Assembly (NCBI GenBank): GCA_963674755.2
Contig: CAXXVS010000001.1
Location: forward strand, 832,001 to 896,000
Direction: 5' to 3'
DNA from: Desulfobacterales bacterium
GTDB taxonomy: Bacteria > Desulfobacterota > Desulfobacteria > Desulfobacterales > UBA5852
Length of the DNA stretch: 64,000 nt
Shown here: positions 1 through 64,000 of the stretch, in pieces
Numbering within the stretch: position 1 is the first letter of the stretch
Layout: the number at the start of each line of letters is the position of its first letter
Made by a program: the position numbers and the translations under genes
The notes under the pieces: model-generated
Database searches by the model: none
The model's input: the letters and a program-made list of their open reading frames with translations, nothing else
Told to the model about the DNA's origin: nothing

Positions 1-315
1 ACGATTGCGGGCTTTGACGGCCCGCACATAGGTTTTGACCGTGTCGTAGCCCCCGGAATAGCCGAGGTCTTTGATTTTCTGGAAGATCCATGTACCGCGG
101 TAATTGTCCTGCTGGAGCCAGTCATCGATCATCTGGTGGTAGGGGGAAAGGATCGATTCCTTGCGCTTGCGTTTACAGTATCGGGGCATGGTGGGATCTG
201 CCAGGTACTTGGTGACGGTGTTGCGGTGAATGCCAAGCTTCCTGGCAATGGCGCGCATCGTGAAGCCTTGGCGGTGATAGGAATGAATGTCCATGAATGC
301 CTCCCTGGTGATCAT
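1..315 (-). CDS. istA: IS21-family transposase IstA, N-terminal part (not in ORF track; runs off window)
   Basis: Manual translation MITREAFMDIHSYHRQGFTMRAIARKLGIHRNTVTKYL...SILSPYHQMIDDWL...GYSGGYDTVKTYVR shows the IstA HTH and GY.GGY..V motif; AAGGAGG RBS upstream. Confidence 0.9.
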   Translation of the reverse strand, partial: MITREAFMDIHSYHRQGFTMRAIARKLGIHRNTVTKYLADPTMPRYCKRKRKESILSPYHQMIDDWLQQDNYRGTWIFQKIKDLGYSGGYDTVKTYVRAVKARNR

Positions 316-417
316 GGCGGCGCCCTCCTTTAGCAGAGGGTCTTACCACCAATTACACCACCGGGGTGGTACACTTTTCATTCCCATTATTGGTACACTT
401 TAGCATTCCCGCCGACA
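1..417 (-). mobile_element. IS21-family insertion sequence, left end (truncated by window edge)
   Basis: Minus-strand end begins TGTCGGCGGGAATGC at 417. Two subterminal direct repeats (tggtacactt..cattccc, 367-385 and 391-410) are typical of IS21 ends. istA follows directly. Confidence 0.85.
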
Positions 418-655
418 CCCTTAGGCAATTATGATCTTTTCAATCATGATGCAAAATCCGTTTGAAAAAATTAAGCCAAAAAGATGGGTGATAAAAACGC
501 TGAAGTTCGCAGGGGCATTTTGTCACAGACACAAACAAACCTACAAAAACGGTAAATCTATTGGTTTATTGTTGATAGTTGTTAGCACAGCCCAGAAGAA
601 TGAACCCATTAATCTGGTTACACAAAAAGGGTGCAACGGACGATACGCCATGATG

Positions 656-1486
656 CTACAAATTCGCCAAAATAAGGATCAAATGTTCTGCAACCTTTTT
701 CCTGCATAGTTCGTTTAGATGGCCACCATCATAGGTATATTCAGGATCCATGGCATAATAAGTATTGCCTTCATATGTATAAGAAAAACGCGTACCATCC
801 GGTCGGGTCGATTCTATCAAGGCAATGTCCAGAATAGGATCCTTGCCTTCAAATCGATTTCTCAGAAGTTCGTTGTACTTATGTCGGTTCATGTTCTCTA
901 TGGCCCCGTATACCGGACGACCAATAATTTTCTTTATCCAGGCTTTTGGACCTGTTTGAAGTGTCGTTAAAGGAGATGTGAAGTGAATGATTTTAAGTTT
1001 GGGATAAGCCTTCCTGATATTTTCTATACTATTTACATAGCTTGAAAAAAGCGCTTCAGGGTCCGTATCTTTATCGATATCGACATAACAGAACTTTAAA
1101 AATACTGCGTCAGCTCTTGTTCCGACACCGCTCTGAATAATATTTAAAAAATCATTTATTTTGGATTCTGGGCGCATATTTTGGCCAATAGGAGAATGCA
1201 ACAAAGAGCCGGGTTGGATGGATGCAGCATCTTTTCCTTCAATGATTTTAAGTTTGATATTTGGGTGTTCACGCATGATATCGCGGACACCATCAAGAAT
1301 ATTGTATCCTACTGACTGGTGTCCGAAAAAAAATACTTTTTCTGAAAGTTTTTGCCACTTGCTATCGGGAATATCTTTAAGGTTATAGTAAATTTTTTTT
1401 TCTTCCATTTTACCTCCGGAACATGAAACCATAATGAGCAAAATAAAAAATATGTAAAATAAATTTAAAAAAATACGATTATACAT
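656..1486 (-). CDS. Putative lipoprotein with SGNH/GDSL-like hydrolase fold
   Basis: Hydrophobic N-terminus ending MVSC (lipobox-like); FFGHQSVG block-I-like motif and C-terminal DGGHLN (DxxH). Confidence 0.6.
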   Translation of the reverse strand: MYNRIFLNLFYIFFILLIMVSCSGGKMEEKKIYYNLKDIPDSKWQKLSEKVFFFGHQSVGYNILDGVRDIMREHPNIKLKIIEGKDAASIQPGSLLHSPIGQNMRPESKINDFLNIIQSGVGTRADAVFLKFCYVDIDKDTDPEALFSSYVNSIENIRKAYPKLKIIHFTSPLTTLQTGPKAWIKKIIGRPVYGAIENMNRHKYNELLRNRFEGKDPILDIALIESTRPDGTRFSYTYEGNTYYAMDPEYTYDGGHLNELCRKKVAEHLILILANL

Positions 1487-1633
1487 ATTTCACCTCAATT
1501 CGTGACAGATGTGAGTTTATGAGACCTTTGCGTAACTCAGATGAGGTTTTCAGCATCACTTGCTATAGCCGCCAAGGCCTACATTTTACAAAGTACGCTT
1601 TAACCGGATGAACCTTATTTTTGTAGATAGCCC

Positions 1634-2581
1634 TTAGAAATTTAAACCATTTCTAATTTGGGATAGAAATTCATCATAATCTCGGATGTAATCATCGGGG
1701 TTATATGTATCAGATGCAAGTACAAGCAAAACTGCGTCTTCAGTATATTTATATTGGATGCCCCAAACCATAGGAGGTAAGTGAACCCCAATATTTGGTT
1801 TATTTAATAAGATTTCTTGACTTATGCGTCCGTTATCAACCACAATCGAACAAGATCCTTTTACGCAAACTATAAACTGGTGCAAAGTTTTGTGCGCATG
1901 CTCACCCCTAATTTCCTTGTTCGCGACATCAAAAACAAGAAAATATCTTTTAGGAACAAAAGGCAAAAATTGTCCATATTCTGCAAAAGAAAGGCTGCCT
2001 CTCATATCGGTAATGAATGGTAAAAAGTAGACTGCGACACCATCAACATCCGAGTTAATAGTTTTTATTGTGGGGTCATTAGGAAAATCGAGCTTTGGTG
2101 AAGTTTTTGAAGGCTTTTGTGAAACATAACCGCTTATATAGGCTGGATTGCCGACAGCAATCGCGTTAGGAGGCACATCCTTTGTGACAACTGCTCCTGC
2201 GCCTATCATAGAATGTCTACCGATACTTATGCCCGGCAAAATTGTTGCATTTGCGCCAATTGAGGCACCCTTCTTAATATGTGTTTTTAAAGGAGAGTCT
2301 AAAAAATGTTTGCTTCGAGGAAATAAATCATTGGTGAATGTAACGTTTGGACCGATAAAAACATCATCATCAATTTTAACGCCATCCCAAAGTTGTACTC
2401 CTGATTTAATAGTAACGCGATCACCTATTGAAACATTATTTTCGATAAAAACGTGATCACAAATATTGCAATCAGAACCTATATTAGCTCCTGGAAGAAT
2501 ATGAACAAAAGCCCAAATTCGTGTGTTATCACCAATTTTATCGGATTCAACAATTGAATTCGGATGTTTAAAAAAATTCAT
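1634..2581 (-). CDS. wxcM: Bifunctional WxcM-like N-acetyltransferase (hexapeptide repeats) / FdtA-type dTDP-sugar 3,4-ketoisomerase (cupin)
   Basis: N-terminal IGxxCNICDH / IGPNVTFTND hexapeptide domain; C-terminal DMRGSL, RGEHAH and YIRDYDEF FdtA motifs. Confidence 0.88.
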   Translation of the reverse strand: MNFFKHPNSIVESDKIGDNTRIWAFVHILPGANIGSDCNICDHVFIENNVSIGDRVTIKSGVQLWDGVKIDDDVFIGPNVTFTNDLFPRSKHFLDSPLKTHIKKGASIGANATILPGISIGRHSMIGAGAVVTKDVPPNAIAVGNPAYISGYVSQKPSKTSPKLDFPNDPTIKTINSDVDGVAVYFLPFITDMRGSLSFAEYGQFLPFVPKRYFLVFDVANKEIRGEHAHKTLHQFIVCVKGSCSIVVDNGRISQEILLNKPNIGVHLPPMVWGIQYKYTEDAVLLVLASDTYNPDDYIRDYDEFLSQIRNGLNF

Positions 2582-2620
2582 TTGACCCCCAAAAATAAAT
2601 GGATAGGAAGAAGAAATATA

Positions 2621-2891
2621 GTAAGCGTTTACAGGGGTATCGTGGAGTGTATAGAACCGATAACAGCCTGAAAGAAAATATATTTACACACATCACAACC
2701 TGTTGAAATTGTTCTGAAGAAACTATACTTTTATTAACCGCAATGTTAGGCTGACCCGCATGAAGCTTAGTAGACCTGTCTCGGACTTACACTGGCAGAT
2801 GACGCCAAGGCCGGTACGCGACTATATCCGGGATCTGGAAGCCTCCTTGGCTAAACTGCAACGGCAGCTAAAACAATGTCTACCAAGGTGA
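2621..2891 (+). pseudogene. IS66-family remnant: terminal repeat plus truncated transposase N-terminus (2760-2891)
   Basis: GTAAGCGTTTAC end at 2621; 43-aa ORF MKLSRPVSDLHWQMTPRPVRDYIRDLEASLAKLQRQL resembles the W..TP..VR.YI..LE coiled-coil start of IS66 transposases. Confidence 0.6.
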
Positions 2892-3041
2892 CGACTTCGT
2901 AGTGTCGTTTGAATATCGGCTGCCATCAGGGGGTGAATCTTAAACCAGGGTAAACGATCAACTGAAACAATTTACCATTAACCGCGGGTCAACGATCACG
3001 TGAAACTTGCCATATAGTTTTTAATGATTAAAAAATAATAT

Positions 3042-3671
3042 TTATATGATTTTAACGGCTCTACCAGGATTTCCAACAATAACACTATTTTTAGGGAATT
3101 TTCTTCTTTTTATAACCGATCCCATGCCAACAACCGAATTCTCACCAATAACAATATCAGGTCCTACTAAAACATTAGATCCGATCATTACATTATTTTC
3201 AATCTTAATAAAACGACCTTCTCCTTCTATATCAGATCCAGTATGCCGATGAAGGGGGTCAATGCTATGCATATCAGAATCAATGAATTCAGTATTATGG
3301 CCAGACATGGTTTTGTCTCCAATATTAATGTCTCTAACGATAACGAATTGGTTGTTATTTGAAAGTATACAATTGTTACCAATTGTTAGTTTTGAGGAAT
3401 TATATCTAGTGGATATCAGAATATAATGTTTTTTAAAAAATGGAGCAAATGGATACCCAAATGTAACATTATCCCCTATAAAGACTTTGCCAGGCCCATT
3501 TATCACGACTTTCTGATTAATGCGAAGATTTCTACCAGATTCAACATTTTTTAATATTCTTACATATTTCAATTTAAATAGAAAGGTGTGAATAGAGCTT
3601 TCAGCTTTAATAATTTTATAACTAATTTTTGTTATGACTTTTTTTACGTATTTAATAGGTGAGTATTTCAT
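3042..3671 (-). CDS. Hexapeptide-repeat O-acyltransferase
   Basis: IGDNV/IGNNC repeats, DSDMH, IGENSVVGMGSVI, GNPGRAVK. Confidence 0.85.
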   Translation of the reverse strand: MKYSPIKYVKKVITKISYKIIKAESSIHTFLFKLKYVRILKNVESGRNLRINQKVVINGPGKVFIGDNVTFGYPFAPFFKKHYILISTRYNSSKLTIGNNCILSNNNQFVIVRDINIGDKTMSGHNTEFIDSDMHSIDPLHRHTGSDIEGEGRFIKIENNVMIGSNVLVGPDIVIGENSVVGMGSVIKRRKFPKNSVIVGNPGRAVKII

Positions 3672-3785
3672 TTTTAATAACCTGTGTACAGACTTAATTT
3701 AGTTATAATATTTCATGGAGTAAAAGTCTTTACAAAAAAAGCCATTTAATAACTATGCATTCTTTGTCTTAGTTATTATGTATTG

Positions 3786-5288
3786 TTATTTGCGTTTAAG
3801 ATTCAGGTAAGAAGAAATTTTATTAAAAATATTATTGATATCAATATATTCTTTTAAATGCCAAATTGAATATACACATCCAGAAAATAGAAAAATAACA
3901 TTTGCGAAATAAACAATAGGAAAAGTTAAATATTTTACGGAAAAGAATGCTGATAAAACAAGAACACAAAAAATTATTATATGTTTTAAATTGGATGATG
4001 ACCATAAAAACTTACAGTATTTAAAAGCCATTAAAAATAAAATTATAGAGGATATGAGATGGGATAAAAAATAAGAAATACCTATTGCCTCTAAATTAAA
4101 GTGATGCCAACCGAGTAATGCTATAGCTATAAAAATTAAATTAAAAAAAGATTCGCATAATATAAATATGCCACCCATAGATTTTGACAAAAAAATGTAA
4201 CCTATCGGCCAAGAAATCAACTGTAAATATGTTCCGAGAAACATCCATTGTGAAAGAGTAATTGTCTCGTTAAATTCTCCTGAAAATAGCAGGTTTACTA
4301 TAATTATAGAAAAAGATATCATTCCTATAACTAGCGGACTTGCAAGAAGTAAGGCAATTTCAGTTTGCTCGTTAACAAGTTTAACTATTCTTTTGTTATC
4401 ATTATTTACTGCACACAATCTAGGAAAATAATCAGCAGCCATAGCGCCTAGAACAGCCGAAAGATACATTGCAGATAGGCTATACGCTGCTTGAAATTGT
4501 CCCGCGTATTCAATACTTGAATTTTGTATAATGAATGTCCTAATATAAAACATCGTTAGCGTACTGATTATGCCGGCAGAAACCATAAGAAATCCAAGGC
4601 GAATCATACCAATACCGCCTAAAAAAAATTCTTTAAAATTAATTTTAATTCGAAGTTTATTCACCTTTTTATAATACCAGTTTGTATAAATAAGAACAAT
4701 TAATGAAGATAATATGAAAACTGGTACTATTCCTTTTAGGCCAAATATCCAATAAAGAGGAATGGCAAAAATAAAACTAGTTAACAACCCAAATACATTC
4801 GCTTTTGCCATCAACTGAATCTTACGTAGCCCCTGGAGCGTGGCTAATTGACCATCAGATAAGGAAACTAAAAGCAAAACAGAAGAAAGAATTGCGATAC
4901 TATTAGCGAAATTCTCATTACCAAAGGCATATCGACTTATGAACTTACTGAAAAATATCGTTAAAAACATTCCCAGAAGGCCTGTAAACCAAACCCATCT
5001 ATTTAATATAGTAATTGTTCTTGAGATTTTGGTTAAATCTCCTGTGCCCGACGCTTCTGCGATATCGCGGACAGAACTAATTGAAAGACCGAATCCGGTT
5101 GCATTACGCATTAAATCAATAAAAGATTGGTAAATGCCAATAAAACCAACGCCGGTAGGGCCCAGAAGAATAGCAATGATCTTATTTCTTAAAATGCGTA
5201 TTATAATTTCAAAGACCTTGGCACCACCAAAGATACTTGTCGCTTTAAGGATTTGTTTGTGAGAGCTGTTATTATTTTTAACTTTCAT
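3786..5288 (-). CDS. wzx: Wzx polysaccharide flippase (MOP/MATE superfamily)
   Basis: ~500 aa with many TM segments; ILKATSIFGG, AILLGPTGVG and DYFPRL motifs of O-antigen translocases; ATG at 5288 preferred to TTG at 5303. Confidence 0.9.
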   Translation of the reverse strand: MKVKNNNSSHKQILKATSIFGGAKVFEIIIRILRNKIIAILLGPTGVGFIGIYQSFIDLMRNATGFGLSISSVRDIAEASGTGDLTKISRTITILNRWVWFTGLLGMFLTIFFSKFISRYAFGNENFANSIAILSSVLLLVSLSDGQLATLQGLRKIQLMAKANVFGLLTSFIFAIPLYWIFGLKGIVPVFILSSLIVLIYTNWYYKKVNKLRIKINFKEFFLGGIGMIRLGFLMVSAGIISTLTMFYIRTFIIQNSSIEYAGQFQAAYSLSAMYLSAVLGAMAADYFPRLCAVNNDNKRIVKLVNEQTEIALLLASPLVIGMISFSIIIVNLLFSGEFNETITLSQWMFLGTYLQLISWPIGYIFLSKSMGGIFILCESFFNLIFIAIALLGWHHFNLEAIGISYFLSHLISSIILFLMAFKYCKFLWSSSNLKHIIIFCVLVLSAFFSVKYLTFPIVYFANVIFLFSGCVYSIWHLKEYIDINNIFNKISSYLNLKRK

Positions 5289-5408
5289 TACAAATCGTTT
5301 CAAAAAAGTTCGATGTAAAATTATTTTTCAAGCAAGCTTAACCATTCCGAGGAAATTTTCAGTATGATATTCATACCGAACCACGATACGCCTGAAATTC
5401 TATCTTTT

Positions 5409-5550
5409 TTTAGTCACGGACCCACACGGACCACAGCAGACGACCACAGACTTTTGTCTGGGCGACTTGCTCGTACAAAATCAGTCGGTCCTACGGGCAA
5501 GAATACAGTGTGCGTTGGAATGTCTGCGAGTGTCCGTGTGTGTGGCTAAA
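5409..5550. repeat. GC-rich imperfect palindromic element (tttagtcacggacccacacggac ... gtccgtgtgtgtggctaaa)
   Basis: Inverted arms built from short ACACGGAC/CACAGAC units, within AT-rich intergenic DNA. Confidence 0.6.
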
Positions 5551-5606
5551 TATAGCTTTCCAGTTGTTCGTTCTCTAATTAATATTTTTAAACGAATAAA
5601 CTGAGC

Positions 5607-6710
5607 TTATGATAAATCTTTTTTAATAGAATCAATAACTCTGTCTGCCTGTTCTATTGTCAAATGTGGCCCAATCGGTATGCTTAGTACGGTTGAAGCA
5701 ATGTTTTCAGCGATTGGGAGATTGAAATGCTTTGGAAAAACTTTACTATAGGCTTTGCTTTTATGAGGTGGAATTGGATAATGAATTAAAGTTCCAATTC
5801 CATCTTTTTCCAACTTGTTTTGGAGATTATCTCTGTCAGTATGCCTTAATACGAACAAGTGCCATACTGGGTCACAGTAATCGGGAAAATGAGGCAAAAA
5901 CAAATCACGGAAATTGCCTAGTTCTTTTAGATATAGATTCGCTATATTCTTTCTGATTTGATTCCATTTATCAAGCTTGGACAATTTGACGCGTAAGAAA
6001 CCAGCCTGAAGTTCATCTAAACGAGAATTGAATCCTATAATTTCATTGTAGTATTTTTTGTTCGAACCGTAGTTCCTTAAGGTTCGAACACGACGGGCAA
6101 GATCTGAATCGTTTGTTGTTATAGCGCCACCATCACCAAAAGCACCCAAATTTTTACCGGGATAGAAACTAAAACCTGCAGCATCACCAAGGCTGCCAGT
6201 GCGATGTTGCTTATAGAGTGCACCATGAGCCTGCGCAGCGTCTTCAATTACTTTTAGTTTGTAATGATTCGCAACTTCAATGATAGGATCCATATCAGCT
6301 GGTTGACCATATAAATGGACTGGTAGGATGGCTTTAGTGCGGGAAGTTATCGATTGCTCAATCAGATTCGGATCGAGATTGTAGGTTTTTTGATTTGGTT
6401 CAACCGGAACAGGGGTTGCCCCCGTATATGTTATGGCAAGCCAAGTAGCAATGTAAGTATTTGAAGGTACGATAACTTCGTCGCCATTGCCTATTCCATA
6501 AGCTCGGAGGATCAGGTGGAGCGCATCTAAGCCATTCCCGACCCCGACACAGTAATTAACGCCACAATATTCTGCAAACTCCTTTTCAAAAGATTCAACC
6601 TCTGAACCGAGAATAAACCATCCGGAATCCATAACGCGTTTATAAGTTTTGTCTAATTCAGACTTGAGCTCATAATATGTTTTTCTTAAATCCAAGAAAG
6701 GTATTTTCAT
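5607..6710 (-). CDS. fdtB: DegT/DnrJ/EryC1/StrS PLP aminotransferase (FdtB-like)
   Basis: [24 protein letters not shown] (PLP Lys), NSRLDELQA; same locus as wxcM. Confidence 0.88.
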
Positions 6711-6769
6711 TACAAATCAGTCTCCTTAACATAATTACCAAAAATTCTAATTTAATCATCAGGTAAAAA

Positions 6770-7000
6770 TTTCATTATTTTGATTTTGTTGTTGGTTCCT
6801 TTAAAAGGACCGATAGAGATGGGACAATAATACCACGACAGTATACCGGTGCTGTATACTATCGTGGTATGTGCAAAACGGGACAGGATAGGACTATTTG
6901 ATGAGCCGGACCGAAATATATCCAATCCAGCAGGAATTCCTCAGTTGCTTTTTTCGACGACTGATTCCACAATTGTTTCAGGTCTTCCTTCATATATGCC
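6770..7000 (-). pseudogene. Degraded ISL3-family transposase fragment
   Basis: Minus strand reads AYMKEDLKQLWNQSSKKATEEFLLDWI, then after a frameshift PILSRFAHT..YSTGILSWYYCPISIGPFKGTNNKIKIMK, matching the ISL3 C-terminal catalytic region (IS.GP.EG.NNKIK). Confidence 0.75.
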
Positions 7001-7104
7001 CAAACTTTGGGGGCCACCGCCCGTTTCATTGCTTATATCACCATTCAGGCTGTCTCTCTTTTCAAGGCAATTAAATTTATTGTTACCCTGACTAGGATCC
7101 GAAA

Positions 7105-8064
7105 TCAGTGATAGCCAATCAAGTTTCTAATCAATATTTTAAGAGTCTCTTTTATTCCAATATGTTTTGCTATCTTCATAGAAATTTTTATAACATCCAG
7201 CTTTCTTGCATCAAATACTCGAAACTGCATTTCTCTGATGTAAACCAGCCTACTTAACTCTGATAATGTTTGACTACCATTTAACTTGTTTCTAATTTTA
7301 TATGCTTTGAACCACTCTTTTGCAATACCGTATCGATTACGAGCCCCTTCGCGCCTAAGATTCCTTCTTGTCTTAGAGGCAACTTCATTTTTAACGTTTT
7401 TATGCGTCTCATAAAGCGACTGGCCATGTTTTCTACGGAGAACTAATGGTTCATCTAAAACTGCGATACCATCTTCAAGCCATGCTCGAAAAGAGAACAC
7501 CCAATCTTCAGCAATAACGTCTGGATCAAGTGGGCCGTATTTATCATACAGTTTTCTATTATAGGAAGCACAAGCACCAGTTGCACCACACATCCATTTC
7601 GTGACATCAGTTGAAACGTCCGGCAAAAATGCTACATCTTTTTCGATGACACCAGTTTTCTTACCATTTTCATCAATTTCAACAAAACTTGAAACAGCTA
7701 AATCTACAGGTTGGATTTTGTTCTCCAATCTTTTGACTAATTTCTGTACTCTATCTTTGAAAAAAATATCGTCACCGGCACCTGCAATTATATATTTCCC
7801 ACTGGAAAGTTTCCAAGCAATATTCATATTTTCGGCGAGCCCCATATTTTTCTGATTTTTGTTTAAGATAATACTATGGGGTCCGTTATATTTTTCAATT
7901 TCATCCTTAATTATTTCAAAAGTATTATCAGAAGAAAAATCATCGGAAATGATTATCTCTAGTGGTTGATACTGTTGCTCAAAAACGCTATGCAAACAAT
8001 CTCGAATATACTTCTCTTGATTGTAAGATAGAATTAAAAAACTAGCTATTGGTTTGCAGTCCAC
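7105..8064 (-). CDS. GT2-family glycosyltransferase
   Basis: SYNQEKYI, EIIISDDFSSD, AGDD, AED motifs. Confidence 0.9.
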   Translation of the reverse strand: MDCKPIASFLILSYNQEKYIRDCLHSVFEQQYQPLEIIISDDFSSDNTFEIIKDEIEKYNGPHSIILNKNQKNMGLAENMNIAWKLSSGKYIIAGAGDDIFFKDRVQKLVKRLENKIQPVDLAVSSFVEIDENGKKTGVIEKDVAFLPDVSTDVTKWMCGATGACASYNRKLYDKYGPLDPDVIAEDWVFSFRAWLEDGIAVLDEPLVLRRKHGQSLYETHKNVKNEVASKTRRNLRREGARNRYGIAKEWFKAYKIRNKLNGSQTLSELSRLVYIREMQFRVFDARKLDVIKISMKIAKHIGIKETLKILIRNLIGYH

Positions 8065-8134
8065 AAAACTCTCCTCTTGAAATATTTTTCATCGTTGCCT
8101 ATACAAAGTAACCGATTCCAATACAGGATTGACA

Positions 8135-8581
8135 TTAGTCTAATCTACAACCACCAAGTTCACCTTTTACCATTTTTATATCCCTTTTAATTATTTTTGC
8201 TGGATTTCCAGAAACAATGACGTTTGAAGGAACATCTTTCGTTACAACTGATCCGGCACCAATAACAACATTATCCCCAATTGTAACTCCTGGTAATATA
8301 ATAGCGCTAGTCCCTATAAATACTCTATTGCCAATTTTTGTATTAAAATTTGAGTTATATTTACACCTAACCATGTCATGTGCCAATATTGTGACCCCAA
8401 AAGTGATGTAGCAGTCTTTTCCGATATAAATTCCCTTTGGATTCGTAAAATCCAATTTTACTCTAGTAGAAAGTCGACTCGACTTGTCGATATTCATACC
8501 CCAAATTTTCGTATAATAAAAATGCCTAATCGTCCAAAGGCTTTTCCCGATAAGATATCTAATTTTTATAAGTCCATTCAT
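8135..8581 (-). CDS. Hexapeptide-repeat acyltransferase
   Basis: [39 protein letters not shown]. Confidence 0.88.
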
Positions 8582-8939
8582 AACAATTCCTCATTCCTAA
8601 CTAATTCTTGTAGATATCTTTAAACAGTAAGTTATATCGCTCAGAGGTCCCAATTGTTTAAACAATCTTAAAGGTATGTAAATCTTTAAACAGCGATCAT
8701 CTTTCAAACCTCTCAGTTCGAAGAGTCTATCATGTCTAGATTTAAAGAGAAATCATATTGAACTCACATGGGTTATCCGCCAATATGGTCGAAGTGCAAA
8801 ATTCCGTATGAATGTTTCATATTGACACACACTGAAGAAAAATCTACTATTTTAACGCCGAATCGTAAAAACTTAACCGTACTCACCAATAGAAGTGGTG
8901 GCTTAAAGCCAGCGTGACAATAATAGAAAGTACTCATCT

Positions 8940-9704
8940 ATGTCAGCCAGGTTAAATAAACATTATTTATTTCAAACGATTATCGCAGTCATAATAGTGT
9001 TAAGCACATCCGCAAATGTTTTTCTGATCATAAAAGTTTTTCATGATTATAAATCCATCAACCTCTTAAGACTCTACCCACTTGAGCAATATGCTTTAAA
9101 AAGTAAACCTGTTGTTGATTTTGAAAAAAGTAACTTGCCCAAAATTATATTGTTCGGCGATTCACGAATTGCCAATTGGAAACCAGTTTTGACTCTACCT
9201 GGCTACCAAATCCTGAATCGTGGTATTAGTGGACAAACAACAACTCAGTTAAGGATGCGGTTGCATAATGATGTAATCAATGCATCTCCTGAGTTGGTCA
9301 TTCTTCAGGCTGGAATCAACGATTTAAAAAATATCGGTTTATTTCCCAACCATGCAGAAGAGATAGCCTCTAATTGCAGGATGAATTTAAAATACATTAT
9401 TGACCACATCAGCGGTAAAGATATCGAAGTTGTCGTACTAACCCTTTTCCCTGTTGGAAAACCATCCTGGGTAAGATCCTGGTTTTGGTCTGAACAAATT
9501 AACGATGAACTGAAATTAACCAACGATTATTTGAAAGGAATGGGAAACTCTAAAGTTCATATTATTGATGCAGATATTATTCTAAAAAAAAAAGAATATA
9601 TTTCCCCAAAGTATGAAAAAGATATGCTTCACCTCAATCGCTTTGGGTACGAGAAATTAAATAAATTATTGGACACCTATCTGCAGAAGCTAATACTGGA
9701 ATAA
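8940..9704 (+). CDS. Membrane-anchored SGNH/GDSL hydrolase
   Basis: N-terminal TM; blocks FGDS, NRGISGQTT, QAGIND and DMLHLN. Confidence 0.88.
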   Translation: MSARLNKHYLFQTIIAVIIVLSTSANVFLIIKVFHDYKSINLLRLYPLEQYALKSKPVVDFEKSNLPKIILFGDSRIANWKPVLTLPGYQILNRGISGQTTTQLRMRLHNDVINASPELVILQAGINDLKNIGLFPNHAEEIASNCRMNLKYIIDHISGKDIEVVVLTLFPVGKPSWVRSWFWSEQINDELKLTNDYLKGMGNSKVHIIDADIILKKKEYISPKYEKDMLHLNRFGYEKLNKLLDTYLQKLILE

Positions 9705-9937
9705 AGGCTTGGCAATAAGTCAACTCAACTTTAATGATTTGATATGTGGCATAAAAAATGTAAAAAATTAGAATTTCATAAAAATATATTGCAGGGCGTA
9801 AACCTTTTAATTTATAATAATTTTGCCGAAGAACGCTAACTTTAAACTACCTTTATTTTGGCCAGCTTATTCCTTCTTTGCGGGGCAATTCCATTACTTT
9901 TCCGTCATAATTTGTAATTCTCCAAAAATTTAAACAT

Positions 9938-11248
9938 TCATCTATAATTACTGGTATTTCGTTGTATTGCTTCGTTTACCTGATTTTGTTTCAATAAACT
10001 GTATGCATATGAACCAATCGCTATGTTGAAATACAGCAACATAGTAATCTGTCCAAAATAGGCAACCGATAGAAACGATATACAGTGAGATATCATCATT
10101 GTAGTTAAGCCCCACCATAGCCATTGATCATTTTTACTTCTTAGCGCTAATGATCCGGTAGCTTTTACTGTTTTATAACAAAGAGCAATGAAAGTTGCCA
10201 TCGCGAAGACACCACCTTTAGCTCCTAATAGCAAATAATGATTCGTGAAGTCTGTAAATGTTGCATGGGCGTAAGGCCAATACTTAATATGCCAATCAGC
10301 TCCCATATCACCATAACCAACAAGCCACCATTTACTAAATTCTCTCAATGCAGCTTCTACAAGTAAATATCTGTGCCAACCAGTTGAGCTGGCTTTGAGA
10401 GGAATCCTTACATATAAAAATTGCCATATAGGTGCGTCTCTAGCAAAATGAATAAACAGAGTGGCCAAAATAACGGCAAAAAAAAGTTTTTTGCTGTGAT
10501 GTTTCCATTTAAACAAACATAGGAGAGATACAACTCCTGCAAATGCCACTATAGGACTACTGGAGGAACACGCGATAATATAAAAAACACAACAAATTGA
10601 TGCTAATAGATATTTAATCTGCTTTTCGGTTTTGTACTCGGACCACAGAGCAGGGAAGACCGATGCTGAAAAAGACCCAAATAATATTGCGTGGCTGAAT
10701 GTTGCAGCCGCTCGAATTTCACCATCTCTTATTTCTGTCATGGAGCTTCCAAATAAGATTGGAAAAAGATTGTTTGAAGTAAAATACTCAAATACTACAA
10801 ACGGCAATAAGGCTATTATACAATAACAAAATGTTTTTATTGCAAGCTTTATTGATTCTGATGATTGAAGGATATATCTAAACACTAAGTAGACAAAAAT
10901 GGTATCGACAGTCTCTCCGAGTGTGTAAATAAAGGCCTCCGATTTGTTGACGCTAGCAATAACATAAGCAATAAATCCAATTAGATTGTATGAAATAAAA
11001 AGGTTGTCTATTAGATTAAAGAATTTATACTTAGGAGGCTTCGATCCAAGCCAAAGCTTTCCAAGACTCACTATTGCTATGATTCTAATTGCATAAAAAT
11101 GTAAGCCGCCAATTGTTATCGGTATATCGGCTGGTAAAAAGCACATAGCGATAACGAATGGTATTATAAGATGTTTTTTCTTTAAGAAAAAAATAGAAAT
11201 GCAGAGTGTGGTTATTAACGCTAAAAAAGTAGGAGTCAACTGAGCCAA
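9938..11248 (-). CDS. Wzy polymerase / O-antigen ligase-like polytopic membrane protein
   Basis: Many TM segments; RAAATFSHAILFG, STGWHR, DFTNHYL motifs; EPS context. Confidence 0.75.
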   Translation of the reverse strand: MAQLTPTFLALITTLCISIFFLKKKHLIIPFVIAMCFLPADIPITIGGLHFYAIRIIAIVSLGKLWLGSKPPKYKFFNLIDNLFISYNLIGFIAYVIASVNKSEAFIYTLGETVDTIFVYLVFRYILQSSESIKLAIKTFCYCIIALLPFVVFEYFTSNNLFPILFGSSMTEIRDGEIRAAATFSHAILFGSFSASVFPALWSEYKTEKQIKYLLASICCVFYIIACSSSSPIVAFAGVVSLLCLFKWKHHSKKLFFAVILATLFIHFARDAPIWQFLYVRIPLKASSTGWHRYLLVEAALREFSKWWLVGYGDMGADWHIKYWPYAHATFTDFTNHYLLLGAKGGVFAMATFIALCYKTVKATGSLALRSKNDQWLWWGLTTMMISHCISFLSVAYFGQITMLLYFNIAIGSYAYSLLKQNQVNEAIQRNTSNYR

Positions 11249-11511
11249 TTTTATTGTATTCCTTTAGGTCGAAAGCTAGGAAGAACCTGTGCGGAAATTT
11301 TAATTTTGATACAACTTTATTTTGATACTGGATAGCGACAGAATGGATTTGAATTAGCAGGACCGGTCTCACGAGTGGAAGAATTAAGGCCACATAAAGG
11401 CGAGGGCGTCTTTTTGGATAAAAAAATACGAACGATGATTCTGATTTTATATTCAGAGAATCTCTGCGGCTTTCGATGTTTTGAGGCGGGGAAACAAAGA
11501 ATACCCGGGAA

Positions 11512-11557
11512 GAAAAACGTGAGTCATCCCAGCCCCTTTTATGGAGCTGGGATGACT
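11512..11557 (-). terminator. Rho-independent terminator downstream of the beta-helix gene
   Basis: Perfect 12-bp stem agtcatcccagc/gctgggatgact, followed on the minus strand by a T-rich tract. Confidence 0.7.
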
Positions 11558-11634
11558 TATATCAAGCGTCTGGAAACATCTTTACTTTTTCATTTTTTTA
11601 GCGATGCTGTGCATTGTGGTTCAGCAATCGTTAA

Positions 11635-13539
11635 TTATGGCAGATACTCATGAACTTCGAACTCAGTAATGCTGTTCCAACTATTGTTATTGTTCCCATA
11701 TCCGGTTATCCTTACATACCTTACCGGTATTTGCGAAATTTCATACGTCTCTAACGTATCGGTTCCACCACTATTTCCTCTATAGTGTTGAGTCCACGTT
11801 GTTCTATCCACTGAGGTCTCTAACCCAAAGTCTGCAATTTGTGTCTGTCCAATAAACCATGCAATTTGAACCTCAGATAGAACTTTATTAGATCCTAAAT
11901 CGTATTCTATCCACTCCCCTATACCTTCAGCCGACCATCTGGTAGTGAAATCACCATCAATGGTATTTTCCGGAATATTGCCATCGTCTGAACTAGCTGT
12001 TATCGACACAGGGTTAAGCTTAACAACAGGGCTAGGTGTAACAACAGGGCTAGGTGTAACAACAGGGTTAAGCACTACACGAGCACTAGGTGGAGATGTA
12101 GGAGGTACAATTTCTGAGGATCCACTGTCTGAGGGGTCGCTTGGCTGCCCACTGACATATTCAAATGCCCCAATATCCCAATTTCCGTCAGCACCACGTA
12201 CGTTACCGAACATATCGACGTTGTATGGAGATGATAGTACTATAGTTGTGTCACCTCCCAATCCAGTAGCAAGGCGATAATTATCATTGGATGAGTCTGC
12301 AAACGGGTCCCCTGTGGTTACGATACTGTGTGTCGGGGGTTGTGACGGGGCATATTGATCGCTCCAATAACCATAATCTATAGTTACATTCGTACTAACA
12401 AAACCAGTCGTACTGTTGTTCCACCACAAGTTATTATAGGCTACGTTCCCGCTTGCTCTCCCGGGAAAATAAAGTCCGCCACCGTAATAACCAGATGTCA
12501 TATTAGCGATTGTGTTGTTATATATTTTCCAATTAACAGCCCAGGTGGCGTTTCCTGCATCGTCATGTACCGCAGCTAAACCGCTTGCTCCCGTCTGAGA
12601 ATAACTTGAGTTGAAGTAAAAAAGGTTCCCGTATATTTCCCAATTTTCACAAGCTCCGTAACTTTCAACGCCACCTATATTTGATGTTCCGTTGGCATTT
12701 TCAAACAAATTATAACGGACAGTGTAATTATCGTCACCACTCATCGACCAAAGTTCTGCGTGATATGCTGACGTGCTTTTATTATTTGAAATACAATTAT
12801 ATTCGACTATCCATCCATCATTTCCCCTGGTGAATAGAGGGCACCCATACGGATCATAAATATAGCAATATGCAATATGCCAATCGTCATTCCGGATTGT
12901 GCCTAAATTCCATATTAAGTGGCCATATCCATTATTTGTATCAACTCCCCATTTTGGGACTGCATGGATTTGCAAGTGGTAAAGATTTACATTTGTTACC
13001 GGGCCCACTCCATAGGGAACATTAATACACCTATTGGCAACACCTGAAGTCCACGGTGCTCTGATCTCAATCCCAAAACCTTCACGAAATGAATCGGGGA
13101 AATTGTTTTCATCGGGACCGCCACCAGTTTGCCCGTCCCAAGTGTAGTAGCCTGTGTAGAAGGTGTATAAGCCAGTGAAAACTGCCTTACCATCGCCATA
13201 ACTGATGCTCCATCCAGTGTCAGTACCGTGATCGTCTTCAGTTGCTTTTACAATATAGATATAATCTGTACCACTGGTTGGGTCGTCAAATTGATAAGAA
13301 CCATATTCACCGTCAGCGATCATATAAATCGTATTTCTTTTAAGAGTCGAGGGGAGATCATCCAAAGCGTTTGTCCATGAAGTCCCATCTCCGATTCCAC
13401 CATCCCTTATGTAAACTATATCCCTGCCGCTGGCAGTATAGTTTTCGGCATATGCATTACCAGCTAAACATATCATGAGAAAAAAGGCGCATAATAAAGG
13501 AGTTAATGCATATACATTTTTTCTTATTCTAAAAAACAT
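11635..13539 (-). CDS. Secreted protein: parallel beta-helix (pectate-lyase-like) domain, P/V/T/S linker, C-terminal F5/8 type C (discoidin/CBM32) domain
   Basis: Signal peptide ending AYA; repeated N-rich (I/V)xxN beta-helix turns; WDIGAFEY motif; VVTPSP repeats; ASSDDGNIPENTIDGDFTTRWS..GEWIEYDLG..RYVRITG..NSITEFEV discoidin. ATG 13539 has an AGGAGG RBS. Confidence 0.8.
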   Translation of the reverse strand: MFFRIRKNVYALTPLLCAFFLMICLAGNAYAENYTASGRDIVYIRDGGIGDGTSWTNALDDLPSTLKRNTIYMIADGEYGSYQFDDPTSGTDYIYIVKATEDDHGTDTGWSISYGDGKAVFTGLYTFYTGYYTWDGQTGGGPDENNFPDSFREGFGIEIRAPWTSGVANRCINVPYGVGPVTNVNLYHLQIHAVPKWGVDTNNGYGHLIWNLGTIRNDDWHIAYCYIYDPYGCPLFTRGNDGWIVEYNCISNNKSTSAYHAELWSMSGDDNYTVRYNLFENANGTSNIGGVESYGACENWEIYGNLFYFNSSYSQTGASGLAAVHDDAGNATWAVNWKIYNNTIANMTSGYYGGGLYFPGRASGNVAYNNLWWNNSTTGFVSTNVTIDYGYWSDQYAPSQPPTHSIVTTGDPFADSSNDNYRLATGLGGDTTIVLSSPYNVDMFGNVRGADGNWDIGAFEYVSGQPSDPSDSGSSEIVPPTSPPSARVVLNPVVTPSPVVTPSPVVKLNPVSITASSDDGNIPENTIDGDFTTRWSAEGIGEWIEYDLGSNKVLSEVQIAWFIGQTQIADFGLETSVDRTTWTQHYRGNSGGTDTLETYEISQIPVRYVRITGYGNNNNSWNSITEFEVHEYLP

Positions 13540-13600
13540 CGTATCCTCCTGGTAGTTAAAATGATACAAACGGTAATACATTTTTTTCGGTCCATGCATA

Positions 13601-13616
13601 TGCAACATCCGGGCCA
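13601..13616 (-). promoter_or_regulatory. sigma54 (-24/-12) promoter for the beta-helix gene
   Basis: Minus strand TGGCCCGGATGTTGCA matches TGGCACGNNNNTTGCW with exact spacing, 62 bp upstream of ATG. Confidence 0.75.
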
Positions 13617-14041
13617 TTTTAGCAAACAATATTTTATAGTGTAATCAACGTGTAACAGAATTTAAAATACTATCAAAGTATGATGAAGTGCAAAATTTTA
13701 GACAGATTCCAACTTTTTCACATTTAATAAACTTTTTCTCTTTGGATAGCATCAGCCCTATCAAGGCAGGCTTCATACTAAATCAACTTTATGGGGTGAC
13801 GATGTTTGTTGGATGAAACGAGGTAGTTATCTATGTTTTTATTTCTATAGTAAATCCCTATCGCTATCTACTATGTAAATTTATTCACAATTCCATAGTT
13901 TTTATGGAATCTATTACCACATCTTGTGGTCTGCTCAAAACCCCATCGCAATAATTTCAAGCATTTGCACTTTTGCACAATTCTTGCACTTCTAACTAGC
14001 TCTCGCCCTATATTGGCTAAATAGACAATTTGGAGGTTTCA

Positions 14042-14794
14042 ATGAGGCGCATCAGCATGTTCGCACTGGCATTCTCGATATTGTTCGTTCCATCTGTATT
14101 CGCTTTCCCGGTACAATTGATAGACAATAGCTATTATTACGATATCTATTCTATAGCTTATTCCTCAGATGGAGAAATGACGGAAGGAAGATTATCTGGA
14201 ACCTCCAACCAAGATTCAATTTCTAAAGATTTTATCCTGGCTCAAGGTGACCTATCCAGTTATGTTGGCGGTAGTATAACAGCAGATCCATTTTCGTTGT
14301 CATGTATTTCAGGGGGTCATGCTTATAGCGATGCATATGAATTGTTAGGCTCCGGGTACGCTTTCGTATCAAGTTCCACCACATTCAAACCCTTAGAAAC
14401 GACAACTTCAATTAATTTTGACACTTATTATTATGTTCCTTGGGCGGCCTCTTATTTTATTCTAACAGACATCACAGAAGGTACTGAACTTTTTAACGGT
14501 TCAGTATTTCTTTGGCTGCAAGATTATATATCCCAATATATAGGTGATTCATGGAAGGGTTCGACAACCAATGTTCTTCAATTGGATTTCGACATATTGG
14601 ATGCCACGCTTTATGATGACCATTTATACAAACTTGAAATAGGTGCGCTCGCACAATCAGGGGGTGATTTTTCATCAGCACATCTCACCGCCGATATTCA
14701 GGTTGTCCCCGTACCTGAGCCATCAACGCTGTTATTGTTGAGTCTTGCATTGCCCGTCGCTTGGATAAGAAAAAACAGATTTTCAAAAAACTAA
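14042..14794 (+). CDS. PEP-CTERM sorting-domain protein (exosortase substrate)
   Basis: Signal peptide (..VPSVFA); C-terminal VPEPSTLLLLSLALPVAWIRKNR = PEP motif + TM + basic tail; GGAGG RBS before ATG 14042. Confidence 0.93.
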   Translation: MRRISMFALAFSILFVPSVFAFPVQLIDNSYYYDIYSIAYSSDGEMTEGRLSGTSNQDSISKDFILAQGDLSSYVGGSITADPFSLSCISGGHAYSDAYELLGSGYAFVSSSTTFKPLETTTSINFDTYYYVPWAASYFILTDITEGTELFNGSVFLWLQDYISQYIGDSWKGSTTNVLQLDFDILDATLYDDHLYKLEIGALAQSGGDFSSAHLTADIQVVPVPEPSTLLLLSLALPVAWIRKNRFSKN

Positions 14795-15048
14795 TAGCAA
14801 ATCATGGGCTCCGTGAAGCTCATGATGAGAAATGAGTCGGCCCAATCGATCAATTACCGCCCATTTTTTCGACGCACTAACTGAATTAAATTTACTGAAA
14901 AATTTTCCCGGAAGTGTAAAATCGGAGATGTGGCATGTTTTTCAAAGGTCTCACCGCTTTGAGCGGTTCACGAGTCAATCCTTCGGCTTTTCCAGAGGTC
15001 ATGAATTTGCATTAGACCTAAAGAGAAATTATTCAAATTGTGCCTTTC

Positions 15049-15972
15049 TTACTCTGGACGCCAAGTGTTATTTTCTATTTTAAACAATCTTCTTAATTGC
15101 TCTTTTCGAGAATATGAAATGGCTTCCGGGGGTAAAGGTTGTTCTAAGTTTCTTAACAACCCAACAAAATAGCCGGTTAGCCTCATCAAACCAGATAAGA
15201 AATAGGGGCGTTCCCACATCATTCTTTTAAGGCATTTTGCGAACATAAAAAGAGGGTGGGAACCTAAACAATAGTCCGTTATTCCTAGACGATATCTTGC
15301 CATAGTCAAACTTCGTCCATCACCGGTACCAACCGGTCTATGGTGTTTTACGATGATATCATCAAAGGACCATGTCCCCCAACCATTCATTCTAGCTAGG
15401 ATTTCCATTCCAGAGTCTTCACCTCCGTGTTTAAACGGAAGATAACCTCCACATTTTTCGTAACACTCTTTTTTAAATACTTGGATAGCTTTTGGTGTTG
15501 AGTGCCGAGAAATTTTAGCCACTATCCAATTATCACCCTCAATCTCTATGTATGTTCCTGTGGCAATCCCAAGTTTTTTATACTTATTAAAGTTAGAAAA
15601 AATTTTTTCATAGTAATCTTTGCATAATTCAATATCAGCATCAAGAATGGCTAGATACGAAAAGTTTATTTGTTTGATATGTCTATAGCCGGTTGTTATT
15701 GCATTTACATTGCTACCATAATATGTTTGATTCGAAAGTTTGTTGATATGTAAATATTCAATCCACTTATATTTTTTACTATAATTTTTAATAATTTTTG
15801 CAGTTGAATCAGTGGACCCGTCATCGATAATAATCCATTTCAGCGGCTTGATAGTTTGAGCAATAACCGACTCTATTGGGTACGTTATAAGTTTCTCTTC
15901 ATTAAAACAAGGCGTTAATATTATATATGATGGATTTTTATTGAGATCCATTCCAACCTCATTACTGTACAA
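15049..15972 (-). CDS. GT2-family glycosyltransferase
   Basis: TPCFNEE, WIIIDDGSTD, ILDAD, GGED. Confidence 0.9.
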   Translation of the reverse strand: MYSNEVGMDLNKNPSYIILTPCFNEEKLITYPIESVIAQTIKPLKWIIIDDGSTDSTAKIIKNYSKKYKWIEYLHINKLSNQTYYGSNVNAITTGYRHIKQINFSYLAILDADIELCKDYYEKIFSNFNKYKKLGIATGTYIEIEGDNWIVAKISRHSTPKAIQVFKKECYEKCGGYLPFKHGGEDSGMEILARMNGWGTWSFDDIIVKHHRPVGTGDGRSLTMARYRLGITDYCLGSHPLFMFAKCLKRMMWERPYFLSGLMRLTGYFVGLLRNLEQPLPPEAISYSRKEQLRRLFKIENNTWRPE

Positions 15973-17824
15973 ATCTATTGCGGTTCGAGATGCATGTATT
16001 ATGCCATAAAGCGAGCCCTAACAAAGTCCATATTTGCAAAAAGTAATTTTTTTTGCCAGAAACATGCTCGTCCAATATTGAACGAGCATATTCAATTGAA
16101 ATGATATCTTCAGGAAGGTTTTTTTCAGATATCATATCATAACAATAATCCCTGAGCTTTCCTCGAAACCATTGGGAAAGGGGCACAACGAAACCAGCTT
16201 TTTTTCGATTGATGATTGTTTTAGGTAAATATTTTTTTGAAATTTCCTTGATTACAATTTTTCTTCTGAGTCGATAAATTTTTAAATTGTCTGGCAAACA
16301 AAATGCCCATTCGACCATTTCATGATCAAGGAAGGGAACGCGCCCTTCAATTGATGCCCCCATCGTCATCTTATCGCCTCGGTCTAGTAAGTTATCAGGC
16401 AACCATATTTTACAATCGAAAAATAAAAATGAGCGCAATGAACTATCGAGATTGTAAGAACTAAAAAAAGCATTCGCGCCATCTTGGTAATTAAAATTCC
16501 GATTTATCAAAAGGCGCAATTTTTCCTGATCATTAAATGGTGAAAACCATAAAGGCCATCTTTTTAATTGATCTGATTCGGACAAGCTTTTTATCGCGAT
16601 TTGCATCTTCCTGTATTTTGTATCGGTGCTATTTATTAAAGCGTCTGTAATAAAGACGGGTAGTTTGCTAATGCATGGGCTGAGAAAATCAGCTCCATAC
16701 TTAGGATAGCCTGCAAACAGCTCATCACTACCCTCGCCAGAAAGTAATATTTTAACTTTTTCCGAGGCCAATTTCGATAACAAATGAAGTGGAATATCTG
16801 CTGGTTCACTTAAGGGGGAATCTCTTAGAAATGTTAGCTTTTCAATATTTTCTAAAAAATCATTTTCGCTGATAAGTAATTCATGGTGATCAGTTTTATA
16901 TTGGTCAGCAACGATTTTAGCGTAACCTGTTTCTGTGTCAGGAAAATCTTTAAAGCCTACAGAGTATGTCTTAACTGGCTCATCTATCAGATGGCTCATT
17001 ATGGCGACAATAAGACTAGAATCTATCCCGCCACTTAAAAAAGCTCCCAGCGGGACATCGCTAATCAACCTTCGTTTTATTGACTTGATTAAGATAGATT
17101 CCGTATCTTCTACAAGTTTGCTGAGATTCCTATTCTTTTTAATATGATTATAAATTGGAATATCCCAATACCGTTTAACGACTGCACCATCTTTGTTGAA
17201 AATTAAATAATGACCAGGTTGCAACTTATTAATGCCATTGTAAAGGGTGTTAGGTGATGGAACGGAACGAAAAGTAAAATAATTCCAAAGTGATTGGATA
17301 TTGGGTTCCGGAGAAACAGCCGGGTGCTGCAAAATACCTTTTTGCTCAGATGAAAATATTAAAAAATTTTGTTTCTCATAATAATAAAGAGGTTTGATGC
17401 CCATCCTATCACGGACTAATAAGAGGCGCTTTTTATCGATGTCCCAAATGGCAAAAGAAAACATACCATTTAGAAAATTCATCATTTCAGTGCCATATTC
17501 TTCATACAAATGTACCAACGTTTCCGTGTCACCATGTGTCTGGAAGCGATGGCCCAGACCTTTTAGTTTTTCTCTCAATTCTTTATAGTTATAAATTTCA
17601 CCATTAAAAGTTATCCAAACTGTATGATTTTCATTACAAAGTGGTTGTTTGCTTCCTTCGACATCAATAATGCTTAATCGTACATGGCCCAAACCGCAAA
17701 TTAAACGATCGTTGAAAGTGCCTTTACCATCTGGCCCCCGGTGCGCAATTATTGAATTCATATTTTCAATAATATTCATATCAATAGGATTTTTAAAGCT
17801 GACTATACCGTTAATCCCACACAT
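15962..17824 (-). CDS. asnB: Asparagine synthase (glutamine-hydrolysing) family amidotransferase, EPS-associated
   Basis: MCGI N-terminal nucleophile, HRGPD, NGEIYN, RDRMGIKPLYY, LSGGIDSS, SGEGSDELFAGY. Confidence 0.92.
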   Translation of the reverse strand: MCGINGIVSFKNPIDMNIIENMNSIIAHRGPDGKGTFNDRLICGLGHVRLSIIDVEGSKQPLCNENHTVWITFNGEIYNYKELREKLKGLGHRFQTHGDTETLVHLYEEYGTEMMNFLNGMFSFAIWDIDKKRLLLVRDRMGIKPLYYYEKQNFLIFSSEQKGILQHPAVSPEPNIQSLWNYFTFRSVPSPNTLYNGINKLQPGHYLIFNKDGAVVKRYWDIPIYNHIKKNRNLSKLVEDTESILIKSIKRRLISDVPLGAFLSGGIDSSLIVAIMSHLIDEPVKTYSVGFKDFPDTETGYAKIVADQYKTDHHELLISENDFLENIEKLTFLRDSPLSEPADIPLHLLSKLASEKVKILLSGEGSDELFAGYPKYGADFLSPCISKLPVFITDALINSTDTKYRKMQIAIKSLSESDQLKRWPLWFSPFNDQEKLRLLINRNFNYQDGANAFFSSYNLDSSLRSFLFFDCKIWLPDNLLDRGDKMTMGASIEGRVPFLDHEMVEWAFCLPDNLKIYRLRRKIVIKEISKKYLPKTIINRKKAGFVVPLSQWFRGKLRDYCYDMISEKNLPEDIISIEYARSILDEHVSGKKNYFLQIWTLLGLALWHNTCISNRNRFVQ

Positions 17825-17938
17825 AAATTACGTCCTTTTCATTTTCTCAAAAAAAGTTCTAAATTACAATTTAGAACTTTTTACTTAAAAATAACAGTGA
17901 ATTAAAGGGAAATGCTTTAAATGGGAGAAAGGGTACAT

Positions 17939-18874
17939 TTAGGAGTCACATTTTAGCCACTCTTTTCTTTTATTCCATATCTTTGACCAGCTATCCGCTT
18001 TTTCACGGAATTTGTTATGAGTCAAGAATGATAAAATATTGCTCGCAAGCATTCTTGAGAATACTGATACTTTAAGCAATGTTACTCCAATAAATTTTTC
18101 GATTGGTGCAAAATGTCTTCTAATTAATTGTATTTTGGCACGAAATAAACGAATCATTTTGTCTGGATATATCTTTTCACTTGCTCCGCAATAGTGAATA
18201 ATTGTAGCATCTGGGGTGATTACCGGATTAGCTCCGTATTTAAAAGATCGAAGACAAAGGTCCGCATCCTCTCCGTACATGAAAAAAAGCGGATCAAAGC
18301 CATTGAGACGTTGCCATAATTGTCGTTCGATCAATAGAAAACATCCGGTTACAATATCAACTTCCTTTATACTATTACGTTGCCAATCTCCATATGATTC
18401 TGGATCGAAAATTCTGTTTCTTCTGAAAATGGATGTTAAACCGGTAGCATAGCAAAAAAGACTCCATAAGGTTGGGCGTGCCCAACAAGATTCGTGGTTT
18501 AACGAATGATCTCCATATAACGTACGCCCACCGTATATTTGATGATGAGGATTAGCAACAGCAAACGAATGGATTTTTTGTATTGCACCGTCGAGAATTA
18601 CGGTGTCCGGGTTTAAGAGCAAAATATAGTTGCCTTTCGCTTTTTTTGCGGCAAAATTATTTGCTCTCGCAAAACCAAGATTTTCATTAGATGCAATTAG
18701 ATCAATGTTCTTAAATTTATCTCTAATGGCTTGTTCTGAACCATCTCTGGAATCGTTATCTACTACGATTATTTCGTATGAAATACCCTTGGTTTGCTCT
18801 AAAATTGAATTTATGCAAGCCAGAGTCATCTCTCTAGTATTATAACTAATAATTATAATGCTAACGTTTATCAT
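17939..18874 (-). CDS. GT2-family glycosyltransferase (WbbL-like)
   Basis: SYNT, VVDNDS.DGS, NLGFARANN, LLNPDT, FFMYGEDADLC. Confidence 0.9.
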   Translation of the reverse strand: MINVSIIIISYNTREMTLACINSILEQTKGISYEIIVVDNDSRDGSEQAIRDKFKNIDLIASNENLGFARANNFAAKKAKGNYILLLNPDTVILDGAIQKIHSFAVANPHHQIYGGRTLYGDHSLNHESCWARPTLWSLFCYATGLTSIFRRNRIFDPESYGDWQRNSIKEVDIVTGCFLLIERQLWQRLNGFDPLFFMYGEDADLCLRSFKYGANPVITPDATIIHYCGASEKIYPDKMIRLFRAKIQLIRRHFAPIEKFIGVTLLKVSVFSRMLASNILSFLTHNKFREKADSWSKIWNKRKEWLKCDS

Positions 18875-18996
18875 AATTGTCTCATATTTGAATTATAATT
18901 TTGATGTCATGACTATAACAACACCATAAAAAGTGTTTCAAGATATAGTCATGAGCGTTTACCCGTATTTTGTTTCAACTGACGTGAAGATAAACT

Positions 18997-19473
18997 TTAT
19001 GTAATTATCTTATTCAAATAATTAATAAGTCCCTCTTTTTGGTCTTTGCCACTCAGGTTGGCTACACTCTTTGTCTCACAATTTACGAAGTTGGACAATT
19101 CACTTATATCAAATATTATCTCAACTAGACCGGTTGTAGCGAACTTTTTAGAGAAGGAGACCTGATGATCATCAACATGCTCGCCGAATTCCTTTCTGCG
19201 GGGTACAAGAAGCGGGCGGTGCCCTAACTGGACACACAAAAGAGTCGTGCCTGCACCGGCATGCGCAATAATCGTGTCGGCTTCCTTAATTTTATTACAC
19301 ATATCTCCGAAATCTAAAAAACGCCGCCATTTGCAGTGCTTAGGCTCGAAAGAACAGGATCCCAACTGCACGAACACATCCTGCTGGATGACATTTTCAT
19401 ATACCAGCCTGTCGACTTCCTTCACCATCCTGTCGATGGGGAATTTCTCAGTTCCAGTTATTACGAAAATCAT
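18997..19473 (-). CDS. pssE: PssE/Cps14G-like glycosyltransferase subunit (GT28 C-terminal, Alg13-like)
   Basis: MIFVITGT start overlapping the upstream stop (ATGA); HAGAGT, VPRRKEFGEHVDDHQ. Confidence 0.85.
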   Translation of the reverse strand: MIFVITGTEKFPIDRMVKEVDRLVYENVIQQDVFVQLGSCSFEPKHCKWRRFLDFGDMCNKIKEADTIIAHAGAGTTLLCVQLGHRPLLVPRRKEFGEHVDDHQVSFSKKFATTGLVEIIFDISELSNFVNCETKSVANLSGKDQKEGLINYLNKIIT

Positions 19474-19949
19474 AATACCTGCCCCCTGTACTGCGCCTTG
19501 GGGTAACGTAACTCTAAATCCTTCCACTGAACCAAGAGTTTATCCACAAATGGGTAAACCAATTTGGCGCTTAAAGAAAGCTCTTCGTTCCTTGTTATTG
19601 ATTCCAAGTAGATTGTTTTAATTCCCACTAACTTTGCAATTATTATGAATGGTACCCCGACACCAGCACCCGTCGACAAAACTAAAGAAGGCCTTTCTTT
19701 TATTATAAGTTTCCAAGCGAACCATAAATTCTTAATTAGGTTTTTCAAATTACGATTCGTCGGATAGTATGCCCAATATTTTCGTTCATCTTTTAGTAAA
19801 TAAAGAGCATCCTGGGTTGGAAATGAAACCCAAAAATGAGATTTATTACCCCAAAATGCTTTTAGGTTGTACAATTGAAATAAATGCCCTCCTGATGAAC
19901 AAACCAAACAAATACTTTTTGTTTTCATAAGACCTTTGGTCAACTCCAT
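19470..19949 (-). CDS. pssD: PssD/Cps14F-like glycosyltransferase enhancer subunit (Alg14-like)
   Basis: LVCSSGGHL, STGAGVG, IYLESITR, VQW. Confidence 0.88.
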   Translation of the reverse strand: MELTKGLMKTKSICLVCSSGGHLFQLYNLKAFWGNKSHFWVSFPTQDALYLLKDERKYWAYYPTNRNLKNLIKNLWFAWKLIIKERPSLVLSTGAGVGVPFIIIAKLVGIKTIYLESITRNEELSLSAKLVYPFVDKLLVQWKDLELRYPKAQYRGQVL

Positions 19950-20180
19950 TACTAATTACAATTAATGCCTGTCCTTGTATTCGACAGGGGGCAGGATATA
20001 AAATAGCCAGATATTTTTATACGTATATCAGTGAATTGGTGGCTCTTGCCATTGGCTTCCTCGAAAGTGAATTGTTCTATCATGTATGCTTCAAAGTATT
20101 GGATGATATTCTCTGCGTGATTTTTTTAAATGCATTGATACTTTCTGAAACCGAAAACACTTAATATTCGGCTGCCAAAA

Positions 20181-20316
20181 TTGATGGCATCGTAAAAAGT
20201 CTCAATACCGTCACTCCCGCGAAGGCGGGATTCCATAAACCACTGAAATGACTGGATCCCCGCCTGCGCAGGGATGACGAAACAATACTGTCAGTGACTT
20301 TTTACGAGCTCATCAA
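20181..20316. repeat. MITE-like palindromic repeat, family A, copy 1
   Basis: Arms ttgatggcatcgtaaaaagtc / gactttttacgagctcatcaa; internal gtcactcccgcgaaggcggga..tcca and ctggatccccgcctgcgcagggatgac hairpins. Confidence 0.8.
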
Positions 20317-20705
20317 AACTAGATCAGCATGAACGTTTTATTTAAAGGCTGTTTCAAAATTGGTTAAGCGTTATCCTTATACACGCAATAAAAAAGAGGC
20401 ACTTATAAACAGAGAGCAAGTTCTGGTGCAAAAACAGCAATCGGAGGTAGTTCCCACTCCAATAGAATGTAAGCTTAAGATTCGTCCTCATTAAATACCG
20501 TCAGCGATTTCGACAGTCTTTGCGTTTCGATTTTTTCATGCCTTTCCTATGCGGCCATATCAGTTCAATCTGGTGTCTCTTTATAGATACGGAGCGGAGA
20601 GAATCCAAGATAGCCATTTTCATATTGTATCTGACGATAATGCCACTAATATCAACATTCAATAATAAACAATTCTTGTTTGAGTTGCAGGAACATCTTC
20701 TTACG

Positions 20706-21362
20706 CTAAGACAAATGGATACTGTTGATGAAGTTTAAAAACGATGGATAAAAAGAACGGATATATTGTTCCCCGATTTTGAGAGCTTCCGCTTTCCCAA
20801 TGGACTGCATGGGAATGGAAATCCGAACGAAGGCGCTTTGGCCATCGTTCCGGAAAAGATCGTTGTAAAGGACATACATTTTGTTGAGATAGGTGTCGGT
20901 GGTGGTGAGATCGAAGGCTTGGTACCAGTAGATGATTAAATGCGACTGCTGCCCCAATTGCGCTTCCATCACCGCATAGTTGACCTGATGTTCACCGATG
21001 GAAAGCATGCCGGTCTGCGGTTTGGTGGTGACCCAACCCTGCGCCGGGAAGCAGACGAGAGGCGAATGCGCTTTCGTTGCCTTGTCGGCGGTGTAGTAAT
21101 AACCGATGTAAAGGTTCAGCGAATCGGTGCCGTGAAGATAGGCGGCATAAACATAATCGTCCAGCGCGAGGAAATCGTAGATATTTTGCTCCAAGGGAAT
21201 GCTGCCGGCATAGCGGAAGTTATTGAAATCGTGGAAATAGTGCTTCAGCTTGACGTCAGGGGGAGCGAAGGGCCTATGCGTTTTGCCTGGCAGGGCCGCG
21301 ATGCTTGTCAGGGCCAGCATCGCAATGAGAATGATTAACTTATAGTGTATTTTTTTTCGCAT
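20706..21362 (-). CDS. epsI: EpsI family exosortase-associated protein
   Basis: LYIGYY, HSPLVCFPAQGW, IYWYQ, AFVRIS; directly follows the exosortase. Confidence 0.88.
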   Translation of the reverse strand: MRKKIHYKLIILIAMLALTSIAALPGKTHRPFAPPDVKLKHYFHDFNNFRYAGSIPLEQNIYDFLALDDYVYAAYLHGTDSLNLYIGYYYTADKATKAHSPLVCFPAQGWVTTKPQTGMLSIGEHQVNYAVMEAQLGQQSHLIIYWYQAFDLTTTDTYLNKMYVLYNDLFRNDGQSAFVRISIPMQSIGKAEALKIGEQYIRSFYPSFLNFINSIHLS

Positions 21363-22201
21363 CGAGCCAATGGCTTGTATAGAAGGAGCAGGATGCCCAT
21401 GGATATCAAAAACACGGCCATGCCTAGTGCCGTGTGGGCGAGGCCGGTGCTGAGGTCCAGTCTAAAATAATAAAAGAGCATTATCAGCGACACGACCCGG
21501 ATGATGTTGACCATAATTGCGACCGGTATGCTTAAAGCGACCAACATCAATTTGATCTTTTTTAAATTGAGGGTGAAGTAGCCGACGATAATGCTCAGCA
21601 CGACCAGGGTCATGATCGAACGCATGCCGCTGCAAGCTTGTACGATCTGGAAAGTCTTGTCCGGCAGCGATATGACGTTCCCCTCCCGGTAGATGGGTAT
21701 GCTAAAAAGGCGCACAATGAATTCACTGGCCTGGGAAACCTTCAACTGCAGCGGCAGGGTGGCGGCCGCATACAGCCAAGAGGGGACGGGGACCAGCAGG
21801 AGAAAGAGCAGGAACGGGGTGGCGAGGATGTGAATGGCCCTCGGCCCGATCAGGTAGACGCATGCGCCGGCCAGAAACAAGATCATGGCGAGAGAGGTCA
21901 AGGTGTTGATTTGAGCTTTCAAGGCCACGATGTAAAAGCACAGTGAAAAAATGACGACGAACAGCCCGATTCCAGATCCCCTCCACAGATCGACCTTTAG
22001 CATCAGCCGCTTCTGCCAGACCATGAAGAGCACGATGGGAATGGTCAGAAAGGCATGTTGATAGTCGTCCAGGAGGGTCCATTGGCTGAAAAGGTATTTG
22101 AAAACCGGGAAAAAAGCGAAGCCGCCCAAAACGACCAACACACCGGTCAAGGTGTAGATGAGCGTTCCATGGTCATTGACGTTTGGGGAGGATCGCCGCA
22201 T
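21335..22201 (-). CDS. Exosortase (EpsH/Xrt family)
   Basis: About 8 TM; DYQHAFL, IYREGNVI, catalytic VQACSGMRS, NIIR and H(TALG). Confidence 0.92.
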   Translation of the reverse strand: MRRSSPNVNDHGTLIYTLTGVLVVLGGFAFFPVFKYLFSQWTLLDDYQHAFLTIPIVLFMVWQKRLMLKVDLWRGSGIGLFVVIFSLCFYIVALKAQINTLTSLAMILFLAGACVYLIGPRAIHILATPFLLFLLLVPVPSWLYAAATLPLQLKVSQASEFIVRLFSIPIYREGNVISLPDKTFQIVQACSGMRSIMTLVVLSIIVGYFTLNLKKIKLMLVALSIPVAIMVNIIRVVSLIMLFYYFRLDLSTGLAHTALGMAVFLISMGILLLLYKPLARCEKKYTIS

Positions 22202-22215
22202 TCGTTATCGTCGGG

Positions 22216-23640
22216 TCAAACCGCCCCCTTTTTGAGCAGCACCGCGGGGATTGTTTTGAAGAGAATAATAAAGTCCAACATGAGGGACCAGTTGTTGATG
22301 TATTTCAAATCTAATTCGAGCCATTCCGAGAACGGCAGATTGGACCTGCCGCTGATTTGCCAAAAGCATGTCAAACCAGGTTTGACACTGAAGCGCTTGC
22401 GCTGAATACCCTTGTCAAAGAGGTCGACGTCCCTTACCGACATGGGCCTGGGGCCGACCAGACTCATTTCCCCTTTCAAGACATTGATCAGTTGCGGCAG
22501 CTCGTCGAGGCTGGTGCGCCGCAGGAAACGCCCCACCCTGGTAACGCGGGGGTCATTGGCCATTTTGAAGATCGGTCCCTCCGCCTCATTTTGTTCCTCC
22601 AGTTCCGCCATCAATTCTTCGGCGTTGGGAACCATGGAGCGAAATTTGAACATTTTGAAAGGCCGTTTTTTCCAGCCGATGCGATCCTGGACGAAAAAGA
22701 CCGGGCCGGGTGAATCCAGCTTGATAGCCAAGGCGATGATTGCCATTAGCAGCCCAATGATCGGCAGGAACAAAAGCGTCAAAAAAAGGTCGAAGCCCCG
22801 TTTGATGAGCAGCTTGACTTCGTCTTGAACAACTGGCTCCAGGGTCATGAGAGGGATTTCCGCAAACTCGACGATTCTGACGCGCACGACCCGGAAATCA
22901 AAAAAATCGGCCATGAACCTGACGCGGACGCCTTCTTCTTCACAGGCGAAGAAAACATATCCCACGGACTCGAGCATACTCCGGGGGGTGGCGATGACGA
23001 CTTCGTCGACCACATTATTCTTCAATATCTTATGGATATCCATCACACTGCCCAGCACCGGGGCGCCGTCCACGATCTGGCCGGTCATGGAAGCATCGGG
23101 GTCGACGTGGCCGACGATGCGGATCCCCCATTCGGCTTCAGCTTTGAGCTTTTTAGATATCATTTGGGCACGCGGGCCCGTGCCGACGATCAACAGCTGG
23201 ATGAAATTTTTGCCTTTTTTAAGCGAAAAGCGAAAATATTGAAGGATTGCGATTCTAATCAGAATGAGGCCGAGCGTATTGCAAACCCCGAATACAATGA
23301 CGATAAATCGGTTGACGTAGGTGATGTCGAAAATGAAGACCATCAGCAAAATGAGTGCGAGGGCTGTGATCATCGAGTTTACAATAGCAATAATATAGAA
23401 AAGCAGGGAGGCGCCGCGGGGTTGCCGATAAGCTCCAAAATAGGAAAGGAAATAGAGAACGAGTGCCAGGAAGAGGGGCAGGACAGACATGTGCGAAAAA
23501 AAATCGATTGTTTCATAATCGACAACCTCGGACAAAAAACCTCTGGACCCGTAAAAGGCGACTATAAAGAAAATAATCGTGACGGCTGAATCCAGAAGCG
23601 TCATCAAGCGATCGAGCTGATTTGATTTTTCCTCAAACAC
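22216..23640 (-). CDS. Priming polyprenyl-phosphate sugar-1-phosphate transferase (WcaJ/WbaP-like)
   Basis: N-terminal TMs; KRGFD, FKFRSM, DPRVTRVGRFLRRTSLDELPQL.NVLKGEMSLVGPRP, KPGLT. Confidence 0.95.
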   Translation of the reverse strand: MFEEKSNQLDRLMTLLDSAVTIIFFIVAFYGSRGFLSEVVDYETIDFFSHMSVLPLFLALVLYFLSYFGAYRQPRGASLLFYIIAIVNSMITALALILLMVFIFDITYVNRFIVIVFGVCNTLGLILIRIAILQYFRFSLKKGKNFIQLLIVGTGPRAQMISKKLKAEAEWGIRIVGHVDPDASMTGQIVDGAPVLGSVMDIHKILKNNVVDEVVIATPRSMLESVGYVFFACEEEGVRVRFMADFFDFRVVRVRIVEFAEIPLMTLEPVVQDEVKLLIKRGFDLFLTLLFLPIIGLLMAIIALAIKLDSPGPVFFVQDRIGWKKRPFKMFKFRSMVPNAEELMAELEEQNEAEGPIFKMANDPRVTRVGRFLRRTSLDELPQLINVLKGEMSLVGPRPMSVRDVDLFDKGIQRKRFSVKPGLTCFWQISGRSNLPFSEWLELDLKYINNWSLMLDFIILFKTIPAVLLKKGAV

Positions 23641-23680
23641 TTTTTACGAAGCCATCTCTTTCTCGAGGTATAAAATGCCC

Positions 23681-25261
23681 TTAAGCACCGGAAAGTTTGC
23701 GCATTAGATCCAGGCAGGCCTGCCGGTCCACTTTGCCGCTGCTATTTTTGGGCAGGGAACGAACGAAATGCAGTTCCTGCGGGTGCTTATATTTCGGCAG
23801 CCGCTCGGCGATCTGTTGCATCAACGCCTGTCGTTGGTCGCCATCCTCTTTGGCCACAGCTATGGCTGAAAGTTTGTTCCCGAGGAGTTCGTCCGCTAAC
23901 CCCAGAACGGCGATCTCCACCAGAAACCCCGTGGCCATCATGGTGTCTTCGATCTCCTGTAGACTGATGCGGTGCCCCCCGACCTTGAGGATGTTGTCTT
24001 TACGCCCTTCCAGGAACAGAAAACCATCCTCATCGCAAAAGCCGACATCGCCGGTGTGATAACCGTGGTCATCCAGCGCTTTAGCGGTCGCCTTCGGGTT
24101 TTTCCAATAGCCCATCATGATATTGCTGCCGGCGCCGACGATTTCGCCGACTTTTCCGGGGGGTAGAGAATTGCCCTCTTTATCCAAGACCTTCATGGTG
24201 ACCCCCGGAATTCCAATGCCAATGGATTCCAATTTCGTTCTCAGATGTTCGGGCGGCAGATAGGTCAGTCGCGCCGCCGCCTCGGTGGCGCCGTACATGA
24301 TGAAAAGCTTGGTGTGGGACGGTAAAATACGAAGCAGTTCCTGCTTGATGTGCGCGGACATGTGGCCTCCGGCCTGGGAGCAGTATCGCAGCGCCGGCAA
24401 TTTATCGCGGTATTTGGCGAGCGGTGATCGGTGCAGGAGGTAGGCATATGTCGAGGGAACGCCGGAAAAGCCGGTCACTTCTGCCGCCGCCATTTCCTGT
24501 ACCACTGCTGCCGGGTAGGCAAACTTGTTGTTGATCACCACGCGCCCACCGGCCGCAACATGGGTGTTGAGCAGGGATTTGCCCATGACGTAGAAAAACG
24601 GCAGCACAGCCATCTGAATATCGTTGGCAGTCAATTCGAGATAATCGCAAATGGCATTGGCATTGTCGACAATATTGCGGTGGCTCAACATGACACCTTT
24701 GGGTTTGCCAGTGGAACCGCTGGTATAGATGATGCTGGCCAGACAGTTGGCATCCAAATCAAGCTTGGAGGTGTCGCCTTCGGATGATGGCGTCCTGACA
24801 ATTTCGTCGAGCGCGGCCACTTGAACCGAGAGCGCCTGCCAGGCCAGCTTAGGGTTGCCGATAACGATCAGCGGCCACGGGTAATCCGTTGCTTTCAAAA
24901 GGCGCTCGAAACGCGATGTCGCGATGACCGCCGAGGGTGCCAGCTCTTCGAGCAACGGTTTGAGGGCAGCCGGCTTGAGATCGGTGCTCAAGGGCACTGC
25001 CACTGCCCCGGCTTTCAGGATCCCGTAATAGACCATTACGTAGTCGATGCCGTTTTCCATGATAAACGGCACCCGATCGCCGGGCGCGATGCCGTTGGCG
25101 ATCAGCCAACGGGCAAAGCGGTTAGTGCGCCGGTTGAGCTCGCGGTAGGTAACCCTCTCTTCCTGGTGCACCACCGCAATTTGATCAGGGTGGAGCGTGG
25201 CGCTGCCCTCAAGGAAGTGATGGATCAGCTTGGCGGTGTGGCGTGGGGCGGTTTGCGTCAT
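23681..25261 (-). CDS. AMP-forming acyl-CoA/acyl-ACP ligase (adenylation enzyme)
   Basis: YTSGSTGKPKGV, YGATEA, HTGD.G, GRKD, LPKNSSGKVD. Confidence 0.93.
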   Translation of the reverse strand: MTQTAPRHTAKLIHHFLEGSATLHPDQIAVVHQEERVTYRELNRRTNRFARWLIANGIAPGDRVPFIMENGIDYVMVYYGILKAGAVAVPLSTDLKPAALKPLLEELAPSAVIATSRFERLLKATDYPWPLIVIGNPKLAWQALSVQVAALDEIVRTPSSEGDTSKLDLDANCLASIIYTSGSTGKPKGVMLSHRNIVDNANAICDYLELTANDIQMAVLPFFYVMGKSLLNTHVAAGGRVVINNKFAYPAAVVQEMAAAEVTGFSGVPSTYAYLLHRSPLAKYRDKLPALRYCSQAGGHMSAHIKQELLRILPSHTKLFIMYGATEAAARLTYLPPEHLRTKLESIGIGIPGVTMKVLDKEGNSLPPGKVGEIVGAGSNIMMGYWKNPKATAKALDDHGYHTGDVGFCDEDGFLFLEGRKDNILKVGGHRISLQEIEDTMMATGFLVEIAVLGLADELLGNKLSAIAVAKEDGDQRQALMQQIAERLPKYKHPQELHFVRSLPKNSSGKVDRQACLDLMRKLSGA

Positions 25262-25438
25262 GGGTGGTGAGAGGATCCTAATTTGATATAGATCTAAATT
25301 CTCGCGATTTATCCCGTCCGCTTTGCCGATGCTTGGCGTGTAACAAAGGGAATTTCAAAACCAAAGGCAAAAGACCGATATTAAACACCTTTCAAGGCGA
25401 TAACTAAATAATTCGATCTGCTAAAGGCGCTTGGTATT

Positions 25439-25687
25439 TTATGTTGATAGCTTGCGTTCGATAAACGCGTCGACGTTGGTAATGGAATCGAGATTTTCGG
25501 GGACCAGTTCCTCGTCCTCGATTTTGATGTTGAATTCCTGCTCCAGGAAGTCCACGAGTTCAAGAATGCCCGTGGAATCGATGATACCTTCGTCAAGAAA
25601 GGAGGTCTCTTCCGTCAGTCCGTCCGAGCTGCCGAACATGAAGTTGTCAACTATGAATGCTTTGATTTTTTCTTTGTGTGCTGGCAT
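25439..25687 (-). CDS. Acyl carrier protein
   Basis: 82 aa, acidic; GIIDSTGILELV phosphopantetheine-Ser motif. Confidence 0.92.
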   Translation of the reverse strand: MPAHKEKIKAFIVDNFMFGSSDGLTEETSFLDEGIIDSTGILELVDFLEQEFNIKIEDEELVPENLDSITNVDAFIERKLST

Positions 25688-25714
25688 TGATGACTCCTAA
25701 TGAATTCAGTTCTT

Positions 25715-25859
25715 ACAAGTGGTTTCAAAACCCCATCTAACGTCCGATGACTGCGTTACCGCCTTCTTCAAAATGCTCACATATCGTTGAATATGCTCCG
25801 CTTTTTCATCAGGCTGCGCCTTGCCCTCAAACGCTATCTACAGTTTTGAAACCACTTGT
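25715..25859. repeat. Hairpin element (core family B variant) overlapping the nadE 3' end
   Basis: 17-bp perfect arms acaagtggtttcaaaac / gttttgaaaccacttgt; core tgcgtt..gctcacata..tatgctccg..gcgccttg. Confidence 0.8.
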
Positions 25860-26864
25860 CGCGATCTCCGGCACATCGCCCGTCAGGAGTGCGGACAGAT
25901 GGAGGTAGCGCGTGGTTGAGCGTTTGGTGTCGATATCGTCGTATACCCGCTGCACCTGCTCCGGCGTTATGCCCACGTAAGGTGCCAGGGCATCGGGCGC
26001 TATCTGGTTGTTGCGGCCGTAAAGGCACAAATCCATTTTATCATGGGGCAATGAAAAATAAAACTCGTCCTGTCCCTGGGGCAGGGAATAGGTGTCGGTT
26101 GTAGGCGGTCGTTTGCGGATTTCCTCCGGAACTCCCAGATATTCCGCCAGCTGATAGACTTGGCTCTTGTAGAGGTGAGCGATGGGTTTGATGTCGGCGG
26201 CCCCGTCGCCAAGTTTGACGAAGAAGCCCTGATCGTATTCAAGGCGATTGGGCGTGCCGGCCACGGCAAAATTGAGACGGTCGGCGTGATAGTATTCCAT
26301 CATCTTGCGGATACGCTGCTTGAAGTTGGTGGCGGCGACGATTTCGAGATAGGCCTTGAGGGGCAGCCGTTTTTTGATCTCTTTTCCATCCGGGTCCCGG
26401 GCCACGATGGAAAAGAGGCTGAAGCCCTTGGTCGCGAAGACGCTCGGGATGACGATTTTGGATTTCCAACCCTCCGCGTATTCCGGGATCACCTGGCAAA
26501 CCGCCTCGTTGTAGCGCCGGTAAAATCCCACGGCTTCCAGGATGCCGGAGATGTCCTCATGCACATAGGTTACGCCGAAGGCCTCGGCGACGCTGCGGCT
26601 CAAATCAAGGGTTTCATCAGCGGAGTGGCGTTCGGGCATCAACAGGACAAGGACACGTTCCGGTCCGACGGCTTGGACGGCCAGGGCGGTGGTGACACTG
26701 CTGTCGATGCCTCCCGACAAAGCGACCACCAAACCCCGCCGCTTCAGGTCGTTGGCGAGGATCCGGCGGATGCGGTCACAGATGGTTTCGACTTCCTCTT
26801 GGGCATTCAGTTTCAGGACGTCTTCGGTCAGTCCGGTTTCGGATGGCATTCTTTTTCCTTTCAA
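25827..26864 (-). CDS. nadE: NH3-dependent NAD synthetase-like N-type ATP pyrophosphatase (EPS-locus paralogue)
   Basis: ALSGGIDSSV PP-loop, NFKQRIRK, GTPNRLEYDQGFFVKLGDG, YKSQVYQLA, PTTDT. Confidence 0.88.
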   Translation of the reverse strand: MKGKRMPSETGLTEDVLKLNAQEEVETICDRIRRILANDLKRRGLVVALSGGIDSSVTTALAVQAVGPERVLVLLMPERHSADETLDLSRSVAEAFGVTYVHEDISGILEAVGFYRRYNEAVCQVIPEYAEGWKSKIVIPSVFATKGFSLFSIVARDPDGKEIKKRLPLKAYLEIVAATNFKQRIRKMMEYYHADRLNFAVAGTPNRLEYDQGFFVKLGDGAADIKPIAHLYKSQVYQLAEYLGVPEEIRKRPPTTDTYSLPQGQDEFYFSLPHDKMDLCLYGRNNQIAPDALAPYVGITPEQVQRVYDDIDTKRSTTRYLHLSALLTGDVPEIATSGFKTVDSV

Positions 26865-28858
26865 TTCAACCGGTTTTCGGCATCTTGGTGGTAAATCTTG
26901 AGATCTTTGTGAAGGTGGGGGGGGCCGGACGGGAAATGCCGGACAAATTTTTCATCTAAAAGCTGGGTCGAGATGATGCCTACCAGGGCCATGTTTTCAC
27001 GTTCACTCAAAGCTCGGCCGTTAGGCTGCCGAGCTTTGAGCCCCAACTTCTGAACTTTGTGGGGGGCGAAATAACCGGATTCCTCAAGGCGCTTCTCCGA
27101 CAAAAGGTCCATCACATAGTCAGGGGGACTATATCCCACGAAAGCACTGCTGATGGGGGCCCGGTAGGGTTGTTTGGGGCGGTCGATCAACTTTTGGGGA
27201 ATCACGCCCCGCGCCGCCGCTTTCAATATATGCTTTTCGGTCAGGCCGAAGAGACGATAGCGGGAGGGCATGCGGAATGCCAGTTCGATGACGCGGTAGT
27301 CCAGGAACGGATAGCGGCCTTCCACCGAGTGGGCCATGGCCATGCGGTCCCCTTGGGAGCTGAGCAGATAATTGGTCAGGAACAACCGCATTTCGATGTA
27401 TTGCGCGCGCGATAAGGCGGGCCACTGCATGAAATCAGCTGGCAGCGAGGCGGCAAAACGCGGTTCGAATGCCGCGGTGGTGTCGATTCGGCTCTTCAGC
27501 CTGTCGGAAAAGAAATGCTGGAGCTGAGCGGTGTTGTGCCAGCGCGGCAGGTGCGAATAAAGCGGCGCGTCGGTGTGTTCCAGGTCCCTTTTGAAGAAGG
27601 CTTTCAGGTAATGTTTGGCCTTGTCGGAGCCTTCGGCAAAAATGTATGGGTAGAGCCGTTGGAGCAGCATAGGCCGCGTCTCGGAGTTCGGGTTCCGTGC
27701 CCAAAAGCGGCGCACCTGGGCTTCCTTGAAAATATTGTAACCGGCCATGATCTCGTCGGCACCCTCGCCGGTCAGCACAACTTTGAAGTTGGTTTCGCGC
27801 ACCAACTGAGCTAGCAGATAGAGCGGGGCCGGTGCAGTGCGCAGGATCGGCGTTTCAGTGTGCCAGATCACATCCGGAAAAATTTCGCCAATGCTGCTGT
27901 CGGTGCAGGTCGTCATGCGGTGCTCGGTTTGCAGGCTTTCGATGGCCAGCTTTTGAAAAGGGCTTTCGTCGAAGCGCTGGTCGCTAAAACCCACCGAGAA
28001 GGTGCACAGCCGGTTGTTGAAATGGTTTTTGACCAGCGCACTGGTGTAGGTGCTGTCGATGCCGCCGCTCAAGTAGGCCCCCACCGGAACGTCGGCCCGC
28101 AGCCGGATGCGCGTGGCATCCAGGATAAGAGCCTTGAATTCCTCCAGCCATTCTTCGAAAGGGCGCTCGCTGGGATCGGTGTTTCCGGCAGGGATCGTCC
28201 AGTAGGGGGTAATGCGAATCCCTTTTTCCGAAAATTCCGCGTAATGACCGGCCGGGATCTGACGCACACCGGCAAAAGAGGTGCGATCATCCACCGGGGT
28301 CCAGCAGGTGAAAATGTCCGTAAGAGTTTGGGTGTCCAACTCGCGGTGGATGCGGGGATCGGCAAACAGCGCCTTGATTTCGGAGGCGAACTGCAGGCGC
28401 CCTCCGTTGAGGGCATAAAACAGGGGACGGATTCCCACACGGTCGCGGCCCAGCAGAAGCAGCCGTTTGCGGGCATCCCAGATGGCGAAGGCAAATTGAC
28501 CGTTGAGCTTTTCGAAAAGGGCGGGGCCTATCTCCTCGTAAAGGTGGACGATGACCTCGGTATCGGTGGTCGTGTAGAAGTTGTGCCCGCGGTTTAAGAG
28601 CTCTTCGCGCAATTCGGGATAGTTGAAGACTTCCCCGTTGTAGACGATCCACACGCTACGGTCCTCGTTGTGGATCGGCTGGTCTCCACAGGACAGATCG
28701 ATGATGCTCAGGCGGGCGTGTCCCAGCCCTGCCCCGCGATCCAGATAAAGCCCGGCAGCATCCGGGCCCCGGTGGTCCAGAAACCCGACCATGCGCTGGA
28801 GCAAGGGCTGCATGTCTTCGTGATCTTTGAAATCGATGATGCCGGCGATACCGCACAT
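26861..28858 (-). CDS. asnB: Asparagine synthase (glutamine-hydrolysing) family amidotransferase
   Basis: MCGIAG, HRGPD, NGEVFNY, LSGGIDS, TGEGADE, SVEGRYPFLD. Confidence 0.92.
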   Translation of the reverse strand: MCGIAGIIDFKDHEDMQPLLQRMVGFLDHRGPDAAGLYLDRGAGLGHARLSIIDLSCGDQPIHNEDRSVWIVYNGEVFNYPELREELLNRGHNFYTTTDTEVIVHLYEEIGPALFEKLNGQFAFAIWDARKRLLLLGRDRVGIRPLFYALNGGRLQFASEIKALFADPRIHRELDTQTLTDIFTCWTPVDDRTSFAGVRQIPAGHYAEFSEKGIRITPYWTIPAGNTDPSERPFEEWLEEFKALILDATRIRLRADVPVGAYLSGGIDSTYTSALVKNHFNNRLCTFSVGFSDQRFDESPFQKLAIESLQTEHRMTTCTDSSIGEIFPDVIWHTETPILRTAPAPLYLLAQLVRETNFKVVLTGEGADEIMAGYNIFKEAQVRRFWARNPNSETRPMLLQRLYPYIFAEGSDKAKHYLKAFFKRDLEHTDAPLYSHLPRWHNTAQLQHFFSDRLKSRIDTTAAFEPRFAASLPADFMQWPALSRAQYIEMRLFLTNYLLSSQGDRMAMAHSVEGRYPFLDYRVIELAFRMPSRYRLFGLTEKHILKAAARGVIPQKLIDRPKQPYRAPISSAFVGYSPPDYVMDLLSEKRLEESGYFAPHKVQKLGLKARQPNGRALSERENMALVGIISTQLLDEKFVRHFPSGPPHLHKDLKIYHQDAENRLN

Positions 28859-29015
28859 AATTAGAAAACCTTAAGGAAGAAAAGACAGTTAAGGAAAGCG
28901 CTACACCATGAAGAGCATGAAGGACATGAAGATATAAAAATGAATATATGGCTCCGCCTGGTCAATTCCATGGGCGGTGGTTTGACGGAGAGCAGCAAAT
29001 TATCGATTTTCTCTC

Positions 29016-29031
29016 AGCATGTATTGTGCCA
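29016..29031 (-). promoter_or_regulatory. sigma54 promoter for the asnB-nadE-acp-ligase-transferase-exosortase operon
   Basis: Minus strand TGGCACAATACATGCT; correct GG-N10-GC spacing. Confidence 0.7.
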
Positions 29032-29445
29032 GGATAATATTACATCATAAAATTAAATGGTTATGGGAGGTATAGGTTGTATGGAGAGGCGTATTGCGCC
29101 TGCCAGGTCTCAAAATTACGGTTTTCAGGAAGCGTTATCGTGAGAACTGGGAAAAAATTTACCTAATTGGCAGTAGGATAGTAGACTATAGGTTGATAGG
29201 CTGTCAGGCTGTAGGGCAAACAGATAGTAGGCTGAAAGCTCAAAGCTGAAAGAATAACCTGCTATTTTATGGGGTTCCTAACAGTCCGGACTGATTTTAC
29301 CATGAAGAGCATGAAGGGTAAACATAAAGGCTGATTACCACGAAGGGCACGAAGAACATGAAGAAAAAGGTATTAGGCTGGGCTGAAAGATGCCATCAAC
29401 TTCTTCATGAATTTCATGGGAAAATGCCTTTTTGATTTTCCTCTT

Positions 29446-30792
29446 CTATGAAGCGTAATAGCCTTGCTGCCGAAGCAGTGTGGCAAGGGACGTCTGGGCT
29501 TGTCTTTCCCCATGGACCAGCTTGACGGCTCCCGGTTTCTCGGGCATGGATGCGAGCCAGTCGATGAGTCCCTTTTGATCGGCATGGGCGGAGTACCCGG
29601 TTAGGGTGTGAACGCCTGCTTTGATCGTTCGGCGCTCCCCGTCGAGGATGGTATAGCCGCCCGGCTTTTTGGCATATTTTTGAATCGCCCGGCCTGGTGT
29701 GCCGGCGGCCTGGTAGCCAACGAAGAGAATGTCGTTTGCGGGATGTTCGATGCCATTTTGCAGGTGTCTGACGATCCGGCCGCCGGTGCACATGCCGCTG
29801 CCGGCCAGAATAACAGCGGGGCCTTTGCTTTCGCAGAGCTTCAAATGGTCCCTGTGATTTTCCACCGCGTACAAGCCGTGAAAATCGATGGGATGGTCCC
29901 CCCGCTGTTCCAGGTCGCTGGCCTCCGTGTCCCAATATTCGGCGAGCCGGGCATAAATTCGGGTGATCTTGAGCCCCAAGGGCGAATCAACGAAGACGGG
30001 CGGGCGTTGCCTGCCTTGGAGCTCCGGGAACATTTCCTGGTAGCGGGGATCGGTAAAAATCCGGTCTATTTCATAGATCAGTTCCTGGGTGCGACCCAAA
30101 GCAAAGGCCGGGATGAAGACTTTGCCGCCGTCCGCCAGTGTCCGTGTGAGAACGGCCCCGAGTTGTTCGATGCGCTGATGCCGATCGGCGTGACGTCGAT
30201 CGCCGTAGGTGGATTCCATAACCACCAGATCGGCATTGTCCGGCGGCTCGGGGTCCACCAGGATGGGCGTATCTGCTGCGCCGATGTCCCCGGAAAAGAG
30301 GGCCGACCAGCCGCTTTTATCATCCTGAAAACGGATGAAGCTGGATCCCAGGATGTGGCCGGCACGTTTCAGTTTGAAATTTACGCCGTTGGTGAGATCG
30401 AAGGGCTCGCCGTATTCGAATCCCCACGAAAGTTCGTCGATGCACTTTTCAAGGCGCTCAGCAGTCCGGTCGGATTTTCCCGAAAACTGCATGGCATCGG
30501 CCAGCATGGGTGCCAACAGTGCCTTGGTGGGATGGGAGCAGATGATCTCGCCCTTGAATCCGTTTTCGATCAACTCGGGCACCCGGCCGATGTGGTCGAT
30601 GTGGGCGTGGGTGAGAAACAGATAGTCGATTTCGGCGGGCGAAACCGGCCATTGGTCCATGGAGTGCTGCGCATCGCTCCCCTGGGCCAGGCCGCAGTCG
30701 ACCATGATGTTGAGGCCGTTGAGCTGCAGGAGGTGGCAGGAGCCGGTGACGCAGTGCTCGGCGCCGAGATGGGTTAGGCGATAGTTAGCCAC
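29446..30792 (-). CDS. MBL-fold beta-CASP ribonuclease (YSH1/TTHA0252-like)
   Basis: VTGSCHL, DCG, THAHIDHIG, AGHILGS, SGDIG, ESTYG, PAFALGRTQE, SAHAD. Confidence 0.93.
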   Translation of the reverse strand: MANYRLTHLGAEHCVTGSCHLLQLNGLNIMVDCGLAQGSDAQHSMDQWPVSPAEIDYLFLTHAHIDHIGRVPELIENGFKGEIICSHPTKALLAPMLADAMQFSGKSDRTAERLEKCIDELSWGFEYGEPFDLTNGVNFKLKRAGHILGSSFIRFQDDKSGWSALFSGDIGAADTPILVDPEPPDNADLVVMESTYGDRRHADRHQRIEQLGAVLTRTLADGGKVFIPAFALGRTQELIYEIDRIFTDPRYQEMFPELQGRQRPPVFVDSPLGLKITRIYARLAEYWDTEASDLEQRGDHPIDFHGLYAVENHRDHLKLCESKGPAVILAGSGMCTGGRIVRHLQNGIEHPANDILFVGYQAAGTPGRAIQKYAKKPGGYTILDGERRTIKAGVHTLTGYSAHADQKGLIDWLASMPEKPGAVKLVHGERQAQTSLATLLRQQGYYAS

Positions 30793-30968
30793 AGATCACC
30801 AAAGATGAACACGGATTAAGAAAAAATTTACCATGAAGGACATGAAGCGCATGAAGAGATAAAGTGACTAAAAAAAGACAATTACCACGAAGGGCACGAA
30901 GAACGCGAAGAACACAAGGATATACTTTAAGAATGTAAGCCTTTAGGTCGGTGGGCAGACGGTGGGAC

Positions 30969-31406
30969 TCATGGTTCTGTGCCCGGGTACCGGTCAAGGA
31001 AACTGAGGATTCTGTCGACAAAAAGATCAAGATCGTTGAGATTGTTCTGGAAAATACCGAATACAATCGAGTCGTCCACCTTTTCATAGTAATGGACCAG
31101 TAGGTTCCTGAAAGCGGCGATTTTCTCGAATATGGGAAGGTCGGTGGGAGTAAGGATATTGTGCTCGGCCAATACTGCAAAGGTATCGCGATAGCTTGTC
31201 GGTTCCCGCATCTTCTCGTCGGAAATAATATGCTGAGCTGCATCGATGCAGCCTTCGATCGTAATGTGCAGGGTGCGTTCAACGAACCGTCGTGTCCTGA
31301 CATCGGTGCGATAAAGATCCCAGTTTATATCCCTTGCACCTCTCAATTCGGCGATATTGGCTCTAATGTCCGCCAAAATGCGCTCAATGAGAACCCGGTC
31401 GACCAT
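30969..31406 (-). CDS. hepT: HepT-like HEPN toxin (DUF86)
   Basis: RX4HXY motif FRNLLVHYY; overlaps the upstream MNT gene. Confidence 0.9.
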   Translation of the reverse strand: MVDRVLIERILADIRANIAELRGARDINWDLYRTDVRTRRFVERTLHITIEGCIDAAQHIISDEKMREPTSYRDTFAVLAEHNILTPTDLPIFEKIAAFRNLLVHYYEKVDDSIVFGIFQNNLNDLDLFVDRILSFLDRYPGTEP

Positions 31407-31803
31407 TGTTTCCCCGATAAAGCACCTTATTCACATATTTTTGATGTAGATATAGGAAGTCCTCGAAAAATTTGCGGCTCTTGATTTCGAATTGCTTGCG
31501 AGCCTTGGATGATCGTTCAAACACTAATATGCCGTCGCGCCTGATCTGATGCTTCAGAACTTCGCTGGTGTTGTTTAAAATGACGGTATCGACGCTACAA
31601 CCAATCGCTATTTCAAGGACGCTAATGAATTCGAGCAGCGAAAAGGGGTGTTTATCATCTAATAGCAAGGCAATATCGATATCACTGGAGGCCTTTTGAC
31701 AATTTTTGGCATAGGAGCCAAAAAGATAGGCGGCCACAACAGCAGGCTCCTTGGCGCAAAATTGAGCGACCCTTTCTTTGATCCTACGGGATGATAGTGT
31801 CAT
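31384..31803 (-). CDS. mntA: MntA-like minimal nucleotidyltransferase antitoxin
   Basis: YLFGS-X10-DID (GSYAKNCQKASSDID). Confidence 0.9.
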   Translation of the reverse strand: MTLSSRRIKERVAQFCAKEPAVVAAYLFGSYAKNCQKASSDIDIALLLDDKHPFSLLEFISVLEIAIGCSVDTVILNNTSEVLKHQIRRDGILVFERSSKARKQFEIKSRKFFEDFLYLHQKYVNKVLYRGNNGRPGSH

Positions 31804-32081
31804 GGGCTGTAGGTCACAAAATAAAGTCTGAAGGCAACTATAGGCTAAAGACTTTAGACTATTAGGGTGTAGGCCTGGTTGGCTGCCCCAAGGAACGGAT
31901 AAGGGTGCCTAACACAACACTTTTTGGGCGTCTTGCAATTTCGATTCAAGAAAGGATGCTTTCGAAACTGATAAGTACAGATTACACAGGTATGTTATTA
32001 AGAACAAAATATGCTGATCAGATTAATTATTCTTCGTGCTCTTCGTGTACTTCATGGTGGATAGCTTTTAGGCCTTCGACG

Positions 32082-33422
32082 TTATTGAAGTAGCCGGAAC
32101 GGCTGCTCGGGTGTCAAGGTCACGCTGAACATGACACGATTTTCAGTATACTCATTCAGGGGGTCGTCCGAATTCAAATCGCGGAATGTGTAGTCCAAAT
32201 TGAGCACCATCCACCTTAGGGCTTGGTATTGCAAACCGGCTGCCGCCGTAATGGTTTTATCCGTTCGGCTGGGGATCTCATCCGGGTAATCATCCCAGCG
32301 ATAGCCGACGCGTGTCGTGCCTGAAAAGCGGGGTGTAAAAGCGAATTCACCGCGCACGGCACCTTCGTAATAAACATTGAAACCGAGGTTTTCAACACCT
32401 GTGTCAGCGACGTCAGTTCCGCTGAGTAAAGTGACACCAACAAGGCCGCGGCGGAAAGGCCAGACCTTATCCGCTAAAGCGGTCAGAATAAATCCATCGT
32501 CGTTGCTGCCGCGGTCCAGATTTTGAAAATACCATCCGACTCCAATATCGATGCGGGTATTTTGGTCCAATTGATAATTTAACCCGACGGTGGGTTGATA
32601 AACAACATAATCAATGTCTGTGGCAGTTTGCTCATCATAATTTAGAATCGTGTGCTCATACTGGGCATAAGCGTTCAAGTGGCGATCGAGGCGGCGGTTG
32701 AGCCTTAAACGGCCATACCATTCCTCACTATCGTTTTCGTTTTTATAATCGTTATGGGAATAGTACAGATCCGTTTCAACGCCCCAGAAATTGGTGAGCC
32801 AATAGGTGCCGCCTATTGAAGGTTCCCAGATATCGTTATCCGAGCTCTCATATAGTGTGTTATCAAGGTCTCTACGCAGACTGTACCTGTAGGCGGCATA
32901 AACCGTATCTTCGGCACCAAAGCGGTGATCCAGCCTGAGGGTTGTCGCATTCTCGTAGTACTCACCAAGCCCTCTTCTATAAGGGTCGGCGGCAATATCA
33001 GGGGCTACCAGTGGGTCAGCGGAGGTTGCGCCGGCATAGTCGGTTCCCTCCAACGAGCCTCTTGTTCGAATATAGGCATTTCTTAATTCGATACTTGTGT
33101 TGGCCGTGAAGTTGTACCAGGTTCTAGCAAGGAGATCCTGGTTCCAGCCATCATATTCACTGTAGTCGTTATACCACTCGTAGGAAGGCAAATAGGTGAG
33201 TTCCAGCCCGGCTGTACGACCAAGCCACTCCAGCGTTCCTCCGAATGTGACTGTAGTGATATAGTCGTCTTGCTCGTTATTCGGCGCTAAAAATAGGTTG
33301 TCCGTATACGCTTCGCTGACCGTCACCACCGGTGTGAAGTTCAGTTGAGCGCTTTGTGCGCATGGGCTGAAGGCTAACACCAAGACAACCGCAATTGTTG
33401 GTAGTACCTGAGATTTAAGCAT
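32082..33422 (-). CDS. Outer-membrane beta-barrel protein, EPS/PEP-CTERM-associated
   Basis: Signal peptide; YTDNLF start motif; alternating Tyr/Trp-rich beta-strands; YTENRVMFSVTL near C-terminus; follows wza. Confidence 0.8.
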   Translation of the reverse strand: MLKSQVLPTIAVVLVLAFSPCAQSAQLNFTPVVTVSEAYTDNLFLAPNNEQDDYITTVTFGGTLEWLGRTAGLELTYLPSYEWYNDYSEYDGWNQDLLARTWYNFTANTSIELRNAYIRTRGSLEGTDYAGATSADPLVAPDIAADPYRRGLGEYYENATTLRLDHRFGAEDTVYAAYRYSLRRDLDNTLYESSDNDIWEPSIGGTYWLTNFWGVETDLYYSHNDYKNENDSEEWYGRLRLNRRLDRHLNAYAQYEHTILNYDEQTATDIDYVVYQPTVGLNYQLDQNTRIDIGVGWYFQNLDRGSNDDGFILTALADKVWPFRRGLVGVTLLSGTDVADTGVENLGFNVYYEGAVRGEFAFTPRFSGTTRVGYRWDDYPDEIPSRTDKTITAAAGLQYQALRWMVLNLDYTFRDLNSDDPLNEYTENRVMFSVTLTPEQPFRLLQ

Positions 33423-33466
33423 GCCAAACCTCTCTTTTGGTTGTGGTGAAGGGTTGACGGTCAACT

Positions 33467-33610
33467 AGTACCCATCCAGAAATGGCATCTTTTGGCCCCT
33501 GGCGGCGTTCTCGCCTCCTGTCGATCCTCGGCGTAGCCGGGCTACGCCTGTGGGCGCCAGTTTGCTGCGGCCTTGCCAGAAACCAAAATCTACCACCTCT
33601 GGATGGGCAC
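33467..33610. repeat. Hairpin element, family C (arms agtacccatccagaaatgg / ccacctctggatgggcac)
   Basis: Near-identical to 50930-51113; core ggcgtt..ggcgtagccgggctacgcct..gccttg. Confidence 0.85.
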
Positions 33611-33689
33611 CGACTAGACAACAAGGCAACAGCCATTTTACCATGAATTGCACGAAGGGAGTACCATAGGACGTAGCAAGAAGGTGAAC

Positions 33690-33925
33690 GAGTTTGTTGG
33701 GTTTATTGAGTTGATAACGTTTATTGGGTTAAAACCGTGTGGGTGGTGCGTTGTATGTGGTGGGGCGTTGGTAGTGCGTTGTGGGGTTTAGATGGGGTTA
33801 TTGCCTTATCTACCCACGACCCACAACCTGCTTACCACGATCTTCAAAAACCCAACCAACTCAACCAACCCAACCAACCCAACCAACCCAACAAACTCGA
33901 CAAACTCAATGAACTCAACAAACTC
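33690..33925. repeat. Nested inverted micro-repeat hairpin (outer 9-mer AACAAACTC/AACCAACCC units, inner 7-mer CCCACAA units)
   Basis: G/T-rich left arm is the reverse complement of the C/A-rich right arm. Confidence 0.8.
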
Positions 33926-33931
33926 TGCCCG

Positions 33932-34504
33932 CTAGGGCACAATGATCGTGTCGTCGGCTTTGACGGGAACGTTTTGATCCAGGTTCTTGCCGTCGGCTAG
34001 TTCTTTGTAATCCACCCTGATGGTTACATCCTTGCCGTTTTCCCTTCGCAGCAGCAGGATTTCATCTTTGGAGGCCCATTCGGTGAAACCTCCTGCAAGC
34101 GCGAAGGCCTGTAAGACCGTCAGGTGTTTTGCCAGGGGGTATTCACCTGTATTGACAACTTCTCCAAGGATATAGAAGCGCTGGCTGCCGGAGGTCACGA
34201 TGGTCACCGTTACTTCAGGATTACTGACATAATCTTTCAGACCGGCTTCTAGGGATTTTTTGAGCTCTGTGGGGGTTAGTCCGGCCGCGCGGACATCGTT
34301 CAAGAGCGGAAAGCTGATAAAGCCGTCGGTTCTTACCAGCACTTCTTCACGGGAAAAGTCGGGTTCCTTCCAGGTGACGATTTCAAGCACATCGCCGCTG
34401 CCGATCCTGTAGGTACCGCCTTCACTTGCGGACCAAGCCGCAGACGGCAGGCCGGCAAGCACTAAAATAATAAGTGGAATCCAAATTCGTCGATAAATTT
34501 TCAT
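33932..34504 (-). CDS. wza: Polysaccharide export protein (Wza/OPX, short Poly_export + SLBB form)
   Basis: YRIGSGDVLEIVTW, VRTDGFISFPL, YILGEV..GEY, QAFALAGGFTE, DTIIVP; ATG 34504 chosen. Confidence 0.9.
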   Translation of the reverse strand: MKIYRRIWIPLIILVLAGLPSAAWSASEGGTYRIGSGDVLEIVTWKEPDFSREEVLVRTDGFISFPLLNDVRAAGLTPTELKKSLEAGLKDYVSNPEVTVTIVTSGSQRFYILGEVVNTGEYPLAKHLTVLQAFALAGGFTEWASKDEILLLRRENGKDVTIRVDYKELADGKNLDQNVPVKADDTIIVP

Positions 34505-34586
34505 AGCTGGTCTCCCAGAGTTGTGGCTATCGGATAATAAATCAAAAACACGTTTTACCACGAAGAGCACGAAGGCCATGAAGAAA

Positions 34587-34716
34587 GATGATTTCGTAAA
34601 ACTCCCCTAATGGTGTCGTTTCATCATCCCTGTGCAGGCGGGGATCTAGTCATTTTAGATCGATCTGGACTCCCACCTCCGCGGGAGTGACGGCTTGAGC
34701 CTTTTACGATTCCATC
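34587..34716. repeat. MITE-like palindromic repeat, family A, copy 2
   Basis: gatgatttcgtaaaa / ttttacgattccatc arms with internal cccN8ggg hairpins, as at 20181. Confidence 0.7.
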
Positions 34717-35085
34717 GTTTATTAGGAATGGCCCTATTTGAAGGGGGCTTTGCGTGTTACCGTTGCGCATAGCTCCGCCCTTTGAATTACAGACAGGAGA
34801 AATTCATAAGGGATTGAAATGTAATAAAAAAAATTAAAAATACAGTGACTATGACGCGATCGAGTGTCTTTGTCGAAAAGCACCATTTTTGCTGTTCAAA
34901 TACAATCAGTATGTTGAGCAGTAAGGGCATATTCTTGGTGTAGAATAAATTACAATTCAACTCCTCAACAGTTTTTCAGCCTCCTCCCTAAATCTACCGC
35001 CAATCAACCTGTCCTCAATATAGCCGGAACCTCATAGATGCTTTGTCGACAGACACGAAGTGCATGGGATCGTGTCCGTAACACA

Positions 35086-36042
35086 TCAAGTTGGTTTTTC
35101 AGAACCGTAATAGTTGTACTGGGAATACTTCCCTTTCCCATAGAGATACGTTGAGCCTTTATCCATCCAATTGGCCACTACACCAAGAATTTTATCCTTT
35201 TGGAATTTATCCACCAGCTCCGCTATAAGGTCACGGTTGGTGCGCCCGAATTTGACCACCAGAAGGATGCCGTCCACGAATTGGGCCAGGGCTTTGCTTT
35301 CCGCGGTCAGGTGGGGCGGCGGGGAATCGATGATGATATATCGATCGTCATAGCGCGAGCGGACTTCCCTGAGCAGGGCCAGCATACGATTGGACGACAG
35401 CAATTCGGCCGGATTGGATGGCGCCGGGCCGCCGGGTAAAATGGATAGATGGTTGTTGCCGGTCCGAATCAGGAGTTCGGGCAGGGTGGCTTCTCCCACC
35501 AGATAGTTGCTCAATCCCGGCACATTTTCGTAGCCAAAAATCTTGTGAACCGTCGGCCGGCGCATATCGCAATCGATCAACAGCACATGCTTATCGATAT
35601 TCTGGGCAATGGTCAGCGCCAGATTGCTGGACACGAATGATTTACCCTCTCCCGGAAGGGCACTGGTTACCAGAATGGTCCTTGGTGAGGGCTTTCCCCC
35701 GGAAGGAAACAGGATGTTGGTTCGCAGCATTCGAAATTGCTCGGCTTCAAAAGACTGGGGGCTGTGGTAAGCGATCAGGTTTTTATCAAAACGGTGCGGT
35801 GGGCGTGGTGCAACAAAATTCGTTTCTATCGCGGGACGTTCTGTATCCGCGGTAAGGGGAGGCGTTAGGTCCGCAGGCCCGGCTGATTTTTCAGACACCT
35901 CCCTGTCAGGTACCCCATCTTTCTCATCAGGATTAGGGATTGCTTCATTATCTGTAACCGCGTCTGAATCGGTAACCAAGGATGGCTTTGAAGTGGTTTT
36001 GCCTTCATCCGATTTTTGCAGTGCTTCAAAAAATTTACCCAC
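35086..36042 (-). CDS. BY-kinase, polysaccharide tyrosine autokinase (CpsD/CapB; split Wzc)
   Basis: EQFRMLRTN, SALPGEGKS, LIDCDMRRP, IIIDSPP, Tyr cluster YLYGKGKYSQYNYYG. Confidence 0.93.
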   Translation of the reverse strand: MGKFFEALQKSDEGKTTSKPSLVTDSDAVTDNEAIPNPDEKDGVPDREVSEKSAGPADLTPPLTADTERPAIETNFVAPRPPHRFDKNLIAYHSPQSFEAEQFRMLRTNILFPSGGKPSPRTILVTSALPGEGKSFVSSNLALTIAQNIDKHVLLIDCDMRRPTVHKIFGYENVPGLSNYLVGEATLPELLIRTGNNHLSILPGGPAPSNPAELLSSNRMLALLREVRSRYDDRYIIIDSPPPHLTAESKALAQFVDGILLVVKFGRTNRDLIAELVDKFQKDKILGVVANWMDKGSTYLYGKGKYSQYNYYGSEKPT

Positions 36043-36057
36043 AGTAAATGCCTCTGT

Positions 36058-37620
36058 TTAAATAAAGATATCTTTTATTGTTGTCACGATGGAGAGGGGC
36101 CCATCGATACCTTTCAGGACAAGCAATGTAAACACAGCAAACATCATACTGGTTGCCACCAGGGCGATGCCAGTGGCGATCCAATTAACGGTTTTAAGAA
36201 TGCGTTTCCTGGGGTCTTCTATGAGGGGTATCATTGCGATGGTCGGCAGCCCGAGGGTGAGCTCCACCTCTTTGGGGGATCGGAATCCGGCATTCATATA
36301 TTCCAGGAGAAAGATAATGCCGCCGCCAAGACCGATTCCCACGGCAATCGTCACAAGGAAAAGTATTTTCATGTTCGGTTGCACCGGACGCTTCGGCAGG
36401 CGCGCTCGATCCAGGACGCGAAATTGTTCGCCTTTTTGTTTACGCTCCATGTTGACGGCGATGTCGGCTTCAAGTTTGCGGTTCAACAAAGAGCTGTACG
36501 ACGCCTGCATGTTTTCATAGTCCCGCTGCAAGGCCAACAATTCTTGCTCCCTTTTAGGGGTCGATTCTACCCGTCTTTGATAAGAGGCGATTTCAGACTG
36601 GATACGGCCGATATCGTCGGAAATATTATTGATTTCACGGCGGACGTCGGTGATTTCGACAGGTTCGATGCGGGCCGTCGACGACCCGGAACCGGAAGAA
36701 CCGGAATTGGCCTCCAACTCCTTAATTTGCTGTTTGAGTTTGATGATGTCCGGGTGTTTGTCCGTATAGCGGGATTGCAGTCGGGCCAATTCCGCCCGAA
36801 GGGCGGCCGGGTCCAAAGGATCCGGCTCCCGCGGTCCGGCATCACCCGCCCCCTGACCCGTCAACAGCCCGGCCGAGGCCTGATTCTGCAGACTGGTCAA
36901 CCGCGATCGGGCGTCCCTCAGACTTTCCTGCTGTGCGGTCAGTTGCTCTTGGAGGCGATCCAGGACACGCAAATTGGTTTCCAACTGTTCGGGCAACTCA
37001 CCCATATTGCTCGTTCGAAATGCTTCCAGCGCCTTTTCCTTCTGCTCGAGTTTGCGGCGCATGGATTCGAGTTCCGTCTCGAGAAAGTCGCTTGTACCAG
37101 TAGCCTGCGATTCCCGGGCTTTTAAATTTTCATCGATGAAATAGGTTGCCAGGGTGTTGGTGATATTCATCACCTTTTCCGGGTTTCGGCCCCGGTAGGT
37201 GATCGAGAACGCATTGGTTTCCCTGCGGTTTTGCGTCACTTCGATATTAATATCTTTTTTTAAGGCCTCGACCTTGTCTTCCAAAAACATGTTTTCGAAT
37301 TCAGGGCCTTTGTAAAGCCCGAACTCGTTGATAATTTTTTCCAGATTGGTGCGGCTCAAAATTTGTTGGGAAAGGGTGCTAATACGATCTGCGACTTCTT
37401 CCGTCGACACAACGGCCTGCACGTAGCTGGTGGGCACCCTTTGGGGTTCGATCAATATCAGGGTTTGAGCTTCATACACTTTGGGCAGTTTGATTGCGAG
37501 AATGGATCCCACAACCAAAGCCACCATCAAAGGGATAATCAAAAACCATCGGCGCTGAATGACAGTTTTGATGATGTAATCCGGTTTGAGGAATTCTTGC
37601 GGTATGGTTTCTTCTTGCAC
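36058..37620 (-). CDS. Polysaccharide chain-length determinant / co-polymerase (GumC/Wzc N-terminal half)
   Basis: Two TMs flanking a coiled coil; LPKVYEA, RYTDKHPDI, GEQFRVLDRARLP. Confidence 0.92.
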   Translation of the reverse strand: MQEETIPQEFLKPDYIIKTVIQRRWFLIIPLMVALVVGSILAIKLPKVYEAQTLILIEPQRVPTSYVQAVVSTEEVADRISTLSQQILSRTNLEKIINEFGLYKGPEFENMFLEDKVEALKKDINIEVTQNRRETNAFSITYRGRNPEKVMNITNTLATYFIDENLKARESQATGTSDFLETELESMRRKLEQKEKALEAFRTSNMGELPEQLETNLRVLDRLQEQLTAQQESLRDARSRLTSLQNQASAGLLTGQGAGDAGPREPDPLDPAALRAELARLQSRYTDKHPDIIKLKQQIKELEANSGSSGSGSSTARIEPVEITDVRREINNISDDIGRIQSEIASYQRRVESTPKREQELLALQRDYENMQASYSSLLNRKLEADIAVNMERKQKGEQFRVLDRARLPKRPVQPNMKILFLVTIAVGIGLGGGIIFLLEYMNAGFRSPKEVELTLGLPTIAMIPLIEDPRKRILKTVNWIATGIALVATSMMFAVFTLLVLKGIDGPLSIVTTIKDIFI

Positions 37621-37653
37621 GATCTTGATCCCTAATTGTTGGGGGAAAATAAA

Positions 37654-37787
37654 TTGATGGAGTTGAAAAAGGGCCCCGAGGCGTCATTTTCTCGTCGGGG
37701 GGATATAGAACGAACTAAGATACCGGATCCCCGTCTTCGCGGCGATGACAATACAGCGCCATCAAAGACTTTTTACGGCCTCATCAA
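37654..37787. repeat. MITE-like palindromic repeat, family A, copy 3
   Basis: ttgatggagttgaaaaag / gactttttacggcctcatcaa arms; ccggatccccgtcttcgcggcgatgac. Confidence 0.7.
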
Positions 37788-38105
37788 ATTGGAATTACGC
37801 CCTCATATTGGTATGTTACCGCAGGATAGCCTATTCGGAAAGGGGAAATATGCCTCGATTGCCAATTGACCGAATTCAAACGGTGTCTTGCGGTCCATAT
37901 GGTGTTTCACAAACGTTGCGGTGTTTATCCATACCCCAATTTACAATTTCTCGATTAATGACAGTTAACTTACCATGGCAAATCAAAAGTATCAAAACCT
38001 AATACGGGTTAGGGGTCGGTAATGTAGTTGAGGGCACGATCCGAATTAGATGCAAAAACGAAAAATGTTTTCCCGTAAGCGGAAAATGATCGAAATACAC
38101 TTCTA

Positions 38106-38121
38106 TGCAATAGGCGAGCCA
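38106..38121 (-). promoter_or_regulatory. sigma54 promoter for the chain-length/kinase/wza operon
   Basis: Minus strand TGGCTCGCCTATTGCA, exact -24/-12 spacing, AT-rich DNA upstream. Confidence 0.7.
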
Positions 38122-38364
38122 ATTTTCATCTTCGGGTGTTTTTCTTGAAAACTTAAAAAATTTACAATATTTTGATATGATAGTAAAAATTACCAATACG
38201 GGATAAATTATGCGCCGCGATCACCTTTGGATTATATTTTGGAGTTAAGTCATTTCCACGGTCGAGTATGCTAATAGATCTTGACACAAGCGAAAGATAT
38301 TCCTATATGAAAAAAAGTTCATAGTTGTCTTACCACACCCCTAATCCACATCCGGGAATCGATC

Positions 38365-38742
38365 ATGACACCCAACGCTTCGGCACGCTTGTTGATCATC
38401 GAGGACAATGAGGAAGTTCTGCGGTCGCTCAAGAAATATTTTACCAAAAAGAATTATGATGTTGTGACCGCCTCCAACGGTCTGGACGGGCTCAAGGCCT
38501 ATGAAAATGACCCCGGCGGTTTCGATCTCATCATTACCGATCTTGTGATGCCCAACATCAGCGGCGTGGCCATTATTTCGCTGGTGAAAAAAAAGTCACC
38601 GTCCACGCCCGTCATTGCCATTACCGGATGGGGTGAGCATCCTGAGGCTCTCGCCACGGAAGCCCAGGCCGACCTGGTATTGGAAAAGCCTATCGAGCTG
38701 GATAAGATGGACCAGTTTATCAACGACTTGCTGAACAAATAG
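38365..38742 (+). CDS. Stand-alone response-regulator receiver protein
   Basis: IIEDN, ITDLVMP (phospho-Asp), AITG, EKP. Confidence 0.92.
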   Translation: MTPNASARLLIIEDNEEVLRSLKKYFTKKNYDVVTASNGLDGLKAYENDPGGFDLIITDLVMPNISGVAIISLVKKKSPSTPVIAITGWGEHPEALATEAQADLVLEKPIELDKMDQFINDLLNK

Positions 38743-38810
38743 ATGGTCTAACGCAAAATATAACCCCTTTTTTGTGCAACCTACGTTTTCGTGTCAAAAA
38801 AAGCCATCCT

Positions 38811-39860
38811 ATGAGTCCTCACAAGGTACAACAAAAAGCTCCGACCATTATTGGTGCAAGTCAGGCGATCGAGAGAATCCGTGATCTGATTGCCCATGTG
38901 GCCGATACCGGCCTCAATATTCTGATTTGCGGGGAAAGCGGGGTGGGCAAAGAGGTTGTCGCCCAGAACCTTTACCAACAATCCCCCCGCAACCACCGGC
39001 CGTTTCTCAAAATCAACTGTGCGGCACTCCCCGACGGGTTGCTGGAAAGCGAGTTGTTCGGTCACGAGCAGGGCGCGTTTACCGGGGCAGAGCGCAAGAA
39101 GCGCGGGAAATTCGAGCTGGCCAATGGCGGGGTGCTCCTGTTGGATGAAATCGGCGATATGTCGATCGCCCTGCAGGCCAAACTCCTGCATGTCCTGCAA
39201 AGCGGCGAGTTTTCACCGCTGGGCTCCGAAAAGGAAGTCCACACCGATACCTGGGTGCTGGCGGCCACCAACCATGAGCTGGAAGAGGACATCCGCAAGG
39301 ACAAATTCAGGGAAGACCTTTATTACCGGCTGAATATCATCAAGATCCTCATTCCGTCTCTGCGGGAACGGCCGGAGGACATCCCGCCGCTCATCGAACA
39401 TTTCGTCAACGAGTACGCCTACCAATTCCAGGCCGGACGCATCAACATACCGGCCAATGCTGTCATCGCCAAGCTTTGTGAATACCACTGGCCCGGGAAT
39501 GTGCGCGAACTGCAAAATATCCTCAAACGCGGGTTTGCCTTGGGCAACTGGGATGAAATCCTTGACGAGCTGTTCCGTCACGCGCCTGAACCCAGTTTTG
39601 CCATGCGCAGCAGCGCGCCCATGGGCAGGTCCTCATCGGTGAGCGCGCTCACCGGACTGGATTACCAAAATATTGATCTGGAAGATTTGTCGCTCAAGGA
39701 AATTACCCGGTCGGTTCAGGATCGGGTGGAGCGGGAGGTCATCACCTATGTGCTGGAAAAGACCGGCTGGAACCGCAGCAAAGCCAGCCGCATTTTGAAA
39801 ATCAGCTATAAGGCGCTGCTGTATAAGATCAAAGATTTGAATATCATCGTTCCCCACTGA
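38811..39860 (+). CDS. sigma54-dependent activator (AAA+ / Fis HTH) lacking an N-terminal regulatory domain
   Basis: [68 protein letters not shown]. Confidence 0.93.
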   Translation: MSPHKVQQKAPTIIGASQAIERIRDLIAHVADTGLNILICGESGVGKEVVAQNLYQQSPRNHRPFLKINCAALPDGLLESELFGHEQGAFTGAERKKRGKFELANGGVLLLDEIGDMSIALQAKLLHVLQSGEFSPLGSEKEVHTDTWVLAATNHELEEDIRKDKFREDLYYRLNIIKILIPSLRERPEDIPPLIEHFVNEYAYQFQAGRINIPANAVIAKLCEYHWPGNVRELQNILKRGFALGNWDEILDELFRHAPEPSFAMRSSAPMGRSSSVSALTGLDYQNIDLEDLSLKEITRSVQDRVEREVITYVLEKTGWNRSKASRILKISYKALLYKIKDLNIIVPH

Positions 39861-39988
39861 GGGACAGTTTCGTAAAACGCCCGATATCTGCGTTACGCTT
39901 CACCCCTCGTCGTTGCGGCGTACCTGATGTACACCTCTCTCCTCGCGGCTCGCAAGCCTTGATCTCGAACGTTTTACGAAATTGTCCC
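39861..39988. repeat. Hairpin element, core family B
   Basis: Arms gggacagtttcgtaaaacg / cgttttacgaaattgtccc; core tgcgtt..tgcggcgtac..gtacacct..gccttga; starts right after the activator stop codon. Confidence 0.85.
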
Positions 39989-40100
39989 TATGGGACACAG
40001 ATGTTCACCGCTGGCCCCTGAGGAATGCGCGCAAAAAATAACGAAGAGATGCCAATTCAGAAAAACACGATCCCGATTTTGATGAAAGGCTGTGTGTTTT

Positions 40101-40302
40101 GCCTCCAGCCTATAATCCACCCACAACACACAACCCACGGTTTTTAGCCAACCCAACCAACCCAATAAACCCAATAAACCCAACAAACTCAACAAACTCA
40201 ACAAACTCAATAACCCCATTGAACCCACCACTCACAGCTTTTACCTACAGCCTAATAGCCGACCACCTGCCATACCCCCATTTTCTTCATGACCTTCATG
40301 GT
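40101..40302. repeat. Block of micro-repeats (CAGCCTA, CCCACAA, AACCCAATA/AACTCAACA, CTTCATG units)
   Basis: Same unit types as at 33690-33925 and 42040-42345. Confidence 0.75.
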
Positions 40303-40310
40303 AAGTCTCT

Positions 40311-40703
40311 CTATTGGTCGTTATTGCCCGAATAGCCGCTGCCCGGTGTCCCAGGAACGTCCTCCACGGGTTCGACCCTTTCCGAGATGAGGGTCAACAA
40401 ACGGATGATTTCGCGATTTTGCTCGATGATTTGATCGTATTTATCCGCCAGTTCCCCCTGACGCGACAGCATTTCCTGGTTTTGCTGATAAATAAGCCCC
40501 ATGGAGCGCGTCGTATAGAGCGCTCCCAAGGCCGCTTGGCGCGTGGGGTAATCGGTTCCCACCGAACTGTTGGGTGCGGGAACCAGGGCTTCATAATCAT
40601 TGTCCATGGACTGAATCAGCTCTTCCATGGGGTCGGCGAATACGTAAACCGCGGCTGATAGTACGGCTAAGACCATTATCAACATCATGCTTCGTTTCAT
40701 CAT
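40311..40703 (-). CDS. Hypothetical exported protein with C-terminal coiled coil, last gene of the T2SS operon
   Basis: Signal peptide (..AVYVFA), GGAG RBS, heptad-like QQNQEMLSRQ..IIEQNREII. Confidence 0.7.
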   Translation of the reverse strand: MMKRSMMLIMVLAVLSAAVYVFADPMEELIQSMDNDYEALVPAPNSSVGTDYPTRQAALGALYTTRSMGLIYQQNQEMLSRQGELADKYDQIIEQNREIIRLLTLISERVEPVEDVPGTPGSGYSGNNDQ

Positions 40704-40809
40704 AGCTCCCGAATGGTTAAATAGTGCTCATCCATAAATGGCATCTTTTGGCCCCGGCCCGCCGCCGGCGGACCGGGTCCCTGAATAGAGATAAGTCCAC
40801 CTTTTTTCA

Positions 40810-41301
40810 TCATTTCCCCGGCACATAGATAAATGTCCAGTCCTCATAGGTTTTAGCCGTTTCAAACCCCTTGTCTTCTTGGCTGAAATTCCCCACTTTT
40901 AAAGGCTCACCCTGGCTGGCGCTACGAACCCCTTTGATCCTTTTTGAGGCATCCAATACATAGACCCAATCGCCGTCGCGGGTCATGGGGTCGGGATACC
41001 ACTTGCGCAGGTACCGTTTGAGATTCGGATAGCGGGGATCCTTCAGCAGATCGCTGAATTGGCGTGGGTAGGTCTTGCTTTGCCCTCCGGGGGGATTGTT
41101 GTAGTAGGCGGCGATGGCGTTGCGGATCTGATCCCCGCGATAGAGGAGTTCGGCCTCGCGTTCCCGTTTGGCAGTGGTGCTCCAATAGCGCCCGGCGCCG
41201 AGGAGGGCGACGCTCATGACGGCGACCAGGATCAGCACCCCCAAATACGAAAACCCTGATCGGTTGCGCCAGAGGGCCAAGCTCGGCGTTGCACGGCGCA
41301 T
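40810..41301 (-). CDS. T2SS minor pseudopilin lacking Glu5 (GspK/PilX-like); start uncertain because the frame stays open to 42036/42210
   Basis: Prepilin site RNRSG|FSYLGVLILVAVM; REREAELLYRGDQIRNAI..YP..LLKDPR..RYLRKWYPDPMT. Confidence 0.85.
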   Translation of the reverse strand: MRRATPSLALWRNRSGFSYLGVLILVAVMSVALLGAGRYWSTTAKREREAELLYRGDQIRNAIAAYYNNPPGGQSKTYPRQFSDLLKDPRYPNLKRYLRKWYPDPMTRDGDWVYVLDASKRIKGVRSASQGEPLKVGNFSQEDKGFETAKTYEDWTFIYVPGK

Positions 41302-42036
41302 CTCGTCGCTGCGGCGTACTGATGTACGCCTCGTTCCTCGACGCTTGTGCGCCTTGATCTTGGCCCTCTGGCGCAACCGATCGGCGATATTTGAGAGTAG
41401 GAACTTGAAATTTTGGCCGCTGGTATTCTGCGCAATCATTTGAGAATATTCACTGCTCGGCGTTGCACGGCGCATCTCGTCGCTGCGGCGTACTGATGTA
41501 CGCCTCGTTCCTCGACGCTTGTGCGCCTTGATCTTGGCCCTCTGGCGCAACCGATCGGCGATATTTGAGAGTAGGAACTTGAAATTTTGGCCGCTGGTAT
41601 TCTGCGCAATCATTTGAGAATATTCACTGCTCGGCGTTGCACGGCGCATCTCGTCGCTGCGGCGTACTGATGTACGCCTCGTTTCTCGATCCTTGTGTGC
41701 CTTGATCTTGTCCCTCTGGCGCAACCGATCAGCCGTATTGATGAGCAGGAGCGTAAAACTGTGACCGTTTATATTCTGTGTAATCGCGGGCGTGTAATAA
41801 CAGCCCTGTGTTGCACGGTGCGCCTCGTCGTTGCGGTGTACTGATGTACGCCTCTCTTCTCGGGGCTTGCGCGCCTTGACCTTGGCCTTATGGCGAAACC
41901 ACTCTGCGGAGTTTGAGGGCAAGTGAACAACACTGCCCTGGCCTTGAGCGCATTGCACAATCGTTTGGTGGTACGGGTTAGCCGGCGTTGCACAGCGCAT
42001 CTCGTCGCTGCGGTTTATGGGTGTACGACGCCTCAT
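41258..42036. repeat. Tandem array of five copies of the family-B element, period 174 bp (last unit 177 bp)
   Basis: Unit starts at 41281, 41455, 41629, 41803 and ~41980; the first two units are identical and distal ones diverge; the first copy has perfect 24-bp arms (41258-41281 / 41359-41382). Confidence 0.95.
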
Positions 42037-42039
42037 GCT

Positions 42040-42345
42040 TTTATAGGCTATAGGTGGGTAGGCTGTTGGGGAAAGCGTTGCGTTCATTGAGTTTTTTGGG
42101 TTTGTTGAGTTGTTGCAAATTAGGAGGGCGGGGCACGTAGATGAAAGGCTGTAGGCTGTTAGCCTATTAGGCTGCAGGCTGTATGGGATAGACCTGGAAA
42201 TTATTGACATTTGGTTAACTTAAGTCTTCTTGGAATCGTCGCTAAATCCAAAGCACCAGTAAACACAACGAACCCAACAAACTCAATGAAACCAACAAAC
42301 CCAACAAACCAAATCCCCTCAACAAACTCGAATTTTCCTACAGCC
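42040..42345. repeat. Nested inverted micro-repeats (TAGGCTG and TTGAGTTTG units against AACTCAACA and CTACAGCC)
   Basis: G/T-rich left part complementary to the C/A-rich right part. Confidence 0.7.
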
Positions 42346-42375
42346 GAACGGGCTTCAGTCTATCCCCCTGTCTTT

Positions 42376-42750
42376 TTACCATTCATTGTAAGGGGTGCCT
42401 TCCAAACTCACCTTATGGCTGCCGCTGTGGACGTCATAGACATTGCCCTCGGCAAAGCCCTCCGGTGGGATGGTAATCCAGGTGTCGGAACTTCCGGTAA
42501 AAGGGTCTATCGGGATTTGGCGGATGTACTTGTCTGTTTCCAGGTCCTGGAGGCTGTCCGGGTAGCGGCCGTGGTCGGCGTAATACTGGTCAATGGTGTC
42601 CCGCAGGATGAAAAGGGTGCGGTGCAGGTTGGTTTCCTTGGCGCGGATCAGGGATCGTTGAAAACTGGGCATGGCTATGGTGGCCAGGATACTGATGATG
42701 GAGATGACGATCATCATCTCGATCAGGGTGTACCCTTGCCTGTCTCTCAT
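42376..42750 (-). CDS. T2SS pseudopilin (GspG-like)
   Basis: MRDRQG|YTLIEMMIVISII; IDQYYAD.G.YP..L, IPIDPFT, YDVHSGS, GTPYNEW. Confidence 0.92.
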   Translation of the reverse strand: MRDRQGYTLIEMMIVISIISILATIAMPSFQRSLIRAKETNLHRTLFILRDTIDQYYADHGRYPDSLQDLETDKYIRQIPIDPFTGSSDTWITIPPEGFAEGNVYDVHSGSHKVSLEGTPYNEW

Positions 42751-42807
42751 TGTTGTAACGCCGTACGTTTTGATTGTGTTAGTGTACATTTAAAGACTTT
42801 TTTATGG

Positions 42808-43051
42808 GACGCAGATGAACACAGATAGACACAGATGTTTGCTTATAAATACAAAAAAGATTTAACCATGAAGAACTTGAAGTTCATGAAGAAATCAATT
42901 TGTCTATGACAAATTGATTTGCTCAAGGAAAAATTCGTTTATAGCATTTCACCTCATGGGGCGAGATCTTTGGGTTTCGATATGTTTCTTCAAGTCCTTC
43001 ATGCTCTTCATTGTGGAAACGGGTTTGTTAAATCAGTGAAAATCCGTGTTC
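42808..43051. repeat. Three-layer nested hairpin of micro-repeat arms
   Basis: Outer ACACAGAT units / atcagtg..atccgtgttc; middle accatgaagaacttgaagttcatgaag / cttcaagtccttcatgctcttcattgt; inner aatcaatttgtc-tat-gacaaattgatt. Confidence 0.8.
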
Positions 43052-43070
43052 AGCAACTCTCTATTCACTT

Positions 43071-43559
43071 TCACCAATCCCGGTAATAGGTTCCGTCCAG
43101 CGCCTGCTCCTCGCTTTGGGAATAGACGTCGTAGACATCCTGCCCCCCCCAGATGTCGCTGCCCGGGCTGTCGACATAGGAGCGCAACCCCCATTCCCCA
43201 TCTTCAGTCATGGGATCCTTGGGGATCCGGCGCAGGAACTTGAGCTTGATGGGATCGGGATCGTTGCTGTCGACACCTTCCACCAGGATGTCCAAATTGG
43301 GTGGATAGCCGGTGCCGTCCACGGTAAGCGCAATGCGCCCGTCGTCCACCATTTTTTTGTATTGATCAATGGCGTCCCGAATGATCCGCAGATTCTGGCG
43401 CAGTTCGATTTCCTTGGTGCGTTTGTAGGTCATCACGGAAAGGGGCAGGATACCACTCACCAGAATGGTGAGAATCCCCATGGCGACGATCAGCTCGATC
43501 AAGGTAACGCCAGTTGCATTGCGGCCAGCGCCGCCGCCTATCAGCTGCCGAGGGCCCAT
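43071..43559 (-). CDS. T2SS pseudopilin (GspG-like)
   Basis: NATG|VTLIELIVAMGIL; KEIELRQNL..IRDAIDQY, FLRRIPKDPMT, DVYDVYS, DGTYYRDW. Confidence 0.92.
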   Translation of the reverse strand: MGPRQLIGGGAGRNATGVTLIELIVAMGILTILVSGILPLSVMTYKRTKEIELRQNLRIIRDAIDQYKKMVDDGRIALTVDGTGYPPNLDILVEGVDSNDPDPIKLKFLRRIPKDPMTEDGEWGLRSYVDSPGSDIWGGQDVYDVYSQSEEQALDGTYYRDW

Positions 43560-45847
43560 TGACGGTCCACCACATGGATATCGCGGGGAAATTCACGCCG
43601 GGCACGCAGCTGGTTGCAGATAGCGTCGGCGTGGGCCTCATCGCGGTAACTCCCGACGAAAATGCGATGAAAAAGGCCTTTTTGGGGAATCCGGGCGGGG
43701 ATCATAAAGCATTCATAATGCAGTGCCGTCAGCTGCCGGGCCCGTTTTTCCGCTTCCTGGCGGTCAAGGTAAGACCCCACATGAATACTGTAGCGCGCGT
43801 TGTCCGGCCAGGTGGTTCCAAAAACCGTTGCGGCCTGAGGTTTGCCGGCGGACAAGGCCTCCGGTGGCGGTTCAGACGGCAAGGCCGCCGCAGGCGCATC
43901 CTTGCTATCCGGCACTGCCTTGGACAGCGGCGGCGTTTCTGGAACTGCTTCGCTGGGTGGGGCTGCCTCGGGTTCGGGTGACGGCATGAATTCCTGGATG
44001 CCTTCCTCCGGCGTCTCACGGAATTGCGGCTCTTTATCGCTGCCGTAAGGTGCGTCCAGGGACCAGCGGTCCTCGCTGCCGGACCAGATTTCGGTGGCTT
44101 CCGTTCCGGGGATTTCCTGGCTGCGGATCACCACCGGGGTTATGACCATCAAAACGTCTGTTTTGGTCTCATCGTCGTTGTGGTTGGAGAATAGGCTGCC
44201 AATGGCCGGAAAATCGCCGACGCCCGGAATTTTGCGGACGGTCCGGCGTTCGTTATTGTTGATCAGGCCCCCGATAATGACCGTTTCGCCGTCACGCAGG
44301 GTGAGAACACTCTGGGCGGTGCGGGTGCGGATGGGGATCTGTGGGTTTAAAGGGTCGGGGCTGATGTTTTCGCCCAGGGCGCTGACTTCCAGCAGGAGCT
44401 TAAGGGTGACTTCGTCATTCATGTTGATGACGGGCATGGCTTCCATTTTAACACCCACATCGGTGTACTGGTAATCCTGCGTGGTATCCCCGGTATTGGA
44501 GTCGATCCGCCGGTTGACGATCAGCGGTACGCGCTCGCCCAACAGGATCGAGGCCTTTTCGGCGTTAACCACCCGTAGCTTCGGTTTGGCCAGAATCCGG
44601 GTGTCGCCATCCTGTTTCAGCAGGTTGAGGGTTGCCGAAGGCGTCGAGAGAATAATATCCTTGTCGGAGATCCGCTGGAGGGAATACAGGGAAATGTCGT
44701 TGACAAAGACGGTATCTTCACTCACCGCGTCTCCGGGAGCACCGATACCGAAGGTCAGACTCTCCGAAAACGTCAGGCCGATGTTTTCCTGCAGGGAGCG
44801 GGTGACTTCCAGGAATTCCACATCCAGTAATACCTCGGCCGGGGTGCCGTCGTTGGCCTGCAGGATCCGGCCGGCAATCTCGATCACCTCCCGGCTGCCA
44901 CGGATCACCACGGCGTTGATATTTTCGTTGGCAATGATGTCTTTGCTTTTGAGAATCTTGGAGAGCAATCCCACGGCCTGTTTGGCTTCGAGATTGGACA
45001 GATAAAAAGTTTTGATCTGCAGATCCTCGTATTCCTTGGCTTTCTGGGGCGTGTCCGGATAGATGATCATGGTTTTTTCGTTGACCAGGACCGCATTCAG
45101 GTCATTGGAGCGCAGCAGGACATCGATAAAACGGTCGAAGGACACGTCCGTCATGAACATGGTCACTTTATTGTTCTGGACCTCCTTGTCGAAAATGAAG
45201 TTGATGCCCGACAATTTGGTGAGGACTTCGAACACGTTGATGATGGGGGTGTTTTTAAACTTGAAGGATACCGGTGCTTCCGACTGGCCGTTGAGCTTAT
45301 AGGTACCGCTGTCGAGGTCTTTCTTGCGGTAGTAACTGAGAGCTTTTTGGGCGGGGGCATAGTTCGGGTCGAGCCGGGCGGCTTTCTCGAAGGCCCGGCG
45401 GGCCGGACCGAATTTTTGCGTCTTGAGGTAGTTTTGCCCCTGCTTGAAATAGTGGCGGGCATCCATGAGACGCCGGGCCTTTTCTTCCAACTCGGCGGCC
45501 TTTATATTGGCCGGATTCATGGCCATGCTGATGCGGAACTCGTTGATGGCTTCGTTGAACAATTCCTGTGACAGGTAGGATTCGCCTTTGAGCTGGTGCA
45601 TGCGGGAGGCTTCGAATTTCGAGCGGGCCAGCATCAAATTGATTTCCGTATTTTCCGGATCTTCTTCATGGGCTTTCTGAAAAAACCGCACGCTGTTGTC
45701 CCATTCACCGGCGTTGGCATACTTATGGCCCTGATTTAAATATTTATAGGTATCGGTCGCACAGCCGCCGGCAAGCATCAGCGTCAGGGCAAGACCGATG
45801 AATGCCGCCAGGCGATATGGATAGGTTCGGTACATTGGTTTCAGCAT
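43541..45847 (-). CDS. gspD: Lipoprotein secretin (GspD) with N-terminal TPRs and C-terminal SPOR domain
   Basis: Lipobox LAGGC; TPR helices; secretin motifs ILAKPKLRV, YTDVGVK, LRDGETVIIGGLI, KIPGVGDFP.IG.LF, ITPVVIR; SPOR YSIHVGSY..HRIFVGSY. Start moved from 46156 to 45847. Confidence 0.9.
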   Translation of the reverse strand: MLKPMYRTYPYRLAAFIGLALTLMLAGGCATDTYKYLNQGHKYANAGEWDNSVRFFQKAHEEDPENTEINLMLARSKFEASRMHQLKGESYLSQELFNEAINEFRISMAMNPANIKAAELEEKARRLMDARHYFKQGQNYLKTQKFGPARRAFEKAARLDPNYAPAQKALSYYRKKDLDSGTYKLNGQSEAPVSFKFKNTPIINVFEVLTKLSGINFIFDKEVQNNKVTMFMTDVSFDRFIDVLLRSNDLNAVLVNEKTMIIYPDTPQKAKEYEDLQIKTFYLSNLEAKQAVGLLSKILKSKDIIANENINAVVIRGSREVIEIAGRILQANDGTPAEVLLDVEFLEVTRSLQENIGLTFSESLTFGIGAPGDAVSEDTVFVNDISLYSLQRISDKDIILSTPSATLNLLKQDGDTRILAKPKLRVVNAEKASILLGERVPLIVNRRIDSNTGDTTQDYQYTDVGVKMEAMPVINMNDEVTLKLLLEVSALGENISPDPLNPQIPIRTRTAQSVLTLRDGETVIIGGLINNNERRTVRKIPGVGDFPAIGSLFSNHNDDETKTDVLMVITPVVIRSQEIPGTEATEIWSGSEDRWSLDAPYGSDKEPQFRETPEEGIQEFMPSPEPEAAPPSEAVPETPPLSKAVPDSKDAPAAALPSEPPPEALSAGKPQAATVFGTTWPDNARYSIHVGSYLDRQEAEKRARQLTALHYECFMIPARIPQKGLFHRIFVGSYRDEAHADAICNQLRARREFPRDIHVVDRQWALGS

Positions 45848-46161
45848 GGCTGATTTCCCATAGGGGGCTTCATCATAAAGCCGATATTTTTTTGCCAGGC
45901 TCAGGGCCGGTCCTTTTGTAAAAACCATAATGATTTCTATAGCATGAAAAATAATGGAATTCCAGACACCCCTTGCCCGGCTGCGCGCCGGCGCCTCAGG
46001 TCGAAATGCGGCCTTGGCCGCCCGCGCGGCATTGCGCATCTGCTCCGGTGGGCTGAGGTGGGCCACCCCCTCTCGCGAAATAGCGCCTCCCCTGTGGTTG
46101 CAGTGGGTTGCGCATCGGGCGGGAAGCGTTGCCCCACGGCCCGTTAGGTTTGCCACGGCCG

Positions 46162-46695
46162 CTACGACTCGTCGAAATCGATTGTCAGGGGTTTTGACAG
46201 TCCCTTGGCCGTTATGGTGATCGATTTATCGGTCAGGTCCGTTATGGTATATTTACCATCGATCCGGTCGCCCCGGGTAACGACCAGGACCTGTTTGCCC
46301 CTTTCCAAAAAAAGGTAGATGTCATCCCCATACCGGTAAGAACCAAAAGTCTTGAAGCGGCGAAGCTGGTCCTGAATGATGTCGCGTTCCGTTTTGGGCG
46401 GCGGCTGGGGAGCGGATGCCCGGGGTTTAATCGCTTTTTCAGGGGAGGCCGCTGCCTTCGGTGGCTGAAATAAATCGCGCTGAATCGTGATGTTGTACTT
46501 GGGGGGCGACTCCAAAAGAGCGAGGTGAAGCTCCGTTCCGGAAGCGCTTGCCGACGGGGGCGGCGTTACCCTGGTGGCACGGGCATATGGCAAGCGGCCG
46601 ACGGTCGCCTGCTCGAAGGGGTTCGTCAGACGGTAGGCCAGGGCAAGCGCCAGCGCCACCAGAAGGCCCATTAATATTTTTTGTTTGCGCGGCAT
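46162..46695 (-). CDS. T2SS assembly-platform protein (PilP/GspC-like position)
   Basis: N-terminal TM, RDLF motif, Pro-rich linker, beta domain VTRGDRIDGKYTI; lies between pilO and the secretin. Confidence 0.65.
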   Translation of the reverse strand: MPRKQKILMGLLVALALALAYRLTNPFEQATVGRLPYARATRVTPPPSASASGTELHLALLESPPKYNITIQRDLFQPPKAAASPEKAIKPRASAPQPPPKTERDIIQDQLRRFKTFGSYRYGDDIYLFLERGKQVLVVTRGDRIDGKYTITDLTDKSITITAKGLSKPLTIDFDES

Positions 46696-46823
46696 CTATC
46701 TCGTCAGCGTCTCTTCTTAGGTTTGAATTTTACGGGGGCCCCAATCGCAGGGCCTTGACTGAAATCAAAATCTACCCGTTCTGGACGCACACAAGTTAAC
46801 GCATGTCCGTCCCCCTCAAGCAT

Positions 46824-47390
46824 CTATGGCTTAGGCGGCTTTTGCTCGTCGCGGAAATAAGCCGAGAGTTCCAATTCCATTTCCAGGGGTTTGCCGCCCT
46901 TTGGCTGCCTTATTTCCAGCCGTTGAATACAAAGCAAACCGGGCATCGCTTGCAAGTCACCGATGAACCGTTTGAAATCACCGTATTCTCCCGCGATCCG
47001 TAATGTGGTGGTAAATCGGACCAGATTTTGTTCTTTATCCGGATCCGCCCGAAAGGACAGATCTTCAGCGCTGAGTCGGTAGCGGTTGAGCATTTGTTTT
47101 AGCTGCTGAATGCGTTCGGGAAACGCGAATTTTTCGGGAAGAAAGCTCTCGAACGCCGTCCAGGCCTTCTGCATGGATTGAAATTCCCGGATGGCGGCCT
47201 GCTGTTTGCGCAACGCCATAACTTCTTTGCGTTTCGCCTGGAAGCGATTTTGAAGCAGCGTGGTCTGGCTGGATCCGGAAGCAATGAAAACGGCATAGAA
47301 AAGGATATTGACCAACAGTAAGACGCTGCAAACGATCCAGAAAGTGCGGTAGGATCTGATGATATCAAAAAGGCGACCGCGCGGTTTCAT
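46824..47390 (-). CDS. pilO: PilO/GspM-like protein
   Basis: N-terminal TM, coiled coil, GEYGDFKRFIGDL..I..LEI..LELSAYF. Confidence 0.8.
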   Translation of the reverse strand: MKPRGRLFDIIRSYRTFWIVCSVLLLVNILFYAVFIASGSSQTTLLQNRFQAKRKEVMALRKQQAAIREFQSMQKAWTAFESFLPEKFAFPERIQQLKQMLNRYRLSAEDLSFRADPDKEQNLVRFTTTLRIAGEYGDFKRFIGDLQAMPGLLCIQRLEIRQPKGGKPLEMELELSAYFRDEQKPPKP

Positions 47391-48049
47391 GGTTTGCCCC
47401 TTCGAACCTTCCCGGCGTTAACATCGGCCAGTGTCATCCAGAGTCCACCGTATTGTTTTTCCGGAAAGAGGGCCTCCAGGTTAAGCCTGCAGGTCATTTC
47501 AAAATGCATCCCGCTGCTGGCCCCGGCGCCCTTGGCCGCCGATGATTCAGGGCCAAAGTCCATGTTCTCGATGACCACCGATTGAAACAAGTTTGATTTT
47601 CCCAAAGCTTCCTGAAACCGTGTGATGGGTTCGACGGACGGCATGCGGCCGTTGATGCGGAAGGTTTTCAAGTCCTGGGAGGGGAGAAAGCGATCCAGGA
47701 CCACCTGGGGCGGGATCGCCTTTTCCAGTTCGTCCATGATGGTGATCCACGGAAAAATATCCAGCGCAATCAGATAATTGGCGTTCCGGATGCGATTTTG
47801 AAGTTCGCCCGCGGCCGCGGCATCAAACGTGGCGACGATTTCATCCTGTTTGACCAAGGCCTTGGCCTGTTGCTGCAAGTCGCCAATTTTAGCCTGGTAA
47901 TCCGACCGCTCGTTAAACGCCTGAAAGCCGTTTACCGCGTTAACCAGTGTAAAAATGGCCAAAAACAGGACGACACCGCCCAGGACCCCAAAAACAATGC
48001 GGCGATCCACGTGGTCGTGGGTGGTCAGGTTGATCTGGCTAAATTCCAT
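47387..48049 (-). CDS. pilN: PilN/GspL-like protein
   Basis: INL N-terminal motif, TM, coiled coil, FPWITIMDELEKAIPPQV, F..AL.KS.LF..V. Confidence 0.8.
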   Translation of the reverse strand: MEFSQINLTTHDHVDRRIVFGVLGGVVLFLAIFTLVNAVNGFQAFNERSDYQAKIGDLQQQAKALVKQDEIVATFDAAAAGELQNRIRNANYLIALDIFPWITIMDELEKAIPPQVVLDRFLPSQDLKTFRINGRMPSVEPITRFQEALGKSNLFQSVVIENMDFGPESSAAKGAGASSGMHFEMTCRLNLEALFPEKQYGGLWMTLADVNAGKVRRGKP

Positions 48050-48059
48050 GTTTATCCTG

Positions 48060-48203
48060 AAGGCGGCTTCGAAAAATGTCCAACCCACCCAAGGCGGGTA
48101 AATATCTGCGTTGCGCGGCTCTCTGCGTCACTGCGGCGTATTGGATATACGCCTCGTTCCTCGAATTTTGCGCGCCTTGATCTTGAATAGTTTACAAAGC
48201 CTT
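48060..48203. repeat. Hairpin element, core family B
   Basis: tctgcgttgcgc..ctgcggcgtattggatatacgcctcgttcctcg..gcgcgccttgatctt; arms partly degenerate. Confidence 0.8.
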
Positions 48204-48258
48204 AACCCTTATCTAAAGCAAGCTACTTTATTATAGAAATTCATCGCCAGATGAATTT

Positions 48259-49194
48259 CTATTTGGCCAAACTCTGCGCAGCCCCGATGGCCGAGGCAAA
48301 AGACGACAGCTTCAACCGCTCCAGGGGCTGCGTCAAATCAAAATCGGACCCGATCAGCTCGCCTTCGTCCAGTATGTCGAGCCTGATGTCGATCAGGTTG
48401 CTCAGGACCTCCTTGAGCTCGGCATGATAGCCGACCTGGCTGCCGACGCACAATCGCGCGATGCGTTTGCCCGGGTTGGATTCCAGGTAATGCTGCATGG
48501 TCAGATCCACATCCTGAAAGAATTGTAAATCGGAAAAGCCCCGTTTGACGCCGTGAAAAAACGTCAGCCGGGCGCTTTCAAACACCAGGAAACAAAAATA
48601 GTTGTCGAAAAGCCCCAGAAAGGCGTGGTTCTCCTGGGGGGGGAGGCTGGGGGCGAAAAAGTTGTACAGATTGATGCCGGCCGGCCGCACAATGCGCGTG
48701 TCGATATTCAAACGGGCCAGAAGGTCTTCATACTGCCGGATCACATCGCGCATGGCCAGCGTAACTAAGAGATGCGTCGCACCGGAGGCATCGCTGCCAA
48801 TAACCTGATAGGAAATCTTGGTGTTTTCGATGGGGAAATGAAACGATTTCTCAAGACTCCAGGAGATCAATTTTTCGATTTCCGCTTTTGAATCCGGCAG
48901 CCTCGGATATCCGCGCAGGAGCATGCGCACGATTTCACTGGGCAGGGACAGGCTGATCGAGCGGGGCGCGTCATCGAATTCGGTCATCAGCCGTTGGACG
49001 GCTTCCGCAAAGAGTTCCGGTGCAACGACGTTTGGGCTTTTGAAAGAAGGTTTGATGGTCCCCTCGGGCAGCGGGATGCTGGCACTCTTGACCAGGCGCA
49101 TGGTCCGGCCGGATCGTTCCACCAGGGCCACCCGAATAGCGCCGGGCGCGATTTCCATGCCGGTAAAGCGCCGATTGAGGGAAAACATCATCAA
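48259..49194 (-). CDS. pilM: PilM-like actin-fold assembly protein
   Basis: TGMEI..GAIRV, ISLSLPS, EIEKLISW, VIRQYEDLL, SAIGAA; gene order gspE-pilM-pilN-pilO. Confidence 0.8.
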   Translation of the reverse strand: MMMFSLNRRFTGMEIAPGAIRVALVERSGRTMRLVKSASIPLPEGTIKPSFKSPNVVAPELFAEAVQRLMTEFDDAPRSISLSLPSEIVRMLLRGYPRLPDSKAEIEKLISWSLEKSFHFPIENTKISYQVIGSDASGATHLLVTLAMRDVIRQYEDLLARLNIDTRIVRPAGINLYNFFAPSLPPQENHAFLGLFDNYFCFLVFESARLTFFHGVKRGFSDLQFFQDVDLTMQHYLESNPGKRIARLCVGSQVGYHAELKEVLSNLIDIRLDILDEGELIGSDFDLTQPLERLKLSSFASAIGAAQSLAK

Positions 49195-50921
49195 CCGTCC
49201 ATCTCCACAAAGGTGACCCGGTTGGCTTCCCGGAGGGTGGTGACACCGTTGAAGACTTCCTGCAAGGCGGCCCGTCGCAGGAAGACCGTTCCGGATTCAC
49301 GGGCTTTCTGTTTGATCGCCGTAAGACGGGAGCGCGTGATGAAAAGCTCGCGCATTTCATCGTCCATTTCCATGATTTCGATGACCGCCTTGCGTCCCCG
49401 GTACCCGGTCCCCTGACAGCGCTCGCAGCCCTTGGCCGCATAGAAGGTGTAGCCCTTGACAAGCTTGGGGGTCAACCCGGATTCCATGAGTTCGGCTTCA
49501 TCGGGGCGGTAAACGGATTTGCACTCGCACAGCGTCCGGATGAGGCGCTGGGAGGCGATGCAGTTCAGGGCGGCCATCAGGTTTTCGGTCTGGATGCCCA
49601 TGTGCATGAAGCGGTTGATCACATCGAAGGAGCGGTTGGCATGGACGGTTGTGAACACCATGTGGCCGGTAAGGGCGGATTGGAGGGCGATCTGGGCGGT
49701 CTCGGGATCCCGGATCTCTCCCACCAGGATCTTGTCGGGGTCGTGGCGCAGGATTGAGCGCAGCCCCTTGGCAAAGGTCAGGCCTTTTTTTTCATTGACC
49801 GGTATCTGGACGATGCCCTCGAGCTGGTATTCCACCGGGTCTTCGATGGTGATGATTTTGGTGTCCTTGCTGTTGATTTCGGAAAGGGCGCCATAAAGGG
49901 TCGTGGTCTTGCCGCTGCCGGTGGGCCCCGTCATGAGGAACATGCCGTAGGGCGCGTGGATCATGCGCCGGATGCGGAGCTGTTCGTATTCGGCAAATCC
50001 GATGTTGTCCAGTTTGAAGGTACCGTGACGGCCGGAAAGGCTCTCCCGGTCCAGAATCCGGATGACGGCATCTTCGCCAAAGATGGTGGGCAGGATGGAA
50101 ATCCGAAAATCAATGTAGCGATCGGATACATTCAGCTTGAAGCGCCCGTCCTGGGGGATGCGCTTTTCGGAAATATCGAGCTCGGACATGACCTTGATGC
50201 GGCTGATAATCGGGCTTTGATGTTTGGCATCGATGGGATTGGTGGCCTGGTGGAGCATGCCGTTGATCCGGTAGCGGATGATGATGCCCTTGCTCGTGGT
50301 TTCGATGTGAATGTCGCTGGCCTTTTTATTGATGGCATCCAGAATCGTGGAGTCCACCAGTTTGACAATGGGACTTTCTTCGGCGGACACCTTTTCAGCA
50401 CTGAGGGTGTATTCCCCCTGGTCGGACTCCCGGACCACCGACAGCCGCATGTCATCGGTGGGGCTGTCAATCATGCTGCGGGAGGACTTGATGCGGTTGA
50501 TGGCTTTCTTGATATTGCGCTCGCTGGCGACAACGGCGGAAACCTCCGTGTCGGTCAGCATTTCCAGTTCGTCCACCAGTTTGAGCAGGTTTTTGGGCTC
50601 CGCCATGGCGATGGTCAGATGCTCGCCGGATTTGCGGTAGGGAACGAATTTGTAGCGTGCCATCAGATCCACCGGCACCATGTTGGCCAAGGCGTCCGGA
50701 ATGGCAGCGTCCAGCTTGACGTAGCGGTAGGAGAACTGGGCCGCCATGATTTGCGCCAGATCTTCTTCATCGATCAGGCCTTCCTCGAGGCACAGCTGTC
50801 CGATCATCTGCTTGGAGATGTTTTTCTTGGACAGGATATACTTCAGGTCATCCTGGGTCATGAAGCCGAGCTTCAGGGCCCAGTCACCGAAGCGGAGTTG
50901 GCGGTAGGCTTTGGGTGGCAT
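49191..50921 (-). CDS. gspE: GspE/PilB secretion ATPase
   Basis: ASDIHIE, RIPQDGRF, GPTGSGKTTT, TIEDPVEY, LRHDPD..VGEIRD, TGH, Cys motif, GYRGR. Confidence 0.95.
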   Translation of the reverse strand: MPPKAYRQLRFGDWALKLGFMTQDDLKYILSKKNISKQMIGQLCLEEGLIDEEDLAQIMAAQFSYRYVKLDAAIPDALANMVPVDLMARYKFVPYRKSGEHLTIAMAEPKNLLKLVDELEMLTDTEVSAVVASERNIKKAINRIKSSRSMIDSPTDDMRLSVVRESDQGEYTLSAEKVSAEESPIVKLVDSTILDAINKKASDIHIETTSKGIIIRYRINGMLHQATNPIDAKHQSPIISRIKVMSELDISEKRIPQDGRFKLNVSDRYIDFRISILPTIFGEDAVIRILDRESLSGRHGTFKLDNIGFAEYEQLRIRRMIHAPYGMFLMTGPTGSGKTTTLYGALSEINSKDTKIITIEDPVEYQLEGIVQIPVNEKKGLTFAKGLRSILRHDPDKILVGEIRDPETAQIALQSALTGHMVFTTVHANRSFDVINRFMHMGIQTENLMAALNCIASQRLIRTLCECKSVYRPDEAELMESGLTPKLVKGYTFYAAKGCERCQGTGYRGRKAVIEIMEMDDEMRELFITRSRLTAIKQKARESGTVFLRRAALQEVFNGVTTLREANRVTFVEMDG

Positions 50922-50929
50922 TGTTACCT

Positions 50930-51113
50930 AGTGCCCATCCGTAAATGGCATCTTTTGGCTCCTGGCCCGCCGTCGATGGATCAATCCATCTTTGGCGGAC
51001 AAGTCGGCGTTCTTGCCTCCTGTCGGTCCTCGGCGTAGCCGGGCTACGCCTGTGGGCGCCAATCGGCTGCGGCCTTGCCAGGAACCAAAATCTACCATCT
51101 CTGGACGGACATT
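50930..51113. repeat. Hairpin element, family C
   Basis: agtgcccatccgtaaatggcatcttttgg..ccaaaatctaccatctctggacggacatt; near-identical to 33467-33610 plus an extra internal hairpin. Confidence 0.85.
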
Positions 51114-51126
51114 ACCAATGGTTGTC

Positions 51127-51246
51127 GGTTTCGCTAAATGTCCAACCCGCCAGAGGCGAGTAAATCTCTGCGTCCCTCGTTATTGCGGCGTACGAAAGTA
51201 CACCTCATACCTCCGAACGCGAGCGCCTTGACCTTTTTTGGAAACC
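51127..51246. repeat. Hairpin element, core family B (degenerate)
   Basis: ggtttcgctaaa..tctgcgt..ttgcggcgtacgaaagtacacctc..gcgccttgacc..tttggaaacc. Confidence 0.7.
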
Positions 51247-51427
51247 TCTTGCTAAGGGTTATTTGCCCTCTTCTAACTTATAAAGTTCTTCGTGGCACAC
51301 CTTTACAAAGGGACATAGATGAGCGCTGATGGAGATAGATGTAATATAGAGATATCAAATGATTTCAGATATAGCATTAAATTTGAAAATTTTCTTCATG
51401 CTCTTCATGGTGAAAGATTTTTGGCCG

Positions 51428-52639
51428 CTATTGTATCGTCCCGGCCAACTGGAAGATCGGCATATACATGGCCAGCACGATGAAACCGATCACCAAGCCC
51501 ATAACAATCATCAGCGCCGGTTCGATGGCCGCGGAGATGATCGCTAATTTGGCCTCGACGTCTTCATCGTAGAAATCGGCAGCGTCGACAAGTACCTGCT
51601 CCAGCTCTCCGCCACTCTCACCGGCGGCCACCATGCGGATGGCCAAATGCGGGAAAGACTCCGTTTCTTCGAGAGCCTCCGAAAAGCCATAGCCTTCGGT
51701 AATGCGGCGCACCACCTGGATGAGCTTGTCCCGGAGGAAAAGATTGTTCAGTGTGCCGGCCGCGATGCGCACGGATTCGATCAGGGGCGCGCCGGCCGTG
51801 AGCACCATGGCGACCGTGCGGAGCACCAGGGCGGTGGCATAGCTGACATAGAGACCGCCGACATAGGGCATCTTCAATAACCATTGATCCCGCAGGGTTC
51901 GCCAGGTTTCGTGCCGCACCGCACGGTTCCAGCCGACCGCCAGGAGTGCGACCAAGATGGCCAGGTAGAGGAAATGATCTTTGACGCCGTTGCTGAAGGA
52001 GATCAGCACCATGGTCATGGCGGGCAGCTGGGTACCGCTTTCAAAGTACGTCTTGGTGAATGAAGGTACGACATAAATCAGCAGCAAAAACAACACGGCG
52101 ATGGAGGCGCTCACGAGAATCAGCGGGTAGACCGAAGCCGAAATCAATTTGCGCTTGAGGGCCATCATCTGTTTCAGATAGGCCACATGTTTGATCAGCG
52201 CGTCCGGGATATTCCCGCTTTTTTCACCGGCCTGTAAAGAGGAAACGTATAACTTGGAAAAAATGCGGGGGTATTTGGCAAAGGCCTCGGAGAGGGATTC
52301 CCCCGTGGAGACGTCGTAGCGGACCTGTTGGAGAATATTGTTCAGTTCGGAAGGCTCGCTTTTTTCGATGATGGCATCCAATGCGGCAACGATTGGCATA
52401 CCGGTTCGGATCAGGACCGCAAATTCCTTGTTGAAAGAGAAAAAATCCCTGATTTTAAACCGCTTGGAACGCCCCTCGCCGCCCAAGGTTAGCTTGAGAC
52501 GCTCTTCACGCTTGATGCGGTAGACAAAATGGCCCTCTTTTTCCAGGCGCCATTTTAGATCGTCCCGGGAATCCGCAGCAATGGTCTTTTTGACGTACTG
52601 CCCTTCGGGCGTCATATATTTGCAGCGATAGGAAGGCAT
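51428..52639 (-). CDS. gspF: GspF/PilC inner-membrane platform protein
   Basis: GESLSEAF, AGEKSGN, ASVYP, AAGESGGELE, IEPALM, AMYMPIF. Confidence 0.95.
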   Translation of the reverse strand: MPSYRCKYMTPEGQYVKKTIAADSRDDLKWRLEKEGHFVYRIKREERLKLTLGGEGRSKRFKIRDFFSFNKEFAVLIRTGMPIVAALDAIIEKSEPSELNNILQQVRYDVSTGESLSEAFAKYPRIFSKLYVSSLQAGEKSGNIPDALIKHVAYLKQMMALKRKLISASVYPLILVSASIAVLFLLLIYVVPSFTKTYFESGTQLPAMTMVLISFSNGVKDHFLYLAILVALLAVGWNRAVRHETWRTLRDQWLLKMPYVGGLYVSYATALVLRTVAMVLTAGAPLIESVRIAAGTLNNLFLRDKLIQVVRRITEGYGFSEALEETESFPHLAIRMVAAGESGGELEQVLVDAADFYDEDVEAKLAIISAAIEPALMIVMGLVIGFIVLAMYMPIFQLAGTIQ

Positions 52640-52879
52640 GGATTAAAGAACTTTACGGCCGGAATTAAATTCTACCATTTAGGGATGGACACCAAATGGG
52701 TATTCAACCACAAAACTATACGATATTTCTAATAGTTATCCTATGTCCCTAAGGGGTCTTAAAGTATAAAAACACCAGGAAGTCAATGTTCGGTAAGGAT
52801 TTCTGGAGGTTCGGATCGATTGCCCGCGAAATGGCTTTCCCTATCAATGAGGTTTCTATAATGCCTGCCATTCCGGATT

Positions 52880-54376
52880 CTATCGAAGGCCATACTTCGA
52901 AATGAGGCGGGAGAGGTAGGTTCGTTGAATTCCCATGATCTTGGCGGCCTGGCTGCGGTTTCCGCCCGTATGATCCAGGTTGATGGTGATAAATTCCTTT
53001 TTGAAACGGTTTAAGGCATCTTTCAGCGTAAGGCCGACCTCAAGCCCCGAATCGCAGCTCTGGGAGTTGAAGATCGGCAGATCTTCCGGGCGAATTTTTT
53101 TATCGTCCCCCATGACGACGGCACGCTCGATGGCATTGCGAAGCTCCCGGATATTGCCGGGCCAATCGTATTTGCGCATTTGCTGGATGGTTTCTTCCGA
53201 CATGGTGAGGTTGGGGAGGCCGCGCTCGCGCCGAAATTCGTCCAGGAAATATTCCGCCAATTCGGGGATGTCTTCTTTGCGGTCCCGCAAGGCGGGCATC
53301 TGCATGCTGACGATGTTGAGCCGATAGTAAAGGTCTTCCCGGAAGCGGCCCTCTTTGACCTCGTTGGCGATGTCCCGATTGGTGGCCGAGAGCACGCGGA
53401 CATCTACGGATATGGAGTCGTTGCCCCCCACACGGTAGAAGACGCCCTCCTGAAGGACGCGCAGGAGCTTGGCTTGCATGCCGGCACTCATTTCCCCGAT
53501 TTCATCGAGGAAAAGGGTCCCGCCATCGGCCAGTTCGAATTTGCCGATCTTGCGTTTGAGAGCACCCGTAAAGGCGCCTTTCTCGTAACCAAAAAGCTCG
53601 GCTTCTAAAAGCGTTTCCTGCAAGGCCGCGCAATTGAGCACCACCAGGGGGCCGTCTTTGCGCGGGCTGGAGCGATGAATCAGATGGGCCAGCAGCTCCT
53701 TGCCGGTGCCGCTTTCCCCTAAAATCAGGGTACTCGAGTTGGAGTTGGCCACTTTCAGGGCCTGGGCCGTAATTTTTGTAAGGGCCGCGCTTTTCCCGAC
53801 AATCTGATGCTTGGCGGCCAGCTCTTCCCGCAAATCGCGGTATTCCTGGCTGACTTTTTCAAAACGCTTGGCATTTTGGATGGCCCGGGCGGCGACACCC
53901 GAAAAAACGGAAAGATCCCGCAAATCGCCTTTGGTCAAAGGGCGGTCGCCGGTTTTGTCGATCACTTCCAGGACCCCGATGATGCGTCCCTCGCTCTGCA
54001 TGGGCACACAGGCAATGGACTGGGTGTCCAGATGCAGACTGTGGCTGATGGAACTGTCCCATAAAGGGTCCCGGGATACATTGCTGATCAGGAGCGGCTC
54101 CCCGGTTTGGGCGACATGGCCGGCGATGCCCTGGCCCAGGTTGATGGTAAAGGATTTGACCTCGTGTTTCTTTTCACCGGTGGTGGCTTTGAAAACCAGC
54201 TTTTTGGTCCGTCGGTTCACCAACAGGATGGAACCGGCCTTGGCATTCAGAATACCGACGGCCGTTTCCAGAACCAGTTCGAGGAGTTTCTCCAGATCCT
54301 GGGAAGATGATACCCAGCTGGCGATTTCATGCAGCCTTGCGACCAGGCTGTCCGTTGCAGCAGCGCGTTCCGTCAT
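52880..54376 (-). CDS. GAF-domain sigma54-dependent activator (Fis HTH)
   Basis: GAF ([28 protein letters not shown]); [39 protein letters not shown]. Confidence 0.94.
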
Positions 54377-54529
54377 CAGGAAAAGAATCCTTATGGGTTA
54401 ATGATCGAATGGATTTGGATATTATCAATCAAGCAACAAAAAAGGTTAACCTATCCCGGAAGAGGCCATTGATTCTGATTCAATCGACCAGCGTTAGTCG
54501 CTTGACGGCATAAAACCGGCCTGCCAATC

Positions 54530-55195
54530 TTACCAGAAAGACCATTGTTCTGTATAAATCACGTAAAGCCCCAGCAGGAGATTCGTCACCGCATGGGCCT
54601 GGATAGAGGAAAAAAGATTGCGCGTCCGGCAAAGCAGGACGCCATATGCCACACCGGCTACAATGCCCGGCAACCAGCGATGATGTTCAAACCCGAATGC
54701 GACGGCCGTCAGCACAAAAGCATACCAGGTGAATTGTCCTAACGGTACCTTATTGAATTCTGATGCTACCAGAAACCGCATGACAAACGCGCGCCAGAAA
54801 ATTTCTTCGATCACCGGAACCAGAAGACTGGCCCCCATGAGGCGAATACCGATCGAAATGCTGGAAATATCGCGGCCGGCCATTGCCGGATCGAACACCG
54901 AATACCCGATCTGGGGATAATAACCTTCTAAGCCGATCCATGCGCCGAATACGCCTAAACCGGTGATCAGCGCCAACCCATCAAAAGTCCATTTGATATC
55001 GATGCGCAGTCTCGACCAAAAAATGGCCAACGTGCCGCCCGTTGTTAAGGTCTTAATTAAATAAGCGCCGCCATCGCCGATGGGCAAGACGGCCGACAAA
55101 TAGGTCATTGCGGTAAAGACGGCAAACGGGGCGACATAGGGCAACCAGGGCCAGGCGTCGCTAATGTTATGAAATATAGATCTGCATAATGGCAT
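54530..55195 (-). CDS. CAAX protease-like (CPBP) intramembrane protease, PEP-CTERM-system-associated type
   Basis: PYVAPF, VPVIEEIFWRAF, FGFEH, HAVTNLLLG..W.FW; start uncertain. Confidence 0.88.
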   Translation of the reverse strand: MPLCRSIFHNISDAWPWLPYVAPFAVFTAMTYLSAVLPIGDGGAYLIKTLTTGGTLAIFWSRLRIDIKWTFDGLALITGLGVFGAWIGLEGYYPQIGYSVFDPAMAGRDISSISIGIRLMGASLLVPVIEEIFWRAFVMRFLVASEFNKVPLGQFTWYAFVLTAVAFGFEHHRWLPGIVAGVAYGVLLCRTRNLFSSIQAHAVTNLLLGLYVIYTEQWSFW

Positions 55196-55400
55196 CTTTC
55201 GGCCCCGGCTCCGCCGCGGCCGGTGGACCGAGTCCCCTAATGGCGCTAAATCCACCTCTGGCGGACAAGCCGGTGTTCGTGCCTTTCAGGAGTCCTCGCC
55301 GTTGCCGGGCTGTCAACGATGTCGCGCATATGCCTACGCCGCCGGTTTCCACATCGCTACGTCCCTGGTCGGAACCAGGTGTGACCATCCCTATACGGGT
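55186..55400. repeat. Degenerate family C element overlapping the CAAX gene start
   Basis: aatggcatctttcggccccgg..tggcggacaagccgg..ggaacca..accatccctatacggg. Confidence 0.6.
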
Positions 55401-55588
55401 ATAACCCAAATGGTTTATTGAATTAGCTCTTTTTTTTATCTGTATAAAATAGTACACTCCACCATCGATTGCAACCTACTTTAATTCGTGAAACAATGCA
55501 TGCGACCTGATATGGCCTTTTGCCGGTGTGTTGGATCCAATACTGTTTCGAGCCGATGGAAAATCATCGTCACCCTTGGAGGATATCC

Positions 55589-57868
55589 ATGGACCGCCGT
55601 CCTTTAACACTGTTGATCATCATCCTGAGTCTCGGTCTTTGTCTGTCCTGCGCTTCGGATGAGGAAAAAGTCCAAAAGTACCTCACCAGCGGTGATCAAT
55701 ATTTCTCTCAGGAGGAATACCGCAGCGCTGAGATCGAGTTTAAAAATGCCATTCAGATCGATCCCAATCTGGTGGAGGCCCACCTCAAACTGGGCGAAAC
55801 CTATCTCAAACTGGGCAACGCCCGGGAGGCGTTCCGCGAATTCAGTGCGGCCGCCCAGATCGATCCCAACAATATGGATACGCAGCTGAAATTGGCCACG
55901 TTTCTTTTTCTGGGCAAACAGGACGACCTCGCGCGCGAAAAAGTGGCGCTGATTCTCGCCGCGAACCCCCAGAATCCGGAAGCCCTGCTATTGCGTGGTG
56001 GTCTGGAGGAGCGTGGGCAGCAGTATAAGGAGGCGGCCGGCACCTATCAAGAGGTACTGCGAATCGATGCCAATCGCATCGGCGCCTATCTGGGGCTTGC
56101 GAGGGTTCAATTGCGTTTGGGGCAACCGGATGCGGCGGAAGCCACTCTGATAAAAGCAAGCCGGATCGAACCGCAAGCGCTGGAGCCGAGGATGGCCCTT
56201 TTTCAATTTTATGCCGGACAGGGGCAACTGCCAAAAGCCAATCAGGTCATCCAAAACGCGATTGCCGATCACCCTGACAACGCGGGGTTGCTCATTGTGC
56301 AGGCCAATTTCCTGGCCCGTCAGAATCGGCTCGACGAAGCCGAAGCCGCTCTCCGGCAGGCGATCGCCGTGGAGCCCGAGAGCACACGGCCCTATCTGAC
56401 CCTGGCCGCCTTTTATGAAGCTAACAAGGCACCGGACAAGGCCCTGGCCGTTTATCAGCAAGCCTTGGCGGCGCACCCGGACGACAGTCAGCTGAAGGTC
56501 CACCTGGCCCGCTTCTATCTGAGCCAGGGCCGGACGGGAGAGGCCGAAACAGCGGTTGACGGGCTGCTGGAGGAACGCCCCAACTACGCCCCCGCCAAAA
56601 TGCTCAAGGCGGAACTGCTCGTTGCGCAGCGGAAGTTTTCCGAGGCGGTTGCTTTACTGGATCAGTTGATTGCGGAGGAACCCCAAGCGGCCCGGGCGTA
56701 TTACTTCAAGGGGCTGGCCCAGGTGGGCCAGGGGGACCGCCGGATGGCGCAGAGCGCGTTGTCCAAAGCCATCGAACTGGCTCCCCGGGATGTTCGGGCG
56801 CGGTTGTTATTGGCGGAGGTCTACATGGGAGAGCGGGAGTTCGATTTGGCGGCCAAGGAGGCGCAGGCCGCCCTGGAACTTGCTCCCACCAATTACCGGG
56901 CCAAGCTGATTTTGGGCAACGCCGCCATGATGAAACGTGATCTTAGCGCGGCCGAAAAATGGTACCGCGAACTGGTCGCCGCCGAGCCGGATAATCCGGT
57001 GGGTTACTTCCGGATGGGCCTGCTCAGCCGGGCCCGGCAGGATAACGCGGCCGCCCTGGAATATTTCGATCGTGCTGCCGCTATAGACCCCTCAATGCTC
57101 GATGCCACACGGCAAAGCGTTCTCATCCTGGGATCGGAAAAACGCTATGACGAGGCCCTGGATCGCTGCCGGTCGCAAATGAAGCGGGTCGGCGACGACA
57201 AGAAGGCGCAGGCCGTCCTCACCGGTTTGAGCGGGGATCTTCTGCTGGCCCAGGGTAAGACCTCGGAGGCCGAGGCCGCCTATGAGCAAGCCATGGCATT
57301 GGATCCCGATAATATGGGACCCTATTTTGCGCTGGCACGTATGCATCTGCGCAGCGGCAATGCCGAAAAGGCCATCCGCCAGTATCAGGCCGCATTGGCG
57401 CAAAACCCGCGGCAACCCGGTATTCAAACCATTCTCGGCACCATATACGATCAACAGCATCAGCCGGAGCAGGCCGAAGCCCATTATCGGGAAGCGCTGA
57501 AAATCGACCCGGAATTCGCTCCGGCCGCCAACAACCTGGCCTACCTGCTGGCCAATAGCGACCGCGAACTGGACGAAGCGCTCACCTACGCTCGTTTGGC
57601 CAAGGCCAAATACCCGGACGATCCCGGCGTTATGGACACCCTGGGGCTGGTTTATTTGAAAAAGGGGCTGATCGACAGTGCCGTGGCCGAGCTCAAAGAA
57701 AGTGCTGCCAAACTTGGAGAGAACCCGACCGTGCGCTATCACCTGGCGCTGGCCTATCACCTGCAAGGCAAGCCCGACCTCGCACGCCAGGAGCTGCGTG
57801 CCGCCCTGGACCTGGGCAAAGCCTTTCCCGAGAAGAAAGCGGCCCAGCAGCTCCTGGCGGGGCTTTAA
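55589..57868 (+). CDS. prsT: TPR-repeat lipoprotein, PrsT-like
   Basis: GGAGG RBS; lipobox CLSC; IEFKNAIQIDP; many TPRs; C-terminal AANNLAY..DTLG.VYLKKG..YHLALA. Confidence 0.85.
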   Translation: MDRRPLTLLIIILSLGLCLSCASDEEKVQKYLTSGDQYFSQEEYRSAEIEFKNAIQIDPNLVEAHLKLGETYLKLGNAREAFREFSAAAQIDPNNMDTQLKLATFLFLGKQDDLAREKVALILAANPQNPEALLLRGGLEERGQQYKEAAGTYQEVLRIDANRIGAYLGLARVQLRLGQPDAAEATLIKASRIEPQALEPRMALFQFYAGQGQLPKANQVIQNAIADHPDNAGLLIVQANFLARQNRLDEAEAALRQAIAVEPESTRPYLTLAAFYEANKAPDKALAVYQQALAAHPDDSQLKVHLARFYLSQGRTGEAETAVDGLLEERPNYAPAKMLKAELLVAQRKFSEAVALLDQLIAEEPQAARAYYFKGLAQVGQGDRRMAQSALSKAIELAPRDVRARLLLAEVYMGEREFDLAAKEAQAALELAPTNYRAKLILGNAAMMKRDLSAAEKWYRELVAAEPDNPVGYFRMGLLSRARQDNAAALEYFDRAAAIDPSMLDATRQSVLILGSEKRYDEALDRCRSQMKRVGDDKKAQAVLTGLSGDLLLAQGKTSEAEAAYEQAMALDPDNMGPYFALARMHLRSGNAEKAIRQYQAALAQNPRQPGIQTILGTIYDQQHQPEQAEAHYREALKIDPEFAPAANNLAYLLANSDRELDEALTYARLAKAKYPDDPGVMDTLGLVYLKKGLIDSAVAELKESAAKLGENPTVRYHLALAYHLQGKPDLARQELRAALDLGKAFPEKKAAQQLLAGL

Positions 57869-57877
57869 CCCCCGGCC

Positions 57878-59026
57878 ATGCGCTATCTGTCCTTCAAAGC
57901 GCTGATCGTCCTGGTGGTGCTGCCGCCGATATTGTACGTTACGGCCATCCAGGGGCTGGAGCGCTATCTGACATATCATTACAGGAGCGCACTCCAGAAA
58001 GCGATCCCCGGGGATACCCAGGCGCTGCTTTCCGGGCGAACGCGGCTCTCCGATCGCATCCAGACCGCGGTGAATGCCTTGCTGGCCGATGCCGCTTTCC
58101 GCCATCACGGCGTCCGGATTGCCGTGACCGTTCGGACCCGGGAGGGGCGCCGGTTGTATCCGCCGGTTTACCGCGAAAACAGCCTTGGCGCCTCTGACAA
58201 CGACGCAATGGATATCGCCAGCGAAAACTTTGCGATGCTCAGCGAAGGCCTGGACGTGTCCCTGTCGGTAACGATCGAGCACAACACCCTGGCGGCTAAC
58301 GCGGTGCTGGCGGTGGCGCTCCTGCTGGCGTTGTCGGGTCTGGCGATCGTCTATCGTCGCGGCACCCGGGTGTATGCTCGGGAAGAAGCCCGCCGGGGGG
58401 TGGAGCTGGCCCGAATCAAGGCCCGCGAAGCATCGCAGCGGACGGTCCTGGCCTCTCTGGAGGAGCAACGCACCCACCTGGCATCCGCGATCGAAACGAT
58501 CCGGACCGAGCTCACAGTGGCCCAGGAGCGGGCCGCGCGCAACGAGGCCGATCTTTTCGATGAGGTCGATGCCTTAGAACAGAAGTTGCAGCACAACCTC
58601 ACGCAGCAGGATCAGCAGCGCAACCGCATCCATGAGCTGGAGGATCAGTTGGCCCAGCTGGACAGGGAGCGGGAGGCCCTCAGCGTTCAGCACAGCAAGG
58701 ACGCCGACGGGTTGCGCAAGCGGATGGAGACGCTTTACAAAAATACGGCCTTTTCCAACCGCGCGCTGGAGGGGTTGACCGAGCTGACCGAGGCCATGCA
58801 GATCAAGGCCGAGGAGATTATCCACCAGCTGGATGCCCAGGCCGATCAGGTGCCGATCAAACGTAAACTATTCCGCGGCAAAGGCAAGGAGACCGTATTT
58901 GAAATCGTGTTTGCCTACAAGGGGCGCCTCTACTTTCGCCGCACCAAATCGCGCAAGGTGGACATCCTCGTTATCGGTACCAAGAATTCGCAGGAGAAGG
59001 ATCTGGTCTACTTGGATCGACTATGA
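57878..59026 (+). CDS. Hypothetical membrane protein: 2 TM, periplasmic loop, long coiled coil, C-terminal RelE/ParE-like domain
   Basis: 9 bp after prsT; hydrophobic segments at about aa 5-25 and 138-158; heptad region; tail AFSNRALEGL..EIIHQL..FEIVFAYKGRLYF..ILVIGTKNSQEKDL. Confidence 0.75.
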   Translation: MRYLSFKALIVLVVLPPILYVTAIQGLERYLTYHYRSALQKAIPGDTQALLSGRTRLSDRIQTAVNALLADAAFRHHGVRIAVTVRTREGRRLYPPVYRENSLGASDNDAMDIASENFAMLSEGLDVSLSVTIEHNTLAANAVLAVALLLALSGLAIVYRRGTRVYAREEARRGVELARIKAREASQRTVLASLEEQRTHLASAIETIRTELTVAQERAARNEADLFDEVDALEQKLQHNLTQQDQQRNRIHELEDQLAQLDREREALSVQHSKDADGLRKRMETLYKNTAFSNRALEGLTELTEAMQIKAEEIIHQLDAQADQVPIKRKLFRGKGKETVFEIVFAYKGRLYFRRTKSRKVDILVIGTKNSQEKDLVYLDRL

Positions 59027-59060
59027 GATAGGCTCCCCGACCGGATCGTCAGTATTGGGC

Positions 59061-59258
59061 AGTGCCCATCCGTAAATGGTCGCTTTTGGTTTCTGGTCCC
59101 GCCGCACAGCGCGGGATATTATCCCGCTAGACGGGATTTCACGCCTGATTTTTGAACACATCGGTGTTCAACAACGCCGCCGCCGACGGGCGCCACAGAT
59201 GGATTGATCCACCGACGGCGGGCCAGGGGCCAAAAGATGCCGTTTAGGGATGAGTACT
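59061..59258. repeat. Hairpin element, family C (opposite genomic orientation)
   Basis: agtgcccatccgtaaatgg..ccaaaagatgccgtttagggatgagtact. Confidence 0.8.
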
Positions 59259-59289
59259 GGAAATTTATCTACAAGGATGGCATACGACC

Positions 59290-61023
59290 ATGTACCTTGA
59301 GCATTACGGCCTGAAGGTCAAACCGTTCCAGATCAGTGCGGATCCGCGCTTTCTCTGGCTGGGCAGCAAGCACAAGGAAGCCCTGGCCATTTTGAAATAC
59401 GGTATTTTCGACAACCGGGGGTTTCTCCTGCTTTCCGGTGATGTGGGGACAGGCAAAACCACCCTCATCCACGCCCTTACCCGGGATCTCGGTGATGATA
59501 CGGTGGTGGCCACGGTGCCGGATCCCGGTCTGCAATTGATGGATTTCTACCGCTATATCGCACGATCTTTCCACATCCAAGCGCCTTTCGAAACCAAGGA
59601 ACAGTTTCTGGAGGTGTTCGAAACCTTTCTTCTCCGCAACGAAGCGTTGAAAAAGAAGGTGCTCCTGATCGTCGATGAGGCCCAGCGCCTGACCTCGGAG
59701 CTGTTGGAAGAAATCCGGCTGCTCTCCAACATCGAGAAAGACTACACCAAGCTGCTCAATATCTTCTTTGTGGGCCAGAATGAATTCAACGACATCATCC
59801 TGAAGCAAAAAAACCGCCCCCTGCGCCAGCGCATCACCATCAACTACAATATCAACCCGCTGGAGCAGCACGAGGTGATGGAATATATCAATTTCCGCCT
59901 TGGTGTAGCCGGCTGCAAGGACCCCCTGTTTACCGGCGATGCCGTCAAGGAGGTGTTCGCCTTTTCGGAAGGCTATCCGCGTTTGATCAATATTGTCTGC
60001 GATCATGCCCTCCTGACCGGTTTTGTGCAGGGGGTGGCCCGCATTACCGGGAGTATCGTGAGCGAATGTGCGGAGGAGCTGAATATCCGTTCGATGGCTC
60101 CCGCCCCGGCACCGTTGCCGGAGCCCTTCCCCCAAGCCGTAGCCCCTTCGCCGACGGTTTACCCGGCACCCTCCCAGGAAAGGGCGCCCGCCAGGGGGCT
60201 GTCGTCGACCCAGACCATGCTGGTGGTCATTCTCGGGATCCTTTGTTTTGTGGCGGGGCTGCTGGTGTTTTCCCTGCGCAATCGTGATGCCAGCACCGTT
60301 TCATCCCGCCATATCGGTGAAGCGGCCGCTGTGCCGGGGGAGGGGGCCGGTGAAGGTCCCGCCCCGCTTGCCGTGGTCGAATCCGAAACAAAGGGCGAAT
60401 CCGGTATGCCGGTCCCCCTGCAGGCGTCCTTGCCCCCACCTTCCACCGATCACCAGGCGGGGTCGCAGGCAGACGCCCCGATATCAGCGGGCCCCGCGGA
60501 TGCTTCCCGGGCCAGCCCGCGGGGCGATGCGACCCCTGGCAGCGCAGTGCCAAGCGATGCGAAAACGTTGCCCAATGCCGTCGATGCTGCTCCGGCGGCA
60601 TTTCCGATGGCCCCGCCCGCCCCCCCCGCGCCGGTGGTATCTTTTCAGGACCTGCTGGCCGATCCCGATGCCCTGACCGTCAATTTCAAGGTGGACTCCA
60701 ATGAATTGACTCCGAAGGATATGCAGGGTCTCGATCGCATTGCTGCCCTGATGAAAGCCCGCGACGACATCCGGGCCAAAGTGACCGGCTACACGGATGC
60801 GGTGGGGAATCTGCATTACAACCTGAAAGTTTCCGAATTCCGTGCCAATATCGTCAAGACTTATCTGGTGGGCAAAGGGGTGGCGGGCGGGCGCATCACG
60901 ACGGCGGGGATGGGACCGGCCAACCCGGTCGCCAGCAACGACAGCCTCGAGGGACGGCGCCGCAACCGGCGCGTCGAGATCGAACTGCGGACGGTGCCAA
61001 TGTCGCCATCGTCGAACGGATGA
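59290..61023 (+). CDS. exeA: ExeA-like AAA ATPase with TM and C-terminal OmpA-like peptidoglycan-binding domain
   Basis: MYLEHYGL..PF, GDVGTGKTT, IVDEAQ, GQNE, LRQRI, GYPRLIN; OmpA GYTDAVG..NLKVS..RA..V..YL..NRRVEI. Confidence 0.9.
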   Translation: MYLEHYGLKVKPFQISADPRFLWLGSKHKEALAILKYGIFDNRGFLLLSGDVGTGKTTLIHALTRDLGDDTVVATVPDPGLQLMDFYRYIARSFHIQAPFETKEQFLEVFETFLLRNEALKKKVLLIVDEAQRLTSELLEEIRLLSNIEKDYTKLLNIFFVGQNEFNDIILKQKNRPLRQRITINYNINPLEQHEVMEYINFRLGVAGCKDPLFTGDAVKEVFAFSEGYPRLINIVCDHALLTGFVQGVARITGSIVSECAEELNIRSMAPAPAPLPEPFPQAVAPSPTVYPAPSQERAPARGLSSTQTMLVVILGILCFVAGLLVFSLRNRDASTVSSRHIGEAAAVPGEGAGEGPAPLAVVESETKGESGMPVPLQASLPPPSTDHQAGSQADAPISAGPADASRASPRGDATPGSAVPSDAKTLPNAVDAAPAAFPMAPPAPPAPVVSFQDLLADPDALTVNFKVDSNELTPKDMQGLDRIAALMKARDDIRAKVTGYTDAVGNLHYNLKVSEFRANIVKTYLVGKGVAGGRITTAGMGPANPVASNDSLEGRRRNRRVEIELRTVPMSPSSNG

Positions 61024-61029
61024 CGTCCC

Positions 61030-62937
61030 ATGGGACCTAGAACGAAATTCAAAACGGACTACATGATCCTTTCCGGCCTGCTGGTGGCGACCATCTTCTG
61101 GCTGATCGATTCCGTTTTGCATATTTTCTTTTTCAACGAGTTCGATGTCGTTCTGCAGCTCATCGGCCCCAACCAATACAATATCGCCATCCGGTTGATC
61201 GTCCTGTGCCTTTTCATCCTGTTCGGCTCTCACGCCCAGTTCACCATCAACGCCCGCAAGAAAGCCGAGCAGGAATTGATCGACTATAAGAATTCCCTGG
61301 AAGAAGCGGTTCGCCAAGGAACCTGCAAACTCCAGGAGGTGAACGAACAGATGCGCCTGGAGATCGCCGAGCGCAAACGCATGGAAGCGGCCGTGCGGGA
61401 GTCGGAGGAAAAATACCGGCTGTTGGTGGAAAACGCCAACGAAGCCATTTTCATCCTGCAGGATAACCAGCTCAAATTCACCAACCCCAAAGCCGAAGAA
61501 ATCATCACCCGCCTTTCGCTGGATCCGAAGCAAAAGGATCTCACCCAACTGATCCATGCACCAGAGCGCGAGAAAGTGATCGAGTGGTACCGGCGGCGTT
61601 TAAAGGGCATGGAATTGCCCTATTCCTTCATGTTCCGCCTGGAAGGAGACCGGGCGGTATCCATCTGGGTCGAGCTCAATTCGATTCTGATCAAACTGAA
61701 CGGCAAGACGGCCACGCTCAATTTCATGCGGGACGTGACCCTGCAGAAAAAGCTGGAGGAGCAGTTTTACCAGTCCCAGAAGATGGAATCCATCGGCACC
61801 CTGGCCGGCGGCATCGCCCACGATTTCAACAATCTCCTGATGGGCATTCAAGGGAATATCAGCGTCATGCAGTTGGATGTGGACGCCGCCAATCCATTGC
61901 AGGAAAGTATTCAAAGCATCGTTCGTTGCGTCAAAAGCGGCTCGCAGCTCACCAACCAGCTGCTGGCCTTCGCCCGCGGGGGCAAGTACGTCGTCACCCC
62001 CAGCAACCTGAATACCATCGTTCACAAGACCGTTGAAATATTCGCACGGACCAAAAAGGAAATCGATCTCCATCCCGTGTTCGCCAAAGACATCTGGCCG
62101 GTGGAGGTGGATCCCGGTCAGATCGAGCAGGTCCTCATGAACCTTTATGTCAATGCCTGGCAGGCCATGCCGGATGGCGGCGATCTGTACATCGAGTTGG
62201 AAAATGTCCAGCTTGACGAGCATTATGCCCGCCTCAAACCCTTCCATGTGCGCCCGGGCCGTTTCGTCAAACTTTCGGTGACCGATACCGGCGTGGGGAT
62301 GAGTCCGGAGACCCAGAAACGCATCTTCGAACCCTTTTTTTCCACCAAGGAGAAAGGGATGGGCACCGGGCTCGGTCTGGCTTCGGCCTATGGGATTATC
62401 AAGAATCACAATGGGTTTATCAATTGCTACAGCGAACTCGGTCAGGGCACGACCTTCAATGTCTATTTCCCGGTTTGTGAAACCCCATATTCCTCCGAGG
62501 AAAGTGCCGGGGAGAATGAACTGGTGGAAGGGGTGCCGCGGGGGGACGAAGTCATTTTATTTGTGGATGACGACGAAGAGATCATCAGCGTGGGGCGTAA
62601 AATTCTGGCCAGCCTGGGCTATACGGTTTTCGTGGCCGACGGCGGACAGGCGGCCATCGATCTTTTTCTCGACCAGAGCAAGCCGATCGATCTGGTGATC
62701 CTCGACTATGTCATGCCGGGCATGGGCGGGCGCGAGGTCTTCGATGCCTTGAAGCAGATTCAACCGGATGTCAAAGTGCTGCTCTCCAGCGGGTACAGCA
62801 GTACGGATCAGGTAGCGGCCCTGATCGATAAAGGCTGCCGGGGGTTCATTCAAAAGCCCTACGATACCGTCAAAATGTCCCGTATCATCCGCACCATCCT
62901 GGATGCGGCGCCGACGGAGGATGCCCGGGAGAATTGA
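61030..62937 (+). CDS. Membrane-bound PAS hybrid sensor histidine kinase / receiver
   Basis: 2 TM; PAS; GTLAGGIAHDFNN; NAWQAM, DTGVG, FEPFFSTK, GTGLGL; receiver FVDD..LDYVMP..QKP. Confidence 0.95.
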   Translation: MGPRTKFKTDYMILSGLLVATIFWLIDSVLHIFFFNEFDVVLQLIGPNQYNIAIRLIVLCLFILFGSHAQFTINARKKAEQELIDYKNSLEEAVRQGTCKLQEVNEQMRLEIAERKRMEAAVRESEEKYRLLVENANEAIFILQDNQLKFTNPKAEEIITRLSLDPKQKDLTQLIHAPEREKVIEWYRRRLKGMELPYSFMFRLEGDRAVSIWVELNSILIKLNGKTATLNFMRDVTLQKKLEEQFYQSQKMESIGTLAGGIAHDFNNLLMGIQGNISVMQLDVDAANPLQESIQSIVRCVKSGSQLTNQLLAFARGGKYVVTPSNLNTIVHKTVEIFARTKKEIDLHPVFAKDIWPVEVDPGQIEQVLMNLYVNAWQAMPDGGDLYIELENVQLDEHYARLKPFHVRPGRFVKLSVTDTGVGMSPETQKRIFEPFFSTKEKGMGTGLGLASAYGIIKNHNGFINCYSELGQGTTFNVYFPVCETPYSSEESAGENELVEGVPRGDEVILFVDDDEEIISVGRKILASLGYTVFVADGGQAAIDLFLDQSKPIDLVILDYVMPGMGGREVFDALKQIQPDVKVLLSSGYSSTDQVAALIDKGCRGFIQKPYDTVKMSRIIRTILDAAPTEDAREN

Positions 62938-63103
62938 AAGGGCGGCTTGATTCAATGCAGTTTGACGCCTGAATCCACTGCTATTAGTTCTGATCCAAAC
63001 CTTACACCGCTGGTGGAGGATGCGGAGAGGATCTGCCGATCCAGCGTGCCGTTACATAAGTTGGCTTCTTCATTTTCTTTCGCGTGAAAGAAAACGGAAG
63101 CAA

Positions 63104-63297
63104 TCACGCCTCGGCGTGACAGGCTTCAAACGCCCGTGTTCCGCTTCCCCTGCGCGTCGTCGACACGGCCGGAGCACGCGGAAACTCGCTTCGCTCAGAC
63201 CCGCCTGCGGCAAGCCTTCGGCGGGCAAGCAGTCCGTGCGCTTTTATCCGGCCGCATCGCCGATGCCCGGCGCGGGACAAAGGGAAATTCAAAACCT
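63104..63297. repeat. Intergenic repeat element (family D); partial second copy at ~25303-25362
   Basis: 3' part ttatccggccg..gccgatgcccggcgcgggacaaagggaaattcaaaacc matches ttatcccgtccg..gccgatgcttggcgtgtaacaaagggaatttcaaaacc. Confidence 0.6.
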
Positions 63298-63414
63298 AAA
63301 CCTTCAAAAAAACTGTTTTCAAGCTACCTTTGAGAGGGCTTCCTGAGATTTTCCGTTTGTCGGAAGGAGCCTCAATACTAAAATTGGAAGCACCTTGGGT
63401 CAACTTGAGCCATT

Positions 63415-64000
63415 ATGAGAATTTACGCTGCCGCCGATCTCCACGGCAGACACCGGAATTTCAAGATTGTCAGGGAGGGGCTCAGAGAGAGCCGGGCCGA
63501 TGCCGTCGTGCTAGCCGGCGACCTCTTGAACTATGGCCGCGGACGTCCTTTCCTGCGGATGCTGGAGGGTCTGCCGGTGCCAGTCTTCTTGGTGCGCGGC
63601 AACAGCGATCCATCGTGCCTGGACCGTTGGGCCGCGGCCAGCCGGAATGTGTGCTCTCTGCATCTCAATGCGGTGCCCATCAACGGGCTCGAGTTGGTGG
63701 GGATCAGCGGGACCTTGCCCATCCCCTTTAATTCACGTGCGGGGTGGCGCGAAGCACAAGGCCTGAAGCGGCTGGCCGCCTTGATGCAACCCCGTTCTAT
63801 CCTGGTGGCCCATCCGCCCCCGCACGGGTGCTGTGATCATGTCCTGGGGCGGTTTTCGGCCGGCAGTCGCGGACTGGCCCGTCTGGTGCGTGCAAGCAAG
63901 CCCGCGGTGATGCTTTGCGGTCACATCCATGAATCTGCCGGTGTCGCTTATCTGGGCGATACCCTGGTGGTCAATTGTGCCCTGGGAGGTCATCGCCGCG
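63415..64000 (+). CDS. Metallophosphoesterase (calcineurin-like), truncated by window edge; not in ORF track
   Basis: Manual translation MRIYAAADLHG..VLAGDL..VRGNSD..VAHPPP..LCGHIHE. Confidence 0.9.
   Translation, partial: MRIYAAADLHGRHRNFKIVREGLRESRADAVVLAGDLLNYGRGRPFLRMLEGLPVPVFLVRGNSDPSCLDRWAAASRNVCSLHLNAVPINGLELVGISGTLPIPFNSRAGWREAQGLKRLAALMQPRSILVAHPPPHGCCDHVLGRFSAGSRGLARLVRASKPAVMLCGHIHESAGVAYLGDTLVVNCALGGHRR

Follow-up and report, generated by a model that had tools for sequence, protein, structure and literature searches.

A hairpin repeat array in frame with a minor pseudopilin of a Desulfobacterales bacterium and its probable translation as a cleavable leader

The window, a stretch of 64,000 nucleotides, carries on its minus strand a gene for a minor pseudopilin whose reading frame continues, beyond the predicted prepilin peptidase site, through five tandem copies of a hairpin element. 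We propose, with a probability of roughly 0.68, that this repeat lies in a class III leader, where it would be translated as a hypervariable Arg-rich extension and then removed by prepilin peptidase.

Sequence comparison shows that a gene-less hairpin of ~125 bases, widespread in this phylum, inserted in an ancestor of the genus 1–2 codons before Gly-1 of the pseudopilin. The mature domain needs Gly-1/Phe+1, and the hairpin has left no conserved accessible start before that site. According to our proposal, ribosomes would have to start upstream and read through it. Because the resulting leader is hydrophilic and rich in Arg and Lys, it would stay in the cytoplasm and be cut off by prepilin peptidase, in keeping with class III biology, leaving a normal pseudopilin. 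The peptide being discarded, selection would be confined mainly to an open frame and the lack of a membrane anchor, and the leader sequence would be near-neutral. Polar tandem duplication would add units, those of 3n bases would persist, and lineage-specific leaders of ~40–320 residues would result.

The pseudopilin gene and the array above its cleavage site

The gene is the third pseudopilin of a Pul-type cluster in which a secretin gene is followed by the pseudopilins, and which also contains PilM-, GspM- and GspE/PilB-like genes. Two pseudopilin genes with the N-methyl motif precede it, downstream of the secretin gene (42376..43559, minus strand; Pfam PF07963, PF00263), and give GspG-like NCBIfam matches below the cut-off. 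The mature protein (40810..41253, minus strand) has 147 residues, starts Phe-Ser-Tyr and is without Glu5. The Pfam N-methyl motif had no match in it, nor did Foldseek return a match for the mature protein in the PDB at E<=0.001. An AlphaFold model of the mature part (pLDDT 82) has an N-terminal helix of 50 residues, and in a wide structural search the 7 best matches were all pilins or pseudopilins, at weak scores (Z 4.9–6.3, rmsd 2.8–4.2). The pseudopilins of the Geobacteraceae Pul system are named PulG, OxpG and TklG in the available part of the source (PMC3543383), and gene order would make the present protein TklG-like. Divergence from the relative G004 (pN 0.06, pS 0.33) indicates purifying selection on the gene. 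The pseudopilin is followed by a gene of 130 residues (40311-40703) that seems to encode a signal peptide and has no Pfam or NCBIfam match.

Gly-1 (41254..41256, minus strand) is the predicted prepilin peptidase site, and the genome has one A24 prepilin peptidase gene. Gly-Phe-Ser-Tyr occurs at 11/11 loci of the clade with synonymously varying codons, and ~21 hydrophobic residues (hydropathy 2.0–2.4) follow Gly-1 in every case. These residues bear on an annotation found in some assemblies, where gene callers choose a leaderless start at TTG 41244, three codons into the mature protein: the database proteins P0009, P0011, P0018 and P0022 begin there, and a purine patch precedes the codon. Such a start is nevertheless extremely improbable, since the codon is not TTG in 3/11 loci, Gly-1, Phe+1 and Tyr+3 vary synonymously only and must therefore be translated, and Phe+1 and Tyr+3 are invariant across 35 aligned proteins. 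Gene callers truncate or mis-start such pseudopilins, and 4 database entries are without the cleavage site.

The five copies above this site start 174, 174, 174 and 177 bases apart, and Tandem Repeats Finder reports a period of 174 at 41281-41900 (3.6 copies, 88% matches). As originally predicted, the array contains no stop in the pseudopilin frame, which is open on the minus strand for 322 codons above Phe+1 (ORF 40810-42210). Copy 1 (41258..41382) is a complete hairpin element whose gene-side arm encodes the leader's last residues; 41258-41284 pairs with 41356-41382 over 27 nt at 96% complementarity, and the hairpin folds at about -86 kcal/mol on the mRNA strand. Linker 1 (41383..41455) is followed by copy 2 with linker 2 (41456..41629), which consists of core and distal arm without the gene-side arm, by copy 3 with linker 3 (41630..41803), and by copy 4 with linker 4, which has one codon extra (41804..41980). 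Copy 5 (41981..42038) is a truncated half element covering model positions 29–82 of 130; truncated distal copies like it are also seen in G005 and G010.

Two further points of the original prediction held, namely that only the proximal copy has both arms and that divergence is polar. Identity to the proximal copy falls from 100% in copy 2 to 95% in copy 3 and 82% in copy 4, linker 2 repeats linker 1 exactly, and drift is seen in linkers 3 and 4. The description of the unit as element plus linker is correct as far as it goes; the linker, however, is not unrelated DNA, since local alignment against shuffles detects, in 7/7 linkers, the decayed remains of an arm from an earlier copy of the element (p 0.0005–0.04).

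The duplication is probably real and unlikely to be an assembly product, because the identical unit collapses at about twofold depth in short-read contigs from two studies. In run X1, possibly the source of the window, the collapsed-unit contig has a depth of 36.4 as against 15.5–16.8 in the flanks, and in run X4, from a separate study, 24.6 as against 11.7. Units 1 and 2 are identical and no contig listed spans the array, as an assembly artefact would have it. Against this stand not only the depths but also the divergence of units 3–5 and the independent arrays of G004 (spacing 174, 174, 174), P0008 and P0005, and we give an artefact a negligible chance. The joint in run X4 looked like an in-frame deletion of 390 bases; it is in register and may be an ancestral junction as in P0008.

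The reading frame in relatives and the start of translation

The pseudopilin gene was found in 37/401 genomes of the order, for 7 of which no locus was fetched. Outside the genus the element was absent from the locus (0/25 fetched loci); there the gap from the upstream stop is 4–114 bases (24 loci where it was located), and the leaders, of ~5–37 residues, often start on or just past that stop. Within the clade, the element is present at 11/11 distinct loci, always at one position, with its anchor 66 bases from Phe+1. These loci comprise the window, four genus genomes and six metagenome contigs, after removal of duplicates (L016, L019 and L029, equal to G005; L018 to L017; L025 to L024; L028 to G004; L030 to G010) and of L022 and L023, which end at or near the cleavage site. 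Comparison of these sequences places the insertion in the ancestor of the genus.

Leader length and copy number both vary among the relatives, a check that had been proposed at the outset, and the outgroups are short and element-free. Copy number ranges from one full copy, as in several orthologues, to the five of the window. Element-encoded leaders of 16–206 residues also occur in 31 database proteins, with independent arrays among them (P0005 has three units of 34 residues, and the leader of P0008 reaches 206 residues), although as gene predictions they are biased to open frames and 6 represent the same loci as the 11. All 11 leaders are without a hydrophobic segment (maximum 19-residue hydropathy <=0.95, as against 2.0–2.4 for the mature N-terminus), and they contain 15–30% Arg plus Lys. 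Searches of Pfam and NCBIfam with the leader gave sub-threshold matches only. According to the available part of PMC10191384, class III leaders vary in length, remain cytoplasmic under the positive-inside rule and are cleaved after Gly.

If the leader is translated, its frame should be kept. Frame-breaking versions in relatives had been named as evidence against the extension. The frame is open through the proximal element in 11/11 loci, whereas the same register is open in 12/40 of the other complete copies (Fisher p 6e-5 when the window is omitted, although kin are not independent; 3/44 complete copies without the anchor were excluded). This is so despite indels in the central loop that move the distal half between two frames. 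Above Phe+1 the open run extends for 49–322 codons across the 11 loci. In non-repeat DNA (the nearest 150 bases, after masking of elements and duplicates and without the window), the pseudopilin frame has 8 stops in 398 codons (2.0%), compared with 15–23 in each of the five other frames (4.8%; binomial p 0.003). The open frame has an ATG among its first 8 codons in 8/11 loci, as against 32/291 control segments. L020, which keeps an ancestral-type start overlapping the upstream stop, is open over all 310 intergenic bases and G010 over all 390, and the only in-frame ATG of G005, L021 and L026 lies 154, 99 and 48 codons upstream, respectively.

Spacings are multiples of 3 in 6/7 multi-copy pseudopilin loci as against 7/18 arrays elsewhere, a weak contrast. 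A dN/dS-type comparison between units, also proposed at the outset, gave a mean pS of 0.60 and pN of 0.35 for the linkers. By chance, a set of six distinct linkers would lack stops in ~3% of cases, and the two distinct linkers of G004 alone in 44%, which is unremarkable. L026 and L027 are open for just 49 and 53 codons, and L005, L017, L026 and L027 are not significant singly (shuffle p 0.2–0.7). All the loci are kin from a single insertion, so that the p values overstate, and the window was chosen for its open frame. Taken together, the openness of the element, the depletion of stops upstream, the early ATGs and the 3n spacings argue that the frame is probably selected. Its conservation in relatives makes the long Arg-rich cleavable extension of the original prediction probable, but not the start at 42036 that went with it.

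In the window's genome, the likeliest start would be the ATG at 42085..42087 (minus strand), giving a leader of 278 residues; ATGs inside the array may also serve. It has no Shine-Dalgarno match, and indeed none of the starts in this genome has a good one. We prefer it to 42036 because the same Met and the residues following it begin P0008, P0013 and P0020, and because no other start is as exposed (unpaired fraction 0.89–0.94); 42036 lies in sequence that is absent from these close homologues. The first ATG of the open frame (42208..42210, minus strand; leader of 319 residues) is an alternative, and its homologue in G004 meets a stop after 9 codons. Stops also separate the G004 homologue of the 42087 ATG from the array, and the sole in-frame ATG of that relative lies inside unit 2, 74 codons up. 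No start is common to all lineages among the 11 loci, and a scan for promoters and terminators gave no excess over shuffles. A 9-base A/C-rich tandem and other low-complexity intergenic repeats surround the operon (33844-33925, 40150-40218, 42077-42111, 42261-42310), and one of them provides an unstructured stretch before ATG 42087.

The frame could also be open by chance, with the array as non-coding repeat junk and a short leader starting in the gene-side arm, at TTG 41280 (-9) or ATG 41301 (-16) (41278..41301, minus strand). Both candidates lie within the hairpin. TTG is found at -9 in 10/11 loci, outgroup leaders are short, the element is stop-poor (12/40 copies are open in the same register), and 3/7 other arrays in the genome likewise have 3n periods. 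The TTG, however, belongs to the family consensus, is paired in the 24-pair stem (unpaired 0.30) with no Shine-Dalgarno sequence, and is CTG in L026. As for ATG 41301, which had been put forward as the competing start, it occurs in 3/11 loci and Met-16 in 6/31 element-bearing proteins. Since, in addition, the depletion of stops reaches into non-repeat upstream DNA, we regard the short leader as rather unlikely.

The hairpin element elsewhere and its possible roles in RNA

A profile search of the window's genome (G000) found 85 distinct copies of the element, and BLAST detected it in 13/13 genomes of the genus and in 21/150 other genomes drawn from the phylum. It is a rod of ~125 bases, with fixed inner motifs and outer arms that vary from copy to copy yet remain complementary, a covariation that holds across 44 complete copies genome-wide. 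At the pseudopilin locus the better-folding strand is the mRNA sense, with more G-U pairs there. Rfam covariance models run over 39500-43500 gave no match (best E 1.1). The internal loop below the central stem (41305-41335) has A-C and G-G oppositions that resemble the symmetric loop of SRP RNA and K-turn boxes; Rfam gave no such match.

Going by a rough gene caller, 32 of the 59 copies with a gene-side arm adjoin a stop codon and 11 point towards the start of an opposite-strand gene, while an open frame spans an element copy in only two other genes. The commonest context is represented in the window by a dispersed copy (39862..39986, plus strand) joined directly to the stop codon of a gene for a sigma-54 activator. 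At this and 31 other stop-codon copies the stop of the upstream gene is either provided by the gene-side arm or is the point where that arm begins, and the strand that folds better is the antisense one with respect to that gene. The copy at 48061-48202 and 9 others sit just 5' of the ribosome-binding site of an opposite-strand gene, including the PilN-like gene of the cluster. Ten copies in this genome other than the pseudopilin one face a gene start; in 9/10 a stop falls within or beyond the element, and most have a purine-rich patch and a start codon downstream of the stem. The pseudopilin cannot use a start below the stem, because there is no room between hairpin and cleavage site.

Seven other tandem arrays are present in the genome, with periods of 168, 141, 123, 157, 115, 292 and 152 (3/7 divisible by 3). 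Only the gene-side copy is complete in 6/7 of them, and the distal copy is truncated or decayed in 3. Polar arrays are thus a general habit of the element and not special to the pseudopilin gene. This bears on the original suggestion that the element was domesticated as the leader, which is not borne out: the leader peptide is conserved in neither length nor sequence and arrays arise at many other loci, so tolerance is the simpler account. Neither the array nor the hairpin is unique singly; what stands out is the reading frame.

Of the gene-side arm, later units of the arrays retain just the innermost ~5–10 bases, and their junctions lie at a near-identical point of the element (for example C2:1709593-1710222, C2:1908270-1908820, C2:2492307-2492871 and C3:729702-730413). 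The coincidence of junctions across different arrays points to duplication at a specific site rather than to random slippage. Further hairpin families (for example 33530-33640 and 51030-51140), which together make up a superfamily, have the inner motifs in common with the element and differ from it in their arms. Variants of ~145 bases with a nested mini-hairpin occur at 48061-48202, C3:899267-899411, L091 and L093; by eye, the mini-hairpin resembles one beside tRNA-linked small GIY-YIG genes. Such genes (L091, L092, L093) adjoin tRNA-like sequences and duplicated tRNA 3' fragments.

Searches of element neighbourhoods revealed no mobilising enzyme. The 13 matches to Y1 transposase in G000 each lie at least 4.5 kb from the nearest copy, no full copy flanks the small GIY-YIG genes at any of the 4 loci inspected, out of 5 in this genome, no gene was found between distant arm pairs within 3.5 kb, and the neighbours of 8 copies (from 5 low-copy genomes and 1 viral contig) had no gene in common by eye.

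The other original suggestion was that the array is an RNA switch, in which the upstream copies of the arm would vie for pairing with one downstream arm and thereby gate translation. The arms of copies 1–3 are each complementary to the gene-side arm, and pairing with unit 2 costs just 4.0 kcal/mol. When the folding check was run, however, the gene-side arm paired with the nearest arm at a probability of 0.96 whether one, two or all units were present. It was paired in all cases; the unpaired fraction of the -9 region changed from 0.30 to 0.31–0.37 and that of the -16 region from 0.46 to 0.31. Forcing the arm onto unit 2 or unit 3, at a cost of 4.0 or 13.5 kcal/mol, respectively, exposed no proximal start. 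Competing arms that are equivalent cannot free the arm for which they compete. Additionally, arrays joined to stop codons, which have no start to gate, show the same anatomy with one complete copy, and several orthologues have a single full copy. We consider a switch highly improbable.

It is also conceivable that the element is read through as we propose, but that the hairpin was co-opted and retained to lower the output of the minor pseudopilin, either by slow unwinding or by double-strand RNase cutting in the absence of ribosomes, with copy number as a means of tuning. The element is kept at all 11 clade loci. Its stem is near-perfect in 9/11 of them while the gene-side arms are only 52–93% identical to that of the window, and 16/24 outer pairs have changed on both sides (10 aligned rows, two of the same locus; 0/500 shuffles). 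Between G000 and G004 the element is 94% identical, whereas synonymous sites differ by 33%. On the other hand, covariation across the 44 complete copies makes it a property of the family, with arm-to-arm repair as a possible cause; G010 and L026 have lost part of the stem, the 25 outgroup loci do without the element, and upstream copies leave predicted accessibility unchanged. A dampening role is, in our view, unlikely.

The long cleavable leader remains our preferred reading, and neither the switch nor domestication is needed. A wider reading, which we hold to be possible but doubtful, is that the leader is a safe harbour without practical length limit, from which a working pseudopilin is made with leaders of 100–320 residues, and that the element is an undescribed structured nucleic acid, strand-specific and found phylum-wide, which duplicates in a polar manner by a mechanism of its own and at this locus has been recruited to control how much of the minor pseudopilin is made.

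If the long leader is real, prepilin peptidase would process leaders ~10x longer than those of the outgroup orthologues, which would bear on the targeting and recognition of class III signal peptides. The cleaved leader would also be a natural experiment, translated junk under little selection beyond that for frame. A leader of up to ~300 residues, where ~5–40 is usual, would surprise pilus specialists. The repeat family, in which 24-pair arms covary around fixed inner motifs and arrays are polar, is not represented in Rfam, and no mobiliser was found for it.

Comparison with known systems

In a literature search whose scope took in few subscription journals, we found no report of repeat-built prepilin leaders and no relevant description of the repeat in this phylum. 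The comparisons that follow refer to those parts of the cited papers that were available.

In description, the element is closest in kind to Rickettsia palindromic elements (RPE) and intragenic REPs (PMC10969869, PMC3733652), dispersed palindromes of ~125–150 bases that lie in frame and are read as peptide, and of which N-terminal RPE-1 cases are said to be expressed. The in-frame position is shared (11/11 clade loci, 0/25 outgroup loci). What is absent here is frequent insertion into many unrelated genes: nearly all other copies are extragenic, with 32/59 at stops and 11 facing starts. Unlike RPE, the insert lies in a leader that is expected to be cut off, and it has grown in tandem to ~260 codons, whereas REP clusters in the intragenic survey encode 43–82 residues (PMC10969869, PMC3733652).

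The multicopy palindromes of Geobacteraceae (Gmet_R1005, PMC2700814; an intragenic family, PMC2996986) are likewise deltaproteobacterial intergenic hairpins, with a central palindrome of 7 pairs. In roughly 70–80 copies of this genome the central palindrome agrees with the one printed for a family of Geobacter metallireducens (PMC2700814), and their flanking motifs are similar to those of the element. The array element itself differs in central stem and arms, so that, judged on the printed motif, it is a sister family at best; a motif search of the supplementary material within reach gave no match. The available text of these two papers describes no fusion to a leader (PMC2700814, PMC2996986).

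REP/BIME sequences with TnpA-REP (PMC3333891) also form hairpins at stop codons and amplify locally in tandem, with variable linkers and copy number. Here, in contrast, the unit is much longer, the arrays are polar with one complete copy, and no Y1 transposase match in G000 lies within 4.5 kb of a copy. The Ssn GIY-YIG enzymes with their NTS/SRM (PMC11893778) have multicopy hairpins in common with the present case, but no full copy of the element flanks the four small GIY-YIG genes inspected in G000. Set beside MITEs, the element has arms that covary copy by copy, and no gene between arm pairs within 3.5 kb.

The leader itself is best compared with the class III type 4 pilin leaders (PMC10191384, bioRxiv 10.1101/459388), which are also hydrophilic and variable in length, end in Gly and are followed by a hydrophobic stretch. 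The absence of Glu5 is shared with tip-capping minor pilins (PMC10191384, bioRxiv 10.1101/459388). The published class III leaders, however, are of 8–18 residues in the parts of these sources available (PMC10191384, bioRxiv 10.1101/459388), whereas those proposed here would be of 40–320 residues and built from a repeat.
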